Source of the DNA: an uncultured Gemmatimonadales bacterium
GTDB taxonomy: Bacteria > Gemmatimonadota > Gemmatimonadetes > Longimicrobiales > RSA9
Length of the DNA: 64,000 nt
NCBI GenBank assembly: GCA_963708135.1
Contig: OY970192.1
Location: forward strand, 2,720,001-2,784,000
Direction of reading: 5' to 3'
The notes beneath the pieces are model-generated. The model made no database searches. It saw only the letters and a program-made list of their open reading frames with translations, and was not told the origin of the DNA. Made by a program: the position numbers and the translations under genes. Positions 1 to 64,000 of this stretch are shown one piece after another; positions within the stretch are counted from its first letter, which is position 1; each line of letters begins with the position of its first letter.

Positions 1-1
1 G

Positions 2-1540
2 GGCAACAAGACGGACGTGAGCGGAAATGACCTGCTCGAGGCCTGGGAGCACGACCCGCTGACGCGCGTGATCCTGATGTACCTGGAGAGCTTCGGGAAC
101 CCGCGCCGCTTCACGCAGATCGCGCGGCGGGTGACACAGACGAAGCCGATCGTGGTGGTGAAGTCCGGGCGCAGCGCCGCGGGAGCGCGGGCGGCATCGT
201 CGCATACGGGGGCATTGGCGGGGCTCGACCTGGCCACGGACGCGCTGCTCGCGCAGTGCGGCGTGATCCGGGTGGACAGCGTGGAGGCGCTCTTCGACCT
301 GGCCATGGCCTTCGGGACGCTGCCGCTGCCGGCCGGCGACTCCGTGGCCATCGTCACGAACGCCGGCGGCCCCGGGATCATCATCGCCAATGCCTGCGAG
401 GCGGGCGGGCTCGAGGTGGCCGAGCTCTCGGACGTGACGCAGGCGCGGCTGCGCGAGGGGCTCGCCGCGGAGGCGAGCGTCCGCAACCCGGTCAACATGA
501 TCGCCTCGGCCACGCCGGAGAGCTACCGCCACGCGCTCGAGACGGTGCTCCGCGACCCGGGCATCCACGCCGCCATCGCCGCGTTCGTGCCGCCGCTCGG
601 GATCCGGCAGGAGGAGGTCGCGCAGGCCATCGTGCAGGTGCGCGACGCCATCCCCGACAAGCCGATCCTGGCCGTGCTGATGGGACGCGAGGGGCTGCCG
701 GCCGGGCGCGCGGAGCTCAAGGAGGCCGGCGTCCCGGCCTACATATTCCCCGAGTCCGCCGCCCGCGCGCTCTCCGCCCTCGCCCGCCACCGCCGCTGGC
801 TCGAGCGGCCGGCCGGCCGGGTGCGCCACTTCGAGGACGTCAACCGCGAAACCGTCGCCGCGATCCTCGAGCGCTGCGCCGGTGGCGACGGCATGCTGTC
901 GGGCACCGACGCGCTCGACGTGCTCGCGGCGTACGGCGTGCCCACCATCCGCTACCGCGTGGTCACGAGCGCCGAGGACGCCGCGGCGGAGGCGCAGGCG
1001 CAGGGCTTCCCCGTGGTGCTCAAGATCCACTCGCCCGACATCGTGCACAAAACCGACGTGGGCGGCGTGGTCGTGGACCTGCGCACCGCCGACGAGGTGC
1101 GCGAGGCGTTCGACGCGATGATGAAGCGCGTGCGCGACGCCGTGCCCGACGCCCGCATCGAGGGCGTGCTCGTGCAGCAATACGCGCGCGGCGGGCGGGA
1201 GACGATCGTGGGCATGACCTACGACCCGAAGTTCGGACCGCTGCTCATGTTCGGGCTGGGCGGGATCTACGTCGAGGCGCTCCGCGACATCGCGTTCCGG
1301 ATCCAGCCCGTGAGCGACATCGACGCGCTCGAGATGGTCCGCTCGATCCGCGGGGTGAAGCTGCTCGAGGGGATCCGCGGCGAGCCCGCCGCCGACATGG
1401 ACGCCATCATCGAGGTCATCCAGCGCATCTCCCAGCTGGTCGGGGAGCATCCCGAGATCCGCGAGCTGGACGTCAATCCGCTGCTCGCCACGCCGGCCGG
1501 GGTGACGGGGGTGGATGCGAGGATCAGGATCCAGGCATAA
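2..1540 (+). CDS. Acetate--CoA ligase (ADP-forming) family acyl-CoA synthetase, 5'-truncated by window edge
   Basis: GNKTDVSGND, SSHTGALAG and TNAGGPG motifs; C-terminal ATP-grasp (VVLKIHSPDIVHKTDVGGV, DPKFGPLLMFGLGG, ELDVNPL). Confidence 0.92.
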   Translation, partial: GNKTDVSGNDLLEAWEHDPLTRVILMYLESFGNPRRFTQIARRVTQTKPIVVVKSGRSAAGARAASSHTGALAGLDLATDALLAQCGVIRVDSVEALFDLAMAFGTLPLPAGDSVAIVTNAGGPGIIIANACEAGGLEVAELSDVTQARLREGLAAEASVRNPVNMIASATPESYRHALETVLRDPGIHAAIAAFVPPLGIRQEEVAQAIVQVRDAIPDKPILAVLMGREGLPAGRAELKEAGVPAYIFPESAARALSALARHRRWLERPAGRVRHFEDVNRETVAAILERCAGGDGMLSGTDALDVLAAYGVPTIRYRVVTSAEDAAAEAQAQGFPVVLKIHSPDIVHKTDVGGVVVDLRTADEVREAFDAMMKRVRDAVPDARIEGVLVQQYARGGRETIVGMTYDPKFGPLLMFGLGGIYVEALRDIAFRIQPVSDIDALEMVRSIRGVKLLEGIRGEPAADMDAIIEVIQRISQLVGEHPEIRELDVNPLLATPAGVTGVDARIRIQA

Positions 1541-1541
1541 T

Positions 1542-2090
1542 CAGAACGGGCACGGGTCACGGGCAGGGGCACGCGGACGGGCAGAAACGGCAGGCAGCCG
1601 GGCAGGGGCATGCGAAGGGGCACGCCCACGGGAACGGGAACCCCGGCAGGCACCCGGCCCGCCGCCATCGTTCCGCTGCCCGTCCCGGTGCCGGTGCCCT
1701 TGCCTGCCTGCCTGCGGGAGCTGCCCGTCCGCGTTCCCGTGCCCGTGGCCCCTGCCCGTCCGTTGAGAGACCGGGGCACGGGGCACGGGCAGGCGCACGC
1801 GGACGGGCAGAAACGGCAGGCAGCCGGGCAGGGGCATGCGAAGGGGCACGCCCGCGGGAACGGGAACCCCGGCGGGCACCCGGTCCGCCGCCATCGTTCC
1901 GCTGCCCGTCCCGGTACCGGTGCCCTTGCCCGCCTGCCTGCGGGAGCTGCCCGTCCGCGTTCCCGTGCCCGTGGCCCCTGCCCGTCCGTTGAGAGACCGG
2001 GGCACGGGTCACGGGCAGGCGCACGCGGACGGGCAGAAACGGCAGGCAGCCGGGCAGGGGCATGCGAAGGGGCACGCCCACGGGAACGGG
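1542..2090. repeat. Tandem array of 226-bp imperfect palindromic units (2 full units plus a left half-unit) upstream of four-helix-bundle gene
   Basis: Units start at about 1548, 1774 and 2000; left arm ..CACGCGGACGGGCAG is complementary to right arm CTGCCCGTCCGCGT.. Confidence 0.95.
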
Positions 2091-2144
2091 AGTCGGCGCA
2101 TTCTGGTATTCTGGTGCCCCGGAAAGCCGGCCAGCTTGGCCGGC

Positions 2145-2543
2145 ATGGTTCGACTCGATCACGAACGGCTCGAGGTTTACGGGATCGCGCTCCGATTCGA
2201 TAAGGAGATTCGCGGGCTGCTCCGGAGCATGCGGGCGCGGGGCGACACCGTCAACCAACTGAAGCGCGCTTCCGCCTCGGTGGTCCTCAACCTGGCCGAA
2301 GGTGCGGGTGAGTTCTCCGCGCGGGAGAAGACGCGCTTCTATCGGATCGCACGCCGGTCGGCCACGGAATGCGCCGCTACCCTGGATCTGCTCGTGAACC
2401 AGCGAACCCTGACCCGGGAGCAGGTCCTGCCACTCCGTGACCACCTGGTCCGGGTCATCTCCATGCTCGTGCGCCTGATGCAGCAGATCGACGCGGGGAG
2501 CTCTCGCGGGCGGCCCCGCCCACCGTCCCCCAACACCGGGTGA
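2145..2543 (+). CDS. Four helix bundle protein (23S rRNA-IVP / Avd-like family)
   Basis: MVRLDHERLEVY...QLKRASASVVLNLAEG...FYRIARRSATEC signature; 132 aa. Confidence 0.9.
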   Translation: MVRLDHERLEVYGIALRFDKEIRGLLRSMRARGDTVNQLKRASASVVLNLAEGAGEFSAREKTRFYRIARRSATECAATLDLLVNQRTLTREQVLPLRDHLVRVISMLVRLMQQIDAGSSRGRPRPPSPNTG

Positions 2544-2579
2544 GCGTTCGGGTGCAGGTGATCCTAACCGAGCACGGAA

Positions 2580-3921
2580 CAGAACGGGGCACGGGTCACG
2601 GGCAGGCGCACGCGGACGGGCAGAAACGGCAGGCAGCCGGGCAGGGGCATGCGAAGGGGCAGGGGCACCGGAACGGGAACCCCGGCGGGCACCCGGTCCG
2701 CCGCCATCGTTCCGCTGCCCGTCCCGGTACCGGTGCCCTTGCCCGCCTGCCTGCGGGAGCTGCCCGTCCGCGTTCCCGTGCCCGTGGCCCCTGCCCGTCC
2801 GTTGAGAGGCCGGGCACGGGTCACGGGCAGGCGCACGCGGACGGGCAGAAACGGCAGGCAGCCGGGCAGGGGCATGCGAAGGGGCACGGCCACCGGAACG
2901 GGAACCCCGGCGGGCACCCGGTCCGCCGCCGTTCCGCTGCCCGTGCCGGTGCCGGTGCCCTTGCCCGCCTGCCTGCGGGAGCTGCCCGTCCGCGTTCCCG
3001 TGCCCGTGGCCCCTGCCCGTCCGTTGAGAGGCCGGGCACCGGTCACGGGCAGGCGCACGCGGACGGGCAGAAACGGCAGGCAGCCGGGCAGGGGCATGCG
3101 AAGGGGCACGGCCACCGGAACGGGAACCCCGGCGGGCACCCGGTCCGCCGCCATCGTTCCGCTGCCCGTCCCGGTGCCGGTGCCCTTGCCCGCCTGCCTG
3201 CGGGAGCTGCCCGTCCGCGTTCCCGTGCCCGTGGCCCCTGCCCGTCCGTTGAGAGGCCGGGCACGGGTCACGGGCAGGCGCACGCGGACGGGCAGAAACG
3301 GCAGGCAGCCGGGCAGGGGCATGCGAAGGGGCACGCCCACCGGAACGGGAACCGGTCCGCCGCCATCGTTCCGCTGCCCGTCCCGGTGCCGGTGCCCTTG
3401 CCTGCCTGCCTGCGGGAGCTGCCCGTCCGCGTTCCCGTGCCCGTGGCCCCTGGCCGTCCGTTGAGAGGCCGGGCACGGGTCATGGGCAGGCGCACGCGGA
3501 CGGGCAGAAACGGCAGGCAGCCGGGCAGGGGCATGCGAAGGGGCACGCCCACCGGAACGGGAACCGGTCCGCCGCCATCGTTCCGCTGCCCGTGCCGGTG
3601 CCGGTGCCCTTGCCCGCCTGCCTGCGGGAGCTGCCCGTCCGCGTTCCCGTGCCCGTGGCCCCTGCCCGTCCGTTGAGAGGCCGGGCACGGGTCACGGGCA
3701 GACGCACGCGGACGGGCAGAAACGGCAGGCAGCCGGGCAGGGGCATGCGAAGGGGCACGCCCACCGGAACGGGAACCGGTCCGCCGCCATCGTTCCGCTG
3801 CCCGTCCCGGTGCCGGTGCCCCTGCCCGCCTGCCTGCGGGAGCTGCCCGTCCGCGTTCCCGTGCCCGTGGCCCCTGCCCGTCCGTTTTCTCCGTGGACGT
3901 GGCCGTGCCCGTCCGCGTTCC
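2580..3921. repeat. Tandem array of six 212-225-bp palindromic units downstream of four-helix-bundle gene
   Basis: Units start at about 2587, 2812, 3034, 3259, 3471 and 3683; same unit as 1542-2090. Confidence 0.95.
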
Positions 3922-3922
3922 C

Positions 3923-4660
3923 CTACTCCAGGATCAGCCGCGCCCTGCGGAACCGCGCGGCCGCCGCGGCGAAGAGGAGGAGGTCGATCACGAGCAGCGC
4001 GGCGGCGGCGAGCTCGAGCAGGCGGTTCCGCCCGACGCCGGCGACCCACGCGGCGCCCGCCAGGCGCCAGGCGGGCGGAAGCAGGCCAACGCCGAGCACG
4101 GGCAGGAAGAGCACGGCGATGACGGCGGTGGTGAGCACCTGCTGCGCCTGCTTGACCGTGGTCGCGCGGAGCGAGATCAGGACGCCGGCGGCGGCGGTGA
4201 AGCCTGCGCCGAGGATGCTGAAGGCGATGGCGGCGGCGAGCGCGCGGGGCGAGTAAAGCACGAGGCCGGCGTCGCGGTGGGAGAGGTTCACGACGATGAG
4301 AGCGGTGGGCAGGATCGCGAATCCGACACCGATGCCGTAGAGCGTGACGGCGACGGTCTTGCCGAGCAGGATGGCGAGATCGGGGAGCCGCGTCGCGAGC
4401 AGGGTCTCGAGAGTGTGCCGCTCGCGCTCGCCGGCGAAGGTGTCGGGCACCAGGCCGGCGACCTGGAAGGTGGCGGCGAAGGCCACGAAGGCGCCGCCGG
4501 CCCACGAGCGCACGAAGGCCGGCCCCATCTGGAGCGGGTAGAGCACGCCGAGGATGAGGACGATCATGCCGATGCGGTACAGCCCGCGGCGGTTGTGCGG
4601 CTCGAGCTGCACGAGCTCGCGGATCTCCTTCCAGACGACGGTGGCCACGTCCCGGATCAC
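3923..4660 (-). CDS. ABC-2 type transporter permease
   Basis: VWKEIRE start, FAGERERHTLETLLATRL..ILLGK motif, multiple TM helices. Confidence 0.88.
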   Translation of the reverse strand: MIRDVATVVWKEIRELVQLEPHNRRGLYRIGMIVLILGVLYPLQMGPAFVRSWAGGAFVAFAATFQVAGLVPDTFAGERERHTLETLLATRLPDLAILLGKTVAVTLYGIGVGFAILPTALIVVNLSHRDAGLVLYSPRALAAAIAFSILGAGFTAAAGVLISLRATTVKQAQQVLTTAVIAVLFLPVLGVGLLPPAWRLAGAAWVAGVGRNRLLELAAAALLVIDLLLFAAAAARFRRARLILE

Positions 4661-5613
4661 GGCGTTCCCCCCTCCCCCTCCTCCATGAGCGTGAGGAACA
4701 CCTCCTCGAGCGACGCCTTGCCGCGACGCACCTCATCGACCTCCGCGCCCGCGTGGACCAGCGCGGCCACGAGCGGCGCGGGCGTGGCGCCATCGGCCAG
4801 CTCGGCGACGATCCGGCCGTTCTCGAGGCGCGCGCGCCGCACCGCCGGGAGGCACTCGAGCGTCGCCAGCGCGGCGGCGTCCACGCCGCGGGCCACGATC
4901 TCGACGCGCGGGCCGGCGCCGCGGGCGCGCAGCTCGTCCGGGTGGCCCACCGCGAGGAGGCGGCCGCCGCGGATCACGGCCACGCTCGCGCACAGCCGCT
5001 CGGCCTCGGTCAGGTTGTGCGTGGTGAGGAAGATCGTGGTCCCCTCGAGGGCGGCCAGCGCGGCGAGGTCCTCGCGCAGCGCGGCGGCGGCGATCGGATC
5101 GAGGCCGGCCGTCGGCTCGTCCAGGAACACGAGCGCGGGGTGGTGCAGCAGCGCCCGCGCCACGGCCAGCTTCTGCTTCATGCCGCGGCTCCAGCGGCTG
5201 ACGATCTCGCCGCGCCGCTCCCACAGCCCGAAGTGCTCGAGCAGCGCCTGGATGCGCGCCCGCCGCTCCTCCCGCCGCATGTGCCAGATGCGGCCGAAGT
5301 AATCCAGGTTGTCGGCCGCGCTGAGCCGCTCGTAGAGCCCGGTGTGCTCGAGCAGCGCGCCCGAGCGCGCGCGGATCTCGCCGGCCCCGGTGCGCGTGTC
5401 GAGGCCCAGCACCCGGGCGCGCCCGCCGGTCGGCTCGAGGAGCCCGAGCAGCAGCCGTATCGTCGTCGTCTTCCCCGCCCCGTTCGGGCCGATGAAGCCG
5501 AAGACCACGCCCGCCGGCACCTCGAAGCTCAGCCGGTCCGCGGCGACGAGGCTGCCGAACGCGCGCGTGAGCCCCTCCGCCGCGACAGCGGGCGACGCGG
5601 CCGGATCAGCCAT
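4657..5613 (-). CDS. ABC transporter ATP-binding protein
   Basis: Walker A GPNGAGKTT, signature WSRGMKQK, Walker B FLDEPT; overlaps permease start by 4 nt. Confidence 0.93.
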   Translation of the reverse strand: MADPAASPAVAAEGLTRAFGSLVAADRLSFEVPAGVVFGFIGPNGAGKTTTIRLLLGLLEPTGGRARVLGLDTRTGAGEIRARSGALLEHTGLYERLSAADNLDYFGRIWHMRREERRARIQALLEHFGLWERRGEIVSRWSRGMKQKLAVARALLHHPALVFLDEPTAGLDPIAAAALREDLAALAALEGTTIFLTTHNLTEAERLCASVAVIRGGRLLAVGHPDELRARGAGPRVEIVARGVDAAALATLECLPAVRRARLENGRIVAELADGATPAPLVAALVHAGAEVDEVRRGKASLEEVFLTLMEEGEGGTP

Positions 5614-5812
5614 GGCTCGCCTTCCGCGGGCGAGCGCGACCACCGCTGGTCTGGCGCGCGCCCCGGCGATCGCCTACACCTTCAACGGGCCCGGGCCGGC
5701 AGCGCGGGCCGGGCGCGGGCGAGGCCAGCCGGAAGCGGAAAGGTTCGATCATGGCGTGCTACATACCGGTCGGGTGGTCCCGAAGTCAAACCCGGCGCGC
5801 GGGCGGGGACGC

Positions 5813-6660
5813 GTGAGCGGCTCCGGCGCGGGCGGGCGGCTCATCTCGCTGCGCGAGACCTGGCCGTCGGGGAAGCCGATCGTCGGCATGGTGCACCTGG
5901 CGCCGCTTCCCGGCTCTCCCGGCTGGGGCGGCTCGATGGACGACGTGCTGGCGCGCGCCAGGAGGACGCGCGCGCGCTGGCCGAAGGCGGCGTCGACGGC
6001 GTGCTGGTCGAGAACTACGGCGACCTGCCGTTCCACCCCGGCGCCGTGCCGCCCGAGACCGTGGCCGCGCTCACGGTGGCCGTGGCCGAGGTGGTGCGCA
6101 CGGTCTCGCTGCCGGTGGGCGTGAACGTGCTGCGCAACGACGCCGCGGCGGCGCTCGCCATAGCCGTGGCCACGGGCGCGCGCTTCATCCGGGTGAACGT
6201 CCACACGGGCGCGCTGCTCACGGACCAGGGCTGGATCGCCGGCCTGGCGCACGACACGCTGCGGCGGCGGGCGGCGCTCGGCGCCGACGTCGCCATCCTG
6301 GCGGATGTGCTCGTGAAGCACGCCGTAGCGCCCGCGGGGTTGAACGCGGCCCGGGCCGCGCGGGACGCGTGGCACCGGGGGCTCGCGGACGGGCTCGTCG
6401 TCTCCGGCCCCGCGACGGGGGAGGAGCCCGACCTCGCCCGGCTCCGCGCCGTCAAGGCGGCCGTCCCCGAGGCGCCGGTCTGGATCGGCAGCGGGCTCAC
6501 GCCGGAAAACGCCGCGGCGCTCATGGCAGTGGCGGATGGCGCCATCGTGGGCAGCGCGTTCGAGCGCGACGGTGTGGCGGGGAATCCCGTGGAGGTGGAG
6601 CGCGTGAGGCGGCTGGGATCCAGGATCCTGCCCCCTCAGACTCCTCCGTACCACTCGTAG
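5813..6660 (+). CDS. BtpA/SgcQ family protein, frameshifted near 5960
   Basis: KPIVGMVHLAPLPGSP in one frame; GVDGVLVENYGDLPF, GVNVLRND, FIRVNVH and ADVLVKHA in another; one added base at gcc/agg joins them. Confidence 0.85.
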
Positions 6661-7346
6661 CCCTGATCGCTCCAGTAGCCGCCCGTGCGATGCGGCAGGA
6701 AGACGACGCGGGTCAGGTACTTGGTGTTCTTGTAGCCTAGCTTGATCGGCGAATGCACGCGGGCGGGCGCGCCGTGGGCCGGCCCCAGGAAGCGGCCGTC
6801 CATGGCGTAGGCGATGAGCGTCTGCGGGTGCATCGCGCTCTGCATGTCCCAGCTCTCGTGGTACCCCTTGTCGAAGGATACGAAGTCAACGTACTGCGCG
6901 TCCGCCGTGGCGCCGGCGAGGCGGGCGAGGCGGCTGACGCGCACGCCGCGCCAAACGGCCACGGCGGTCCACCCCTCCACGCAATAGTGGTCCACGCGCT
7001 GCGACACCGACGGCAGCGCGAGCAGGTCGTCGAGCGTGAGCCGCAGCGGCCGCCGCACCGCGCCGCCGACCTCGAGCGCCCATTCCCCCCGCACGGACTC
7101 GTCCCAGATCGGGATCCGGTCCGAGATGTAGTAGACCGGGAACGCGCGCCCGGCCGGCAACGCGCCCTCGGGTGCGTAGTCCCGCGACCCCTCGTGGAAG
7201 ATCCCGCGCTCGAGCCCCTCGTTGCGCCGCTCCGCCCAGCGCAGCAGCCGCCGCGCCGCGCGCGGACCGTGAGCGTCGCACGCCGCCAGGAACGCCGCCG
7301 AGAGCGCGCCCCCGGCCGCCAGGAACCGCCGCCGGTCCAGGCTCAT
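6636..7346 (-). CDS. Molybdopterin-dependent oxidoreductase (sulfite oxidase/MsrP-like) with Tat signal
   Basis: MSLDRRRFL twin-arginine signal; HYCVEGW, HGAPAR and KLGYKNTKY motifs. Confidence 0.88.
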   Translation of the reverse strand: MSLDRRRFLAAGGALSAAFLAACDAHGPRAARRLLRWAERRNEGLERGIFHEGSRDYAPEGALPAGRAFPVYYISDRIPIWDESVRGEWALEVGGAVRRPLRLTLDDLLALPSVSQRVDHYCVEGWTAVAVWRGVRVSRLARLAGATADAQYVDFVSFDKGYHESWDMQSAMHPQTLIAYAMDGRFLGPAHGAPARVHSPIKLGYKNTKYLTRVVFLPHRTGGYWSDQGYEWYGGV

Positions 7347-8233
7347 AGCTCCTCCCCGTCGTCTCCGCTGGCGCCGTCCAGCTCCGAGGCAGGCGACGCC
7401 ACCGCCGATCCAGCCGGCGCTTCCGCCGCGCCCGCCTCGGCCGACGCATCGGGCGTGGCCGCCGCAGCCGGTGCATCCGTGCCCGCGGCTCCCGCCGCAT
7501 CGATCCTCGCCGGCGCGCGGGAAGGCCAGAGGGCCGGCGCGTCGGCCGGGCGGCGGCGCAGGAACGGCCGCGCGTCCAGCGCCTCGGGCGAGCGGCTCTC
7601 GTCGTAGCCGCCGGTGATCATGCTGCGCAGCGAGCCGGGGTCCACGGCGAAGACCATGAAGACGTGCATGACGGAGAGGGCGACGAGCGCCACCATGACC
7701 ATGAAGTGCCAGTAGCGGGCCCAGACGTAGCCGCCCAGCAGGTCGGTCAGCGGGGCAAGCTGCACCGGTTTCCAGATGGCGATGCCGGTGATCACCGCCG
7801 CGGCGCCGAGCCAGGGGAGCAGGAAGTAGACGGTCTTCTGGAGCGCGTTGTGCTTGCCCTGGCGCGGGTGGCGGCGCCGCAGGAAGAGGTAGAACCTCAC
7901 CATCTCCCAGGAGTCGCGCAGGTGCCCGCGACGGGGGACCAGGTCGCGCCACTCGCCGTGGAGGTAGACGAAGCCGAGGTAGACGAGCCCGTTCAGCACG
8001 AGCAGCCACATGGCCGCGAAGTGCCAGTTGCGCGCCCCCGCCAGCCAGCCGCCGAACGTCATCCAGTGTGGCGCCCCGCCGTGGAACGGCCAGCAGCAGA
8101 ACGTGCCGCCGCGTCGCGCGAAGGCGGGATAGGCGTTGAAGATGCGCAGCCCGCTCCCGACCATCAGCGTGAGCGCGAACGCGTTCACCCAGTGCGTCAG
8201 GCGGACGACCCAGTGGTGTCGTGGAGCGGGCAT
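7343..8233 (-). CDS. Cytochrome b/b6 domain membrane protein, partner of the Mo oxidoreductase
   Basis: VRLTHWVNA, ARNWHF, HNALQK and ARYWHF heme-His motifs; overlaps downstream gene by 4 nt. Confidence 0.87.
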   Translation of the reverse strand: MPAPRHHWVVRLTHWVNAFALTLMVGSGLRIFNAYPAFARRGGTFCCWPFHGGAPHWMTFGGWLAGARNWHFAAMWLLVLNGLVYLGFVYLHGEWRDLVPRRGHLRDSWEMVRFYLFLRRRHPRQGKHNALQKTVYFLLPWLGAAAVITGIAIWKPVQLAPLTDLLGGYVWARYWHFMVMVALVALSVMHVFMVFAVDPGSLRSMITGGYDESRSPEALDARPFLRRRPADAPALWPSRAPARIDAAGAAGTDAPAAAATPDASAEAGAAEAPAGSAVASPASELDGASGDDGEEL

Positions 8234-8424
8234 GCAGGGTGGAACCCACGGGCCACCCGCCGGGTTCCCCCGCCCGGAGGCCGCTCCAGCTCCGATCACG
8301 TTGACCCCTTGCCGCTCCGGCCGCTACACTTCGAGGGCGCTCCGCGGCTCCTGCCGGCTCCGCTCCTCGTCGCGGCCGGGGTGCGCGAGGAGATCGAGCA
8401 CGGTCGCGTGCGGGAGGGGATGAC

Positions 8425-10038
8425 ATGGTGGCGCACTACCACCTGATCGGGATCGGCGGGACGGCCATGGCCTCCCTGGCCGGGCTGCTCCGGGCCGCGG
8501 GCCACACGGTCACCGGCTCCGATGAGAACGTCTACCCTCCGATGTCCACGCTGCTCGAGCAGCTCGGCATTCCGTACCGCGAGGGCTACGCGCCGGAGAA
8601 TCTGGAGCCCGCGCCGGACGTCGTCGTCGTGGGCAATGCCATTTCGCGCGGCAACGTCGAGCTCGAGGCGGTTCTCAACCGGAAGCTCCGCTACACGTCC
8701 GCTGCGGCCACGCTGAAGGAGGAGTTCATCCGCGGCCGCCACTCCCTCGCCGTGGCGGGGACGCACGGCAAGACGACGACGACCTCGCTCCTGGCCTGGG
8801 TCCTCGAGACCGCCGGGCTGAACCCGTCCTTCCTCGTCGGCGGCGTGGCGGAGAACTTCGGCACGTCCTTCCGCCTGACCAATGCGCCCTATTTCGTCAT
8901 CGAGGCCGACGAGTACGACACCGCCTACTTCGACAAGGGCCCCAAGATGTGGCACTACCTGCCGGACACCGCGGTGGTGACCAACATCGAGTTCGACCAC
9001 GCCGACATCTACCGCGACACGGAGGCCTACCGCTTCGCCTTCGCGCGCTTCATCAACCTGATCCCCTCGAACGGCACGCTCGTGGCCGGCTGGGACTCGC
9101 CCGCGGTCCGCGCGCTGGCCCCCCGCTCGTTCGCCCCTGTCCAGGGCTTCGACATCGACGCCCCCTCAGGCGACGCGGCGCTGCCGCCCGCCGGCTCCGC
9201 CTCCGAATCCGCGTCCGCCCCGGGGTCCGCGTCCGCCCCGGAGTCCGCGTCCGGCTCGGAGTCCGCGTCCGGCTCGGCCGCCGAGCGGGCTGCTCGCGCC
9301 GCGAACCCGATCCCGCCGCGAACGTCGCCCACTCCCCCCCTCCCCCACTCCCCCACTCTCGCGTCTCTCCACCCCCAGCCCCGCTGGCTCGCCCGCGACG
9401 TGGTCTTCGAGCCCGAGCGCACGCGCTTCACGGTGCTGCACGACGGCGCCGTCTGGGGCGAGGTCGAGACGCCGCTCGCGGGGGCCTTCAACGTCCGCAA
9501 CTGCCTGGCCGCCATCGCCGCGGCCACGGCCGTGGGCGCGGATCCCGGCGCCGTGCGCGACGGGCTGCGCACGTTCCGCAGCGTTCGTCGTCGCCTGGAG
9601 GTCCGGGGCGAGGCGGGCGGTGTGACGGTGATCGACGACTTCGCGCACCACCCGACAGCCGTGCGGGAGACGATCGATGCCGTGCGCCAGCGCTATCCCG
9701 GCCGCCGCCTCGTGGCCGTCTTCGAGCCGCGCAGCTACACCGCGCAGCGGCGGGAATTCCAGGCCGACTACCAGGCCGCGCTCGGCACCGCCGACCGCAT
9801 CGTCATGGCCGGGCTCTTCCACCCCGAGCGCTACACCCGCGAGACCGCCATCGACCCGCACGCCATGGTGGCCGCCTGGGAGGCCGGCGGAACACCCGCC
9901 GCGTATACCCCCGACCCCGACGAGATCGTGCGGGGGCTCGCCCGCGATCTGGCCGGCGGCGAGGTCGTGCTGATCATGTCGAACGGTGGGTTCGGCGCGA
10001 TCCACTCGAAGCTGCTGGATGCGCTGGGGCGGCGGTAG
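8425..10038 (+). CDS. mpl: UDP-N-acetylmuramate:L-alanyl-gamma-D-glutamyl-meso-diaminopimelate ligase (murein peptide ligase)
   Basis: GIGGTAMASLA, VAGTHGKTTT, EADEYDTAYFDK, DDFAHHPTAV and MSNGGFG motifs; low-complexity insert at about 9160-9380. Confidence 0.9.
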   Translation: MVAHYHLIGIGGTAMASLAGLLRAAGHTVTGSDENVYPPMSTLLEQLGIPYREGYAPENLEPAPDVVVVGNAISRGNVELEAVLNRKLRYTSAAATLKEEFIRGRHSLAVAGTHGKTTTTSLLAWVLETAGLNPSFLVGGVAENFGTSFRLTNAPYFVIEADEYDTAYFDKGPKMWHYLPDTAVVTNIEFDHADIYRDTEAYRFAFARFINLIPSNGTLVAGWDSPAVRALAPRSFAPVQGFDIDAPSGDAALPPAGSASESASAPGSASAPESASGSESASGSAAERAARAANPIPPRTSPTPPLPHSPTLASLHPQPRWLARDVVFEPERTRFTVLHDGAVWGEVETPLAGAFNVRNCLAAIAAATAVGADPGAVRDGLRTFRSVRRRLEVRGEAGGVTVIDDFAHHPTAVRETIDAVRQRYPGRRLVAVFEPRSYTAQRREFQADYQAALGTADRIVMAGLFHPERYTRETAIDPHAMVAAWEAGGTPAAYTPDPDEIVRGLARDLAGGEVVLIMSNGGFGAIHSKLLDALGRR

Positions 10039-10063
10039 CCGTTCCCCCTTCCTCCGCCCCCCC

Positions 10064-10270
10064 GAGTGGGGGAGTGGGCGAGTGGGGGACGCGGCGGCTG
10101 CGCGGCTATCCTCCGGTTGCCGGGCGCGGAAGACGATCCCGGCGCTCGCGCGCACCGTGGCACCTGCGCACGCCGGCCGGGTCTGCCGGGCCCGGGAACG
10201 CGCGGCGCGCGTCGGCGTCGGCCCGTCTCCCACTCTCCCACTCCCCCACTCCCCCACTCTCCCACTCCCC
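10064..10270. repeat. REP-like element: G-rich octamer run (GAGTGGGN)n and inverted C-rich run (NCCCACTC)n
   Basis: gagtgggggagtgggcgagtggggg at about 10064-10088 and cccactctcccactcccccactc.. at about 10229-10270, between convergent genes. Confidence 0.75.
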
Positions 10271-10298
10271 GCCGGGGCGAGCGCCGCGGCGGCGCGGG

Positions 10299-12836
10299 CT
10301 ACTCCGAGATCTCCCGCAGGACGACCAGCGGCGCCTTGCGGAGCACGTCGCGGCTGTTGAAGAGGCCGACGGCCACCGTCAGGGCGGCGACGCCGGCCCA
10401 GAGCAGGAGCAGGCCGGGGACGGGGAGGCGGAACGGGAGGTGGAAGAAGCGGCTGACGAGGGCCCAGCCGGCGAGGCCGGCGAGCGCGCTGCCGGTGAGG
10501 GCGGCGAGCACGCCGAGGGCGAGGTACTCGGTGAGGAGCACCGTGCGGATCTGGCGGCGGCTGGCGCCGAGGGTCTTGAGCAGCGCGCTCTCGCGGGTGC
10601 GCTGGAAGCGCGACGTCGCCAGGGCGCCGATGAGCACGAGCACGCCGCCGCCGATGCTGAAGAGGGCGAGGAAGCGGATGGCGAGCGCGACTCTGGAGAG
10701 GATGGAGTCGAGCGTGCGCTGGAGCATCTGGAGGTCGAGCACGGAGACGTTCGGGTAGCGCTGGACCAGGTCGCGCTGGACCTCGGCGCGGCGGGTGGCA
10801 TCGGCGATGCGGGCGAGGGCGACGACGGTCTGCGGCGCCTGATCGAGGACGCCCGGCTCGAAGACGACGAAGAAGTTGGGCGCGAAGCGGCCCCAGTCCA
10901 CGTGGCGCAGGCTGGTGACCACGGAGGGGATGCTCGCGCCGTTGAAGTTCCAGGTGATGGTGTCGCCGAGGCCGACGCCGAGCTCCTGCGCGACTCCCTC
11001 GTCGACTGAGATCCTGGCCGGCTGGCCGGCGCGGTGGGGGCCGCGGAACCAGTGGCCGGCGGTGATCCGCTCCGTGGCCGTCATGGTGTCGCGGTAGGTG
11101 TTGCGGAACTCGCGGCGGAGCGCCCAGCGGTGCCGGTGGATGGTGGTGTCGGCCAGGATCTGCTGCACGCTGCGGCCGTTCACGGCGGCGATGCGGGCGG
11201 GCACGATCGGCGTGATCTCGTGGAGCGGCGCGCCGCGGGCGGTGAAGAGGCTGTCCACGCCGCGCACCTGGTCGGGCTGGACGTCGAAGAGCAGCACGTT
11301 GGCGCGCATGGTGTCGTCGCGGAGCCGGATCTTGTCGAGCAGGTTCCGCTGCACGAGGTACATGGTCCCGATCAGGAAGACGCCGAAGCCGAGCGAGAGG
11401 GTGACCGCCACGGTCTGGTTGTGGGGGCGAAACAGGTTGGAGACGCCCTGGCGGACCACGTAGCGGGCGCGCGTCGGGAAGAAGCGGCGGGTCGCGCGCA
11501 CGACGCCGAGGGCGACGAGCCAGAGCACGCCCACGGTGACGGCGAGCCCGCAGGCGAACGCGAGCCCCGTGCGCCACGTGGGCGCCTGCCAGATGCTGAG
11601 CGCGAGGATGCTCGCGGCGAGGGCGCCGTAGGCGACGCCGCGCAGCGGGTCGCGCGCCCGCTCCGCCGGCTCGAAGCCCTGCCGGAGCGCCTGGAGCGGG
11701 GTCACGTCGCGGATCGAGAGCAGCGGGATGAGCGCGAAGATGGCGGCGACCCAGAGGCCCACGACGAGGCCGGCCACGATCGCCGTCGCGTTCAGCGAGA
11801 AGCCCACATCGACGGGCAGGAACGGGCGCAGCACGGCGGGTAGCGCCGCCTGTGCGGCGATGCCGACCAGCACGCCGGCGGCCGAGCCGGCCAGGCCGAG
11901 GGCGGCGGCCTGGAGCAGGTAGGCGCCGAAGACCGTGCGCTGGCGGGCGCCCAGGCAGCGCAGCACGGCGACGGTCGGGATCTTCTCCTTGATGAAGACG
12001 TGGATCGCGCTGGCCACGCCAATGCCGCCGAGCAGCAGCGCGGTGAGCCCGATGAGCCCCAGGAAGCGGGAGAGGTTGCCGAGGTCCTCCGTCAGGTTCT
12101 CCGCCCGGTCCTCGGCCGTCGTGACGCCCACGTGCTGCTCGCGCAGGAGGTCGCGGTGCGCGGCGGTGAAGGCGTCCTGGGTGGCGCGCGCGGGCATGCG
12201 CACGTACGCCTCGTAGCGCGCCAGGGTGCCGAAGCGGACGAGCCCGGTGGCGGCCAGCTGGCGGGAGCCGATGAAGACGCGCGGGCCCACGGCGGTCTGG
12301 AAGCCGATCTCCGCGGGGGCGTCCACCGTGCCGGCGATGCGGAACCGGCTCTGGCCGATGGAGAGGGTGTCGCCGATGCGGACGCCGAGCTGCACGAGGA
12401 GCGCGGGATCGACGAGCGCGTCGCCGCTCGCGCGGAAGCGGGACCACAGCCCGGCGGGCTCGGTGGGGACGTCGCCGTAGAATGGCCAGCCGGGCTCGAC
12501 GGCCCGGAGCTGGATGAGCCGCGTCGCGCCGGTGCGGGGCGCGAGCGCCATGGAGACGAGGCCGGTGACGCGCGCCACGGAGTCGCCTGCCGCGGAGAGG
12601 GAGTCCACGAGCGCGGCTACGCTCGCCGGGAAGGGCGAGCTGGAGCTCAGGCGCAGGTCGGCGCCGAGCAGCTCCCGGGCCTGGCCCTGGATGGAGGCGG
12701 TGACGTTGGCGCGGAACGAGTTGATGGCCACGAGTGCGGCCACGCCGAGGGTGATCGCGCCCATGTAGAGCCCGAGCCGGCGGGCGCTGGCGCGCGTCTC
12801 GCGCCAGGCGTGCACGAGGGCGAACGGCGCGCTCAC
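10299..12836 (-). CDS. ABC transporter permease, YbbP-like (FtsX/MacB family)
   Basis: ARELLGADL, duplicated FtsX domains (VLRCLGA, LLKTLGA), PNFFVVF; next to a YbbA-like ATPase and TesA. Confidence 0.88.
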   Translation of the reverse strand: MSAPFALVHAWRETRASARRLGLYMGAITLGVAALVAINSFRANVTASIQGQARELLGADLRLSSSSPFPASVAALVDSLSAAGDSVARVTGLVSMALAPRTGATRLIQLRAVEPGWPFYGDVPTEPAGLWSRFRASGDALVDPALLVQLGVRIGDTLSIGQSRFRIAGTVDAPAEIGFQTAVGPRVFIGSRQLAATGLVRFGTLARYEAYVRMPARATQDAFTAAHRDLLREQHVGVTTAEDRAENLTEDLGNLSRFLGLIGLTALLLGGIGVASAIHVFIKEKIPTVAVLRCLGARQRTVFGAYLLQAAALGLAGSAAGVLVGIAAQAALPAVLRPFLPVDVGFSLNATAIVAGLVVGLWVAAIFALIPLLSIRDVTPLQALRQGFEPAERARDPLRGVAYGALAASILALSIWQAPTWRTGLAFACGLAVTVGVLWLVALGVVRATRRFFPTRARYVVRQGVSNLFRPHNQTVAVTLSLGFGVFLIGTMYLVQRNLLDKIRLRDDTMRANVLLFDVQPDQVRGVDSLFTARGAPLHEITPIVPARIAAVNGRSVQQILADTTIHRHRWALRREFRNTYRDTMTATERITAGHWFRGPHRAGQPARISVDEGVAQELGVGLGDTITWNFNGASIPSVVTSLRHVDWGRFAPNFFVVFEPGVLDQAPQTVVALARIADATRRAEVQRDLVQRYPNVSVLDLQMLQRTLDSILSRVALAIRFLALFSIGGGVLVLIGALATSRFQRTRESALLKTLGASRRQIRTVLLTEYLALGVLAALTGSALAGLAGWALVSRFFHLPFRLPVPGLLLLWAGVAALTVAVGLFNSRDVLRKAPLVVLREISE

Positions 12837-13531
12837 GTGCCGTCCTTGCGCTCGTCGGAGACGATGCGCCCGCTCGAGATGCGGACCACGCGCCGCGCCC
12901 GCGCCGCGAGCTCCTGGTCGTGAGTGACGAGCACGAGCGTGGTCCGGTACTCGCGGTTCAGCTCGACCATGAGGTCGATGATGCGCGCGCCCGTCTCCGA
13001 GTCGAGGTTGCCCGTCGGCTCGTCCGCGAAGAGGATCTTCGGCCGGTTGACGAACGCCCGCGCGAGCGCCACCCTTTGCTGCTCGCCGCCGGAGAGCTGG
13101 GCCGGGTAGTGGTCGAGCCGCCCGCCGAGCCCCACGCGCTCGAGCAGCGCCGTCACGCGCTCCCGGCGCTCGGCCGGGTGGGCGCCGCCCGTGCCCGCCA
13201 GCTCGAGCGGGACCAGCACGTTCTCCACTGCCGTCAGAGTGGGCAGCAGGTGGAAGGTCTGGAAGACGAAGCCGACGTTCGTCGCGCGAAAGCGGGCGCG
13301 CTCGTCCTCGCTCATGGCGTCCAGGTTGCGCCCGGCCAGCTCGACGTGCCCGGCGCTCGGACGGTCGAGCCCGGCGAGCAGGCCGAGCAGCGTCGTCTTG
13401 CCGCTGCCGGACGGGCCGACAATGGCGAGGAACGCCTCAGCCTCGACGTCGAGATCGATCCCGTGCAGCACCACGAGCGGCCGTCCGCCGCTCGTGTAGG
13501 TCTGCTCCAACCCCCTGACGACGATCATCAT
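12833..13531 (-). CDS. ABC transporter ATP-binding protein, YbbA/LolD-like
   Basis: GPSGSGKTT, LSGGEQQRVALARA, FADEPTGNLD, LVTHD. Confidence 0.92.
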   Translation of the reverse strand: MMIVVRGLEQTYTSGGRPLVVLHGIDLDVEAEAFLAIVGPSGSGKTTLLGLLAGLDRPSAGHVELAGRNLDAMSEDERARFRATNVGFVFQTFHLLPTLTAVENVLVPLELAGTGGAHPAERRERVTALLERVGLGGRLDHYPAQLSGGEQQRVALARAFVNRPKILFADEPTGNLDSETGARIIDLMVELNREYRTTLVLVTHDQELAARARRVVRISSGRIVSDERKDGT

Positions 13532-14345
13532 GCCGATCTCGATCCTCCCCGCGAAGCGGCTCCTCCCGTCCCTGCTCCTGCTCCTGGCCGCGTGCGGCGG
13601 AGGCGCGCCCGCCCGGCCCGGCGGCGGCCCGGCCACAGCCGACACCCTGCCGCAGGCGACGACCGCGCCGCCGGCCGCCGGATCCGCCGCCGCCACCACG
13701 GCCCCTGAAGCTACACCGCCGCGCGGCGCCCCACCACACGCCGCGGCCGATACCGCGCGGCCCATCGTGCTGTTCCTCGGCAACAGTCTGACGGCCGGGC
13801 TCGGGGTGGCGCCGGCGGAGGCCTACCCGGCGCTCGTGCAGCAGAAGATCGACTCCGCGGGGCTGGACTTCCGGGTCGTCAACGCCGGCGTGAGCGGCGA
13901 GACGACGGCCGACGGGCTGCGCCGCGTGGACTGGGTGCTGCGCGGGCCGGTGAAGGTCATGGTGCTCGAGCTCGGGGCGAACGACATGCTGCGCGGGCAG
14001 GACCTGGGCGCCGCGGAGAAGAACCTGCTCGAGATCGTGCGCCGCGCCCGCGCGAAGGTGCCCGGGCTGCGCGTCGTGATCGCCGGCATGGAGGCGCCGC
14101 CCAACCTCGGCCCCGCCTACACCGCCCGCTTCCACGCCATCTTCCCGGACCTGGCGCGGAAGAGCGACGCCGCGCTGATCCCGTTCCTCCTGGCCGGCGT
14201 GGCCGGCGACCCCCGGCTCAACCAGCCGGACCACATGCACCCCACGGCGGCCGGCCACAGGATCGTGGCGGAGAACGTCTGGAAGGTGCTCGAGCCTGTG
14301 CTGCGACGGGTGGCGGCGGGGGAGCGGGCGGCGGCGGGACGGTAG
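13530..14345 (+). CDS. Arylesterase/TesA-like SGNH hydrolase, lipoprotein
   Basis: LAAC lipobox, GNSLTAG, NAGVSGETT, ELGAND and DHMHP motifs. Confidence 0.9.
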   Translation: MPISILPAKRLLPSLLLLLAACGGGAPARPGGGPATADTLPQATTAPPAAGSAAATTAPEATPPRGAPPHAAADTARPIVLFLGNSLTAGLGVAPAEAYPALVQQKIDSAGLDFRVVNAGVSGETTADGLRRVDWVLRGPVKVMVLELGANDMLRGQDLGAAEKNLLEIVRRARAKVPGLRVVIAGMEAPPNLGPAYTARFHAIFPDLARKSDAALIPFLLAGVAGDPRLNQPDHMHPTAAGHRIVAENVWKVLEPVLRRVAAGERAAAGR

Positions 14346-14353
14346 GGCCTCGA

Positions 14354-14965
14354 CTGCGCCTTCTCGCGCGGGGGCTGAACGGACGGGATGGGGATGGGGG
14401 TGGGGTTCGGGATCGATGGCGGCGGCTGCCCGGGTACGCCGATCTCCGGTTGCGCTGCTCGCCGGCGCGCCGCACGCTCACGGCAACCCCGCGCCGCCGC
14501 CGCCCCGCTTCCACCCCCGACCCTTCCGCACCGGCCGACGGGGCGGACTGATCCTGCGCCTTCTCGCGCGGGGGCTGAACGGACGGGTTGGGGATGGGGT
14601 CGGGGTTCGGGATCGGCGAGGGCGGCTGCTCGGGTACGCCGATCTCCGGTGGCGGCTGCTCGCCGCCGCGCGCACGCTGCACGGCAACCCCGCGCCGCCG
14701 CCGCCCTGCTTCCACCCCCGACCCTTCCGCACCGTTAACCAAAACTAAAACCAAAACTAAAACCAGCCGACGGGTCGGACTGATCCTGCGCCTTCTCGCG
14801 CGGGGGCTGAACGGACGGGTTGGGGATGGGGTCGGGGTTCGGGATCGATGGCGGCGGCTGCCCGGGTACGCCGATCTCCGGTTGCGCTGCTCGCCGGCGC
14901 GCCGCACGCTCACGGCAACCCCGCGCCGCCGCCGCCCTGCTTCCGCCCGGCACCCGTCCGCACCG
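14354..14965. repeat. Three tandem units of about 200 bp upstream of second four-helix-bundle gene
   Basis: Units begin CTGCGCCTTCTCGCGCGGGGGCTGAACGGACGGG at 14354, 14554 and 14786. Confidence 0.92.
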
Positions 14966-15099
14966 GCGGGGCGACCGGTCCAGACATTCCGCCGCCCCGC
15001 AGGCGGCGCCAGGTTCGGGGAAAGCGGCGGGCGGCGGGGCGGCGAGGTGCCGCGCGGTCGATCCGCGGACGACTCCTGGCTCTGCCCGATTGGCCCGGC

Positions 15100-15462
15100 A
15101 TGACTCCGAGAGATGGGTTCGATCATGAACGGCTGGAGGTGTTCCAGGCGGCGATCCAGCTGGCAGTGCTGATCGATCAGGTGGTGGAGCGAATCGCGCC
15201 CGGGCGCGCCGAGCTCGCGGACCAGCTCCGGCGCGCATCCACGTCGGTGCCGCTGAACATCGCCGAGGGCGCCGGCGAGTTCAGCCCGAAGGAGAAAGCA
15301 CGCTTCTACCGGATGGCCCTGCGCTCGGCGACGGAGTGCGGCGCGATCCTCCTGCTCCTCGAGCGCCTTGGGCTGCCGATCGATCCCGCGCCTCGCCGGC
15401 TGCTGCTCAGGATCGTGCCGATGCTCGTCCGGCTCTGCCAGAATGGACGGCGGGCCGGCTGA
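15100..15462 (+). CDS. Four helix bundle protein (23S rRNA-IVP / Avd-like family), second paralog
   Basis: FDHERLEVF...DQLRRASTSVPLNIAEG...FYRMALRSATEC; 120 aa. Confidence 0.9.
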   Translation: MTPRDGFDHERLEVFQAAIQLAVLIDQVVERIAPGRAELADQLRRASTSVPLNIAEGAGEFSPKEKARFYRMALRSATECGAILLLLERLGLPIDPAPRRLLLRIVPMLVRLCQNGRRAG

Positions 15463-15675
15463 GAACATCGTCGGACCCGGGCGTTCCGGGTCACCCTGGC
15501 GCCCGGCTGCCGGAGGTGGTGCGGCCGGGTTCCGGGGCGGCGGTCGAGGGGCCGAGGGGGCCGAAGGTAGGTTCAGGGTGGTAGCCGGCCGACGCGGGGT
15601 GGGGTTCGCAGTGAGCCCTCCGCGCGCCAGCGACGTTCCCCGCCGGAAGCACGCGCACCCGGGCGGCCCGCCGTG

Positions 15676-15713
15676 TCGATCCCGATCCCCGACCCCAACC
15701 CCAACCCGTCCGT
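15676..15713. repeat. Inverted copy of the G-rich arm of the 14354-14965 unit
   Basis: Reverse complement matches 14811-14848 at 36 of 38 nt. Confidence 0.88.
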
Positions 15714-15736
15714 CGGGACGCCCGGATGAGCCCGGC

Positions 15737-17608
15737 TCACCCGGCGGCCTGCCTCCCGCCGCCGCTCGCCCGCAGCGCGTTCAGGATGACGGCGACGTCG
15801 ATCGCCTCCTGCGCCAGCGCGCCGACCGTGGGCGGGATCATGCCGAAGGCGGCGAACACCATCCCGACCGCGCTGAGGCCGAGGCCGACCCAGATGCTCT
15901 GGCGCGCGATGCGCAACGTGCGCCGGCTGGTGCGCAGCGCCTCGACCACGCGGTCGAGCTCGTCCACCAGGATCACGATCTCGGCCGCCTCGGTGGTGAT
16001 CCCGCCGCCGTGGCCGGCCAGCGCGATGCCCACGTCGGCGGTGCTGAGGGCGGGGGCGTCGTTGGTGCCGTCGCCGACCATGACCACGCCGTCGTGGCCG
16101 CGCCGCAGGTCCCGGATGGCGGCCACCTTGTCCTCGGGGAGCAGTTCGCCCCGGGCATCCTCGATGCCGAGCTCGTCGGCGATCGCGCGCGTGTGGCTCG
16201 CGTGGTCGCCGGAGAGCAGGACGGTGCGGCGGATCCCGAGCCGGCGCAGGTCGGCGAACACCTCGGCCGTCCCCGGCCGCAGGCGGTCCGCGAAGCGGAT
16301 CATGCCGGCGGCCCCTCCATCCACGGCCACGTACGCCCTGAGCCCCGTCCACGTCTCGCCCAGCGCGGTGAGCGTGGGCACGGCGTCGGGGGCGAGCAGC
16401 GCGATGTAGCCCAGCGAGCCGACGGCGACGCGGCGGCCGGCCACGTCGCCTTCCACCCCGCGACCCGGCGACTCCGTGACGTGCAGCCCGGCGCCCGGGC
16501 GGATGCCGCGCGCCTCGGCGGCGGCCACCACGGTGCGGGCGAGCAGGTGGCTGGAGGCCTGCTCGGCCGTGGCGGCCAGGCGCAGCAGCTCGTCGGCGCT
16601 GAAGCCGGGTGCGGGGTCGAGTCCGGAGACCTGCGGCTGCCCGATCGTCAGCGTGCCGGTCTTGTCGAAGACGACGATGGTGGCGCCCGCCAGCTGCTCG
16701 AGGGCGCCGCCGTTCCGCACGATCACCTGGCGCCGCGCCGCCCGGTTGATGCCGCCGATGATCGCCACGGGCGTGGCCAGGATCAGTGGACAGGGCGTGG
16801 CGATGACGAGCACGGCCAGCACCCGCACCGGGTCGTGCGTGAGCAGGAGGACCAAGCCGCAGAAGAGGAGCGTGATGGGCGTGAACCAAACGGCGTAGCG
16901 GTCGGCCAGGCGCTGGAGCGGCGACTTGCTCTCCTGCGCGGTGCGCACGAGCTCCACGATGCGCGCGTACTGGCTTTCGCGGGCGAGGGCCGTGGCGCGC
17001 AGCCGCAGCGAGCCCTCGCCGTTCACGCTGCCGCTCAGCAGGTGCGCGCCCGCCTCGGTCGGCACGCCCATCGGCTCGCCCGTGAGCCGCGAGGCGTCCA
17101 CGTGCGAGCGGCCATCGACCACCACGCCGTCGCACGGCACCAGCTCGCCCGGCCGGACGAGCAGCAGGTCGCCGACCGCCACCGCGTCGGCCGGCACGTC
17201 CTCGAGCGCGCCGTCGCGCACCCGGTGCGCGTGCCGCGGCGCCGCCTCCTCGAGCTCGCGGACGGCCCGCGAGGCACGGCCCTCCGCGTAGCGCTCGAGC
17301 GACTCGCCGCCCGTCTGCATCAGCACCACCACGAGGCCCGCGAGCGGCTCGTTCAGCAGCACCGCCGCCAGCACCGCCAGGGAAGCGACGAGGTCCGCCG
17401 CGAATTTCCCGCGCAGCGCCCCGCGCAGCGTGCCCAGGACCACCGGCGCGCCGACCAGGATGAGCCCCGCCTCGAGCGTAAGGTGGCCCCACCGCTCCAG
17501 CCCCGGGAGGAAGCGCAGGGTCGTGCCCACCAGGATGAACGCCAGCGCGGCGGCCGGGAACAGCACGGCCCCGCGGCGACGATCCATGGCCGGCAGCCGG
17601 CGGCTCAC
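15737..17608 (-). CDS. Heavy-metal translocating P-type ATPase, P1B-5-type motifs
   Basis: TGE, TPCP, DKTGT and GDGTND; QSIWVGLGLSAVGM and PTVGALAQEAIDVAVILN; GTG start after AGGAGG. Confidence 0.92.
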   Translation of the reverse strand: MSRRLPAMDRRRGAVLFPAAALAFILVGTTLRFLPGLERWGHLTLEAGLILVGAPVVLGTLRGALRGKFAADLVASLAVLAAVLLNEPLAGLVVVLMQTGGESLERYAEGRASRAVRELEEAAPRHAHRVRDGALEDVPADAVAVGDLLLVRPGELVPCDGVVVDGRSHVDASRLTGEPMGVPTEAGAHLLSGSVNGEGSLRLRATALARESQYARIVELVRTAQESKSPLQRLADRYAVWFTPITLLFCGLVLLLTHDPVRVLAVLVIATPCPLILATPVAIIGGINRAARRQVIVRNGGALEQLAGATIVVFDKTGTLTIGQPQVSGLDPAPGFSADELLRLAATAEQASSHLLARTVVAAAEARGIRPGAGLHVTESPGRGVEGDVAGRRVAVGSLGYIALLAPDAVPTLTALGETWTGLRAYVAVDGGAAGMIRFADRLRPGTAEVFADLRRLGIRRTVLLSGDHASHTRAIADELGIEDARGELLPEDKVAAIRDLRRGHDGVVMVGDGTNDAPALSTADVGIALAGHGGGITTEAAEIVILVDELDRVVEALRTSRRTLRIARQSIWVGLGLSAVGMVFAAFGMIPPTVGALAQEAIDVAVILNALRASGGGRQAAG

Positions 17609-17769
17609 GGCGCATGCCTCCTTCGCGATGGAACTCTCACGGCCCTCTCCTGCGTTGGCGCCCGCTCCCGCCAAGCTAGGCCATCCACGCGGGCCCGGTT
17701 GTCGGGCGTTCCCCGGCGGCGGTGTCGGGAGATCCTCGGCTTGCCCCGGAGCCGCCCCTTCCCCGCGCC

Positions 17770-17990
17770 GAGAGTGGGAGAGTGGGCGAGCGGGGGAGTG
17801 GGAGCAGCGCCGGGCGAGGCAGCGTTCCGGCGGCTGACCTCGGCTCCGCTGGACGCCCGCGGCCGATCGCTCCGGGTTCCCGGCACCGCCAGCGGACGTG
17901 AACCGCCGCGAGCGAGGCCAGGCCCGGGACGCCCGGCCGCCGCAATCGCCGCCCGGTCTCCCCACTGCCCCGCTCTCCCGCTCCCGTTCT
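17770..17990. repeat. Octamer REP-like element (GAGTGGGN run and degenerate inverted run)
   Basis: gagagtgggagagtgggcgagcgggggagtgggag at about 17770-17803; C-rich counterpart at about 17957-17990. Confidence 0.6.
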
Positions 17991-18116
17991 CGCACGGGTC
18001 CTGCGGGTGACGCCGACCGAGCCGCTCGATGGCCGGATCCTGTGGCCGGCGCTGCGCGAGCCGGCGCCCGCCGCGGACGCGCCGGCGCGCCCCTGAGCCC
18101 ACACGCAAGGAGCCCG

Positions 18117-19067
18117 ATGCCCGTCCCTTCCCCCGCCACCGTGCGCGCCCTCGCGGCGCGCTTGGGCGAGGACCGCCTCGAGCGGGATGTGCCGCTGGCG
18201 CCCTACACGACCTTCAGGATCGGCGGCCCGGCGGACCTCCTCTACCGCGCCCGCAGCGCCGACGAGCTGGCCGGCGCCGTGCTGGCGGCGCGCGAGCTCG
18301 AGGTGCCCCATTTCCTGCTGGGCAGCGGCGCCAACATCCTGGTCGGCGACCGCGGCTTCCGCGGCCTCGTGATCCGCAGCGAGGTCGGCGGCATCGAGTT
18401 CCTCGACGGCGACCGCGTGCGGGCGGGCGCCGGCGTGCAGATCTTCCACGACCTCATCGTCGCCACGGTCCGGCGCGGGCTGGGCGGGCTGCACCACTAC
18501 GTCGGCATCCCCAGTACGGTGGGCGGCGCCATCTGGCAGAACCTGCACTTCCTCTCGCCCCCGCCCGCGCGCGAGCGCACCGTCTTCATCGCGGAGGTGG
18601 TCGAGAGCTGCGCGCTGCTCACGGCCGGGGGCGAGCGCCGCACCGTGGACGCGGACTACCTCCGCTTCGGCTACGACACGAGCATTTTGCACGAGCGGCC
18701 GGACGTGGTGCTCGACGTCACGTTCCGGCTGGAGCCAGCGCCCGAGGCCGAGCTCCGCCACGTGATGCGCGAGAACCTGAAGTGGCGCGATGACAAGCAC
18801 CCCGACCTGTGGCTCTACCCCTGCGCCGGCTCGATCTTCCAGAAGATCGAGGGCGTGGGCGCCGGCCGGCTCATCGACCAGTGCGGCCTCAAGGGCCGCC
18901 TCCATGGCGGCGCGGAGATCTTCCACAAGCACGCCAACATCATCGTGAACCTCGGCGGCGCCACCGCAGGCGACGTCCGCGCCCTCATCGACCTCGCCCA
19001 GCGCACCGTCCGCGAGCAGCTCGGCTACGAGCTCACCCCCGAGATCGGCTTCATCGGCGAATTCTAG
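18117..19067 (+). CDS. murB: UDP-N-acetylenolpyruvoylglucosamine reductase
   Basis: TTFRIGGPA, LGSGANILV, GIPSTVGGA, AGSIF and HANIIVN motifs. Confidence 0.92.
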   Translation: MPVPSPATVRALAARLGEDRLERDVPLAPYTTFRIGGPADLLYRARSADELAGAVLAARELEVPHFLLGSGANILVGDRGFRGLVIRSEVGGIEFLDGDRVRAGAGVQIFHDLIVATVRRGLGGLHHYVGIPSTVGGAIWQNLHFLSPPPARERTVFIAEVVESCALLTAGGERRTVDADYLRFGYDTSILHERPDVVLDVTFRLEPAPEAELRHVMRENLKWRDDKHPDLWLYPCAGSIFQKIEGVGAGRLIDQCGLKGRLHGGAEIFHKHANIIVNLGGATAGDVRALIDLAQRTVREQLGYELTPEIGFIGEF

Positions 19068-19074
19068 GATCATT

Positions 19075-19369
19075 TCACGCGGAGCCGCAGAGGCGCGCGG
19101 AGGCGCGGGAGATGCAGGCCTGCTCGCCCGCCGATCGCGCCGGGATGAGCAAGCGACATTTTCATTTGCCACGCTCCCGCCCCTGTCGGAATCTGATCGA
19201 GCGGTTTCCGCTTCGGGTGTCGAGGGGGCCGGCCGGTGACCATTCGCGGGGTGGGTGGCGGTCGGGAAAACAGGGCATGGAAGCATCGGCCGCGTGGCCG
19301 CTTCCACGGGCAGGCTCGCTTCCGCCGCCGCGAACCTCCGCGGCTCCGCTCCTCTGCGCCTCCGCGTGA
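19075..19369. repeat. MITE/REP-like 295-bp element with 19-bp terminal inverted repeats
   Basis: TCACGCGGAGCCGCAGAGG (19075-19093) vs CCTCTGCGCCTCCGCGTGA (19351-19369), 1 mismatch. Confidence 0.7.
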
Positions 19370-19484
19370 GACAGGCACGCCGCTGAGCCGAGGCCCGCGA
19401 GAGAGAGGCGCGCAGGGAACGCACTCCGCGCCCTCCTGAGTTCCAGAGGGGGAGCGCTCTCACCCGTTACGAAAGGGAGGACCC

Positions 19485-20462
19485 ATGCCTCGCGGACGCA
19501 TCTACGACGACATGACCGCCACCATCGGGGACACACCCCTCATCCGGCTGAACCGGCTCGGCGCAGGGCTGCCGGCGAGGGTCGCCGTGAAGCACGAGGG
19601 CTTCAACCCCTACAGCTCGGTGAAGGACCGCATCGGCACGGCCATGCTCGACGACGCCATCGAGCGCGGCGCGCTGCGGCCGGGAATGGTCATCGTCGAG
19701 CCGACCAGCGGCAACACGGGGATCGGGCTGGCGTTCGCCGCCGTGGCGCGCGGCTACGCCACCATCCTCACCATGCCGGACAGCATGACGCTGGAGCGGC
19801 GGGCGCTGCTGCGCGCCCTCGGCTGCACGCTCGTTCTGACGGAGGGGGCGAAGGGGATGAAGGGCGCGATCAACCGCGCCCAGGAGATCCTGGAGGCGCT
19901 CGGCGAGAACGGCTGGATGCCGGGGCAGTTCTCCAACCCCGCCAACCCCGCCATCCACTACCGGACCACGGGCCCCGAGATCTGGGCGGACACCGACGGC
20001 GCCGTGGACATCTTCGTGGCGGGGATCGGGACGGGCGGGACGATCACCGGCGCGGGACGGTTCCTGAAGGAGAAGAAGCCGTCCATCCACGTCGTGGCGG
20101 TCGAGCCGGCCGAGAGCCCCGTCCTTTCCGGCGGCGAGCCGGGCTCCCACAAGCAGCAGGGCATCGGCGCCGGCTTCATCCCGCAGGTGCTCGACACCGC
20201 CATCTACGACGAGGTCATCCGCGTCACCAACGACGACGCCTTCCACACCACCCGGCGCCTCGCCCGCGAGGAGGCGATCTTCGCCGGCATCTCCTCCGGC
20301 TCCATCACGTGGGCCGCGCTGCAGGTGGCCGCCCGGCCGGAGAACGAGGGCAAGCTGATCGTCAGCGTGATCTGCGACTTCGGCGAGCGTTACCTGTCCA
20401 ACCCCGTCTACGCCGACTTCCCCGCCCCGGAGCCGCCCGCCGAGGTCATGGCGCTGATCTAG
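19485..20462 (+). CDS. cysK: Cysteine synthase A
   Basis: [17 protein letters not shown] (PLP lysine), [28 protein letters not shown] and GERYLS. Confidence 0.95.
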
Positions 20463-20550
20463 GCCGCGCGCGTCGCATCGCCGGCCGGGGCGGCGGAGGT
20501 GGCGGGGAGCGAGGCGTCCGGCCCCTCGAGGGCCGCGGCGGGCCGGCCTC

Positions 20551-21210
20551 TCAGGAGGCCAGCCGCTCCAGCGTCTCGCGGTGCACGACGTGGCCGCCGG
20601 GATGGATGACCAGCTCGGCGTCGATGCCGGCGGCGGAGAGGCGGTCGCGCGCGGCGGCGGCCGTGGCGGGGCTGAAGGAGCCATCGCGCTCGCCGGCCAC
20701 GATGCGGATTCGGGTGCCGCGCCACGCGGCCGCGGCGGCGGACAGGTCGAGGTCCGAGGGCGGGTCGGCGCCCCACAGGATGAGCCGGGCGGGGCGGGTG
20801 CTGCCGAGGGCGGTCCAGCGGCAGGCCGTGTGCACGCCCTGCGAGTAGCCCAGCACGGTCAGGCGGGGCGCGGCGGCGTAGCGCGAAAAGAGCTGATCAC
20901 GGAGGCGGTCCAGGTAGCGGACGTAGTCCTGGATCTCGGTCAGGCGGTCCTCGCGCGTCATCCAGGTGGCCCCCACGCGGGTGTTCGGGCCGTGGGCGCC
21001 GGACGGATCGCCGACGTAGTAGCGGTTCAGCGCCTCCGGCGCGACGACGAGGCGGCTGCCGTCGTCGAGGCCCTCGAACCCGCGGATGAAGGAGCGGGCG
21101 AGCTGGGCGTAGCCGTGCAGGACGAACCACGCCTGCCTCGGCGCCGCCAGCCCCTCGCCCAGGGTGACGTAGCGGGCCGTGCGCGTGACCTCGAGGTGAT
21201 GCTCCTGCAT
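20551..21210 (-). CDS. Phospholipase/carboxylesterase-type alpha/beta hydrolase
   Basis: LHGY, VGATWMTREDR, GYSQG nucleophile elbow, GGH. Confidence 0.82.
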   Translation of the reverse strand: MQEHHLEVTRTARYVTLGEGLAAPRQAWFVLHGYAQLARSFIRGFEGLDDGSRLVVAPEALNRYYVGDPSGAHGPNTRVGATWMTREDRLTEIQDYVRYLDRLRDQLFSRYAAAPRLTVLGYSQGVHTACRWTALGSTRPARLILWGADPPSDLDLSAAAAAWRGTRIRIVAGERDGSFSPATAAAARDRLSAAGIDAELVIHPGGHVVHRETLERLAS

Positions 21211-21303
21211 GGAGTCGCTTCCGGGTCGGGGGAGCCTGGACACGTGGATCCCGGCGCGAGCCGCGCGGGAGGCTCGCGGCGGGACGTGCGGCGGGAGCGT
21301 CGC

Positions 21304-23754
21304 CTACTCGGCCCTGAGCACCCGCGCCGGGTCGAGGCGGCTGGCCCGCCGTGCGGGAAGGTACGATGCCAGGAGCCCTACCGCCAAGAGCAGCAGCGGC
21401 ACGGCCACGAAGGTCACCGGGTCGAAGGCGCTCACGCCGAAGAGGAACGAGCGCATCACGCCCGCCCCGGCCAGGCCCAGGAGCAGGCCCGCCCCGGCTC
21501 CCACCGCCACCAGCCCGACGCCGTGGCGCATGAGCAGCAGGATCACGCCACCCGGCTCCGCGCCCACCGACATGCGGATCGCCACCTCGCGCGTGCGACG
21601 CGAGACGGAGTAGCGCACCACGCCCCACACGCCGATCACCGCCAGCAGCAGCGCGAGCAGAGAGAAGGCGCCGACCACGACCGCGGCCAGCTGCGCCGGC
21701 AGGATCAGCGAGGCCAGGAAGCGGCGCACGGTCATCGCGCGGAACACGGGGAGATCGCGGTCCATGCCGTGGACCGTGGCGAGGGCACGCGCGACCAACG
21801 GCGCCGCGCCGGCGCGCGTGCGGACGATGAAGCTGGGCATGTCGACCGCGTTCTGCGCCGCGGCCAGGAACATGTACGACCGCGGCGACTCGCCCAGCGA
21901 GCGGACCTTCACGTCGCGGGCCACGCCGATGACGTGCAGGACGGTCGTGTCCGTGCGGAAGACCTGGCCGATCGCGTCCTGCCCCGGCCAGAAGCGCCGC
22001 GCCATCGCCTCGGTGATCACGGCGACGCGGGGGGCACCGGCCACGTCGCCCGGCCCGAAGTTCCGGCCGCGCAGGATCGGGATCCCCGCCGCCGCCAGGT
22101 ATCCCGTGTCCACGGCGGCGTAGTAGGTGTCGAAGCCCCTCTCGCCGGGCGGCGGCTCGGTGCCGGGCACGTTGATGCGGCGCGAGGAGCTGTTCACCGG
22201 GTCGAGCAGCACGTTGCTGGTGTAGCCCACGGCCTCCACGCCGGGCAACGCCGCCAGGGCGGCGGTGGCCTGGCGCATGAGCGCCGCCGCCTTCTGCCCG
22301 GGGTAGCGGTCCGCGGGCACCATGACCGTGACCAGCGCGGCCGGCTGCTCGCCCCAGCCGGGGTCCGCCGAGCGGTACGCCAGCAGCGAGCGCAGGAACA
22401 GCCCCGCGGCGATGAGCAGCAACAGCGACACCGCGACCTGCCCCACCACCAGCGCGTTGCGCGCGGTCAGCCGGCGCGCGGGGCCGCCGCCGGTGTTCTC
22501 GTTCTTGATGGTGTTGACCACTCCCGGCCGCGTGGCCTGCAGCGCCGGCGCCAGCCCGAAGAGGATCCCGGAGAGAGCGGAGGCCAGGATCGCGAAGGCC
22601 GCGATCCGGCCATCCATCGGCACGTCCAGCCGGATGGGCAGCGGCAGCGGCAGGTCCGCATGCAGCAGCCAGTCGAGCAGGAAGCGCGCGAGCAGCACGC
22701 CCCCCACTCCGCCGAGGGCGGCCAGCGCCAGTGTCTCGGTCAGGAGCTGCCGGACGATGGCGCCGCGGCTCGCGCCCAGCGCCAGCCGGATCGCGATCTC
22801 CCGTTGCCGGTCCCGCGCCTGCGCGAGCAGGAAGCTGGCCAGGTTCGCGCAGGCGATCAGCAACACGAGCCCCACCAGCGCCATGATCAGCGCCGAGGCC
22901 GGGACCACCACCCGGTCGAGCATCGGGTTCACCGCCACGTCCGTCTGCGGCACGATCGAGACCGTGCGGCTGGCGCTCCACTCGCCCGGGTGGCGCTGTC
23001 GCTCCGTGCGCTGGAAGTTCTCCGCCACCGCCCGGAAGCGAGCCATGCTCACGCCGGGCACGAGCCGCCCCTTCATGAATCCGCTGTGGTTGCCGCGCTC
23101 CTTCAGCTGGTCGTCCGGCGCCGGCTCGAGCTGGTTCACCATCTGGATCGGCGCGAAGAGCGCCGGCATCACCCCCCGGATCGCCCCGACATAGGACTGC
23201 GGCGCCACGCCCACGACCGTATAGGACCGCCCCGACAGCCGGATCTGCGTGCCCACCACGTCCGGCGCGCCGCCGAAGCCCTCCTGCCAGTAGTCGTAGG
23301 TGAGCACGATCACCGGACTCGCGCCCTGCGCCACATCGTCGGCGGGGCCCAGCAGCCGCCCCAGCCGGGCCTTCAGGCCGAGCAGCGGGAAATAGTCGCC
23401 GTTCACCATCTCGAGCGGCAGCGTGACCGCGCGGTCGCCGAGGTCGCGCGACACCACGCCGAGCTCGGTTATGGAGACCTGCGAGAGGACCCCCTGCGTC
23501 GCCTGCCGCAGATCCTGGTACTCCGGGTAGGAGAACGGCGTGTACGGAAAGTCCGGTGTGCTCGAGGCGATGTCCACCACCCGCTCCGGGTGCGGGATCG
23601 GCGCCTTCCGCAGGATGACCGCATCGACCAGGCTGAAGATCGCCGTGTTCGCGCCGATCCCCAGCGTCAGCGAGAGGACGGCGATCAGCGCGAACCCCGG
23701 GCTCTTCTTCAGCCGGCGCAGCGCGAAGCGGATGTCGCGGTTGATGGCTCCCAT
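21304..23754 (-). CDS. ADOP-type ABC transporter permease (MacB/FtsX duplicated)
   Basis: LGIGANTAIFS, LLIACANLA, REIAIRLALGA, QVAVSLLLL and RRASRLDP. Confidence 0.9.
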   Translation of the reverse strand: MGAINRDIRFALRRLKKSPGFALIAVLSLTLGIGANTAIFSLVDAVILRKAPIPHPERVVDIASSTPDFPYTPFSYPEYQDLRQATQGVLSQVSITELGVVSRDLGDRAVTLPLEMVNGDYFPLLGLKARLGRLLGPADDVAQGASPVIVLTYDYWQEGFGGAPDVVGTQIRLSGRSYTVVGVAPQSYVGAIRGVMPALFAPIQMVNQLEPAPDDQLKERGNHSGFMKGRLVPGVSMARFRAVAENFQRTERQRHPGEWSASRTVSIVPQTDVAVNPMLDRVVVPASALIMALVGLVLLIACANLASFLLAQARDRQREIAIRLALGASRGAIVRQLLTETLALAALGGVGGVLLARFLLDWLLHADLPLPLPIRLDVPMDGRIAAFAILASALSGILFGLAPALQATRPGVVNTIKNENTGGGPARRLTARNALVVGQVAVSLLLLIAAGLFLRSLLAYRSADPGWGEQPAALVTVMVPADRYPGQKAAALMRQATAALAALPGVEAVGYTSNVLLDPVNSSSRRINVPGTEPPPGERGFDTYYAAVDTGYLAAAGIPILRGRNFGPGDVAGAPRVAVITEAMARRFWPGQDAIGQVFRTDTTVLHVIGVARDVKVRSLGESPRSYMFLAAAQNAVDMPSFIVRTRAGAAPLVARALATVHGMDRDLPVFRAMTVRRFLASLILPAQLAAVVVGAFSLLALLLAVIGVWGVVRYSVSRRTREVAIRMSVGAEPGGVILLLMRHGVGLVAVGAGAGLLLGLAGAGVMRSFLFGVSAFDPVTFVAVPLLLLAVGLLASYLPARRASRLDPARVLRAE

Positions 23755-23782
23755 GACGCTCGATTCCCCTCGAGGGAGCGCG

Positions 23783-26236
23783 CTACTCGGCGCGCAGCAC
23801 GCGCGCCGGGTCCAGCCGGCTGGCCCGCCGCGCCGGCAGATAGGACGCGGCCACGCCGACAGCCATGAGCAGCAGCGGTACGGCCACGAACGTCAGCGGA
23901 TCGAAGGCGCTCACGCCGAAGAGGAACGAGCGCAGTACCGTCGCGCCGGCCAGCCCGAGCAGCAGCCCCAGCACCGCGCCGACGCCGACCAGTCCCACAC
24001 CATGGCGCATGAGCAGCAGGATCACGCCGGCCGGCTTCGCCCCCATCGACATCCGGATCGCGACCTCGCGCGTCCGACGGGACACGGCGTAGCGGACGAC
24101 GCCCCAGATGCCGATCACGGCAAGGACGAGCGCGAGCAGCGCGAACGCGCCGATCACGAGCGCCGCGAGCTGCGCGGGCAGGATGAGGGAGGCCAGGAAG
24201 CGGCGTACCGTCATGGCTCGGAAGATCGGGACGTCCCGGTCGGCGTCGTGCACCGTGGCCAGCGCGCGGCCGACCAGGGGCGCCGCGTCGCCACGGGTGG
24301 ACACGAGGAAGGTGAGCGAGCCGACCGACTCCTGTGCCGCGGCGAGGAACATGTACGGCTGCGGCGCCTCGCCCAGCGTGCGAACCTTCACGTCGCGGGT
24401 CACGCCGATGACGTGCACGGCGCTGGTGTCCATCCGGAAGACCCGGCCGACGGGATCCTGTCCCGGCCAGAAGCGCCGCGCCATGGCTTGCGTGATCACG
24501 GCGACTCGGGGCGCGCCTGCCACGTCTCCCGCACCGAAGCCGCGACCGCGCAGGACCGGGATCCCCGCCACGGCCAGGTAGCCGCTGTCCACCTCCGCGT
24601 CGAAGATGGAGAAGCCGGTCTCCCCGCGCGGCGGCTCGCGGCCGGGTACGGTGATCATGCGCTGGCCACTGCTCATGGGATCCAGCGGAATCTGCGAGGC
24701 GTAGCCGACCGCTCCCACGCCGGGCAGCACGCGCAGCTCATCGCGCAGTCGATCGGCGAAGGCAAGACCGCGGGCTGCCGGGTATCGGTCCGCCGGGATC
24801 ATGAGCGTGACCATGGCGGTCGGTCGGGAGCCCCAGCCGGGATCGGCCGACTGCCATGCCAGGAGCGAGCGGAGGAACAGTCCCGCCGCGATCAGCAGGA
24901 CCAGCGAGACCGCGACCTGTCCCACGACCAGCGCGTTGCGCACCGTCAGCCAGCGCGCGGGACCGCCGCCCGTGTTCTCGTTCTTGATTGCATCGATCAC
25001 GCCGGGCCGCGTGGCCTGCAGCGCGGGGGCCAGGCCGAAGAGAACGCCCGACACCGCGGACGCGGCGATCGCGAACGCCACGATTCGGCCATCCATCGGC
25101 ACGTCGAGGTGGAACGGCAGCGGGAACGGCAGGTCCGCGTGCAGCAGCCAGTCGAGCAGGAAGCGCGCGAGCAGCACGCCCGCCACGCCGCCGAGCCCCG
25201 CCAGCGCCAGCGTCTCGGTGAGGAGCTGCCGGACGATGGCGCCGCGGCCCGCGCCCAGCGCCAGCCGGATGGCAATCTCCCGCTGCCGGTCCCGCGCCTG
25301 CGCCAGAAGGAAGCTGGCCAGGTTCGCGCACGCGATCAGCAGCACCAGCCCCACCAGCACCATGATCAGCGCGGCGGCCGGCACCACCACCCGGTCGATC
25401 AGCGGGTTGACCGCCACCGAGCTCAGCGGAACGAGGTCGATCCGGCGGCTCGCCGGCCAGAAGGACGGGTGGTCCTTCTGCTCCATGCGCTCGAACGAGG
25501 CCGCGGCCACGCGCGCCCGCGCCATCCCCACCGCCGGCGCCAGCCGGGCCTTCACGAAGCCGTCGTGGTCGTCCCGTGCCTTCAACTCGTCGTAGGGTGA
25601 AGGCTGCAACGCGTTCGTCATCTGGATCGAGGCGTAGAGCATCGGCATCATGCCGCGGATCGTCCCCGTATACGACTGCGGCGCCACGCCCACGATCGTG
25701 TAGAGCCGCCCCGACAGCCGGATCTGCTTGCCGACCACGTCGCTCGCGCCGCCGAAGGAGTCCTGCCAGTAGTCGTACGACAGCACCACCACGGGACTCG
25801 CCCCCTCCGCCGCGTCGTCGTCCGGGCCCAGCAGCCGTCCCAGCCGAGGGCGCAACCCCAGCAGCGGAAAGTAGTCCCCGTTGACCATCTCCACCGGCAA
25901 CGTCGCGGCGCGATCCGCCAGGTCCCGCGGCACCATGCCGAACTGCGTGTAGGAGATGCGAGCAAACACACCCTGCGTCGCCTGCCGCAGCTCAGTGTAC
26001 TCGGGGTAGGAAAACGGGAAGTAGGCGTAGTCCTGCGTGCTGGTAGAAACATCGACCACCCGCTGCGGCTGCGGGATCGGCGCCTTCCGCAGGATGATCG
26101 CGTCCACCAGACTGAAGATGGCCGTGTTCGCCCCGATCCCCAGGGCCAGCGAGGCCACGGCGATCAGCGCGAAGCCCGGGCTCTTCCTCAGCCGGCGCAG
26201 CGCGAAGCGGATGTCCCGGACGATGGCTTCGATCAC
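23783..26236 (-). CDS. ADOP-type ABC transporter permease, tandem paralog
   Basis: Same motifs; colinear and highly similar to 21304-23754. Confidence 0.9.
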   Translation of the reverse strand: MIEAIVRDIRFALRRLRKSPGFALIAVASLALGIGANTAIFSLVDAIILRKAPIPQPQRVVDVSTSTQDYAYFPFSYPEYTELRQATQGVFARISYTQFGMVPRDLADRAATLPVEMVNGDYFPLLGLRPRLGRLLGPDDDAAEGASPVVVLSYDYWQDSFGGASDVVGKQIRLSGRLYTIVGVAPQSYTGTIRGMMPMLYASIQMTNALQPSPYDELKARDDHDGFVKARLAPAVGMARARVAAASFERMEQKDHPSFWPASRRIDLVPLSSVAVNPLIDRVVVPAAALIMVLVGLVLLIACANLASFLLAQARDRQREIAIRLALGAGRGAIVRQLLTETLALAGLGGVAGVLLARFLLDWLLHADLPFPLPFHLDVPMDGRIVAFAIAASAVSGVLFGLAPALQATRPGVIDAIKNENTGGGPARWLTVRNALVVGQVAVSLVLLIAAGLFLRSLLAWQSADPGWGSRPTAMVTLMIPADRYPAARGLAFADRLRDELRVLPGVGAVGYASQIPLDPMSSGQRMITVPGREPPRGETGFSIFDAEVDSGYLAVAGIPVLRGRGFGAGDVAGAPRVAVITQAMARRFWPGQDPVGRVFRMDTSAVHVIGVTRDVKVRTLGEAPQPYMFLAAAQESVGSLTFLVSTRGDAAPLVGRALATVHDADRDVPIFRAMTVRRFLASLILPAQLAALVIGAFALLALVLAVIGIWGVVRYAVSRRTREVAIRMSMGAKPAGVILLLMRHGVGLVGVGAVLGLLLGLAGATVLRSFLFGVSAFDPLTFVAVPLLLMAVGVAASYLPARRASRLDPARVLRAE

Positions 26237-26496
26237 GGCTTCCTCCGCCGCGTCGTGCGATGCGGTCTCCCGTCGGGCGGGTCACCGTACGCGCGAGTGG
26301 ATACACGAGTTTCCAGGGGTCTTGCCCGCAATCCAATGGCCAGCTGCGTGCCAGGAGTCAACTCCATGCGACGCTTGAGCTTCCACGTCCATCGCCGGGA
26401 GCACGGCGTCCGGCGGCGGACAGCGGCGTCCCGGTTCCGGTACGGCAGCATCCGGCGCGGTGTCGGCGGGCAGGTGGGCCTGCTCCCGGCAGAGTC

Positions 26497-28839
26497 CTAA
26501 CGGGGTCGCTCCTGTGCCTGGATGCGGAACTCGTGCGGCGGCTCGGCGCCTAGGAGGTTCTTGACGAAGTAATCCCAGCGGCGCCGCACCATGTACGGCT
26601 CGTTGCCGAAGCCGTGGTGGCGGTTGGGGAAGGGGATGAGGTCGAAGTCCTTGTTGGCGGCGATGAGCGAGTCGATGACGAGGAGCGTGTTATACGGGGG
26701 TACGTTGTCGTCCGTGGTGCCGTAAGCAAGCAGCAACTTGCCCTTGAGGTTGCGGGCCACGAGCTGGTTGGCCTGGTTGTCGTAGCTGGTTGTGCCATCG
26801 GGGTGCGTCTCGAGCAGCCCCTGCCACTTCTCGCCCCAGTCGTCCTCGTAGTCGCGGTTGTCGTGGTTGCCGGCCTCGGCTATGCCCACCTTGAAGAAGT
26901 CGGGGTAGCGGAACATGGCGTCGGCGGTCGCGTAGCCGCCGCCGGAGTGGCCGTAGATGCCGGCGCGGTCGAGGTCGATCCAGGGGAAGCGGGCGGCGAG
27001 CTGCTTCATCGCGGCGACCTGGTCCGGCAGCCCGTTGTCGCCCATGTCGCCGTAGTAGGCGGCCTGGAAGGAATGGGACCGCATGGGCGTTCCCATGGCG
27101 TCGAGTTCGACGACGACGAAGCCGAGCTCGGCCAGCGCCTGCGCGTCGCCGCGCGCGGGCACGAACTGGCGCGTGCCCACGCTGCCCGTCTGCGGGCCCG
27201 GGTAGACGTGGTTCACGACCGGGTACTTCTTCGACGGATCGAAGTCGGTGGGGCGGAAGAGCAGCCCGTAGAGATCGGTCTTGCCGTCGCGCGCCTTGAC
27301 GGTGAACGGGATCGGCGGCTTCCACCCGGTGGTGGCGAGGCGGGAGACGTCGCCCTTCTCGAGCTTCACGAGGACCTGCCCGCCGGCCGCGTCGCGCAGC
27401 ACGCTCGTAGGCGGCGTGGTGGGCGTGGACCAGGTGTCGATGAAGGTCTTGCCATCCGGGGAAAGCGACACCTCGTGGTCCGCGCTGTCCGGCGTGAGCA
27501 GCCTCAGGTGCGTGCCGTCCATCCGGATGCTGTAGAAGTGGCGGAAGTACGGGTCGCCGGGCTCGCGGCCGGCGCCCAGGAAGAAGATGGTGCGCGTCTT
27601 CGGGTCCACGCGCAGCACCTGGAGCACGGGCCAGCTGCCGCTCGTGATGCGGCGCTTCAGCTTCCCGGTAGCCAGGTCGTAGAGGTAGAGGTGGCCCCAG
27701 TCGTCGCGCTGCGAGAACCAGATCACCTCGCTCGAGCCCGGCAGCACGTGCCAGTTCACCATGTTGTAGCCGGACTCGAAGAAGTCGGGCACCGTCTCCT
27801 TCAGGACATCGCGCACCTGGCCGGTGGCGGCATCGGCCTCGCGCAGCGTCTCCTCCCTGTGGTCGCGGGAGGTGGAGACGAAGAACAGCTTCGAGGCGTC
27901 GGGACTCCACTCCACGTCCGAGAAGTCCTGCCCGCGGCAGGCCACGTGGTCGCAGATGGTGGATCGGTGCTGGTCCGGCGGCATGCGCAGCCGGATGAGC
28001 CGCGGACCCTGCGGGTCGTCCACATCGATGATCACCCGATGGATCATGGCCACCACGCTGTCGCCCGGCAGCGGGTAGTGCCACGCGTCGAGGCTCGGAT
28101 GCCCGACTCGCGTGTGCACGAGGTACATCATCCCCACGCCGCGCTGGTCCTGCTGGAACGTGGCGATCTTCCTCGAGTCGGGTGACCAGAGCAGGATCGG
28201 CCGGTCGCTGTGGATCCAGCCCGCGTTGTCCGTGGCGTAGCCGTAGTCCTCCACCCCGTCCTGCGTCAGCCGCGTCTCCTTCCCCGTGGCCACGTCGCGC
28301 ACCCACAGGTTCCAGTCCCGGATGAAGGCCGCCTTCGTGCCGTCGGGCGAGACCACCTCGTTCCGGGAGCCGCCGCCACGCGACGTGTCCGCCGGCTCGC
28401 AGCGCGCCTCGTGGATCGAGCAGCGGTAGCGCGTGCCGTGCACGAAGAACGTGGCCGTCTGCCCGCTCGCGGGGAGCTCGAGCTCGACCAGTGGCAGCCG
28501 GTGCGCCTCGACCTTCGTCCCCGCCGCCGCCGACAGCGCCGCCGCCAGCTTCTCCTGGTCGAAGGCGTGCGTCCGCGAGCGACGCTTCGGGTCAACCACC
28601 ACGTACTCCTCGCCTTGCGCCACCCGCGTCCGGTACCACGCCTGGCCGCTCGCCAGCCAGGTCGGGCGCACCACCGTGCCCGTGACCAGCGGCACCGTGC
28701 TCTGTGACAGGAACTTCTCGGCGCGCGCATACGCCGCCGCGCTCACGCTGTCGGGAGAGTGGGGCTGCTGGGCACGGGCGGCCGTCGGCGCGGCGGCGGC
28801 CAGCGGCAGGAGCACGGCCAGGATCGAGCGGCGAGGCAT
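26497..28839 (-). CDS. S9 family peptidase (DPP IV-like), secreted
   Basis: Signal peptide, WSPDS propeller motifs, GIYGHSGGG, DDNV, NRHHG. Confidence 0.92.
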   Translation of the reverse strand: MPRRSILAVLLPLAAAAPTAARAQQPHSPDSVSAAAYARAEKFLSQSTVPLVTGTVVRPTWLASGQAWYRTRVAQGEEYVVVDPKRRSRTHAFDQEKLAAALSAAAGTKVEAHRLPLVELELPASGQTATFFVHGTRYRCSIHEARCEPADTSRGGGSRNEVVSPDGTKAAFIRDWNLWVRDVATGKETRLTQDGVEDYGYATDNAGWIHSDRPILLWSPDSRKIATFQQDQRGVGMMYLVHTRVGHPSLDAWHYPLPGDSVVAMIHRVIIDVDDPQGPRLIRLRMPPDQHRSTICDHVACRGQDFSDVEWSPDASKLFFVSTSRDHREETLREADAATGQVRDVLKETVPDFFESGYNMVNWHVLPGSSEVIWFSQRDDWGHLYLYDLATGKLKRRITSGSWPVLQVLRVDPKTRTIFFLGAGREPGDPYFRHFYSIRMDGTHLRLLTPDSADHEVSLSPDGKTFIDTWSTPTTPPTSVLRDAAGGQVLVKLEKGDVSRLATTGWKPPIPFTVKARDGKTDLYGLLFRPTDFDPSKKYPVVNHVYPGPQTGSVGTRQFVPARGDAQALAELGFVVVELDAMGTPMRSHSFQAAYYGDMGDNGLPDQVAAMKQLAARFPWIDLDRAGIYGHSGGGYATADAMFRYPDFFKVGIAEAGNHDNRDYEDDWGEKWQGLLETHPDGTTSYDNQANQLVARNLKGKLLLAYGTTDDNVPPYNTLLVIDSLIAANKDFDLIPFPNRHHGFGNEPYMVRRRWDYFVKNLLGAEPPHEFRIQAQERPR

Positions 28840-28907
28840 TTCTATTCCTCGGGATGGAGGTCGATGCGGGCGGGAAGATGGGAGGCTCGCCTCGGCGCGG
28901 CAACTTC

Positions 28908-29148
28908 CCCGGCGGCGGGCCGGGGGCTCCCGGAGCGACCCTGCTGTTGCGAAGGCGGTCGCCGCGGTGGCCTCCCGGGGCCGGGGCGGCCTGGCACGGC
29001 CCGGCGGCGGGCCGGGGGCTCCCCGGAGCGACCCTGCCGTTGCGAAGGCGGTCGCCGCGGTGGCCTCCCGGGGCGGGGGCGGCCTGGCACGGCCCGGCGG
29101 CGGGCCGGGGGCTCCCCGGAGCGACCCTGCTGTTGCGAAGGCGGTCGC
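28908..29148. repeat. Tandem repeat, 92-93-bp unit, about 2.6 copies
   Basis: CCCGGCGGCGGGCCGGGGGCTCC at 28908, 29000 and 29093; internal GCGACC..GGTCGC stem. Confidence 0.88.
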
Positions 29149-29185
29149 GAAGGGGAGCCCCCGGCGCGCCGCCCCCCAGACCAGC

Positions 29186-30073
29186 CTACAAGAGCGCCTT
29201 CAGCATCAGCAGCGGCACGCCGAAGTTGCCCACGAAATGCCCGATGAACCCGGGCCACGTGTTCTTCGTCCGCTGCGCCACGAACGCGATCGCCAGCGTG
29301 ACCGGAAGCATGCCAACGAGGCTGGCCAGGTTCCAGTGGTAGAAGGCGTGGAACATGGCCCACAGCGTACCGTTCACCACCCAGGCCCAGCCGCCGTGCG
29401 CCAGCTCCTGCCGCGGCAGGATGTAGCCGCGCCACCAGAACTCCTCACCGCCCATGTTCAGCACCAGCATGATGATCGTGTACATGAAGAAGAGCCCCCA
29501 GCTGTACGGCACGCCCTGGAACGTCGTCGCCGTCGCGAAGTTCTTCATGAAATCCGCGAACGCCGCCGGCTGGTGGTAGAACACCACCGGCGCGAAGACC
29601 TGCGCCCACCGCGCCAGTATCGGCGAGACGAGTGCGATGAACAGGCAAAGCGCCAGCGTCCACAGCCAGTCCCGCTCGCTCATGCGCTGCAGCCGCATGC
29701 GGTCCCGGAACGCCGGCCACGTCCACGGCCGCCCCTCCAGCCGATAGGCGACGACCGCCGCCGCCAGCATGAGCGCCAGCGGCGTGCTGAAGGTGATCAG
29801 GAAGGTGTGGTAGGGAGACATTCCCCGGCCGAGCAGCCACGGAATCCCCACCAGCAGGAACAGGCTGAACACCGCCGACGGGATCCCGAAGAAGAGCAGC
29901 GCCAGCCCCAGCCCCATCGGCCTGAGCGGCGGTCCGGCCGGCGGCGCCGCCGCGGGACCCACCCAGCCGTCGCCCGCCGGTCGCGCGGCCGCTGGCGCCA
30001 CGGCGGGCGCCGTCGCGATGCCGCCGGACGCCGTGGTGCCGCCCGTGTCCCCCGCCACGTCTTGCGTGTCCAT
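29186..30073 (-). CDS. CPBP (Abi/CAAX) family intramembrane metalloprotease
   Basis: GEEFWWRGY, WAMFH and GHFVGN motifs; GGAGG before MDTQ. Confidence 0.88.
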   Translation of the reverse strand: MDTQDVAGDTGGTTASGGIATAPAVAPAAARPAGDGWVGPAAAPPAGPPLRPMGLGLALLFFGIPSAVFSLFLLVGIPWLLGRGMSPYHTFLITFSTPLALMLAAAVVAYRLEGRPWTWPAFRDRMRLQRMSERDWLWTLALCLFIALVSPILARWAQVFAPVVFYHQPAAFADFMKNFATATTFQGVPYSWGLFFMYTIIMLVLNMGGEEFWWRGYILPRQELAHGGWAWVVNGTLWAMFHAFYHWNLASLVGMLPVTLAIAFVAQRTKNTWPGFIGHFVGNFGVPLLMLKALL

Positions 30074-30231
30074 GGCCCCCTCCTGGTCTGGATACGGTCC
30101 GGAATACAGCCCAATCCTCCATCGGCGTCGCCCGGCGTCAAGGAGTATGGGCCGCAGCCGGAGGGAGCGCCGGCCTGCCGCAGTCGAGCCGAGGGTGGGC
30201 ATCGCCGCCACCACGCGGTCTGCCCGTGCGG

Positions 30232-30672
30232 CTACTCCGCGCCGGCCCGCTCGAGCGCTTCGGTCATCACGGGACTGGGCGTACCCCTCGCCGTGAGCAC
30301 CACCACGTAGCCGTCGGGATCGCGGGCCACGAGGTCGATGGTGCCCCACGCGGTCGGCGCCGGCCCCTCCACCACTCCCCCTCCCATGCCGCGGGCGCGC
30401 TCGGCCAGGTCACCGAGCGTTTCCGCGTCCGCGGAGAAGGAGACGCGCACGCCCGCGCCGGGCGTGGCGGGCGCGTCGCCGCGCCGCGGCACCAGCAGCA
30501 GGTCCTGATACTTCGCGCGGCGGACGTGGACCAGCATCGGGGCTCCCTGGGGGATCTCGAGGCGGGCAATGACGTCGAAGCCCAGTCCGTCAACGTACCA
30601 GCGGGTGGCTGTCTCGAGGTCCGACACGGCGAACGTGGCAAAGGCCGGCATCGGGTAGATCTCGTGCTGCAT
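30232..30672 (-). CDS. VOC/glyoxalase family protein
   Basis: VSDLETATRWYVDGLGF and WGTIDLVARDPDGY. Confidence 0.85.
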   Translation of the reverse strand: MQHEIYPMPAFATFAVSDLETATRWYVDGLGFDVIARLEIPQGAPMLVHVRRAKYQDLLLVPRRGDAPATPGAGVRVSFSADAETLGDLAERARGMGGGVVEGPAPTAWGTIDLVARDPDGYVVVLTARGTPSPVMTEALERAGAE

Positions 30673-30758
30673 CTGGGCGCTCCCGTTCGGATGATGCGCC
30701 ACGATGGCGCCTGACGCCGCGTGAGGGTCAAGGCTCGGGGGTTGGCGCTCGGGGTCTG

Positions 30759-31409
30759 CTACTCCTGCACCTCCGGCCCGTGGTACAGCCCGGCCGGGTT
30801 CGCGCCGAGCAGGCCGGCGTCGTAGAGCCGGCGGTCGAGGGGGCGGAGGCGGGCGGCGTCGCCCTCGGTCACGAGGACGGTGAGCGGGAGGGTGTCCATG
30901 TGCTCACCGATGTCGTCGAGGTCGTCCTCGCGCCGGCGCCAGTCGCCGAAGCGGGCGGTGCGCAGGTCGAGCGGCCGGGTATAGCCGCGCAGGGTGAGCT
31001 CGCCCCGCACGTTGAAGTAGAAGTCGAAGTAGGAGAGGACGAGCTCGCGCAGGGTGCGGTAGACGGGCGAGCGCCAGCGCAGCCCCGTGTAGTTGGACTT
31101 GGCGACGGCGCCGATCCGCCCGCGCTCGCGGAAGAGGGTGATGATGTGGTCGTCGTCGCGCACGGCGCGCAGGTCGACGACGATCGGCGGCCGGCCGTGG
31201 CGCTCGAGCGCCGCGGCCGCGAAGAGCGCGCCCTCCATGCAGTTCGCCCGCCGATCGCGAAGGACCCGGCGCGGCGAGCGGCAGGTGATCTCGTCGTTGT
31301 ACGGGATCGAGTCCAGGTACGCCTGCACGTCCTCCGGCGTGCGCAGCCCGTCGAGCGCCGCGCGCTCCGCCGCCGTCCACTCGCCTGCCGCCCTGGTGCC
31401 GCCTCGCAT
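30759..31409 (-). CDS. Hypothetical protein, possible transglutaminase-like fold
   Basis: GGAGGA RBS; SPRRVL..ANCMEGA..DDDHII..KSNY pattern; real gene is the 3' part of a spurious long ORF. Confidence 0.7.
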   Translation of the reverse strand: MRGGTRAAGEWTAAERAALDGLRTPEDVQAYLDSIPYNDEITCRSPRRVLRDRRANCMEGALFAAAALERHGRPPIVVDLRAVRDDDHIITLFRERGRIGAVAKSNYTGLRWRSPVYRTLRELVLSYFDFYFNVRGELTLRGYTRPLDLRTARFGDWRRREDDLDDIGEHMDTLPLTVLVTEGDAARLRPLDRRLYDAGLLGANPAGLYHGPEVQE

Positions 31410-31517
31410 CGGGCTCCTCCCCGCTCGCGCCATCGGTGTCGGAAACGGCCCTGAGTATCGCGCCCGTCGGCGCGGCCGGCAACGGCGGACTGGCCTCGTC
31501 CGGCGCCGCCCCCTATC

Positions 31518-34500
31518 ATGCCCGGAAGCGCCCGCACCGCGCCCGCCGATCCGTTCACGCCGCCCCGGAGCCGTACCGTGATGAGCGCGCCCGCACCGTG
31601 CCGTGCCCTCTCTCCCGGGCCGCCGGCCGCTCCGCCGACGTCCCGCTTCCTTGGCCGATTCAGCTCCAGGCCCGCGCCGCGCGCCGGAGCACATCGCCGC
31701 GTTGCCGGGCTCGCCCTCGTCCTCGCCCTCGCCGCGCTGGCCGCGGCGGCAGCCGCGCAGCAGCCCGATCTCGCGCTGCTCGGCGGGATGCACGCCCGCG
31801 GCATCGGCCCGGCGGGGATGAGCGGGCGGGTGGAGGCGGTGGACGCGGTCGCGTCGGACCCGCGCGTGATCTGGGTCGGCGCCGCGACCGGGGGGGTCTG
31901 GAAATCGACGGATGGCGGCGTGGTCTTCCGGCCGCTGTTCGACCACGAGGACGCGTCCTCGATCGGGGCGCTGGCCGTGAGCCAGTCGAACCCTGACGTG
32001 GTGTGGGTGGGGACGGGCGAGGCGGGCGTGCGCAACAGCATGGGGGTGGGCCGGGGCGTGTGGCGGACCGTGGACGGCGGCGCGCGCTGGAGCTTTCTCG
32101 GCCTCGGGAAGTCGGAGCGGATCGCGCGCATACGCGTGGATCCCGGGGACGCCGACGTCGCCTGGGTGGCGGCGCTCGGACCGGCCTGGAGCAACGGTAG
32201 CGAGCGCGGCATCTATCGCACCCGCGACGGCGGGAAGACGTGGGACCATGTGCTGCCCGGCGACTCCACCACCGGCGCGGCGGACCTCGCCATGGATCCC
32301 GCCAACCCCCGCCACCTGCTCGCCGCTCTCTGGCAGTACCGGCGCTGGCCGTGGGGCTTCCGGTCGGGCGGGCCGGGGAGCGGGCTCTACGAGTCGTGGG
32401 ACGGCGGCAGGACGTGGCGGCGGGAGAGCGCGGCGGACGGGCTGCCGGAGGGGGAGCTCGGCCGGATCGCGCTCGCGTTCGCGCCCTCCGCGCCGGGCGT
32501 GGCCTACGCGCTCGTGGAGGCGAAGTCGAGCGCGCTCGTCCGCTCGGACGACGGCGGACGGACGTGGACGACGGTCGAGCAGGGGCCGGAGGTGGACCCC
32601 CGCCCCTTCTACTTCTCGCGCATCGAGGTGGATCCGGCCAACGAGAACCGGCTCTACCGCGTGGGCGAGACGCTCGAGGTGAGCGAGGACGGCGGGCACC
32701 ACTTCCGCACCGTCGTGCCCAGCCGGAAGGTGCACGGCGACGTGCACGTCGTCTGGATCGGGCCGCGAGGGCAGCGGCTGATCCAGGGCAACGACGGCGG
32801 CGTCGGCATCTCCGTGGACCGGGGCGCCAGCTGGCGCTGGGTGGCCGACCTGCCGCTCGCCCAGTACTACCACGTGAGCGTGGACGACGCGCTGCCGTAC
32901 GACATCTACGGCGGGCTCCAGGACAACGGCAGCTGGGTCGGGCCGAGCAGCGTCTGGCACACGGGCGGCATCCGCAACTACGACTTCCAGCGCACGGGCG
33001 GCGGGGACGGCATGGGCTCGGTCGTGGACGCGTCCGACCCGCGCTACCTCTACGGCGCCTCGCAGGAGGGGGAGCTCTACCGCTTCGATCGCGTGACCGG
33101 CGGCCGGACCCTGGTCCAGCCCACCGGCCCGGACGGCGTGAAGCTCCGCTTCAACTGGAACGCGGCCATTGCGGCCGACCCGTTCACGCCCGGCACCGTC
33201 TACTACGGCAGCCAGTTCCTGCACGAGACGACGGACCACGGCGACACGTGGCGGACCATCTCGCCGGACCTCACGACGAACGATCCGGACAAGCAGAAGC
33301 AGGACGAGAGCGGCGGCCTCACGCTCAATGCATCGGGCGCGGAGAACCACACCACCCTCATCACGATCGCGCCGAGCCACGCCGCGAAGGGCGAGATCTG
33401 GGTCGGCACGGATGACGGCAACGTGCAGCTCACGCGCGACGGCGGCGCCCACTGGACCAACCTGCGGAACCGCATCCGCGGGCCCGCCGCGGGCACGTGG
33501 GTGTCGCACATCGAGCCCTCGACGACGGACGCGGCGGCCGCCCTCGTCGCCTTCGACGACCACCGGCGCGGGGACTGGACGCCCTGGATCTTCCGCACCG
33601 CCGACTACGGCCGCACCTGGGAACGCCTCGGGACCGACGGCCTCGACGGCTTCGTCCATACCGTGATCCAGGACTCCGCGCGGCCGAGCCTGCTCTTCGC
33701 GGGCACCGAGTTCGGGCTGTTCGTGAGCTTCGACGCCGGCCGGCGCTGGCAGAAGTGGACGCACGGGCTGCCCACGGTGCCGGTGCGCTCGCTCGTCATC
33801 CAGCCGCGCGAGGCGGACCTCGTGATCGGCACCCACGGCCGGGCCGCCTACGTGCTCGACGACATCCGGCCGCTGCGCGCGCTGGCCGCCGATCCCGGCA
33901 TCGCCCGCCGGCCGCTCACTGTCTTCCCCGCGCCCACCGCCTACCAGCACGAGCAGGCCGAGCCCCTCGGCTACCGCTCCACCGGGGACGGCATGTTCTT
34001 CGGCGAGAACCGCCCCTACGGCGCCCTCCTGAGCTTCTGGCTCGGGGCGCCCGCCGCCACCACCGCTGATGATGGCGACGCGCCCGCCGCCGACTCGTCG
34101 CGTTCCGCGAAGCTCGAGGTGGCCGACAGTACCGGCGTCGTGGTCCGCACGCTCGAGGCGAGCGCCGAGCGCGGACTCGTGCGCGCCGTCTGGGACCTGC
34201 GCCGCGACGGCTTCCACGCCGGCGGACAGCGCGGTGCCATGGATGGCCCGGAGGTGCCGCCGGGAACCTACACCGTGCGCGTCCACGCGGGCGACGCCAC
34301 CGCGAGCACGCCCGTCGCGGTCGTCTTCGATCCGCGCGTCCGGAGCTCCGTGGCGGACCGCCGCGCCAATTACGACGCCCTGGTCGCGCTCGGCGGCGCG
34401 CTCGAGCAGGCGACGAAGGCGCTCGGCACGATCCGCGACGCGCGCGGCAGCGTGGACGTGGTGCTGCGCCGGGTCCACGGCCGCGAGGACGCGCAGGCGC

Positions 34501-34814
34501 GCGCGCTCGGGGACGCCGGCCGCGCGCTCGGCCGCTCCCTCGACTCCCTCGAGATCGCCTTCGCCGGCCCGCAGCACGTGCAGGGGCTAGCGCCTCAGGG
34601 CGACGCCGTGCTCGCCGTGCTGCGCGGGGCCTACCGCATGATCTCGGCGGGCTTTGCCGCGCCCACCCCGAACCAGCGTGCGCGAGCGCGCCAGGCGGAG
34701 GCGGCGCTCGCCGCCGCCATGGCCCGCCGCGACGCGGTATGGAAGGGCCCGCTCGCCCGCTTCCGTGCCCGGGTCGAGGAGGCCGGCCTCGGACTCGTGC
34801 CGGCGGCACCGTGA
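31518..34814 (+). CDS. VPS10/sortilin-like BNR-repeat beta-propeller protein (glycosyl hydrolase-like); start uncertain
   Basis: GPAGMSGR, many SxDGGxTW BNR repeats, GGLQDNGSW and ISPDLTTND. Confidence 0.88.
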   Translation: MPGSARTAPADPFTPPRSRTVMSAPAPCRALSPGPPAAPPTSRFLGRFSSRPAPRAGAHRRVAGLALVLALAALAAAAAAQQPDLALLGGMHARGIGPAGMSGRVEAVDAVASDPRVIWVGAATGGVWKSTDGGVVFRPLFDHEDASSIGALAVSQSNPDVVWVGTGEAGVRNSMGVGRGVWRTVDGGARWSFLGLGKSERIARIRVDPGDADVAWVAALGPAWSNGSERGIYRTRDGGKTWDHVLPGDSTTGAADLAMDPANPRHLLAALWQYRRWPWGFRSGGPGSGLYESWDGGRTWRRESAADGLPEGELGRIALAFAPSAPGVAYALVEAKSSALVRSDDGGRTWTTVEQGPEVDPRPFYFSRIEVDPANENRLYRVGETLEVSEDGGHHFRTVVPSRKVHGDVHVVWIGPRGQRLIQGNDGGVGISVDRGASWRWVADLPLAQYYHVSVDDALPYDIYGGLQDNGSWVGPSSVWHTGGIRNYDFQRTGGGDGMGSVVDASDPRYLYGASQEGELYRFDRVTGGRTLVQPTGPDGVKLRFNWNAAIAADPFTPGTVYYGSQFLHETTDHGDTWRTISPDLTTNDPDKQKQDESGGLTLNASGAENHTTLITIAPSHAAKGEIWVGTDDGNVQLTRDGGAHWTNLRNRIRGPAAGTWVSHIEPSTTDAAAALVAFDDHRRGDWTPWIFRTADYGRTWERLGTDGLDGFVHTVIQDSARPSLLFAGTEFGLFVSFDAGRRWQKWTHGLPTVPVRSLVIQPREADLVIGTHGRAAYVLDDIRPLRALAADPGIARRPLTVFPAPTAYQHEQAEPLGYRSTGDGMFFGENRPYGALLSFWLGAPAATTADDGDAPAADSSRSAKLEVADSTGVVVRTLEASAERGLVRAVWDLRRDGFHAGGQRGAMDGPEVPPGTYTVRVHAGDATASTPVAVVFDPRVRSSVADRRANYDALVALGGALEQATKALGTIRDARGSVDVVLRRVHGREDAQARALGDAGRALGRSLDSLEIAFAGPQHVQGLAPQGDAVLAVLRGAYRMISAGFAAPTPNQRARARQAEAALAAAMARRDAVWKGPLARFRARVEEAGLGLVPAAP

Positions 34815-35299
34815 CCCCGCGACGGGCAGCCCGCCAGGAGCCCGCGTCGTTCCGCTTCTCCGCCCCGGTCGAGCGGGTGGGGCGGAACCCCTGCGTGGCG
34901 GTGCCCGCCCGGGTGAGCGCCGCGCTCGGGCGGCACGGCCCCGTGCGCGTGAAGGGGACGCTCAACGGTACGCCGATCCGGGCCACGCTCATGCCGGCCG
35001 GCGGCGGCCGCCACCAGCTCTACGTGAACGCGGCCATGCGGCGGGACGCGGGCGTGGACGTGGGCGACCGCGCCCGGCTCGTGCTCCGGGAGTCCGCCGA
35101 GCCCGAGCGGCCCTCGCTCCCGCCCGACCTCGCCCGCGCCCTCGCCGCGGCGCCGCGCGCGAGCGCCGCGCTCGATGCGCTGCCGGCGGCGCGCCAGGGC
35201 GAGCTGGTCGCGTGGGTGCTCGCCGCGCGCCGCCGCGACACCCGCAGGGAGCGGGTCCGCTGCCTGCTCGACCTGCTGGCCGGGCGCAAGCGGCGGTGA
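34811..35299 (+). CDS. DUF1905 + YdeI/OmpD-associated domain protein
   Basis: VRVKGTLNG..ATLMP..G.DVGD, then PPDLARAL..WV..A.R.DTR.R; GTGA coupling with upstream gene. Confidence 0.8.
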   Translation: MTPRRAARQEPASFRFSAPVERVGRNPCVAVPARVSAALGRHGPVRVKGTLNGTPIRATLMPAGGGRHQLYVNAAMRRDAGVDVGDRARLVLRESAEPERPSLPPDLARALAAAPRASAALDALPAARQGELVAWVLAARRRDTRRERVRCLLDLLAGRKRR

Positions 35300-35333
35300 G
35301 CGGGGTGTACCCCTCCCGGCATGGAAGGCGAGC

Positions 35334-35864
35334 GTGAGCGGCGGCGCGCAGTCCGGCGACGTGCCGCGAGCGGGCACGCCGGCGGTCGCGGTCCGGCGGG
35401 CTGAGGTGGACGATCTGGACGCGCTCGTGCCGCTGTTCTCGGCGTACCGCGCGTTCTATCATCAGCCCCGCGACGACGACGCCGCGCGCGCGTTCCTCGC
35501 CGCCCGCCTCGGCGCGCGGGAGTCCGTGGTCTTCCTGGCCCTGCTGGACGGCCGCGTGGTCGGGTTCACGCAGCTCTACCCCGGCTTCTCCTCCGTCGGA
35601 CTCGGGCGGGTATGGATCCTGAACGACCTTTTCGTGGCGCCGGAGGGCCGGCGCCGTGGCGTGGGCGCGGCGCTGCTCGAGCGGGCACGGCGGCACGCGG
35701 TGGAGACGGGCGCGCGGGCGCTCACTCTCGAGACCACCACGGACAACGCGCCGGCCCGGGCGCTCTACGAGGCGAACGGCTGGAAGATCGACCCGCTGCT
35801 CCATTACGAGTTCCGGCTGGACGGAGAGGGCGCGGAGCACGGGGGCGAGGCGGACGAGCGTTGA
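35334..35864 (+). CDS. GNAT family N-acetyltransferase
   Basis: GFTQLYP, LNDLFVAPEGRRRGVG and NAPARALYE; start approximate. Confidence 0.88.
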   Translation: MSGGAQSGDVPRAGTPAVAVRRAEVDDLDALVPLFSAYRAFYHQPRDDDAARAFLAARLGARESVVFLALLDGRVVGFTQLYPGFSSVGLGRVWILNDLFVAPEGRRRGVGAALLERARRHAVETGARALTLETTTDNAPARALYEANGWKIDPLLHYEFRLDGEGAEHGGEADER

Positions 35865-35941
35865 GGGTCCAGGCGCCGGGGACGGTGCCGTCCCGGCGGC
35901 TCTGCGGGCGACCCAAGCCAGCCCGATAACGAGGAGGAGCG

Positions 35942-36490
35942 ATGAAGGAGGAAGTCCGGCGGGAGACCGCCACGCTGGCCGGCGGGTGCTTCTGGTGCCT
36001 CGAGGCCGTCTACGAGCAGCTCCGGGGCGTGCTCGCGGTGGAGTCCGGGTACACCGGCGGACACGTCGAGAGCCCCACCTACCAGGAAGTCTGCGGCGGC
36101 GACACCGGGCACGCCGAGGCCGTGCGCATCGACTTCGACACCGAGCGCCTCTCCTACCGCGAGCTGCTCGAGGTCTTCTTCACCATCCACGACCCCACCA
36201 CGCCCAACCGCCAGGGCGCCGACGTCGGGACGCAGTACCGCTCCGCCATCTTCTACCACTCCCCGGAGCAGAGGCGTACGGCCGAGGACGTCATGGCGGA
36301 GCTTCAGGCGGAGGGCCTCTGGGATGCGCCGTTCGTCACCGAGCTCCAGCAGGCCGGGCCGTTCTACGCGGCCGAGGCATACCACCGGACCTACTTCCGC
36401 AACAACCCCGAGCAGGCCTACTGCCGCTTCGTCATCGAGCCCAAGGTGGCCAAGTTCAGGCAGAAGTTCCTCGAGAAGCTCAACGCCTGA
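35942..36490 (+). CDS. msrA: Peptide-methionine (S)-S-oxide reductase
   Basis: GGCFWC, TGHAE, HDPTT, DVGTQYRS and AEAYH. Confidence 0.95.
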   Translation: MKEEVRRETATLAGGCFWCLEAVYEQLRGVLAVESGYTGGHVESPTYQEVCGGDTGHAEAVRIDFDTERLSYRELLEVFFTIHDPTTPNRQGADVGTQYRSAIFYHSPEQRRTAEDVMAELQAEGLWDAPFVTELQQAGPFYAAEAYHRTYFRNNPEQAYCRFVIEPKVAKFRQKFLEKLNA

Positions 36491-36550
36491 GCCGCGCCGG
36501 GCGGGAGAGCCCGACTCCCCCGCCCCCGCCGCTCCCGCCGCAGGAGGCCC

Positions 36551-36773
36551 GGAGTCTCGACCACCATGGGCGCATCCGTGCGGCGGCCGCGGTGAACGCC
36601 CCACGCATACCCCGGCGCGGAGACGGTTGGGGAGTTGACCCCGCCATTCGTTGTCAACTCCCCACGGGCCGCACGTCCACGGGAACGCTTGGGGATTTTA
36701 CCGCGCTATTCGCAGTCAAGTCCCCAAGCGTCGATTCTACGGCCAATGCGTGGGGACTTTCCTGCCCTCGCGG
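36551..36773. repeat. Dispersed multi-hairpin element of about 220 bp, copy 1
   Basis: TGGGGAGTTGAC..GTCAACTCCCCA stem; colinear with 45447-45670. Confidence 0.85.
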
Positions 36774-36832
36774 CCCCGCCGCGCCCCGCACGGCACATCA
36801 CCCACTCGCCCGCTCGCTCCTCTCTCTCCCCT

Positions 36833-39541
36833 TCAGTCCGTTCGCAGCGCCCGCATCGGCTCCACCCCCGCCGCGCGACGGGCGGGAATGACGCTCGCGA
36901 GCACCAATGCGCCCAGGAGCACGACGGCCACGCCAATGTAGACCACGGGGTCGCGGGGTGACTCCTCGAAGAGCAGCGGCTTCAGCCAGCGGGCGGCCAC
37001 GAGCGCGATGCCGAGGCCGAGCGCGACCCCGGTCACGGCCACGCGCAGCCCCTGGGCGAGGACGAGGCGGACGAGGTGGCCGACGCGCGCGCCCAGCGCC
37101 GCGCGCACGCCCAGCTCGTGCGTGCGCTGCGCCACGTCGTAGGCGATCACGCCGTAGAGGCCGATGGCCGCGAGCAGCAGGGCGAGCAGCCCGAAGAGCG
37201 CGAACATGGTGGCCCCGACCTCCCACGACCGGGTCTGCTGGCCGAGGATCTCGGCGAGCGGCGTCACGCTCACGTACGCGGCGCCCGGCATGAGCGGCTG
37301 GAGCGCGCGGCGGATCGCCTCGCGCTCGTCGCCCGCCCGTCCACGGGTGCGCAGGAAGAGGCCCGTCTGCTGCGGGTGGAACTGCGCCGCGGACAGGTAA
37401 TAGAAGAGCGATGGGTCGTCGTCGAGGCTGCTGTTCTTGATGTTCTCGGCGATGCCGACCACGTACGTGCACGGCACGGTGTCGGCGCCCACCTGCACGC
37501 ATTTCCCGATCGCATTCTCCTTCGGCCACAGCTTGTGCGCCATGGCCTGGCTGACGACCATCGCGCCGGGCGCGCCCGCGCGATCGTCCTCGGTGATGCC
37601 CCGGCCGCGGAGAAGCCGCGTGCCCATCGTCGCGAAATAGTCGGGACTCACGGCGTTCAGGTCGAACTCGCCGAGCTTGGCCACGGAGTCGACGCCGGCC
37701 ACGTGCAGATCCGTGTTCCACATGCTCCAGAACGGGGTCGTGAGCTGGAGCGTGGCGTGCTCGACACCCGGGAGCGCCTGCGCCGCCTCGAGCAGGCGCC
37801 GGCGCAGCAGCACCGCCTTCGCGCTGTCCAGGTCCACGCCCCGCATGTTGAGGTCAACCTCCGCCACGCGCGCCGCGTCGTAGCCGAGCGGCACCGCCCG
37901 CACCCGCGCCAGGCTGCGCACGAAGAGCCCGGCGCCGACGAGCAGCACGACGGAGAGCGTCGCCTGGAAGACGAGCAGCGCGACCCGGGCCGGCGAGCGG
38001 TGGGAGCGGCCTTCACGCGCGCCGCCCCGCAGATCCCGCGTCAGGTCGATCCGGCGCGCCTGTGCCAGTGGCGCGAGCCCCGTGAGCAGCCCCGCCACGA
38101 GCGCGGCCACGCCGGCGAACACGAGCGTGCGCGGGTCCTGCACCACCGTGGCGGTGGTCTCCTTCGAGAGGAAGCGCGCCCGCAGCAGCGCCCCGCCCCA
38201 CTGCGCGACCCCCACACCCGCCACGCCGCCCACCAGCGCGAGCAGCAGGCTCTCCGTCAGGAGCTGCGAGGCCAGCCGCACGCGGCTCACGCCGAGCGCC
38301 AGCCGCACGGCGATCTCGCGCCGCCGCCTGAGCGCCCGCGCCAGTAGCAGGTTGGCCACGTTCGCGCACGCGATCAGCCACACGATCAGCGCCACCCCGC
38401 TCACCCACGTGGCCACCTTCGCCTCGCTCGACTCGTTCGGCCCGCGCTCGCTCAGGATCGAGGCGATCACCGCGTGCGGCCGGCCTTCGGCCAGCGGCGG
38501 CAGTCCCGAGCTCGTGGCCTTCTGCGCGCGGTAGCTGCGCACGTATGCCTGCGTGAGGTCCGCCGTCGCGGCCGCCGGCGAGACGCCCGGCCGCCGCTCG
38601 ACCATCACCGATGCCCACGTCCAGTGGTAGGTCCGCCACCAGCTCTCATCCCGCAGGAACGTCCCGGCCGACTCCGCGCCATAGGCCGTGATCGGGATGA
38701 AGGCCGCCGGCGGCGCGTCCGGCCAGAGCCCCACGAATCCCTTCGCCGCCACGCCGATCACCGTGTAGGTCGTGGCGCCGATCCGCACCTTCGAGCCCAG
38801 CGCATCACGCCGGCCGCCGTAGCGCGTCTGCCACGTGCCGTAGCCCAGCACCGCCACCGGAGTCCCGTTTGGCGGACTGTCCTCCGCCACCGTGAAGTAG
38901 CGGCCCAGCGCCGGCGGCGCGTCGAAGAAGCCGAAGAAGCTCGCGCTGACCACCCCAATGTTCAGCTCTCGCGCCTCCGTGCCCGCACCGACCGCGAGCT
39001 TCCGGTTCGTGAACATCGCCGCGCGCTCCAGCGTGCGCGCATCCCGCGCGATGTCCACGTAACGGGCGTACGGCGCGCCCGCCCCCGCGAACTCCTTCCC
39101 CCGGTACGTGCTCGCGAAGTACAGACGATGGACCCGCGCCGCATCCTTCATCAGCGGCGGAGAACGGAAGAGAAGCCGGTCCACCACCCCGAACATCGCG
39201 GCGTTCGCCCCGATCCCCAGCGCCAGCGTCAGCACCACCGCCAGCGCGAACCCCGGCTGCTTGCGCAGGCCCCGCAGCGCGTAGCGCAGATCCTCCAGCA
39301 GGTGCTCCAGCCAGCGCACCCCGCGCGCGTCCCGATGCGACTCCCGCGTCCGCTCCTCGCCCCCGAAGGCGACGAGCGCCCGCCGCCGCGCCTCCTCGCG
39401 CGAGACCCCCTCGCGCCGGACCAGGTCCTCCGTCTCCAGCTCGATGTGCAGCCGTACCTCCTCCGCCAGCTCGTGGTCCAGCGTCTCCGCGCGGGTCAGC
39501 GCCGTCCAGCGGCGCAGCAGTCGATGGGCCCATTCCCTCAT
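36833..39541 (-). CDS. ADOP-type ABC permease with N-terminal prefix domain
   Basis: [21 protein letters not shown] prefix; [19 protein letters not shown] and [10 protein letters not shown]. Confidence 0.9.
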
Positions 39542-39581
39542 GGGATCTCCGGGGCGGCAGGGTCCGGCGGGTCGTCACACC

Positions 39582-39624
39582 TTGTCGTTCGACAACAGTA
39601 GGCGCCCGTGTTGTCGAGTGTCAA
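39582..39624 (-). promoter_or_regulatory. Putative sigma70 promoter with two overlapping palindromic operators
   Basis: Minus strand TTGACA (39624-39619), 18 nt, TACTGT (39600-39595); TTGTCG-TT-CGACAA at 39582-39595 and TTGTCG-AG-TGTCAA at 39611-39624. Confidence 0.55.
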
Positions 39625-39703
39625 GGCGTGCGGCCACCGCCGCTTGCGGCCGCCCGCCCCACCCGAGACATTTCGATGTGACCGCAGACCGGAGCGTGCC
39701 CGC

Positions 39704-41425
39704 GTGACCCCCGAGACCGCCACCCTGCTCGAGACCATCCGGTGTAGCGTGATCGGCCGCGAACGGGCGCTGGACGGCCCCTACGGCCCGCGCCGCATCA
39801 CGTACGCGGACTACACGGCGTCGGGGCGGGCGCTGTCGTTCATCGAGGAGTTCATTGCCGAGCAGGTCCTTCCGTACTACGCGAACACGCACACGGAGAC
39901 GTCGGAGACGGGGCGTCGCACGATGCGGCTGCGGGAGGATGCGCGTCGCCTGATCAAGGCCGCGTGCGGGGCGCGCCCCGAGGACGCGCTGATCTTCTGC
40001 GGCTCGGGCTCGACGGCGGCGGTGAACAAGCTGGTGGAGGTGCTGGGGCTGCGGCTTCCGCGGGAGCTGGACCGTCGCTACGAGCTGTCGTCGCGGATCC
40101 CGGAGTCGGAGCGGCCGGTGGTGTTCGTGGGCCCGTACGAGCACCACTCGAACGAGCTGCCGTGGCGGGAGTCGGTGGCGGACGTGGTGTGCGTGTCGGA
40201 GACGGCGGCGGGGCAGGTGGACCTGAAGGAGCTGGAGGCGGCGCTCGTGCGCTACGCCGAGCGGCCGCTCCGGATCGGCAGCTTCTCGGCGGCGTCGAAC
40301 GTGACGGGGATCTGCTCGGACGTGAGCGCCATCTCGATCCTGCTGCACCGCCACGGCGCCCTGTCGTTCTGGGACTGCGCGGCCGCGGGGCCGTACCGGG
40401 ACGTGCGCATGCACGGCGCGGGCGACGATCCGCTCGACTACAAGGACGCCGTCTTCCTCTCGCCGCACAAGTTCGTGGGTGGTCCCGGCACGCCGGGGAT
40501 CCTGCTGGCGCGGCGCGAGCTGTTCCGCAACCCGGTCCCGTCGGAGCCGGGCGGCGGGACGGTGCGCTTCGTCACGGAGACGGAGCACCGCTACATCGAG
40601 GACCCGGAGCATCGGGAGGAGGGCGGCACGCCGGCCATCGTGGAGTCGATCCGCGCGGGGCTCGTCTTCCATCTGCGCGCGACGGTGGGTGGGGCGGCCA
40701 TCGAGGAGCGGGAGCGCGCCTTCGTGCGGCGCGCCATCGAGGCGTGGCGCGCGAACGCGTCGCTCGAGATCCTCGGCCACCCGGACGCCGAGCGGCTGGC
40801 GATCGTCTCCTTCCGGATCCGTCACGGCGGCCGCTGGCTGCACCACGAGCTGGTCGGCGCGCTCCTGAACGACCTCTTCGGCATCCAGTCCCGCTCCGGC
40901 TGTTCGTGCGCCGGCCCCTACGGCATCCGCCTGCTCCACCTTTCGCCCGCCACGATCGATGCCCTCATGCGCGTCGTGCTGGACGGATGGGAAGGCCTGA
41001 AGCCCGGCTGGACGCGCATCAACTTCAACTACTTCATCGACGCCGCCGAGGCCGAGTTCCTCATCCGCGCCGTGGACCTCCTCGCCCGCGAGGGCTGGCG
41101 GCTGCTCCCCGCCTACGCCTTCGACCCGCACACCGGAGCGTGGCGTCACCGGCATGCGCGGCCCGACGCCGGGATCCGGCTGGGCGACGTCGCCTACCGG
41201 GACGGGCGCTGCGTGGTCCGTGACGCCGCGCCGCCGCTCATCGCGTCCGAGGCCGAGCGCGACGGCTACCTCGAGGAGGCGGAGCGGATCCTTGCCGCGG
41301 CAGGCGACGCGTGGGCCGCCGACCCCCCGCCCCGCCTCGCCCTGCCCGCCGACTTCGAGCGGCTGCGCTGGTTCCCGGTACCCGGGGACGACCGAGCGAA
41401 CGGCGAGCCCGCCGCGACGCCGTGA
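39704..41425 (+). CDS. Class V PLP-dependent aminotransferase (cysteine desulfurase-like)
   Basis: YADYTASGR, YANTHT, EHHSNELPWRE, SPHKF and RSGCSCAGPYG. Confidence 0.9.
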   Translation: MTPETATLLETIRCSVIGRERALDGPYGPRRITYADYTASGRALSFIEEFIAEQVLPYYANTHTETSETGRRTMRLREDARRLIKAACGARPEDALIFCGSGSTAAVNKLVEVLGLRLPRELDRRYELSSRIPESERPVVFVGPYEHHSNELPWRESVADVVCVSETAAGQVDLKELEAALVRYAERPLRIGSFSAASNVTGICSDVSAISILLHRHGALSFWDCAAAGPYRDVRMHGAGDDPLDYKDAVFLSPHKFVGGPGTPGILLARRELFRNPVPSEPGGGTVRFVTETEHRYIEDPEHREEGGTPAIVESIRAGLVFHLRATVGGAAIEERERAFVRRAIEAWRANASLEILGHPDAERLAIVSFRIRHGGRWLHHELVGALLNDLFGIQSRSGCSCAGPYGIRLLHLSPATIDALMRVVLDGWEGLKPGWTRINFNYFIDAAEAEFLIRAVDLLAREGWRLLPAYAFDPHTGAWRHRHARPDAGIRLGDVAYRDGRCVVRDAAPPLIASEAERDGYLEEAERILAAAGDAWAADPPPRLALPADFERLRWFPVPGDDRANGEPAATP

Positions 41426-41476
41426 AGGAAGGACGACCGCGTCCCTCGACGCGGCGGCCCGGCTCGCCAGCCTTCC

Positions 41477-41917
41477 TCAGGGTGTCGCCCCGCGTCCCGG
41501 CGTCGGCTGAGGATGGGGAAGGGGAAGGGCCGGATCCGCAGCGGAGACGGCGCCCCCGCCCGGATGGCCCAGCTCGTGGACGTAGCCGGCGACGGCATCG
41601 ATCTCCATTGGCGTGAGCTGACCACCGCCCGTGTGCGGCATCGGACGCGGGTGCCCGGCCGGCAGGGGCACGCCCTGGCGGACGATCGCCGCGATCGCCG
41701 GCGCGCTGCCGTCCCCGTGGCTCCAAGCCTCGTCCGTCAGGTCCGGGCCCAGCTCCGTCCCCTTCCCCGCAGCGCCGTGGCACGAGATGCAGCGGCCCCT
41801 CCCCTCGTAGACCTCGCGGCCCGGACCTCCCGCCCGCCCCGCCGCATCCGTCAAGGCGAACGCCGCCGCTATCCCGGCGGCGACGATCATCGTCCTCAGC
41901 ACCAGCTCGTGGCTCAC
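41477..41917 (-). CDS. Monoheme c-type cytochrome
   Basis: CISCH, GPDLTD..W.HGDGS and PMP; signal-like N-terminus; GGAGG upstream. Confidence 0.8.
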   Translation of the reverse strand: MSHELVLRTMIVAAGIAAAFALTDAAGRAGGPGREVYEGRGRCISCHGAAGKGTELGPDLTDEAWSHGDGSAPAIAAIVRQGVPLPAGHPRPMPHTGGGQLTPMEIDAVAGYVHELGHPGGGAVSAADPALPLPHPQPTPGRGATP

Positions 41918-42219
41918 GACGCTATCCTCCGCTGACACCGCCGGCTGTCCCGCGGCCGCCGCCCACGATGCCCGGGGAGGCGGGGCGCGGCATCGCGGCC
42001 CCGGTCTCCAGGCCGCGCGCCTCGTGCCACCCGGCCGGGCGCGCGCCTCGAGACCCGCAATCCAAAGCGGTGGAACGGGTTGGGACATCACCGGGCGGGT
42101 GGGTCCGGCGGGCGCGGCGTCGCACAATGTCCTGGCGCACCGCGGGGTGCGGGGCGGCCGGGACATCCTGTCTCTCCGCCGGCCGGCGGAGCCGGAGTCG
42201 GCTCCCGGATGCGGCGCGG

Positions 42220-43581
42220 CTAGTGGAACGTCCCGAACAGGTCCGTGGTCGGCCAGCTCGTGACCTGCTGGGAGGCGGTCCAGAGGTCGGCGTCGAGGTC
42301 GGCGGCGAAGAGGTCGCCGGCGGGGCTCTCGGTGCGGGCGTTGAAGAAGGCGGCCCACTCGAGGCCGTTCCAGGCGCGCACCACCAGCGTGCTCGTGCCG
42401 GGGAGGCTGCCGTTGTGCCACCAGTTGGCGTCGCCGTTCGATGGGCGGACGAGCCAGCCCATGGCGTACCAGTAGGCGCTGCCGGTCCAGGTGGCGTTGG
42501 CGGCGGAAGGCCGGGCCGTCATGGTCTGGAGCGTCGCGGCGGAGAGCAGGTCCGGCCGGTCGGCGCGGCCGTCTACGGCGCCCAGGAAGCGAAGGTAGTC
42601 GATGGTCGAGGACACCCAGGCGCCGTGCGAGTCCATCGCCTCGAGGTAGAAGCCGCCGTACGGCGTCGGTACCGAGCCCTCGCCCGGGAAGACCGACTGG
42701 GTCGTCTGGTAGCTCAGCCCCTGCCCCGGCACCGCGTAATAGCGGACCTCGCCGGGCGCCGCCTCCGACAGGCGGGTGCGGCCCTGCACCATGTGCAGCA
42801 CCCCGGCGGGCGCCAGGATGTTCTGCCGGACCCAGTCGGCGTACGGCGTGCCGGTGACGCGCTCGATCACCCTTCCGAGGACGTCGTAGCCGAAGTTGGA
42901 GTAGGCGTACCGGGTGCCCGGATCAAACTGGAGCGGCTGTCCGCGCATGTAGCGGATCACCGTCTCCGCGCTGGCCGGCGCGGGCGCGCCCACCGCATCC
43001 GCCGCGGTCTGCGGCCGGAACATCGGATCGAAGCTCTGCTGGCTGTCCCAGCCGCCGGAGTGCTGAAGGAGCTGCTCGACGGTGATGAGCTTCAGGCGCG
43101 GGTCCTCCGTCGCGCCCGCCGGTGGCTCGAGGTCGGAGAGATGGGAGAACGCGCGGTCGCCGAGGTCCAGCTTCCCGTCCTGGTACAGCTTCATGACGGC
43201 CGCTGCCGTGATCGGCTTCGACAGGCTCGCCACCCTGAACAGCGCATCAGGCTCGGCCTTCACCTTCCCCTCGACATCCGCCCAGCCGTAACCGTGCGCG
43301 AACACCAGCCTCCCGTCCTTCACCACCGCCACCGCGCCCCCCGGGATGCCGTACTGCTTCATCAGCGCCGGGATGATCCGGTCGTAGCTCTCCATCCCCG
43401 GCGATGCCGGACCCGTGATCGGAATCGAGTCGCTTCCCGCCGGGGTGGTCGGCGTCGTGTCCGGCGGCGGAGCCGTCTTCGTCACGCCCGTGGGCTCGCC
43501 GCCGCCGCAGGCCGCCAGCAGGGCGAGACCGAGAGCGGCGGCCGCCGCTCTCGTGTTCCGTAGGCCTGGGGTCCAGCTCAT
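42220..43581 (-). CDS. Serine hydrolase, beta-lactamase family lipoprotein
   Basis: LAAC lipobox, ASLSK, LLQHSGG, YSN and HNGSLPG. Confidence 0.9.
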   Translation of the reverse strand: MSWTPGLRNTRAAAAALGLALLAACGGGEPTGVTKTAPPPDTTPTTPAGSDSIPITGPASPGMESYDRIIPALMKQYGIPGGAVAVVKDGRLVFAHGYGWADVEGKVKAEPDALFRVASLSKPITAAAVMKLYQDGKLDLGDRAFSHLSDLEPPAGATEDPRLKLITVEQLLQHSGGWDSQQSFDPMFRPQTAADAVGAPAPASAETVIRYMRGQPLQFDPGTRYAYSNFGYDVLGRVIERVTGTPYADWVRQNILAPAGVLHMVQGRTRLSEAAPGEVRYYAVPGQGLSYQTTQSVFPGEGSVPTPYGGFYLEAMDSHGAWVSSTIDYLRFLGAVDGRADRPDLLSAATLQTMTARPSAANATWTGSAYWYAMGWLVRPSNGDANWWHNGSLPGTSTLVVRAWNGLEWAAFFNARTESPAGDLFAADLDADLWTASQQVTSWPTTDLFGTFH

Positions 43582-43679
43582 ACCGCGCTCCCTCGCGAGG
43601 TCCTCTGCGTCCACCCCTGTATACAGAAACTAGCGCGGGCGGCTCCGCGCCGCCAGCGGAGCGGGGCGCCGGGGGTTCA

Positions 43680-43814
43680 GCGCACCGCTCCGCTCCTCGG
43701 GCTCAGGGCGCGACGACGGGCACGGTGAAAGGGCCCGGGATCATGGGCGCACCGCTCCGCCTTCCCGGGCTCAGGGCCCCACGACGAGCACGGTGAAGGA
43801 CCCGGGGATCATGG
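43680..43814. repeat. Degenerate tandem duplication (about 67 bp) spanning the YncE-like gene stop codon
   Basis: GCGCACCGCTCCGC..GGGCTCAGGGC..CACGGTGAA..GGGATCATGG at 43680 and 43747. Confidence 0.8.
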
Positions 43815-44823
43815 GCGGCCGGCGGCGCTGGCCGGGCGCGGCGGCGGGGGCCGGGCCGAACCTCGCGGCGGGCGTGAACACGCGGTGCGTGCGGGTGTCG
43901 AGCGTGATCGTACGCGCGCTGGCCTGGGTCGGCACCGTCGCCACGACGGAGTACTTGTCGGGCGAATCCTCGTGGACGACGGTGAGCGTTCCGTCGCGGC
44001 CGTTGGGGCTGAAGGCGAGGCCGGTGGCCGGATCGAACGCCGCCCCGTCCACGCCTCGCCCGATGGGGACGGTGGTGACGAGCTTGTGGCCGGCGGCGTC
44101 GCTCACGGCCAGGATCCCGTTGCCGCAGGCGGAGAAGAGGCGGTGGTGGGCGTTGTCGAGCGCCAGCCCGCTCGGCTCCTCGCAGGGGGCGATCGACCAG
44201 CGCGCCTCCTCCTTCAAGGTCCGGCCGTCGAAGGCGACGATCTCGCCCTTGTCCTCGATGTTCGCGAAGATCCGCCCGGTGCCGTCGGCCACCGCCTCCT
44301 CCGGCTTGCCGCCCAGGGCGAGCGTGCCGATGACCTTCCCGCCGGCGGCATCGATCGCGGTCGTGTTGCCGCTCCGTCCGTTGAAGGTGAAGACGCGCCT
44401 GGTCGCCGGGTCGTAGAGGATGGCGTCCGGGTTCTGCCCCGTCGTGGCGATGGAGCCGGTGGTGGCGAGCGTCTTCGTGTCGAACACCGTCACCTGGTTC
44501 GCACGCCCGTCGCTCACGAAGCCCCGCCCGAGCTCCGGTGCGATCGCGATCCCGTGCACCCCCTGCGTGTTCGCGATCTCGCCGACCGGCTTGCCCGTGT
44601 CCAGGTCGAGCACGTGCACCCGGTCCGCGTGGGACACGTACAGGCGCCGCGCCGCCGCGTCCGCGTACAGGTAGTCCCAGAACCCCTGGTCCCCGCCTAC
44701 CGCCCAGCGGGCCGTGACGTGGTAGCCCGCGCCCTGCGCGCGCAGGACCGCGGGAAGGACCAGGACGAGCGCGACGAGAAGCGATCCTGCGCGGGATGGG
44801 CGAGACGGACGCCGCGGTTCCAT
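43771..44823 (-). CDS. YncE/YVTN-type beta-propeller secreted protein
   Basis: Signal peptide; WDYL, GVHGIA, NPDAILYDP and ARTITLD repeats. Confidence 0.85.
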   Translation of the reverse strand: MEPRRPSRPSRAGSLLVALVLVLPAVLRAQGAGYHVTARWAVGGDQGFWDYLYADAAARRLYVSHADRVHVLDLDTGKPVGEIANTQGVHGIAIAPELGRGFVSDGRANQVTVFDTKTLATTGSIATTGQNPDAILYDPATRRVFTFNGRSGNTTAIDAAGGKVIGTLALGGKPEEAVADGTGRIFANIEDKGEIVAFDGRTLKEEARWSIAPCEEPSGLALDNAHHRLFSACGNGILAVSDAAGHKLVTTVPIGRGVDGAAFDPATGLAFSPNGRDGTLTVVHEDSPDKYSVVATVPTQASARTITLDTRTHRVFTPAARFGPAPAAAPGQRRRPPMIPGSFTVLVVGP

Positions 44824-45092
44824 GAGAAGCTCTCCGGTGAGGGATGCTGGATGGGACAGCAAGGAGTACAGACAACCTGCGGCCCGCGTTTGTCCGCGGA
44901 AAGGCGCACATGCACTTGACTCCACGGTCGCCGTCATGCATCCTTTCCCCTGAACATTTCATGGAAGGCGACGACGCGCGCCCGAGACTCCCCCGCCGCG
45001 CCGACCAATGCCCGGGCGCCGATTCGTCGGGTGGGCCGGGTGTGCCGATCCGCTGTACCGAGAAAGGGAGGCGCGAGCTGGCCGAAACCAAC

Positions 45093-45410
45093 ATGGCCCT
45101 GCTCCAGGGCACGCTGGACCTCCTGGTCCTGAAGACGCTCATGTGGGGACCGCGGCACGGGTATGCGATCGCGGGGTGGATCCTGGACACGAGCGGCGAG
45201 GAGCTGCGGATCGAGGACGGGGCGCTGTACACGGCGCTGCACCGGATGGAGAAGCGGGGCTGGCTGGCCTCGGAGTGGGGGCTCTCGGAGAACAACCGGA
45301 AGGCGAAGTATTACCGGCTGACGGCCGCGGGCCGGCGGCAGCTGGCGGCGGAGTCGGCGCTGTGGGAGCGGTACGCGGCGGCGGTGTTCCGGGTGCTGCG
45401 GACGGCATGA
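45093..45410 (+). CDS. PadR family transcriptional regulator (acidobacterial type)
   Basis: LLQGTLDLLVLKTL, HGYAIA, GALYTALHRME and WGLSENNRKAKYY; could start at CTG 45078 after GGGAGG. Confidence 0.93.
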   Translation: MALLQGTLDLLVLKTLMWGPRHGYAIAGWILDTSGEELRIEDGALYTALHRMEKRGWLASEWGLSENNRKAKYYRLTAAGRRQLAAESALWERYAAAVFRVLRTA

Positions 45411-45446
45411 GCCGGGAAGCGCGCCGGACCAAGCGTACGAGCACCG

Positions 45447-45770
45447 GGAGGTCTCGATCCAAGGGCGCAGCCGTGCGTGCGCGCAGCGGTGAACTCCCCA
45501 CCCGTACCCGGGCGCAGAGACGGCTGGGGAGTTGACCGCGGTATTCGTTGTCAACTCCCCAAGGGCCGCAGGTTCATGGGAACGATTGGGGAGTTTGCCG
45601 CGCTATTCGCAGTCAAGTCCCCAAGCATCGATTCCACAGCCGACCCGTGGGGACTTTCCAGCCCTCGCGGGCTGGCGTCATCCCGCATGCCGGTGGGGAC
45701 TTGCCTGCCCTCGCGGGCTGGATGCGTCATCCCGCATCCCGGTGGGGTCTTCCTCCCCTGGCGGGCCCGA
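45447..45770. repeat. Dispersed multi-hairpin element, copy 2, followed by three direct repeats of about 47 bp
   Basis: Colinear with 36551-36773; GTGGGGACTT..GCCCTCGCGGGCTGG..CGTCATCCCGCAT repeated from about 45647. Confidence 0.85.
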
Positions 45771-45779
45771 GGTGTCGGG

Positions 45780-45852
45780 GCGGCAGCCGGCGGCGAAGTC
45801 GGCGCTGCGGGAACGATACGCGGCGGCGGTGTTCCGGGCTTTACGGGCGGCG
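45780..45852 (+). pseudogene. Degenerate duplicate of the padR 3' end
   Basis: Matches 45335-45407 at 62 of 73 nt (RQPAAKSALRERYAAAVFR vs RQLAAESALWERYAAAVFR). Confidence 0.8.
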
Positions 45853-45889
45853 GTAGGCGGGACGGAAACGGGTGACACGGAGGCGATCC

Positions 45890-48616
45890 ATGGATGGATT
45901 TCCCGGACTGCGGCGGATCTTCCGGCTTCCGGCGTCGGCCTCGCGGGTGGGCGAGGACGTGGACGCGGAGCTGGCGTTCCACGTGGAGGAGCGTGTGCGC
46001 GAGCTGGTGGCGGCGGGGCGGACCGAGGAGGAGGCACGCGCGGAGGCGCTGGCCGGCTTCTCGGACCTGGACGCGACGCGCGCGGAGCTTCGCCGGCTGG
46101 ACCGGGAGCGGGTGGGAGCGGAGCGGCGGGCGGAGTGGTGGCGGGCGCTCGCGCAGGACGCGCGGCATGCGCTGCGCGGGCTGCGCAAGCGCCCGGGCCT
46201 CGCGCTGGTGGTGGCGCTGACGCTCGGGATCGGCGTGGGCGCGAACGCGACGATGTTCGGGATCCTGGACCGGGTGCTGCTGGAGCCGCCGCCGCATATC
46301 GCGAATCCGGAGCGGGTGCGGCGGATCTACTTCAAGGTCCGTTTTGGCGGGGAGGAATACACGCAGCAGCGCACGTCGTATCCGGACTACGAAGCGGTGC
46401 GGGACGGCGCGCGCGGCTTCGAGGCGCTGGCGGCGTCCTCGCGGGGGTCGCTCTCGCTGGGGAGCGGCACGTCCGCCGAGAAGCTGACGGACGTGGAGGC
46501 GACGGCGAACTACTTCGAGGTCCTGGGGACCAAGCCGGTGCTGGGCCGCTTCTTCACGGCCGCGGAGGCGGGCCCTCAGGCCGCGCGGCGCGTGGCGGTG
46601 CTGTCGTGGGGGCTGTGGCAGCGCAGGTTCGGCGGCGCGAACGACGCGCTGGGGCAGCAGATCCGCCTGAACGGCGATCCGTACACGGTGATCGGCGTGG
46701 CGCCGCGCGGCTTCACGGGACCGGACCTGGAGCGGGTGGATCTGTGGATCCCGCTGGGCACGGCCACGATCGCGATCGAGGAGTGGTCGCACTCGCGCAA
46801 CTGGTACTGGCTCTCGATCATCGGGCGGCTGAAGCCGGGCGTCGATCCGGGCGTGGCCGAGGCGCAGGCGACGGCGGCGTACCGCGCGGGCCGGGCGGCG
46901 TGGCGGGAGGAGCAGGTGGCGGCCGGGAAGGGCTCCGATGGTGCGTTCGGCCCCGGGAAGATCCTGCTCGGTCCGGTGCTCGAGACGCGGGGCCCGGAGG
47001 CCCCGCCGGAGGCCAAGATCGCGGCGTGGCTGGGCGGCGTGTCGCTGGTCGTGCTGCTGATCGCGTGCGCCAACGTGGCGAACCTGCTGCTGGCGCACGC
47101 GATCTCGCGGCGCCGGGAGATCGCGGTGCGTCTGGCACTCGGCGTGGGGCGGCGTCGCCTGGTGACGCAGCTCCTGACGGAGAGCCTGGTGCTGGCGGCG
47201 GCCGGCGGGGCGGCCGGGCTGGCACTGACCTGGTGGGGCGCGGCGGCGCTGCGGCGCCTGCTGCTCTTGGACGTGGCGTGGGAGGGCGCGCCGGTGGACG
47301 GGCCGGTGCTCCTCTTCGCGCTGGGCGCGGTGCTCTTCACCGGGATCGTGACGGGCCTGGTCCCGGCGCTGCAGGCGAGCAGCCCGGACCTCTCGGCGGC
47401 GCTCAAGTCGGGGGTGCGGGAGGGGACGCACAGGCGCTCGCGCACGCGCACGGCGCTCCTGGTGACGCAGGCCGCGCTCTGCACGCTGCTCCTGGTGGGG
47501 GCGGGGCTGTTCGTGCGCAGCCTGCACCGCGTGACGTCGCAGGACCTGGGGATGGACCTCGATCACGTGCTGGTGGCGTGGGTGAACCCGGGCGCCAGCC
47601 TCCAGCGCGATCCCGCGGACCAGGACGCCTTCTACCTGGCCGCGCGCGAGCGGCTGGCCGCGGTCCCGGGCGTCACGCGCACCGCGATCGGCCGCACCAT
47701 CCCGTTCCGCAGCAGCTACGGCGCCCACCTTTCGGTCGAGGGGCGGGACTCGCTGCCCAGGTTCGATGACGCCGGGCCGTACGTTTACTCCGTCTCCCCC
47801 GGCTACCTGGCCACGGTCGGCACGAGGGTGCTGCGCGGCCGGCCGTTCAACGCCGGCGACGTGAAGGGCTCGGCGCGCGTGGCGATCGTGGGGGAAACCT
47901 TCGCGCGCACGGTCTGGCCGGGTCAGGATCCGATCGGCAAGTGCGTGCGCATCGGCGAGCCGCCCCAGCCGTGCACGACCGTGGTGGGCGTGGCCGCGGA
48001 CATCCACCGCGAGGAGATGGAGCCGAAGAAGACCGGCATCTACTACGTCCCCTTCACCCAGGCGCCGGACTGGCTCGGCCCGCGCGCCGTATTCCTGCGC
48101 ACGGCGACCCCCGCGGCGGGGCTCGCACTCCCGGTCCGGCAGGCACTCGAGTCGGTGCGGCCCGGCCTACCCTACGCGGACGTGCACACCCTTGCCGACC
48201 TCGTCGCGCCGGGGATCCGCCCGTGGCGGCTGGGCGCCACCATGTTCACCATCTTCGGCGCGATGGCGCTCCTGCTCGCGGCCGTCGGGCTCTACAGCGT
48301 CCTCGCCTACGCGGTCACGCAGCGCCGCCACGAGTTCGGCGTGCGCGTGGCGCTCGGCGCCGGGGCCGGCGCGGTCGTTCGGCTGGTGGTCGGGGAGGGC
48401 GCGCGCGTGGCGCTGGCCGGCGTCGCCATCGGCGCGGCGGCGGCGCTGCTGGCCGGCAAGGCGCTCGCGCCGCTCCTCTTCCAGACCTCGCCCCGCGACC
48501 CGCTGGTCTTCGGCGGCGTGGCGCTCACGCTGCTCGCGGTCGCCGTCGCCGCCAGCGCGCTGCCCGCGTGGAGCGCCGCGAGGACGGACCCGCTGAGGAC
48601 GCTAAAGGCGGAGTGA
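45890..48616 (+). CDS. ADOP-type ABC permease with N-terminal prefix domain
   Basis: ELAFHVEE..EEAR prefix; [21 protein letters not shown] and [18 protein letters not shown]. Confidence 0.9.
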   Translation: MDGFPGLRRIFRLPASASRVGEDVDAELAFHVEERVRELVAAGRTEEEARAEALAGFSDLDATRAELRRLDRERVGAERRAEWWRALAQDARHALRGLRKRPGLALVVALTLGIGVGANATMFGILDRVLLEPPPHIANPERVRRIYFKVRFGGEEYTQQRTSYPDYEAVRDGARGFEALAASSRGSLSLGSGTSAEKLTDVEATANYFEVLGTKPVLGRFFTAAEAGPQAARRVAVLSWGLWQRRFGGANDALGQQIRLNGDPYTVIGVAPRGFTGPDLERVDLWIPLGTATIAIEEWSHSRNWYWLSIIGRLKPGVDPGVAEAQATAAYRAGRAAWREEQVAAGKGSDGAFGPGKILLGPVLETRGPEAPPEAKIAAWLGGVSLVVLLIACANVANLLLAHAISRRREIAVRLALGVGRRRLVTQLLTESLVLAAAGGAAGLALTWWGAAALRRLLLLDVAWEGAPVDGPVLLFALGAVLFTGIVTGLVPALQASSPDLSAALKSGVREGTHRRSRTRTALLVTQAALCTLLLVGAGLFVRSLHRVTSQDLGMDLDHVLVAWVNPGASLQRDPADQDAFYLAARERLAAVPGVTRTAIGRTIPFRSSYGAHLSVEGRDSLPRFDDAGPYVYSVSPGYLATVGTRVLRGRPFNAGDVKGSARVAIVGETFARTVWPGQDPIGKCVRIGEPPQPCTTVVGVAADIHREEMEPKKTGIYYVPFTQAPDWLGPRAVFLRTATPAAGLALPVRQALESVRPGLPYADVHTLADLVAPGIRPWRLGATMFTIFGAMALLLAAVGLYSVLAYAVTQRRHEFGVRVALGAGAGAVVRLVVGEGARVALAGVAIGAAAALLAGKALAPLLFQTSPRDPLVFGGVALTLLAVAVAASALPAWSAARTDPLRTLKAE

Positions 48617-48629
48617 GGGCTCCGGCCGT

Positions 48630-49313
48630 TCAGCCGCCCGGATTCGCCGCCTCGACCTGCTGCCTCCACGCCTCGTTGGCGTAGAGCGCGACCTCGATGC
48701 GACGGTTCTGCTGGCGGCCCGCGTCCGTCGCGTTGGACGCGATCGGGTCCGTCTCTCCCATCCCCTTCGTCGCCACGCGTGAGGGCGTGACGCCGATCGA
48801 CTCGAGGTAGGCGGCGGCCGATTGCGCCCGCCGCTCCGAGAGCGACTGGTTGTAGGTCTCGGTGCCGACCGAGTCAGTATGTCCGATGATGAGGACGTTC
48901 TCGTTCGGGTACTGCTTCAGGCTCGCCGCGAGGTTCTGGAGGTTGTCCTGCGCGGCGGCGCGCAGCGCCGAGGAGTCGAAGTCGAAGAGCAGCCCCGAGG
49001 GGAAGCTCACCACCATCCCTTCGCCCACGCGGGTGACGGTCGCACCCGGCACCGTCGCCTCGATCTGCTTGGCCTGCTGGTCCATCTGATGGCCGATGAC
49101 CGCGCCGGCCACGCCACCCACGGCCGCGCCGATGATGGCGCCGCGGGCGGTGTTGCCCGTCACGTGTCCTATCACGGCGCCGGCGGCCGCACCGGCGCCC
49201 GCGCCGATGGCCGCGCCCTTCTCCGTCTTGTTGAGCGCGCAGCCGGCGAGGCCGAAGTTCGCCAGCGTCGCGAGCGTCGCCGCCGCCAGTACGCCGCGTC
49301 TCGCTCCGGTCAT
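48630..49313 (-). CDS. OmpA family lipoprotein with glycine zipper (YiaD-like)
   Basis: LAGC lipobox, Gly-zipper, GHTDSVG..NQSLSERRA and NRRIE. Confidence 0.92.
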   Translation of the reverse strand: MTGARRGVLAAATLATLANFGLAGCALNKTEKGAAIGAGAGAAAGAVIGHVTGNTARGAIIGAAVGGVAGAVIGHQMDQQAKQIEATVPGATVTRVGEGMVVSFPSGLLFDFDSSALRAAAQDNLQNLAASLKQYPNENVLIIGHTDSVGTETYNQSLSERRAQSAAAYLESIGVTPSRVATKGMGETDPIASNATDAGRQQNRRIEVALYANEAWRQQVEAANPGG

Positions 49314-49458
49314 GAGAGCCCCCGTGGTCCTGGTTTCGTTTGTTGCTTCCGGGGGAAAGTGGGAGCAAGGGTGGTGCCAGAAGGGGCCGGAGATTCGGGG
49401 CTCGTTCGGGTTCGGCGGCATTCGCGCCCGATGATCGGCGCGTGCGTGTCCCGGCCCA

Positions 49459-50685
49459 CTACTTCAGATGCAGGTTCAGTACGGGCAGCCAGCGCAGCGG
49501 CGGGCGGTTGTTCGCGGCGTGGTTGAGCAGCCCGATCTGCACGCCGTGCAGCTCGCGGGCGGAGTTGAAGACGCCGATCGCGAGGCCGCGCTGCACGCCG
49601 CGGATGTCGTTGTAGCCGGCGAGGGTGAGGCCGGCCTGCTCGCGGGTCTTGACCCAGCCGGCGGCGCCGAGGCCGTGCACCGCGCCGGCGTCGATCTTGT
49701 AGCCGGCGAGCGCGGCGCCGCGCACGGCGCCCTGCGCCACGATCCCGAGGCCGGCGGCGGTGAGCCAGGCGACGTCGCCCTGTCCGACGACCGCGAGCCC
49801 CGCCGCGCTCACGCCCGTCACGTCGCCCTGTGCGACGACGGCGAGGCCGGCGGCGCTCACGCCGCGCATCCGGCCCTGCCCGACCACGGCCAGCCCCGCG
49901 AGGCTGGCGCCCGTCATGTCGCCGCCCGACACGGTGGCGAGGCCGGCGATGGCGATCCCGCTCAAGCCGCCCTGCGCCACGGTGGCGAGACCGGCCACGC
50001 TCAGGCCGGCGGTGGCGCCCTGCGAGACGGTGGCGAGGCCGGCGATGCCGATCCCCTCCATGTCGCCCTCGGCCACGGTGCCGAGGCCGGAGAGGCTGAT
50101 GCCGCGCATGCGCCCCTGCGAGACGACGCCGAGCCCGCCGAGGCTGATCCCCTGGACGTCCTCGTTGCCGACGATGCCGAGCCCGGCGAGGTTGATGCCG
50201 TGCATCCCGCCGTTCGAGACGAGGCCGAGGCCGGCGAGGGAGATCCCGTCCATCCCGCTCTCGGCGACGACGCCGAGCCCGCCCACCGTCAGCCCGCGCA
50301 TGGTGCCGTTGGAGACGGCGCCCGCCAGGCCGAGGTTGAGCCCCGAGAGCTCCAGCTCGCCCACGGGGCCGCCGAGCCCGAGGTTCAGCCCGCGCAGCCG
50401 CGCGCCGGCGGGCGCGAGCCCGAGCGAGATGCCCGTGAAGGTGCCGGTGGGGTGCTCGTCGGGGCGCCAGAGCGTGATGTTCAGCCCGCTCACCCGCTCG
50501 ACCCCGCGGTCGACCCAGTTGATGCGGACTCCCGTCCAGCGGGGCGAGTTGCCGATGCTCAGCCCGACGTGCTGGATGCCGAGGTCGATCGACCCGCCGG
50601 CCTGGGCGGCGGCGGCGGCGGGAAGGGCGAAGACAGGGACGATCGCGAGGACGGCGGCGATTGCACGGGCTCGCATGGCGCTCAT
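49459..50685 (-). CDS. Secreted Gly-rich 15-aa repeat protein (LA_2272-like beta-solenoid)
   Basis: Signal peptide; repeated GISLAGLGLVSNGGM-type units; C-terminal GVQIGLLN..LPVLNLHL. Confidence 0.75.
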   Translation of the reverse strand: MSAMRARAIAAVLAIVPVFALPAAAAAQAGGSIDLGIQHVGLSIGNSPRWTGVRINWVDRGVERVSGLNITLWRPDEHPTGTFTGISLGLAPAGARLRGLNLGLGGPVGELELSGLNLGLAGAVSNGTMRGLTVGGLGVVAESGMDGISLAGLGLVSNGGMHGINLAGLGIVGNEDVQGISLGGLGVVSQGRMRGISLSGLGTVAEGDMEGIGIAGLATVSQGATAGLSVAGLATVAQGGLSGIAIAGLATVSGGDMTGASLAGLAVVGQGRMRGVSAAGLAVVAQGDVTGVSAAGLAVVGQGDVAWLTAAGLGIVAQGAVRGAALAGYKIDAGAVHGLGAAGWVKTREQAGLTLAGYNDIRGVQRGLAIGVFNSARELHGVQIGLLNHAANNRPPLRWLPVLNLHLK

Positions 50686-50824
50686 CGGTTCGGGAACGGA
50701 GTGGCGGTCGCGAACCTTACGCCCGCCGGGGCGCGGGGGTTTCCAGCGCCTGTGCGGACCTCCGCGTCTCCGCGAGACAGAGGCACGCCGGCAAGTGCGG
50801 GGGCACGCGAGGCCGACCAGGGTT

Positions 50825-52132
50825 TCATCGGTCCCCGCGCAGCGAGCCGAAGCCGCGCACCTCCGGGAAGAGCCAGGCGATGCCGAGCACGACGAGGATG
50901 CTGCCGATGCCGCCGGCCACGACGGAGACGACGGGTCCGAAGAGCGCGGCCGTGGCGCCGGACTCGAAGCCGCCCATCTCGTTGGAGGTCCCGATGAAGA
51001 GGGAGTTGATGGCGGCGACGCGGCCGCGCAGGTCATCGGGCGTGAGCACCTGGAGGAGGGTACTCCGGATCACGACGCTGATCATGTCGAAGCCGCCGAC
51101 GGCGGCGAGGCAGAAGAGGGAGAGGGCAAAGGAGCGCGAGAGGCCGAACGCGATCGTCGCCACGCCGAATCCGGAGACCGCCCAGAGCAGCGAGCGGCCG
51201 GCGCGCCCGAGCGGCGGGCGGTGCGCGAGCAGCAGCGCGACGACGAGCGCGCCGACGGAGGGCGCGGCGAGCAGCCAGCCGAGGCCGGTGGGGCCGACGC
51301 GGAGGATGTCCTTGGCGAAGATCGGCAGCAGCATCACCGCGCCGCCGAGCAGCACGGCGAACATGTCGAGGGTGATGATGCCGAAAAGGACGCGGGTCGA
51401 GCGCACGAAGCGCACGCCCGCGATGACCGTCTCGAGCGCGCCGGCGTGGGGGCGCGGCGTGTACGGGCGCGGCTTCACCGGGAAGATCAGCAGCGCGAAG
51501 AGCGCGGCGGCCAGGGCGTCGAGCAGGTAGGCCGGCGCGGCGGCGTGGAACACGGCGATCACGGCGCCGCCGGCGGCGGGCCCGAGGATCGCCGCGAGCT
51601 GGAACAGGCTGCTCCGCCAGGTGGCGCCGTTCGCCAGCAGGTGCACGGGCAGGAGCTGCGGGCCGAGCGAGTCCTTGGCCGGGGAGTGGAACGCGCGGCC
51701 GATGCCGTTCAGCACGAGGAAGGCGTAGAAGAGCGCGATGGAGGCGCGGGCGTGGCTCACGGCGGCCAGCCCGAGCGAGCTCGCGATCATGACCGCCTGC
51801 GCGAAGATCAGCACCTTGCGCCGGGTGAAGCGGTCGGCCACGTGGCCCGCGGGCAGCGTGAGCAGGAAGATCGGCAGCACCTGCGCGAGCCCCACGCCGC
51901 CGAGCGCCAGCGCGGAGCCGGTGCGGTCGTAGAGGTCCCAGCCGACCGCCACGGTCTGCATCTGCACGCCCAGGCTGGCGACGAAGTTGCCGATCACGAA
52001 GCGGCGGAAGTCCGGGAAGCGGAGCGCGGCGTAGGGGTCCTCTCCCTGCTGCGGCTCGGGCGCACGACGCGCTGCCGGGGCGGGCGCGCGATCCGCGGCC
52101 GGCGGCGCCGATCTGTCGTCGGGTCCGTCCAT
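50825..52132 (-). CDS. MFS transporter (EntS/DHA3-like)
   Basis: AGHVADRFTRR motif A, LDMFAVLLGG and TPDDLRGRV. Confidence 0.9.
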   Translation of the reverse strand: MDGPDDRSAPPAADRAPAPAARRAPEPQQGEDPYAALRFPDFRRFVIGNFVASLGVQMQTVAVGWDLYDRTGSALALGGVGLAQVLPIFLLTLPAGHVADRFTRRKVLIFAQAVMIASSLGLAAVSHARASIALFYAFLVLNGIGRAFHSPAKDSLGPQLLPVHLLANGATWRSSLFQLAAILGPAAGGAVIAVFHAAAPAYLLDALAAALFALLIFPVKPRPYTPRPHAGALETVIAGVRFVRSTRVLFGIITLDMFAVLLGGAVMLLPIFAKDILRVGPTGLGWLLAAPSVGALVVALLLAHRPPLGRAGRSLLWAVSGFGVATIAFGLSRSFALSLFCLAAVGGFDMISVVIRSTLLQVLTPDDLRGRVAAINSLFIGTSNEMGGFESGATAALFGPVVSVVAGGIGSILVVLGIAWLFPEVRGFGSLRGDR

Positions 52133-52306
52133 CGGTCTCCGGCAGGTGAGGCGGCCCGCGCGCCGGTCGCGCGGCGCCCAAGGATGGGCACGCGTGCGCG
52201 GCGGGGGCAAGGTGCTGTCGCGGAGCGCATCGCCTTTACAGGTGACGCGGCGAGAGCGTAACGTTGCCTCATACCCCTTCCCCCGGCACGAGCGTACGAG
52301 GCGTCC

Positions 52307-53869
52307 TTGTCCACAGATCGGCCCGACCCCGCGTCCGAGCGGACCGCGTCGGAACGCGACGAGGCGTCGTCCATCGGCGACCGGTACCGCGAGATCTACG
52401 AGGGCGTCGCGCTCCCGGTGCTGATGATCGACGCGGAGTCATGGCGCATCGTCGCGGTGAACGATGCGGCGGTGGCACAGTACGGCTACACGCGCGAGGA
52501 GTTCATCGGCATGTCGGTGCTCGACGTGCGGCCGCCGGACGGCCGGTCGGAGGCGCGCAGGATCCTGTCGGAGATGCCGCACGGCTTCTGGAAGGCGACG
52601 GCCGTGCGGCACCGGCGCAAGGACGGCTCGATCTTCCGCGTGGACGTCTGGTCGAGGGACACGATCGTGGACGGCCGGCCGGTGCGCATCTGCACGATCA
52701 GCGACGTCACCGAGCGCGTGCAGTTGCAGCAGGAGCTCCAGCAGGCGCAGAAGATGGAGGCGGTCGGCCGCCTGGCCGGCGGGATCGCGCACGACTTCAA
52801 CAACGCGCTGACCGCGATCATCGGCGGGGCCGAGCTGCTGACGGAGTACATCGGCGACGTGCACGGCGCCTCGGCCGAGATCGCCGCGATCCAGCGGGCG
52901 GCGGAGCGCGCCGCCTCGCTGATCCGGCAGCTCCTCGCCTTCAGCCGGCAGCAGGTGCTGCGCGTCGAGGTGCTGCCGCTGAACAATGTGGTGGAGCGGA
53001 CGGCGGCGCTGCTCCGGCCGACCCTCGGCGAGCAGATCGAGATCCTCACCTGGCTCGCCCCGGACACGGGCGCCGTGCGCGTGGACCCGGGGCAGCTCGA
53101 GCAGGTGCTGCTGAACCTGGCGGTCAACGCGCGCGACGCCATGCCCGGCGGCGGGACGCTGGCCATGTCCACGCGTCGCGTGGCGTTCGCCGCCGACACC
53201 AGCGTGGCGGGGGTCACCATCCCGGCCGGGGACTACGCCGAGACCATCGTGCGCGACACCGGCATCGGCATGGATGACATTACGCGGCTCCGCATCTTCG
53301 AGCCGTTCTTCACCACCAAGCCGCCGCCCGAGGGCACCGGGCTCGGCCTCTCGATGGCCTACGGCATCATCCGGCAGAGCGACGGCTTCATCGCGGTGGA
53401 GTCCGCGCCAGGGGTGGGCAGCACGTTCAGGATCCTCCTGCCGCACGCCGACCGGCCCCGGCCAATGCCGGCTGCGCCCCCCTCGGCACCGGGCAGCTCC
53501 GCGGCCACCACCGTTCTCGTGGTCGAGGACGAGGACGGCGTGCGCCGCGTCACGCGCCGGGTGCTCGAGAGGCTCGGCTACACCGTGCTCGAGGCCGCCG
53601 ACGGCGAGGCGGCGCTGGAGCTGGTGGAGCGCGAGCGGCCCTCGATCTCGCTCCTCGTGACCGACCAGATCATGCCCCGCATAGGTGGGCGCGAGCTCGC
53701 CACTCGCCTGCTGGCGGCCTACCCCGAGCTGCGCGTGCTCATAGTTTCGGGCTACGCGGACGAGACCGCCGCGCTCGGCATGCTCGCCCACGGCATGGCC
53801 TTCCTGCCGAAGCCGTTCTCGATCGAGTCGCTGGGAGAGGCCGTGCGCCGGCTGCTCGCCGACGCCTGA
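52307..53869 (+). CDS. PAS hybrid sensor histidine kinase/response regulator (CckA-like)
   Basis: PAS domain, GGIAHDFNN, NARDAM, FEPFFTTK, GTGLGL and C-terminal receiver. Confidence 0.93.
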   Translation: MSTDRPDPASERTASERDEASSIGDRYREIYEGVALPVLMIDAESWRIVAVNDAAVAQYGYTREEFIGMSVLDVRPPDGRSEARRILSEMPHGFWKATAVRHRRKDGSIFRVDVWSRDTIVDGRPVRICTISDVTERVQLQQELQQAQKMEAVGRLAGGIAHDFNNALTAIIGGAELLTEYIGDVHGASAEIAAIQRAAERAASLIRQLLAFSRQQVLRVEVLPLNNVVERTAALLRPTLGEQIEILTWLAPDTGAVRVDPGQLEQVLLNLAVNARDAMPGGGTLAMSTRRVAFAADTSVAGVTIPAGDYAETIVRDTGIGMDDITRLRIFEPFFTTKPPPEGTGLGLSMAYGIIRQSDGFIAVESAPGVGSTFRILLPHADRPRPMPAAPPSAPGSSAATTVLVVEDEDGVRRVTRRVLERLGYTVLEAADGEAALELVERERPSISLLVTDQIMPRIGGRELATRLLAAYPELRVLIVSGYADETAALGMLAHGMAFLPKPFSIESLGEAVRRLLADA

Positions 53870-53992
53870 GCGCGCAACGGCGCGCGCGGCACCGGGATCG
53901 GCGGCGTGTCGTCTCTCGGGCATACGGTGTGGGAGCAAATCCTGGAACGCTGAGGCGGAGCCCACGGCCGCGGGCGGGCGGGCCGCCCGGCG

Positions 53993-54313
53993 CTACGAGG
54001 CGGTCCCCGCCACCGCGAGCAGGAGCGCCAGCGCGAGCACGACCAGCCCGAGACAGCCGAGCGTGAGGTAGAGCGCCACCGGCCAGCCGAGCGTCCAACC
54101 CCAGATCCCGCAGGCGACGAGGCCGAAGCCCGCCGCCCAGCGAAGCCCGCCCGCCACGCCGTCGGCGGAGCTCACGCCGCCGAAGCGCTCGCCGTGCGCC
54201 CGCCACCGGAGACGGGCGTGCGCCAGCGCGAGCGCCGCGCAGAAGAAGGCGCCCGCGGCGGAGAGCACGCGGATCCACATCCCGGGTTCGGCCACATCGA
54301 AGACGCCGACCAT
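53993..54313 (-). CDS. Small hypothetical membrane protein
   Basis: Three hydrophobic segments at the end of a run-on ORF; start uncertain (54313 or 54280). Confidence 0.4.
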   Translation of the reverse strand: MVGVFDVAEPGMWIRVLSAAGAFFCAALALAHARLRWRAHGERFGGVSSADGVAGGLRWAAGFGLVACGIWGWTLGWPVALYLTLGCLGLVVLALALLLAVAGTAS

Positions 54314-54418
54314 GCGGGCGTCGACGGGCAAGGCGCGCGCCGCCGCGAGGATGGTTTGTCTCTTGCGCCTGTTTTTCCGCGAATCGAGCGGGAAGGGGCC
54401 GCGGTGCGGGAGGCAGAC

Positions 54419-55054
54419 ATGCGCGAGGTGCGGGACGGCGACGTCGCATGGGATGTCACGGCGGAGTGGGCCTACAACCCTTCGGCATGGCGGGAGCGGA
54501 TCCCGGAGGCGCTGCTGGCGCTCCTCGCGCTCGGCGTCGGGCTCTACCTGGGCGGCTATCAGGTCCATTTCTGGGACACCGTGTGGGACCCGTTCTTCGG
54601 AGGCGGCACGGCGGCGGTGCTGGAGTCGGACCTCTCGCATCTTTTCCCGGTCCCGGACGCGCTGCTCGGCGCGGGCGGGTACCTGCTCGACCTGGTGCTG
54701 GTGCTGGCCGGCGGCAGGGAGAGGCACCGCACGGCGCCGTGGATCGTCCTGCTCTACGGGCTCGCCACGGTGTCGGTGGCCGCCAGCGGCATCGCGCTCA
54801 CGGTCTCGCAGGGCGCGATCGTGGGCAGCTGGTGCTTCCTCTGCCTGGTGACGACCGGCATCTCGCTCACCCTGCTCTACCTCTCCTGGGACGAGGTCTG
54901 GCTGGCCGCGCTGGTGGTCTGGCGGCGCTGGTCGGCGGGCGTTCCGCTGCGGCGGGCGCTCCTCCCCCGGCCCGGCCCCCGCCCGAGCCCCCCGCCCTTC
55001 CCCTCCCGACGCGGGGACGCGGGGCCACACCACGAGGGTGATCGCGCGCCGTGA
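54419..55054 (+). CDS. Vitamin K epoxide reductase (VKOR) family protein
   Basis: YNPSAW, VWDPFFG, PDALLG and WCFLC CxxC; GGAGG RBS. Confidence 0.8.
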   Translation: MREVRDGDVAWDVTAEWAYNPSAWRERIPEALLALLALGVGLYLGGYQVHFWDTVWDPFFGGGTAAVLESDLSHLFPVPDALLGAGGYLLDLVLVLAGGRERHRTAPWIVLLYGLATVSVAASGIALTVSQGAIVGSWCFLCLVTTGISLTLLYLSWDEVWLAALVVWRRWSAGVPLRRALLPRPGPRPSPPPFPSRRGDAGPHHEGDRAP

Positions 55055-55191
55055 CCGCTCGGCAAAGTCGCGGTCCACTGGCGCCCGCGGCCGCCCGGAA
55101 GGTTCCGGGCGCGATCGCCGCATCGGTGTGGCCCCGCGTCCCCGCGTCGTGCGGCGGGGCGGGGGCGGGCGTCCGGGGAAGGGGGCCGCCG

Positions 55192-56566
55192 TCAACGGCC
55201 GGGCGGGGGTGACGCCCGCCGGCGCCGCACCATCTCCCGCGCCCGAGATGCACGCGGCCACCCACACGATGCCCGCGGCGTAGCCGCCGACCACGTCGCT
55301 GAAGTAATGGACGCCGAGATAGAGGCGGCTCGCTCCGATGCCGAGGATGAGGAGCGCGGCGGCGCCGATGATCGCGGCCCGGCCAGCGCCGGAGCGGACA
55401 CGGTGGAACAGGAAGTAGGCGATCATGCTGAAGGCGATGAGCGAGCCCATGGCGTGGCCGCTCGGGAAGCTCCAGCTCGGCACGACGGCGAAGGGGTCGG
55501 TGAAGACGGGCCTCGGCCTGCGCACGATGTCCTTCAGCCCGAGGTTGAGCAGTCCGCCCCCGAAGACGGCGGCGACCCATACCTGCGCGAACAGGCGCCG
55601 CCGGGCGAGGACGAAGGCGGCCGCGAGCACCACCGCCAGCACCAGCATGGACGGGAAGGAGCCGATGTCCGAGAGGAGCCGGCTCACGGCGAGGCCCGCG
55701 GGGCTGGCGGACGCGTGCAGCCGCTGGTCGAGCGCGATGTCGAAGCGGGTCAGCGGGTCGCCTTCCACCACGTCCTCGAGGATCCCGCCGAAGAGCCAGA
55801 GCGCTCCGAGGCTCACGACCATGCCGATGGTCAGGTGCAGCCCGAGATACGCGCCCGGCGTCAGCCGCCGCACGATGAACTGGAGCGCACCCGGGTAGCG
55901 CTGCGCCAGGCGACGCGCGGTGGCCGAGCCCGCCAGCCGCTGCCACCATCCCTCGACCGTACGCCAGATCGTCTCGCGCGCGTTCCAGCTGGCGCGCGCG
56001 ACCATGACGAGCGCGACCCCGAGCGTGGCGAGCAGCGCCACCGTCAGCATCGCCGCCGCCGTGCCTCGCTCGACGCGCGGCAGCGTGCGGCCGAAGCCGT
56101 AGCCGAGCCCCGAGAACACGCCCGCCCAGACCACGGCGCCGAGGGCGTTGTAGGCCATGAAGCGCCTGAACGGCATGTGTGCCACCCCCGCCATCAGCCC
56201 GACGTACGAGCGCAGGACGGCGACGAAGCGGCAGCCAACGATCGCGGCGGGGCCGTAGCGGTCAAAGAAGGCGCGCGTCCGCGGCAGGACTTCGGTGCCG
56301 AGGCGCAGGCGGGCCCCGAACCGGCGCACGAACGGCTCGCCCCCGCGCAGCCCGATCCAGTAGCCGATCGCGCTGCCCAGCGCACCGCCGAGGACGGCGG
56401 CCGCGACCACCCAGCCGATCTCCAGCCGCCCCGCCGCGGAGAACGCCGCGCCGGACACGAGCACCGTCTCCGCGGGGAGCGGCACGCCAATGCCCTCGAC
56501 GAGCGCCACCAGAAAGATGATGGCCGCGCCATAGACACGAACGCCGTGAAGGAGCGTCTCCAGCAT
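55192..56566 (-). CDS. Bifunctional DedA / PAP2 phosphatase family protein, frameshifted near 55237
   Basis: DedA GVPLPAE..RF..LR; PAP2 K..RPRP, SFPSGH and SRLYLGVHYFSDV; removing one C at 55236-55238 gives CISGAEMVRRRR.. ending at 55192. Confidence 0.85.
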
Positions 56567-56695
56567 GTCCCGGAATGGAGGTCGTGTGTCCCGCGCCGGC
56601 CGGTGGACCGGTGCGCCGGCGGCCGCGTCCCGCGACGGCGCACGCAATCGTCGCGCCGGGCACTGGTCTTGCCCTTCCACCTCTCCGCCCGGCCG

Positions 56696-56830
56696 GAGTG
56701 GGCGAGTGGGAGAGTGGGAGACGGGGCAGCTGCCGGGCGAACCGCGCAGCGCCGGGCCCGAGAGACGTTCGCGGGCTGCGCCGGCTCCGAGCGGGGGGCC
56801 AGCGCGCGGGCTCCACCCACCCGCTCCCGC
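56696..56830. repeat. Octamer REP-like element (GAGTGGGN run)
   Basis: gagtgggcgagtgggagagtgggag at about 56697-56721. Confidence 0.55.
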
Positions 56831-56868
56831 CGTCCAAGCCTGGCCGTGACAGCCGCGAGAGGAGAGAG

Positions 56869-57252
56869 ATGGACGATCGCTCGAGGAAGACGCTGTGGAT
56901 GCTGGCGGGCGCGGGCGCGGCCGCGGGCGCCGCGATCGCGACGCGGAAGGCGATCGGCGCCGGCTGGCGCGCGGCCACGGGCGAGGATGCGCCGAGAAAC
57001 CCGGTCGCGTCGGACGTGGACTGGCCCGCCGCCCTGCTCTGGGGCGCCGTCGTCGGCGCCGCCGCGGGCCTGGCGCGCGTGGCCGCCCGCCGCGGCGCCG
57101 CGCTGGCCTGGCACCGGGCGACGGGGGACAAGCCGCCTCCTATACCGACCCGTTTGGGCTGTGCCCGCCCCAGGACATTGAGCAAGGTCCGCAATGCAAT
57201 CGCGTCCACTTTTTGGGCCTTGGCGGCACTCTGGTCGTGGGCGGCGGAGTAA
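56869..57252 (+). CDS. DUF4235 family membrane protein; 3' end runs into foreign DNA
   Basis: GWRAATGEDAPRNP..WPAALLWGAVVG; AGGAG RBS; sequence composition changes after about 57137. Confidence 0.7.
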   Translation: MDDRSRKTLWMLAGAGAAAGAAIATRKAIGAGWRAATGEDAPRNPVASDVDWPAALLWGAVVGAAAGLARVAARRGAALAWHRATGDKPPPIPTRLGCARPRTLSKVRNAIASTFWALAALWSWAAE

Positions 57253-57283
57253 CCGGGGCCGTTGGCCTGGTTCCATATACACC
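57138..57283 (+). pseudogene. Orphan RHS C-terminal fragment
   Basis: SYTDPFGLCPP (RHS DPxGL junction motif) followed by a lower-GC Gly-rich segment, cut by the IS end. Confidence 0.65.
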
Positions 57284-57498
57284 TGTAAAGGGACCCCCAA
57301 ATCTACGCAGTTGGGCGACACCCAGATTTGCGCACGCGGCCGAGCGGGTTAGCTGACGGCGGCACCTCCTTTCCTGGCGTGAGTGGAGCCGGGCTTGAGG
57401 AGCCCGTCGAGTTCACGCAGCCGGTAGCTGCGCCCGTCGATATGGGACGATGTGGATGTGGTGGAGCAGCCGGTCGACGATCGCGGTGGTGAGGATCC
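57284..57498 (-). mobile_element. istB: IS21-family remnant: istB 3' end and right terminal region
   Basis: [27 protein letters not shown] (frameshift near 57445); terminus TGT at 57284 with two related 20-mers at 57290-57309 and 57315-57334. Confidence 0.8.
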
Positions 57499-57499
57499 C

Positions 57500-57776
57500 A
57501 TGGCCCACGGAGTGGCGGCGCTTCCGCGAGGAGGAGCGCCGCATGTGGGAGGCGTCGAATCCGGGCGCGTGGGAGGAGCACGACCCGATGCTGGAGAGCC
57601 CCGCCGCGGAGATGCGCCGCTGGGAGCTGTGGCGCCGCGCCCGCCGCCGCGCGCGGCGGGCCGCCGAGCTGGCCGAGCAGTCGGCGGACGTCTACGGCGA
57701 GGATTACTTCCGCCGCGTCCCCGGCGTGCGGCGCCGGCTGGCGGGGCGGAGGCGGGGAGGGTGGAGAGGGCACTGA
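57500..57776 (+). other. Possible truncated hypothetical ORF (Trp/Arg/Glu-rich)
   Basis: [28 protein letters not shown].. reads as protein-like; no clear start. Confidence 0.35.
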
Positions 57777-57880
57777 GCGGAGCGAGAGGGGCGCCCGGCC
57801 CGGTGTCCCCGATCCTTCGCGGCGCGGGCCTGCGTCGTCCGGGGTAGTGCCGCCGGCGTATACACGAGTGTATTCGCATG

Positions 57881-57963
57881 GACTCCTGACAGACTCCTGA
57901 CAGACTCCTGACAGACTCCTGACAGACTCCTGACAGACTCCTGACAGACTCCTGACAGACTCC
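57881..57963. repeat. Perfect 11-bp tandem repeat (GACTCCTGACA) x7.5
   Basis: Units at 57881, 57892, 57903, 57914, 57925, 57936, 57947 and a partial unit at 57958. Confidence 0.97.
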
Positions 57964-58172
57964 CGGTTGCTACTCCGATCCAGTCGGCCACACTCTACAA
58001 CTCGCCGCCATCTGGATCCGAAGCAGACCAGATCCCCTCAACGCGGCGCCGGACCGGATCTGGTCCACTCCCCCGGGCTGGGACGGTCCTTCACCGACCG
58101 CGAAGAGGCGGGCGGATCGCGCTCGATCCGTGAGCGCGGACGCACGCTTCTCCGCTCCGCGGGTGGAGATCG

Positions 58173-59018
58173 TTGCGCAGCACCGGCCACTGGCGTCCTC
58201 TCAAGCTCCTCGCCCTTCTGGGCGCAACGGGCAGTGCGTCCGGCGAACTGGACGAAGCCGTCCGTCCGCGGGCGGAGATCGTGCTCGCGGCGGGGTGGAG
58301 CGAAGTGGTGGCGTCCCTTACCTCGCCTGCACCGCCGGCAGCGTTCGTGGCGGCGGGCGAGCTCATCGATGAGAACGCCCGCAACACCCTGCGAGCGCTA
58401 CACCGGCGCGGACTGCTGGTCCCCAGCGCGGTCTACCTGCGCGAGCCGAATTGGGAGCTCGTCGAGCGCGTCTACCCGCTGTACGGCTTCGGCGTGCGTC
58501 TCCTCTTCCGGAGGGCGGACCTCGGGGACCGTCTGCACGACCTGCTTGGCGGATCCGCCGAGGACGTGGCCAACCACATCGTGCGGCGCCTGGGGATCCG
58601 GGACGAGGCGGTCGTCCGCCTGCTCCGCCTCCTGTCCCGCGGAGGCGAGGGCGTCCGCGGCAGCCCGTCCGATCTCGCCGCGCGACTCGCGCTGAGCCGC
58701 ACCCGCCTGTATCAACTGCTCCGGGCCGCCGGTCTGCCCGCGGTCGAGCAATGCCAGTATTTCTTCCGGCTGCTGCCGGCCCTGTCCCTGATCTCGAAAG
58801 GCGGAAACGTGGAGGACGCGGCGTACATGGCGGGGTTCTCCGATGCCACGGCGCTGCGGAAGTCCCTGCGCTCTCGGCTCGGTACGTCGCTTTCCGATCT
58901 CAGAGCCGGACCCGCCGGCTCCCGGATCGCGGACCTCTGGCTGGAGCACCACGGCCTCAAGGGCTCAGATGCAGATTCAACCCCAGCAGGTCCTGAAGGG
59001 CGGCCTGCCTCGTGCTGA
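58173..59018 (+). CDS. AraC-type HTH transcriptional regulator
   Basis: DLAARLALSRTRLYQLL and VEDAAYMAGFSDATALRKSLRSRLG double-HTH signature; TTG start uncertain. Confidence 0.78.
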   Translation: MRSTGHWRPLKLLALLGATGSASGELDEAVRPRAEIVLAAGWSEVVASLTSPAPPAAFVAAGELIDENARNTLRALHRRGLLVPSAVYLREPNWELVERVYPLYGFGVRLLFRRADLGDRLHDLLGGSAEDVANHIVRRLGIRDEAVVRLLRLLSRGGEGVRGSPSDLAARLALSRTRLYQLLRAAGLPAVEQCQYFFRLLPALSLISKGGNVEDAAYMAGFSDATALRKSLRSRLGTSLSDLRAGPAGSRIADLWLEHHGLKGSDADSTPAGPEGRPASC

Positions 59019-60442
59019 GGACGCCGTCGACCGCGGTGCGGAAGCTGTCGTTCAGGAGCTCCGCATCGGGCGGCCTGGCGGGGTAGAGTCCCTTGAAGGA
59101 GGCGTAGGCCTGCTCGAGCTTTGCCCGGATCGGCGCCACTTCGGCGGATCTCTTGAGCGGCTCGTCGGGTGTGGGCAGGGACCGGGCGAGCAGCTCGAGG
59201 GAGCTGATCAGGAGCGCGCCGAGCCCGGCCGCGAAGCTCCGGGTCGCGGAGGACCTGGCGAGCTGGAATCCGCCCGCGAGCGTGCTCACGCCGATCACCA
59301 CGTAGTGGACGACGTCCTTCCGCCGCGTTCGCCGCTCGGCCTCCGCCCGATACGTGCCTTCGAGCGAGTCCATCCTGACCAGATCCTGTGATATGCCGCG
59401 CGTGATGAACTCGTAGCGGGTCGCCATGATCTTGACCGGGTCGGTCGGATTCGGCAGCACGCGCAGCGTCAGGGCCAGCGCGCCGGAGCCGAAGCCGTCG
59501 GATGCGGTGAGGGTGATCGGCACGGATGCGGCGTACTGTCCCGGGGGCACGAAGGTCTCGGGCGCTTCCCAGGAGAGCCGCGCGGTCCTCGGGTCGAAGC
59601 TCGCGCCCGGCGGCAGCCCCACGGCCGAATAGGGCGATCGGATCCGAGTTCGGGTCGCGCGCCGGGAACGCGCGCGTGAAGCGCACCCCCTCGTACAGAT
59701 CGACCGCCTCGGCCCGCGCGGCGAAAGCCGGCGGCAACTGCTGGTCGGTCACGAGCAGCCGGACCGTGTCCTCGGCGCTGCCGCCTCGGGTATCGCGCAC
59801 CTGGAAGCGCACGCGGAACGAGGTGCCGGGCTTCACCATCCCGGGTTCGGGCGTCCAGCGGAACGTGGCGCTGGCGGGATCGAAGCTGGACTGCGGCGGG
59901 AGGTCGGGCAGCCCGTAGGCGGCATAGGAGATCGCGTCGCCATCGGGATCTCGCGCGTTGACCCTGATCTCGACGGTGCTGCCGAACGCGACGCTGCGGT
60001 CTCCGGCCGGCGTGAGCACGGGCGGGTGCTCGGCCGGCTCGACCAGCAGCGCGTAGGCACGCGATGCCGTGCCAACGCCGGCCTGGTTCGCCGAGACGAC
60101 GATCGGATGGCCGCCCACGTCGCTCGTGGTGGGCGTCCACTGGAGAACCCCGTGCTGCCGGTCGAACTCGGCGCCGGGCGGCAGCCCCTGGATCGAGAAT
60201 TCGAGCGGCGCGGCCGGCACGGCGCCGGTCACCAGGAACTGGGCCCGGAACGGCTCGCCCACCGGGGCCGTGTTCGCGTGGATGTCGAGCAGCTCGAGCT
60301 GCGCGTGCACACGGCTCGGCGAGAACCCCAGCAGTGCCGCCGCGCCGATCAGGAGCGCCCCGGCTCGCGCGAGCCGTCCGCTGCCGTGGTTGCTCTCCGC
60401 GAGAGCGGCCATCACGCGAAACGCCCTGCGTGCGCGAGCCAT
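58957..60442 (-). CDS. Putative Ig-domain (He_PIG/cadherin-like) repeat protein with C-terminal two-TM domain, frameshifted near 59633
   Basis: Signal-like N-terminus; three GLP.GA.FD...L.W.P repeats, DPDGD; removing one G at 59632-59634 gives IAYSAVGLPPGASFDP. Confidence 0.78.
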
Positions 60443-60504
60443 CGAGACATCCTCCTCTGGAGTGGAAGCTCGGGCCTCCCCATGCTCCGGCCCGCTGGCT
60501 CTCC

Positions 60505-60665
60505 AGTGTAAGGCGGCCCCCCCGGGGCGCGAGGTTCCAACGTCCTGCGGAGAGGTTCCAACGTACACGGGTGGTGAGCCTCGCGGGCCCCGGCGGCCTG
60601 TACGTTGGAACCTCTGGTCTGGACGTTGGAACCTCGACCGCTCGTGGAAACGCGATAGATAGGAT
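60505..60665. promoter_or_regulatory. Divergent promoter region with four 13-bp boxes
   Basis: GAGGTTCCAACGT at 60531 and 60552; ACGTTGGAACCTC at 60602 and 60623; candidate -10 boxes TACACT (minus, 60510-60505) and TAGGAT (60660-60665). Confidence 0.8.
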
Positions 60666-60733
60666 GGCGCCACAGCCGGGGAAGCGGCCTGCTTCGTTCC
60701 CCCGGGCTCATCCCTCCACCAGGGAGCGCCATC

Positions 60734-63700
60734 ATGTCAAAGGGAATCGCTCGACGCCGGGCCAGCGTCTACGGCGGGATCCGGATCCTCACGCTCGGGG
60801 CCATCCTCCTCCTCGCGGCGCGCCCCGCCTCGGCCGCCACGGGCGGCCCGGGCGTCGCGGGGCGCGCCCACCGGGACGTTCTGCCGACCGTCACGGCAAC
60901 CAACTCGCCCATGACCGTGCCGCCCAACACGGGCGGCCACGGCGCGACGTTCCAGATCGACAACAGCGGCAATCCCACCACGACGTACGACCTGGGCTGC
61001 TCCTTCGTCGCGCCCGTCACATCCTGTTCGGTTCAGAGCTCGATCACGATCCCGGCCGGCGGCTCGGCCAATGTGAGCATCACGTACGCGGTCGGCTCGA
61101 GCCCCAGCAGCGGATACGTGACGCTCAGCGTCGCCACCCAGGGCGCCTCGCCGGCACGGATCTCGCCCAACCTCCCACCGCCCGCCGAGTACACGAACTG
61201 TTACGTCAACCTCCAGCAGGTGAATCCGCAGGGCGCCCCCACCGTGGATGTCTCGTCGGTCAATCCCGGCTCCCTCACCGACCGCGGTTCCTGCGTGACC
61301 GTGGGCGCCGGCCCGGCGGGCGCTTCCCAGTGCGGCGAGCTGCTCCTCGCCCAGAAGATGCCCGCCTACCGCACGATGAACCGGGACCGCGCCCTCGGGC
61401 TCGTCTACACCAGCGGCACGGCCAAGCCCTACCCGATCGTGCTGGCGAACGTGAGCGTTCCCTCGGGGCTCCAGGGGCCCGACAGCGTGCGCGCGACGCT
61501 CGTGGTGGACGGGACCACCCGCGCCGTGCGCTGGTTCTCGGCTTCGGGCTTCACGCCCGGCGGCGCCGCCCGCCGCATCGCCGTCGGCTTCGACGCGGCC
61601 GCGGCCGGTCTCGGCACCGGCCTGCACGCGTACACGCTCTCCGTGGCCGATGCCTATGCGAACACGGTCTGCGGCGGCTGTCAGACCAGCCAGAGCGGCG
61701 ACCTCGTGGTCGTCAACCGCTCGGGCAGCCTCTATGGAGCCGGGTGGAGCGTGGCCGGCGTCGAGGCGCTCTATCCGAACCAGCGCTCCGGCACGGCCGT
61801 CATGCTCGTCGAGGGTGACGGCAGCGCCGCCGTGTACGAGTCGATCGGCAACAACGCGTATTGCGCCCCGGCCGGCGCCTATCGGGACACGATCTTCTAC
61901 GAGACCGCCGTCGACCCGAGCGGCAGCTCGACGACGCACTTCCGGCGCCGCCTCCTGGACGGCGCCCAGATCTACTTCAACACCGCGGGGCAGGAGACCT
62001 GGGTCCAAGATCGAGTCGGCAACAAGGTCCAGTACAGCTATACCGGTGGGGCGGGCACTGGACTCTCACAGGTGCGGATCTCGCCCTGGGACCAGAGCAA
62101 GACCTACAGCTTCGCCTACGGCAGCACGGGCGCGAAGTTGAGCGCGATCACGGATCCCGCCGCGCGGGCCATGAACGTGACCGTGGACGCCTCCGGGAAT
62201 CTGACCGATTTCTACCTCCCCGACCGGCCCGACTCCGCGATCGCGCTGACCTACAGCGGACACCTCCTCACGCGCTGGACCTCGCGCCTCGGACACGCGA
62301 CGAAGTACGCCTACACGGGCGAGACGGCGCTCCTCGCCGCCGACACCCTGCCGCAGGTCACGGCCGGAACGCCGGTCACGACGTTTACTCCTCTCCAGAG
62401 CCGCGGCCTTGCCACCCTTTCGAGCGGCCTCAACACCAGCTACGCGGCCGCGAGCGCCGACTTCGAGGTGCACGGGCCGCGCACGGACACCCTGCAGATC
62501 ACGAAGTTCTACCTGGACCGCTTCGGCGCACCGGATACGGTCATCGACGCCGTCGGGCACCGGACCGTGCTCGAGTACGACGCCGCTTTCCCGCTGCTGG
62601 CCAGAGAGGTCGACTGGCCGAACGGCCGCACCACCACGACCGCCTACGACGGCTCGGGCCGGGTCGCCTACGCTGCCGACCTCACCTCGAGCGCCGGCGC
62701 GGATTCCGTGACGTACGTTTACTCGACCGCGGCACGAGACAAACCATATCAGGTGAGCGTGCCCCGCGATGGCACCAGCCGCGACCTGACGACCTATACC
62801 TACAACGCCACGGACGGCACGCTGGACAACGTCGTGGACCCGCGCGGGCACGAGACCAGCTTCACGTACAACAGCCGCGGCCAGGTGGCGAGCGCGACCG
62901 AGCACTCCGTGCCCGTTTACGGCGCCGGCGTGCAGGATCTCACCACGATGCTCGGCAACGACGATTCCGGCACCGGCAACCTGCTCTCGAGCACCACGCC
63001 CGGCGGCGAAACCACGAGCTACGGCTACGACGCCTACGGGCTGTTGCGCCGCGTGAGCAACCCCGCCGGTGACAGCACCACGTTCGTGCACGACCTGCTC
63101 GGCAACGAGACCGAGATCGATCAGTACGAGGGCGTCTATCAGCGCCCCAGCCGCTTCACCTTCGACGCCGACGGCAACCGCGTCGGCGCCTCGGACCCGC
63201 GCCTGCTCGCCCGGATCTGGCAGTACAACGCCCTGGGCGAGGACACCGCGATGATCGACGCGAAGAACGCAACCCAGCTTCACGCCTACGACCTCGCCGG
63301 GAACCTCACCCTGGGCACGAACCGCGACGGCAGCACCGTCACGATCCACTACGACGGCGACAACCGGCCGAAGCAGCGGACCCTCTCGAACACCTACCAG
63401 GGCGGTGTCCTCGGGGTGCGCGGCACCACGATCAACCTCCAGTACGACGCCGCCGGCAACCCGACCGTGCTCGACGAGGACAGCTCCAAGGTCACCCGCA
63501 CCTTCAACCGGGAGGGCACCCTCGCCTCGAGCGTCCAGCTCCACAAGTGGTCGGGAACGACGCGGACGTACACGTCGGCCTACCAGTGGGCGGGCCGCCA
63601 CACGCTGACCACGCCGAAGGGGACCTACACCTCGATCTTCGGCCCGGGCGGGCTCGTCAGCCAGATCCAGACGCCGGCGGGCGAGGTGATCTCCTTCCAT

Positions 63701-64000
63701 TACGACGCGCTCGGCCGGCGCGACACGGTCTCGCTGCCCAACGGCACCAAGACGAGCTACGGCTACACCACGGACGGGCAGCTCGCGCGCGTCGTCTCGG
63801 TCAATGCGACGACGGGCTACACCCCCGTGGACCTCACCTTCGCCTACGACGCCGCGGGCCGGCCGGACTCGGTCGTGAACCGGGGCAGGGAGACGAACGG
63901 AGGGACGTGGGTCAGCCACTGGGCCTACGACCACCGGGGGAAGATCCGCTACACGGACCAGATGAAGAACGGCACCTACGCCTCCATGGACAGCCTGATC
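60734..64000 (+). CDS. RHS/YD-repeat protein with N-terminal signal peptide, 3'-truncated by window edge
   Basis: GGGAG RBS; MSKGIARRR..ILTLGAILLLAARPASA signal; YD repeats (AYDGSGR, YGYDAYG, QYDAAGN, HYDALGRR, AYDAAGR); frame open to window end, so absent from the ORF track. Confidence 0.9.
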   Translation, partial: MSKGIARRRASVYGGIRILTLGAILLLAARPASAATGGPGVAGRAHRDVLPTVTATNSPMTVPPNTGGHGATFQIDNSGNPTTTYDLGCSFVAPVTSCSVQSSITIPAGGSANVSITYAVGSSPSSGYVTLSVATQGASPARISPNLPPPAEYTNCYVNLQQVNPQGAPTVDVSSVNPGSLTDRGSCVTVGAGPAGASQCGELLLAQKMPAYRTMNRDRALGLVYTSGTAKPYPIVLANVSVPSGLQGPDSVRATLVVDGTTRAVRWFSASGFTPGGAARRIAVGFDAAAAGLGTGLHAYTLSVADAYANTVCGGCQTSQSGDLVVVNRSGSLYGAGWSVAGVEALYPNQRSGTAVMLVEGDGSAAVYESIGNNAYCAPAGAYRDTIFYETAVDPSGSSTTHFRRRLLDGAQIYFNTAGQETWVQDRVGNKVQYSYTGGAGTGLSQVRISPWDQSKTYSFAYGSTGAKLSAITDPAARAMNVTVDASGNLTDFYLPDRPDSAIALTYSGHLLTRWTSRLGHATKYAYTGETALLAADTLPQVTAGTPVTTFTPLQSRGLATLSSGLNTSYAAASADFEVHGPRTDTLQITKFYLDRFGAPDTVIDAVGHRTVLEYDAAFPLLAREVDWPNGRTTTTAYDGSGRVAYAADLTSSAGADSVTYVYSTAARDKPYQVSVPRDGTSRDLTTYTYNATDGTLDNVVDPRGHETSFTYNSRGQVASATEHSVPVYGAGVQDLTTMLGNDDSGTGNLLSSTTPGGETTSYGYDAYGLLRRVSNPAGDSTTFVHDLLGNETEIDQYEGVYQRPSRFTFDADGNRVGASDPRLLARIWQYNALGEDTAMIDAKNATQLHAYDLAGNLTLGTNRDGSTVTIHYDGDNRPKQRTLSNTYQGGVLGVRGTTINLQYDAAGNPTVLDEDSSKVTRTFNREGTLASSVQLHKWSGTTRTYTSAYQWAGRHTLTTPKGTYTSIFGPGGLVSQIQTPAGEVISFHYDALGRRDTVSLPNGTKTSYGYTTDGQLARVVSVNATTGYTPVDLTFAYDAAGRPDSVVNRGRETNGGTWVSHWAYDHRGKIRYTDQMKNGTYASMDSLI

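Follow-up and report, generated by a model that had tools for sequence, protein, structure and literature searches.

What kind of element is represented by an intact gene for a 132-amino acid four-helix-bundle protein that lies within an array of long hairpin repeats? The gene was found in the 64,000-nucleotide stretch of DNA analysed here (hereafter the window, to which positions refer unless a genome position is given), and its family, PF05635, was first known from the intervening sequences (IVS) of rRNA genes. Below, we describe the array, the protein, its paralogs in the same genome and its homologs elsewhere, and weigh the explanations for this arrangement.

Organization of the hairpin array

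The space between the stop codons of the two flanking genes (window 1541-3922) consists of eight full units and one half unit of an imperfect hairpin of 212-226 nt, and the intact PF05635/TIGR02436 gene is placed after the half unit (Table 1). The stop codon TAA of the upstream CoA-ligase gene is located at 1538-1540 and the first unit begins at the next base, while at the other end a right-arm-like remnant extends to the base preceding the stop codon of the permease gene, such that repeats adjoin the stop codons on both sides. Since the CoA-ligase gene is located on the plus strand and the genes for the ABC permease and ATPase on the minus strand, the gap lies between convergent genes, which confirms the original observation of a cassette that fills such a gap.

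Table 1. Features of the locus and of a second cassette in the window
Feature	Position	Strand	Evidence and remarks
CoA-ligase / ATP-grasp_5 gene, 3' part, ADP-forming acyl-CoA synthetase-like	2-1540	+	PF13549 (2.3e-84), PF13607, PF19045
Hairpin units U1 (1541-1766) and U2 (1767-1992), 226 nt each	1541-1992	+	Repeat finding, unit alignment
U3, left arm only	1993-2091	+	Stops close to the hairpin tip, around column 99 of 226 in the unit alignment
Leader, unique sequence	2092-2144	+	Read from sequence
Four-helix-bundle gene, 132 aa, intact	2145-2543	+	PF05635 profile positions 1-105 of 106
Trailer, unique sequence, last letters CAGAAC	2544-2579	+	Sequence
Six full hairpin units: U4 (2580-2804), U5 (2805-3026), U6 (3027-3251), of 225, 222 and 225 nt; U7 (3252-3463), U8 (3464-3675), U9 (3676-3887), of 212 nt each	2580-3887	+	Repeat finding, folding, alignment
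Degenerate right-arm-like remnant	3888-3922	+	31-nt period at 3843-3922
ABC-2 permease	3923-4660	-	Pfam
ABC ATPase	4657-5643	-	Pfam
Second cassette: left arms 14354-14535, 14554-14735, 14786-14967; PF05635 gene 15100-15462; right arm 15570-15713	14354-15713	+	

Tandem Repeats Finder identified 2.4 copies of a 226-nt unit at 1548-2091 (97% matches, score 1039) and period 424/212 arrays at 2690-3886 and 3140-3886 (94-98% matches, scores 2095 and 1452), and a repeat search located nine left arms with spacings of 226, 226, 587, 225, 222, 225, 212, and 212 nt. Together with the unit alignment, this bears out the 2.4 units noted earlier upstream and six units downstream of the gene, with lengths of 212-226 bp. 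The mean column identity across the eight full units is 95%. The individual units differ by substitutions and indels (226/225/222/212 nt), including the absence of 13 nt at the hairpin tip in U7-U9, and the upstream and downstream subtypes are distinct. The word CAGAAC at the end of the trailer also precedes the first unit at 1541. The leader contains two copies of ATTCTGGT (2100-2115) and the word GTGCCCCGG, and its 3' end is a 7-bp perfect hairpin, GCCGGCC-AGCTT-GGCCGGC (2126-2144), that abuts the start codon.

The plus strand of the unit at 2806-3030 is predicted to fold into a single long imperfect hairpin of -175.1 kcal/mol, compared with -126.4 +/- 5.1 kcal/mol for 200 dinucleotide shuffles, none of which was as good (z -9.5), and the minus strand folds at -166.1 (z -7.9). 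The two arms form 66-74 Watson-Crick pairs over 89-94 aligned positions and are composed of degenerate ACGGGC/GCCCGT words, the left arm being rich in the ACGGGC type and the right arm in the GCCCGT type. The folds and the arm pairing thus agree with the earlier description of each unit as an imperfect hairpin built from such hexamers. Only 11 places in the 5.45-Mb genome have at least 12 hexamers of these types per 200 nt (mean 0.74), and two of these are the array itself. No usable compensatory changes were found among the eight units, which have few variable columns, without covariation; at a likeness of 95%, the units have none on offer.

A CRISPR array was rejected because the units abut without spacers and each is self-complementary, and a coding repeat because unit lengths of 226 and 212 nt are not divisible by three and both strands contain open frames in this DNA of 72% GC. 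A search against Rfam gave no match at the gathering score, only matches to miRNA hairpins at 21-32 bits against the 74-107 bits needed, and a scan with the sigma-70 consensus for promoter and terminator sites found none of either kind. Of the sequencing runs searched, no RNA run and a single DNA run (X1, a soil metagenome) contained the stretch. A fraction of 0.40 of the sampled words was present in the X1 contigs; these map to 1000-1436, 2143-2521, and 3847-4400 only, so that the repeats are uncovered and the run is uninformative either way on copy number.

A predicted fold that leaves the gene outside the stem

It had been proposed that the left arm of the half unit pairs with a right arm downstream and thereby places the open reading frame in the loop of a long stem. 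The minimum-energy fold of 1993-2804 speaks against this, as U4 folds on itself and leaves the gene unenclosed: the right arm of U4 forms 77 pairs with the neighbouring left arm (L4:R4) and six with the left arm of the half unit (L3:R4). A fold that encloses the gene is 72 kcal/mol worse (-377.7 versus -450.0). As judged from this prediction, the locus is therefore a copy without the defining stem around the open reading frame.

The four-helix-bundle protein

The gene extends from an ATG at 2145 to a TGA ending at 2543, and its product passes the cut-offs of both PF05635 (67.1 bits, cut-off 33.8) and TIGR02436 (61.4 bits, cut-off 24). Helices are predicted at residues 6-28, 34-53, 59-85, and 91-120, followed by a basic, proline-rich tail, and the AlphaFold model likewise consists of four helices (pLDDT 92.7), so the family membership first suggested from the sequence holds at the level of both profile and fold. 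The best matches among solved structures are 2rld (chain 2rld_B; E 1.4e-4; TM 0.76 query-normalised and 0.89 target-normalised), 2gsc_E (E 1.6e-4) and chains of Avd, the accessory factor of diversity-generating retroelements (DGR), namely 8ub7_B (TM 0.71/0.76) and 4dwl_D (TM 0.69/0.83). A Pfam scan of the protein returned PF05635 only, with no nuclease, HUH/Y1, recombinase or GIY-YIG domain, and none of the PADLOC families matched. To our knowledge, PF05635/TIGR02436 is a large and widespread family that has been without an assigned function since it was discovered in rRNA IVS, Avd being the only member with a known role.

The leader word C[CT]AT..GCCC[CG]G is found 37-39 nt ahead of the start codon in four paralogs. 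Its strict form is present in six of 10, and a near form in the gene studied here and in one other; an HMM built from the six strict words gave no matches at E < 2 beyond the sites on which it was trained.

Most paralogs are flanked by complementary arms

The source genome, probably that of a member of the Gemmatimonadota, consists of one contig of 5.45 Mb (97.65% complete) and contains 11 genes of the PF05635 family. For nine of these, the upstream flank is complementary to the downstream flank: no more than 21 of 1500 random genome positions scored as high, and for six of the genes no more than one did. The scores of the 11 paralogs are 39, 41, 111, 102, 184 (the locus in focus), 24, 103, 77, 43, 119, and 27, and those of the random positions have a mean of 25.8, a 99th percentile of 40, and a maximum of 104. 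Two paralogs are without complementary flanks, one of which is cut by an IS. These results strongly support the association of the paralogs with inverted repeats that the earlier note proposed to test. The hexamers are not the same everywhere, and the repeat words of the arms differ at each paralog locus. The paralogous proteins are 18-61% identical, except for one pair at 82% identity that has a common arm type, and the nearest paralog of the gene at 2145-2543 (53% identity) has GGCAGAAACGG[A/C]AGGCAG in common with it in the arm. The mirror-image repeats around nearly all of the sister genes likely mark an insertable cassette made of a gene and a hairpin.

Arm-like sequence from nine of the 11 cassettes is present at eight or more other places in the genome. 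As a control, 300 random segments of 300 nt were searched in the same genome, of which 36 matched at least four other 1-kb bins and 88 had at least one far match. Far loci matched by both arms make up seven of eight for the locus in focus, seven of 12 for the cassette at genome position 3905195, and nine of 22 for that at 5253485. Furthermore, a partial copy of the unit with 92-96% identity is located 2.66 Mb away, at genome positions 65918-66064. A layout like that of REP/RAYT, with a gene amid its own hairpin repeats and gene-less copies elsewhere, had been anticipated and is what these searches recovered.

Amplification is not restricted to a single locus, as two other paralogs also adjoin amplified arms or units. 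One belongs to the second cassette in the window, which has a right arm of 144 nt that is 71% complementary; Tandem Repeats Finder reported nothing at score 80 in 13000-16500, though the repeat search shows three left-arm copies. At the other, at genome positions 3235004-3235399, arrays of 225 nt x 11 and 141 nt x 3.9 stop 24 nt short of the gene. The source genome contains similar arrays at four further places. Gene-less hairpin arrays with GAGTGGG-type ends were also found (234 nt x 7, 238 nt x 6, and 251 nt x 6), and 37 of 43 inverted-repeat hot spots are without a gene of the PF05635 family.

If the arms pair in RNA, mismatches that permit G.U pairs are expected to be more common on the sense strand. 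Such mismatches number 85 on the sense and 60 on the antisense strand in 43 cassettes (binomial p 0.046, although positions in tandem repeats are not independent). Counted by cassette, 18 favour the sense and seven the antisense strand, with 18 ties, and the counts for the source genome alone are 49 and 39. Of all 433 mismatches in the 43 cassettes, 288 would allow no pairing on the sense or the antisense strand. The counts hint at a weak lean of the arms towards pairing in sense-strand RNA.

Homologs in other genomes

Flank scores of at least 40 were obtained for 12 of 26 scored loci in relatives, 22 of 42 loci in genomes from several phyla, and 23 of 58 loci in metagenome contigs, while about half of the loci outside the source genome score below 40. 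The idea that the G-rich arm is always placed upstream was rejected, as the 22 cassettes from several phyla with scores of at least 40 include eight G-rich and nine C-rich upstream arms. Long-period arrays are located beside the genes of relatives at five of 74 loci, two of which contain clear hairpin units (L057 and L124). None was seen at 80 metagenome loci, where short-read assemblies may collapse such arrays.

No close orthologues were identified: the best protein identity is 53% both in genome contigs (47 loci) and in metagenome contigs (80 loci kept of 135). Searches with the unit in relatives gave short low-complexity matches only, the best with an E-value of 2.6e-6 over 37 nt. In a search for empty sites, no metagenome contig contained the 24-nt word that had been taken from the terminal part of the upstream gene. 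The pair of ABC ATPase and permease genes is conserved in four relatives, and in the two of these that were inspected (L077 and L078), the array is absent and other genes start within about 60 nt after the permease. However, the CoA-ligase gene is not adjacent to the permease gene in L077 and L078, and they are thus not true empty sites.

Comparison with known repeat systems

Several known systems resemble the locus in part. RAYTs are HUH/Y1 enzymes, and the associated REPs are short repeats that occur in hundreds of copies in intergenic DNA, frequently clustered and at 3' ends. As in that system, cognate palindromic repeats stand on both sides of the gene and are also found between other genes, but the PF05635 protein has no HUH/Y1 domain, and its units, of 212-226 nt, are present in few copies. 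The Rickettsia palindromic elements and MITE-like repeats are lineage-specific hairpins of 100-250 nt that are located between genes and sometimes inside them. They are likewise hairpin-forming intergenic repeats, but differ in that here one protein family, PF05635, is regularly found inside the hairpins; we know of no gene that is associated with these palindromes as their own. Avd, which the DGR literature presumably places in the same Pfam family as the IVS protein, has the same four-helix-bundle fold (PDB 4dwl and 8ub7, TM 0.69-0.72 query-normalised), whereas the sequence identity is 11-12%.

A close parallel is the IVS of 23S rRNA. In the helix-45 IVS of Coxiella burnetii, an S23p open reading frame occupies the loop and RNase III cleaves the 28-bp stem at its middle; the suspicion that the element is a remnant of mobile DNA is long-standing, and an IVS with an open reading frame in Leptospira is also cited (PMC4990558). 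The cassettes likewise have a gene of the same family, PF05635, between complementary, stem-forming termini, but the locus studied here is located outside rRNA and its arms consist of degenerate hexamer words over about 100 nt rather than a 28-bp stem. It also differs in its eight gene-less hairpins in tandem and in that the stem does not enclose the open reading frame in the predicted fold. An IVS-type stem around the gene is indicated by the complementary flanks of nine of the 11 paralogs; at the locus itself, the left arm is present, but the next unit is predicted to pair with itself.

The NTS/SRM repeats and their Ssn proteins provide another parallel. There, ssnA genes lie between hairpin repeats of their own, 20-50 nt long, that are also scattered through the genome, Ssn is a GIY-YIG nuclease with demonstrated cleavage activity, and homologues have their own repeat variants (PMC11893778). 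Both systems have a small single-domain gene between its own hairpin repeats and gene-less copies elsewhere. They differ in that the PF05635 helical bundle is without a known catalytic site and the arms, made of short tandem repeats, are wholly different between paralogs.

Origin of the locus

Our preferred reading, which we hold with middling confidence, is that the locus is a rearranged and tandemly amplified copy of an IVS-type, repeat-armed PF05635 cassette that is likely cut by RNase III in RNA and has likely grown by unequal recombination or slippage between arms. The ancestral unit would have been a left arm, leader, gene, trailer, and right arm. Hairpins made of a left and a right arm without the gene would have been derived from this unit and multiplied in tandem, and the upstream and downstream sub-arrays would since have diverged. 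Slippage combined with template switching at quasi-palindromes is a known path of replication error, and could maintain the complementarity of the arms. By analogy with the IVS, each unit may form a duplex of about 100 bp in RNA that is cleaved by RNase III, which would part the cassette from the transcripts of both convergent neighbours. A protein with the fold of the nucleic-acid-binding factor Avd would, by the same kind of analogy, bind the repeats of its locus. The cutting of the stem, the binding of protein to repeat and any mobility are steps that we infer.

It is also possible, although in our view unlikely, that protein and repeat form a cognate system comparable to REP/RAYT or NTS/Ssn, in which each paralog recognises its own arms and helps gene-less hairpins to be copied, amplified or dispersed; the eight empty units would be the products. 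Such a system is suggested by the separate arm family of each cassette with its many far loci, several of them matched by both arms, by the common arm type of the 82%-identical protein pair, by the distant partial unit and by the precedent of ssnA, which has the same layout (PMC11893778). However, the protein is a PF05635 bundle alone, with no nuclease, HUH or recombinase domain and no PADLOC match. Moreover, duplication of whole cassettes explains the common arms of related paralogs equally well, no enzyme is needed for the tandem order, and the background of far matches in this GC-rich genome is not small, as 88 of the 300 control segments had one or more.

A second doubtful alternative takes the hairpin as primary, a palindrome of the MITE or Rickettsia type that is spread or amplified by host functions or another enzyme, with the four-helix-bundle gene as one possible cargo at or near the tips. 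The left junction of the gene segment, at the hairpin tip (about column 99 of 226), fits this alternative, as do the many gene-less elements and arrays with GAGTGGG-type ends and the large share of inverted-repeat hot spots without a family member. However, the right junction is at the start of a unit and not at a hairpin tip, and the segment is therefore not a simple insertion into a loop. The arms differ among the paralogs and yet are common to the two nearest protein pairs, which suggests that gene and arms were inherited together, and nine of 11 genes of one family are wrapped in complementary arms.

That the array arose through misassembly, or by chance from GC-rich sequence of low complexity, is very improbable: the X1 contigs cover only the unique flanks and the gene, so the copy number stands as assembled, but each unit has substitutions and indels of its own, the subtypes upstream and downstream are distinct, none of the shuffled sequences folds as well, and the genome is a single contig with similar arrays at four other places. 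Hardly tenable is the view that the gene is a DGR accessory gene or a displaced rRNA IVS, as suggested by the fold of Avd and by a Pfam family named after the rRNA IVS protein, since RVT_1 had no match in the whole source genome at E <= 0.001 (control genomes do match), which means that the locus is not a DGR and that the protein cannot serve as a reverse transcriptase cofactor here, and since none of the 11 paralogs is in or near the 23S genes (genome positions 1591976-1594977 and 2603966-2606969, about 3003 nt against a model of 2925 positions), the nearest being at least 116 kb away.

Implications for the PF05635 family

A PF05635 open reading frame in a stem-bounded IVS of 23S rRNA was already known, and a search of the published literature for a repeat-armed PF05635 cassette found it only inside rRNA; what is new here is such a cassette outside rRNA with tandem gene-less hairpins, which we did not find described. 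With nine of its 11 stand-alone members arranged in the manner of an IVS, this complete genome opens the function of the family to tests at the bench, for which the relevant features are a repeat of its own for each member, gene-less copies at other sites and tandem arrays of up to 11 empty units next to a gene. A more speculative idea, to which we give a low probability, is that PF05635 proteins are trans-acting partners of hairpins made of short tandem repeats, each reading its own arm, and constitute a third protein-plus-cognate-repeat system beside REP/RAYT and NTS/Ssn with the empty arrays as products. If true, this would provide a function for the open reading frames of rRNA IVS and an origin for many unexplained short tandem repeats between bacterial genes. 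PF05635 cassettes may also be the origin of some of the short tandem repeats and long palindromes at which metagenome assemblies break; among the matches listed in a search for relatives, seven start less than 600 nt from the first base of their contig.

Organization of the array and its gene

The original prediction described a four-helix-bundle gene inside an array of long hairpin units, and this arrangement was borne out by Tandem Repeats Finder and by left arms that lie in register. Tandem Repeats Finder identified a 226-nt unit in 2.4 copies at 1548-2091 (97% matches) and periods of 212 and 424 nt at 2690-3886 (94-98% matches). A repeat search located nine left arms that share one register and are spaced at intervals of 226, 226, 587, 225, 222, 225, 212, and 212 nt; contigs of one low-depth run give no cover over these repeat copies. 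Units of 212 nt are shorter at the tip of the hairpin, where 13 nt are missing. U1 directly follows the TAA with which the upstream gene terminates, and at the other end the closing remnant directly abuts the stop codon of the convergent permease gene, so that the entire 2382-nt gap consists of the cassette and the array. A coding repeat is disfavoured, since the unit lengths are not multiples of three and frames are open on both strands.

Features of the array and of the GAGTGGG/CCCACTC elements (window positions unless marked G000, the genome contig holding the window)
Feature	Position	Description
U1	1541-1766	full unit
U2	1767-1992	full unit
U3	1993-2091	left arm only
Leader		53 nt, between U3 and gene
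Four-helix-bundle gene	2145-2543	
Trailer		36 nt, between gene and U4
U4-U9	2580-3887	six full units; 225, 222, 225, 212, 212, 212 nt
Right-arm-like remnant		35 nt, closes array after U9
GAGTGGG/CCCACTC elements	G000 539821-541466, 3128550-3129972, 4709237-4710757, 3232050-3234523	
GAGTGGG/CCCACTC elements	~10064-10251, ~17752-17977	

On the left, the gene segment meets the array close to the tip of the hairpin (column ~99 of 226). On the right, it meets the beginning of a full unit, and CAGAAC lies just before this junction; the same words precede U1. Direct left-arm copies thus lie on both sides of the gene, which lacks a right arm of its own. The upstream units are of one subtype and the downstream units of another; the two differ for example in CACGGGAACGGG versus CACCGGAACGGG and in GAGAGACCGGGG versus GAGAGGCCGGG, suggesting that the gene has resided in the array long enough for both sides to diverge.

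The four-helix-bundle protein

The 132-aa product was assigned to the family over the full domain by both PF05635 (67.1 bits, cut-off 33.8) and TIGR02436 (61.4 bits, cut-off 24), as the original prediction had proposed, and the gene looks intact. A structure was predicted from an alignment of 21 sequences, of which ten belong to the set of 11 paralogs of the same genome and the others were taken from 11 of the 47 loci identified in the search of other genomes; it consists of four confident helices (pLDDT 92.7). The invariant columns of the alignment, R41, N49, and E75, are all present in the product. Among solved structures, the model is best matched by 2rld and 2gsc, both uncharacterised members of the family (TM to target 0.85-0.89), while the Avd chains 8ub7_B and 4dwl_D from the Bordetella phage DGR rank lower (TM to query 0.69-0.71, 11-12% identity). 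A leader word, C[CT]AT..GCCC[CG]G, precedes the start codon by 37-39 nt in four paralogs; its strict form is present in 6 of 10 paralogs and a near form at 2107-2122 in this gene. Possible roles are a promoter or a binding site.

Paralogs and their complementary arms

G000 is a single contig of 5.45 Mb with 72% G+C and contains 11 PF05635 matches, ten of which exceed the cut-off. Upstream of nearly every paralog lies a short tandem repeat whose reverse complement follows downstream; the word from which it is built is specific to the locus (CGCTTT/GCGAAT; GGTTTT/ACCCAA; GGGGCAGGTTCAGGTGGA and its complement; GGGTTGGGGATGGGG/CCCCGACCCCAACCC; 15-nt units). To score the complementarity of the flanks, we compared the 450 nt before each gene with the reverse complement of the 450 nt after it, taking 1500 random genome positions as the null. 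The anticipated enrichment of inverted repeats was recovered: the scores of nine of the 11 paralogs were reached by at most 21 of the null positions, and those of six by at most one. Two paralogs are exceptions. One (G000 2369073-2369336) is truncated at 87 aa by what looks like an insertion sequence with at least 10 copies, the 300 nt that follow being 99-100% identical at 10 other places; the other has no upstream arm.

Judged by their sequences, the paralogs are old, and their protein identities are 18-61% except for one close pair at 82%, which has an arm type in common. The nearest paralog of this gene (53%) shares a stretch of arm with it. The window contains a second PF05635 cassette at 14354-15713 (gene 15100-15462), in which a left arm of ~182 nt is present three times in tandem before the gene, together with one right arm of 144 nt that is 71% complementary. 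Its flank score of 102 was reached by 1 of the 1500 null positions. Amplification beside the gene recurs at other paralogs, both in these three left arms and at the paralog G000 3235004-3235399, which lies 24 nt from the end of an array (225 nt x 11 plus 141 nt x 3.9).

PF05635 genes were identified in 15 of the 21 genomes searched, G000 included, and among the relatives found none exceeded 53% protein identity. Flank scores of at least 40, the 99th percentile of a null taken from G000 only, were obtained for 12 of the 26 loci scored in relatives, for 22 of 42 loci of Gemmatimonadota, Myxococcota, Planctomycetota, Verrucomicrobiota and others, and for 23 of 58 metagenomic loci, where 22 further loci were too short for scoring. 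Small arrays of hairpin units lie beside the gene at two loci from other genomes, L057 (141 nt x 2.7, between two PF05635 genes) and L124 (94-100 nt x 2.4-2.7). In the draft relatives G001, G003, G004, G005, and G006, seven PF05635 matches start less than 600 nt from the first base of a contig, as expected if flanking repeats break short-read assemblies.

Predicted folding and strand preference

One unit folds on the plus strand into a single long imperfect hairpin of -175.1 kcal/mol, compared to -126.4 +/- 5.1 kcal/mol for 200 dinucleotide shuffles, none of which was as stable; the minus strand folds at -166.1 kcal/mol. A long stem with the open reading frame in its loop had been suggested. 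Such a fold is possible at this locus but is not the preferred one, because U4 pairs with itself: when 1993-2804 was folded as RNA (-450.0 kcal/mol), U4 formed 77 pairs internally and the half unit U3 only six with the right arm of U4, while an enclosing stem, forced by masking the left arm of U4, reached -377.7 kcal/mol.

The G.U-type mismatches weakly favour the sense strand of the gene, with 49 sense versus 39 antisense in nine cassettes of this genome and 85 versus 60 in 43 cassettes (p = 0.046), which we regard as a lean rather than a result since tandem repeats do not provide independent positions. Per cassette, 18 of the 43 favoured sense and seven antisense, with 18 ties; by duplex energy, sense was favoured in 22, antisense in 13, and neither in eight.

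Relationship to known systems

We interpret the locus as a rearranged and amplified member of a class of cassettes consisting of left arm, leader, four-helix-bundle gene, trailer, and right arm, and the class as a stand-alone counterpart of ORF-bearing rRNA intervening sequences (IVS). In the full-text literature searched, which covers few subscription journals, the gene-in-hairpin design was found for the rRNA IVS only. RNase III cleaves within the stem of the Coxiella IVS (PMC4990558), and by analogy the stems here might also be cut. The protein would bind the repeats, and the array would have grown by unequal recombination. Slippage and quasi-palindrome template switching could maintain the complementarity of the arms.

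The system may instead resemble REP/RAYT, as originally proposed. The layout is the same as in the NTS/Ssn gene-repeat pairs (PMC11893778); however, the four-helix-bundle protein has no known catalytic domain. A location within rRNA does not apply, as neither 23S gene of G000 contains a paralog. No Rfam family reached the threshold, and PADLOC gave no match. A DGR is ruled out because G000 has no RVT_1 match, and a CRISPR array because the units have no spacers.

Gene-less copies and other repeats

Arm-like sequences were found at eight or more other loci for nine of the 11 cassettes, often with both arms together. This is an enrichment over background and not absolute, since 88 of 300 random 300-nt segments also had a far match and 36 matched at least four other 1-kb bins. 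A partial copy of the unit described here (142 nt, 92-96% identical) is located at G000 65918-66064 (~1500-1650 of the extracted locus L009), between apparent gene fragments and 2.66 Mb from the array.

Gene-less arrays in G000 have units of 234-251 nt with GAGTGGG-type ends. Dispersed elements of ~225-250 nt have one end with GAGTGGG-type words and the opposite end with CCCACTC-type words; they occur singly or in arrays of 6-11 units, only one of which adjoins a four-helix-bundle gene. The genome's densest hexamer-word regions outside the present array are intergenic runs of GGGGAC, GGGCAC, CACACG, and GGCAGGTTCAAG words at G000 3377359-3377800 and 3400443-3400839, with no four-helix-bundle gene within 9 kb. 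Inverted-repeat hot spots lack such a gene in 37 of 43 cases; one hot spot in the window, at ~54950-55221 (G000 2774950-2775221), is self-complementary over 272 nt with a score of 128. Tandem arrays with periods of 108, 125, 142, 250, and 283, not built from short repeats, are clustered at G000 1204607-1208065.
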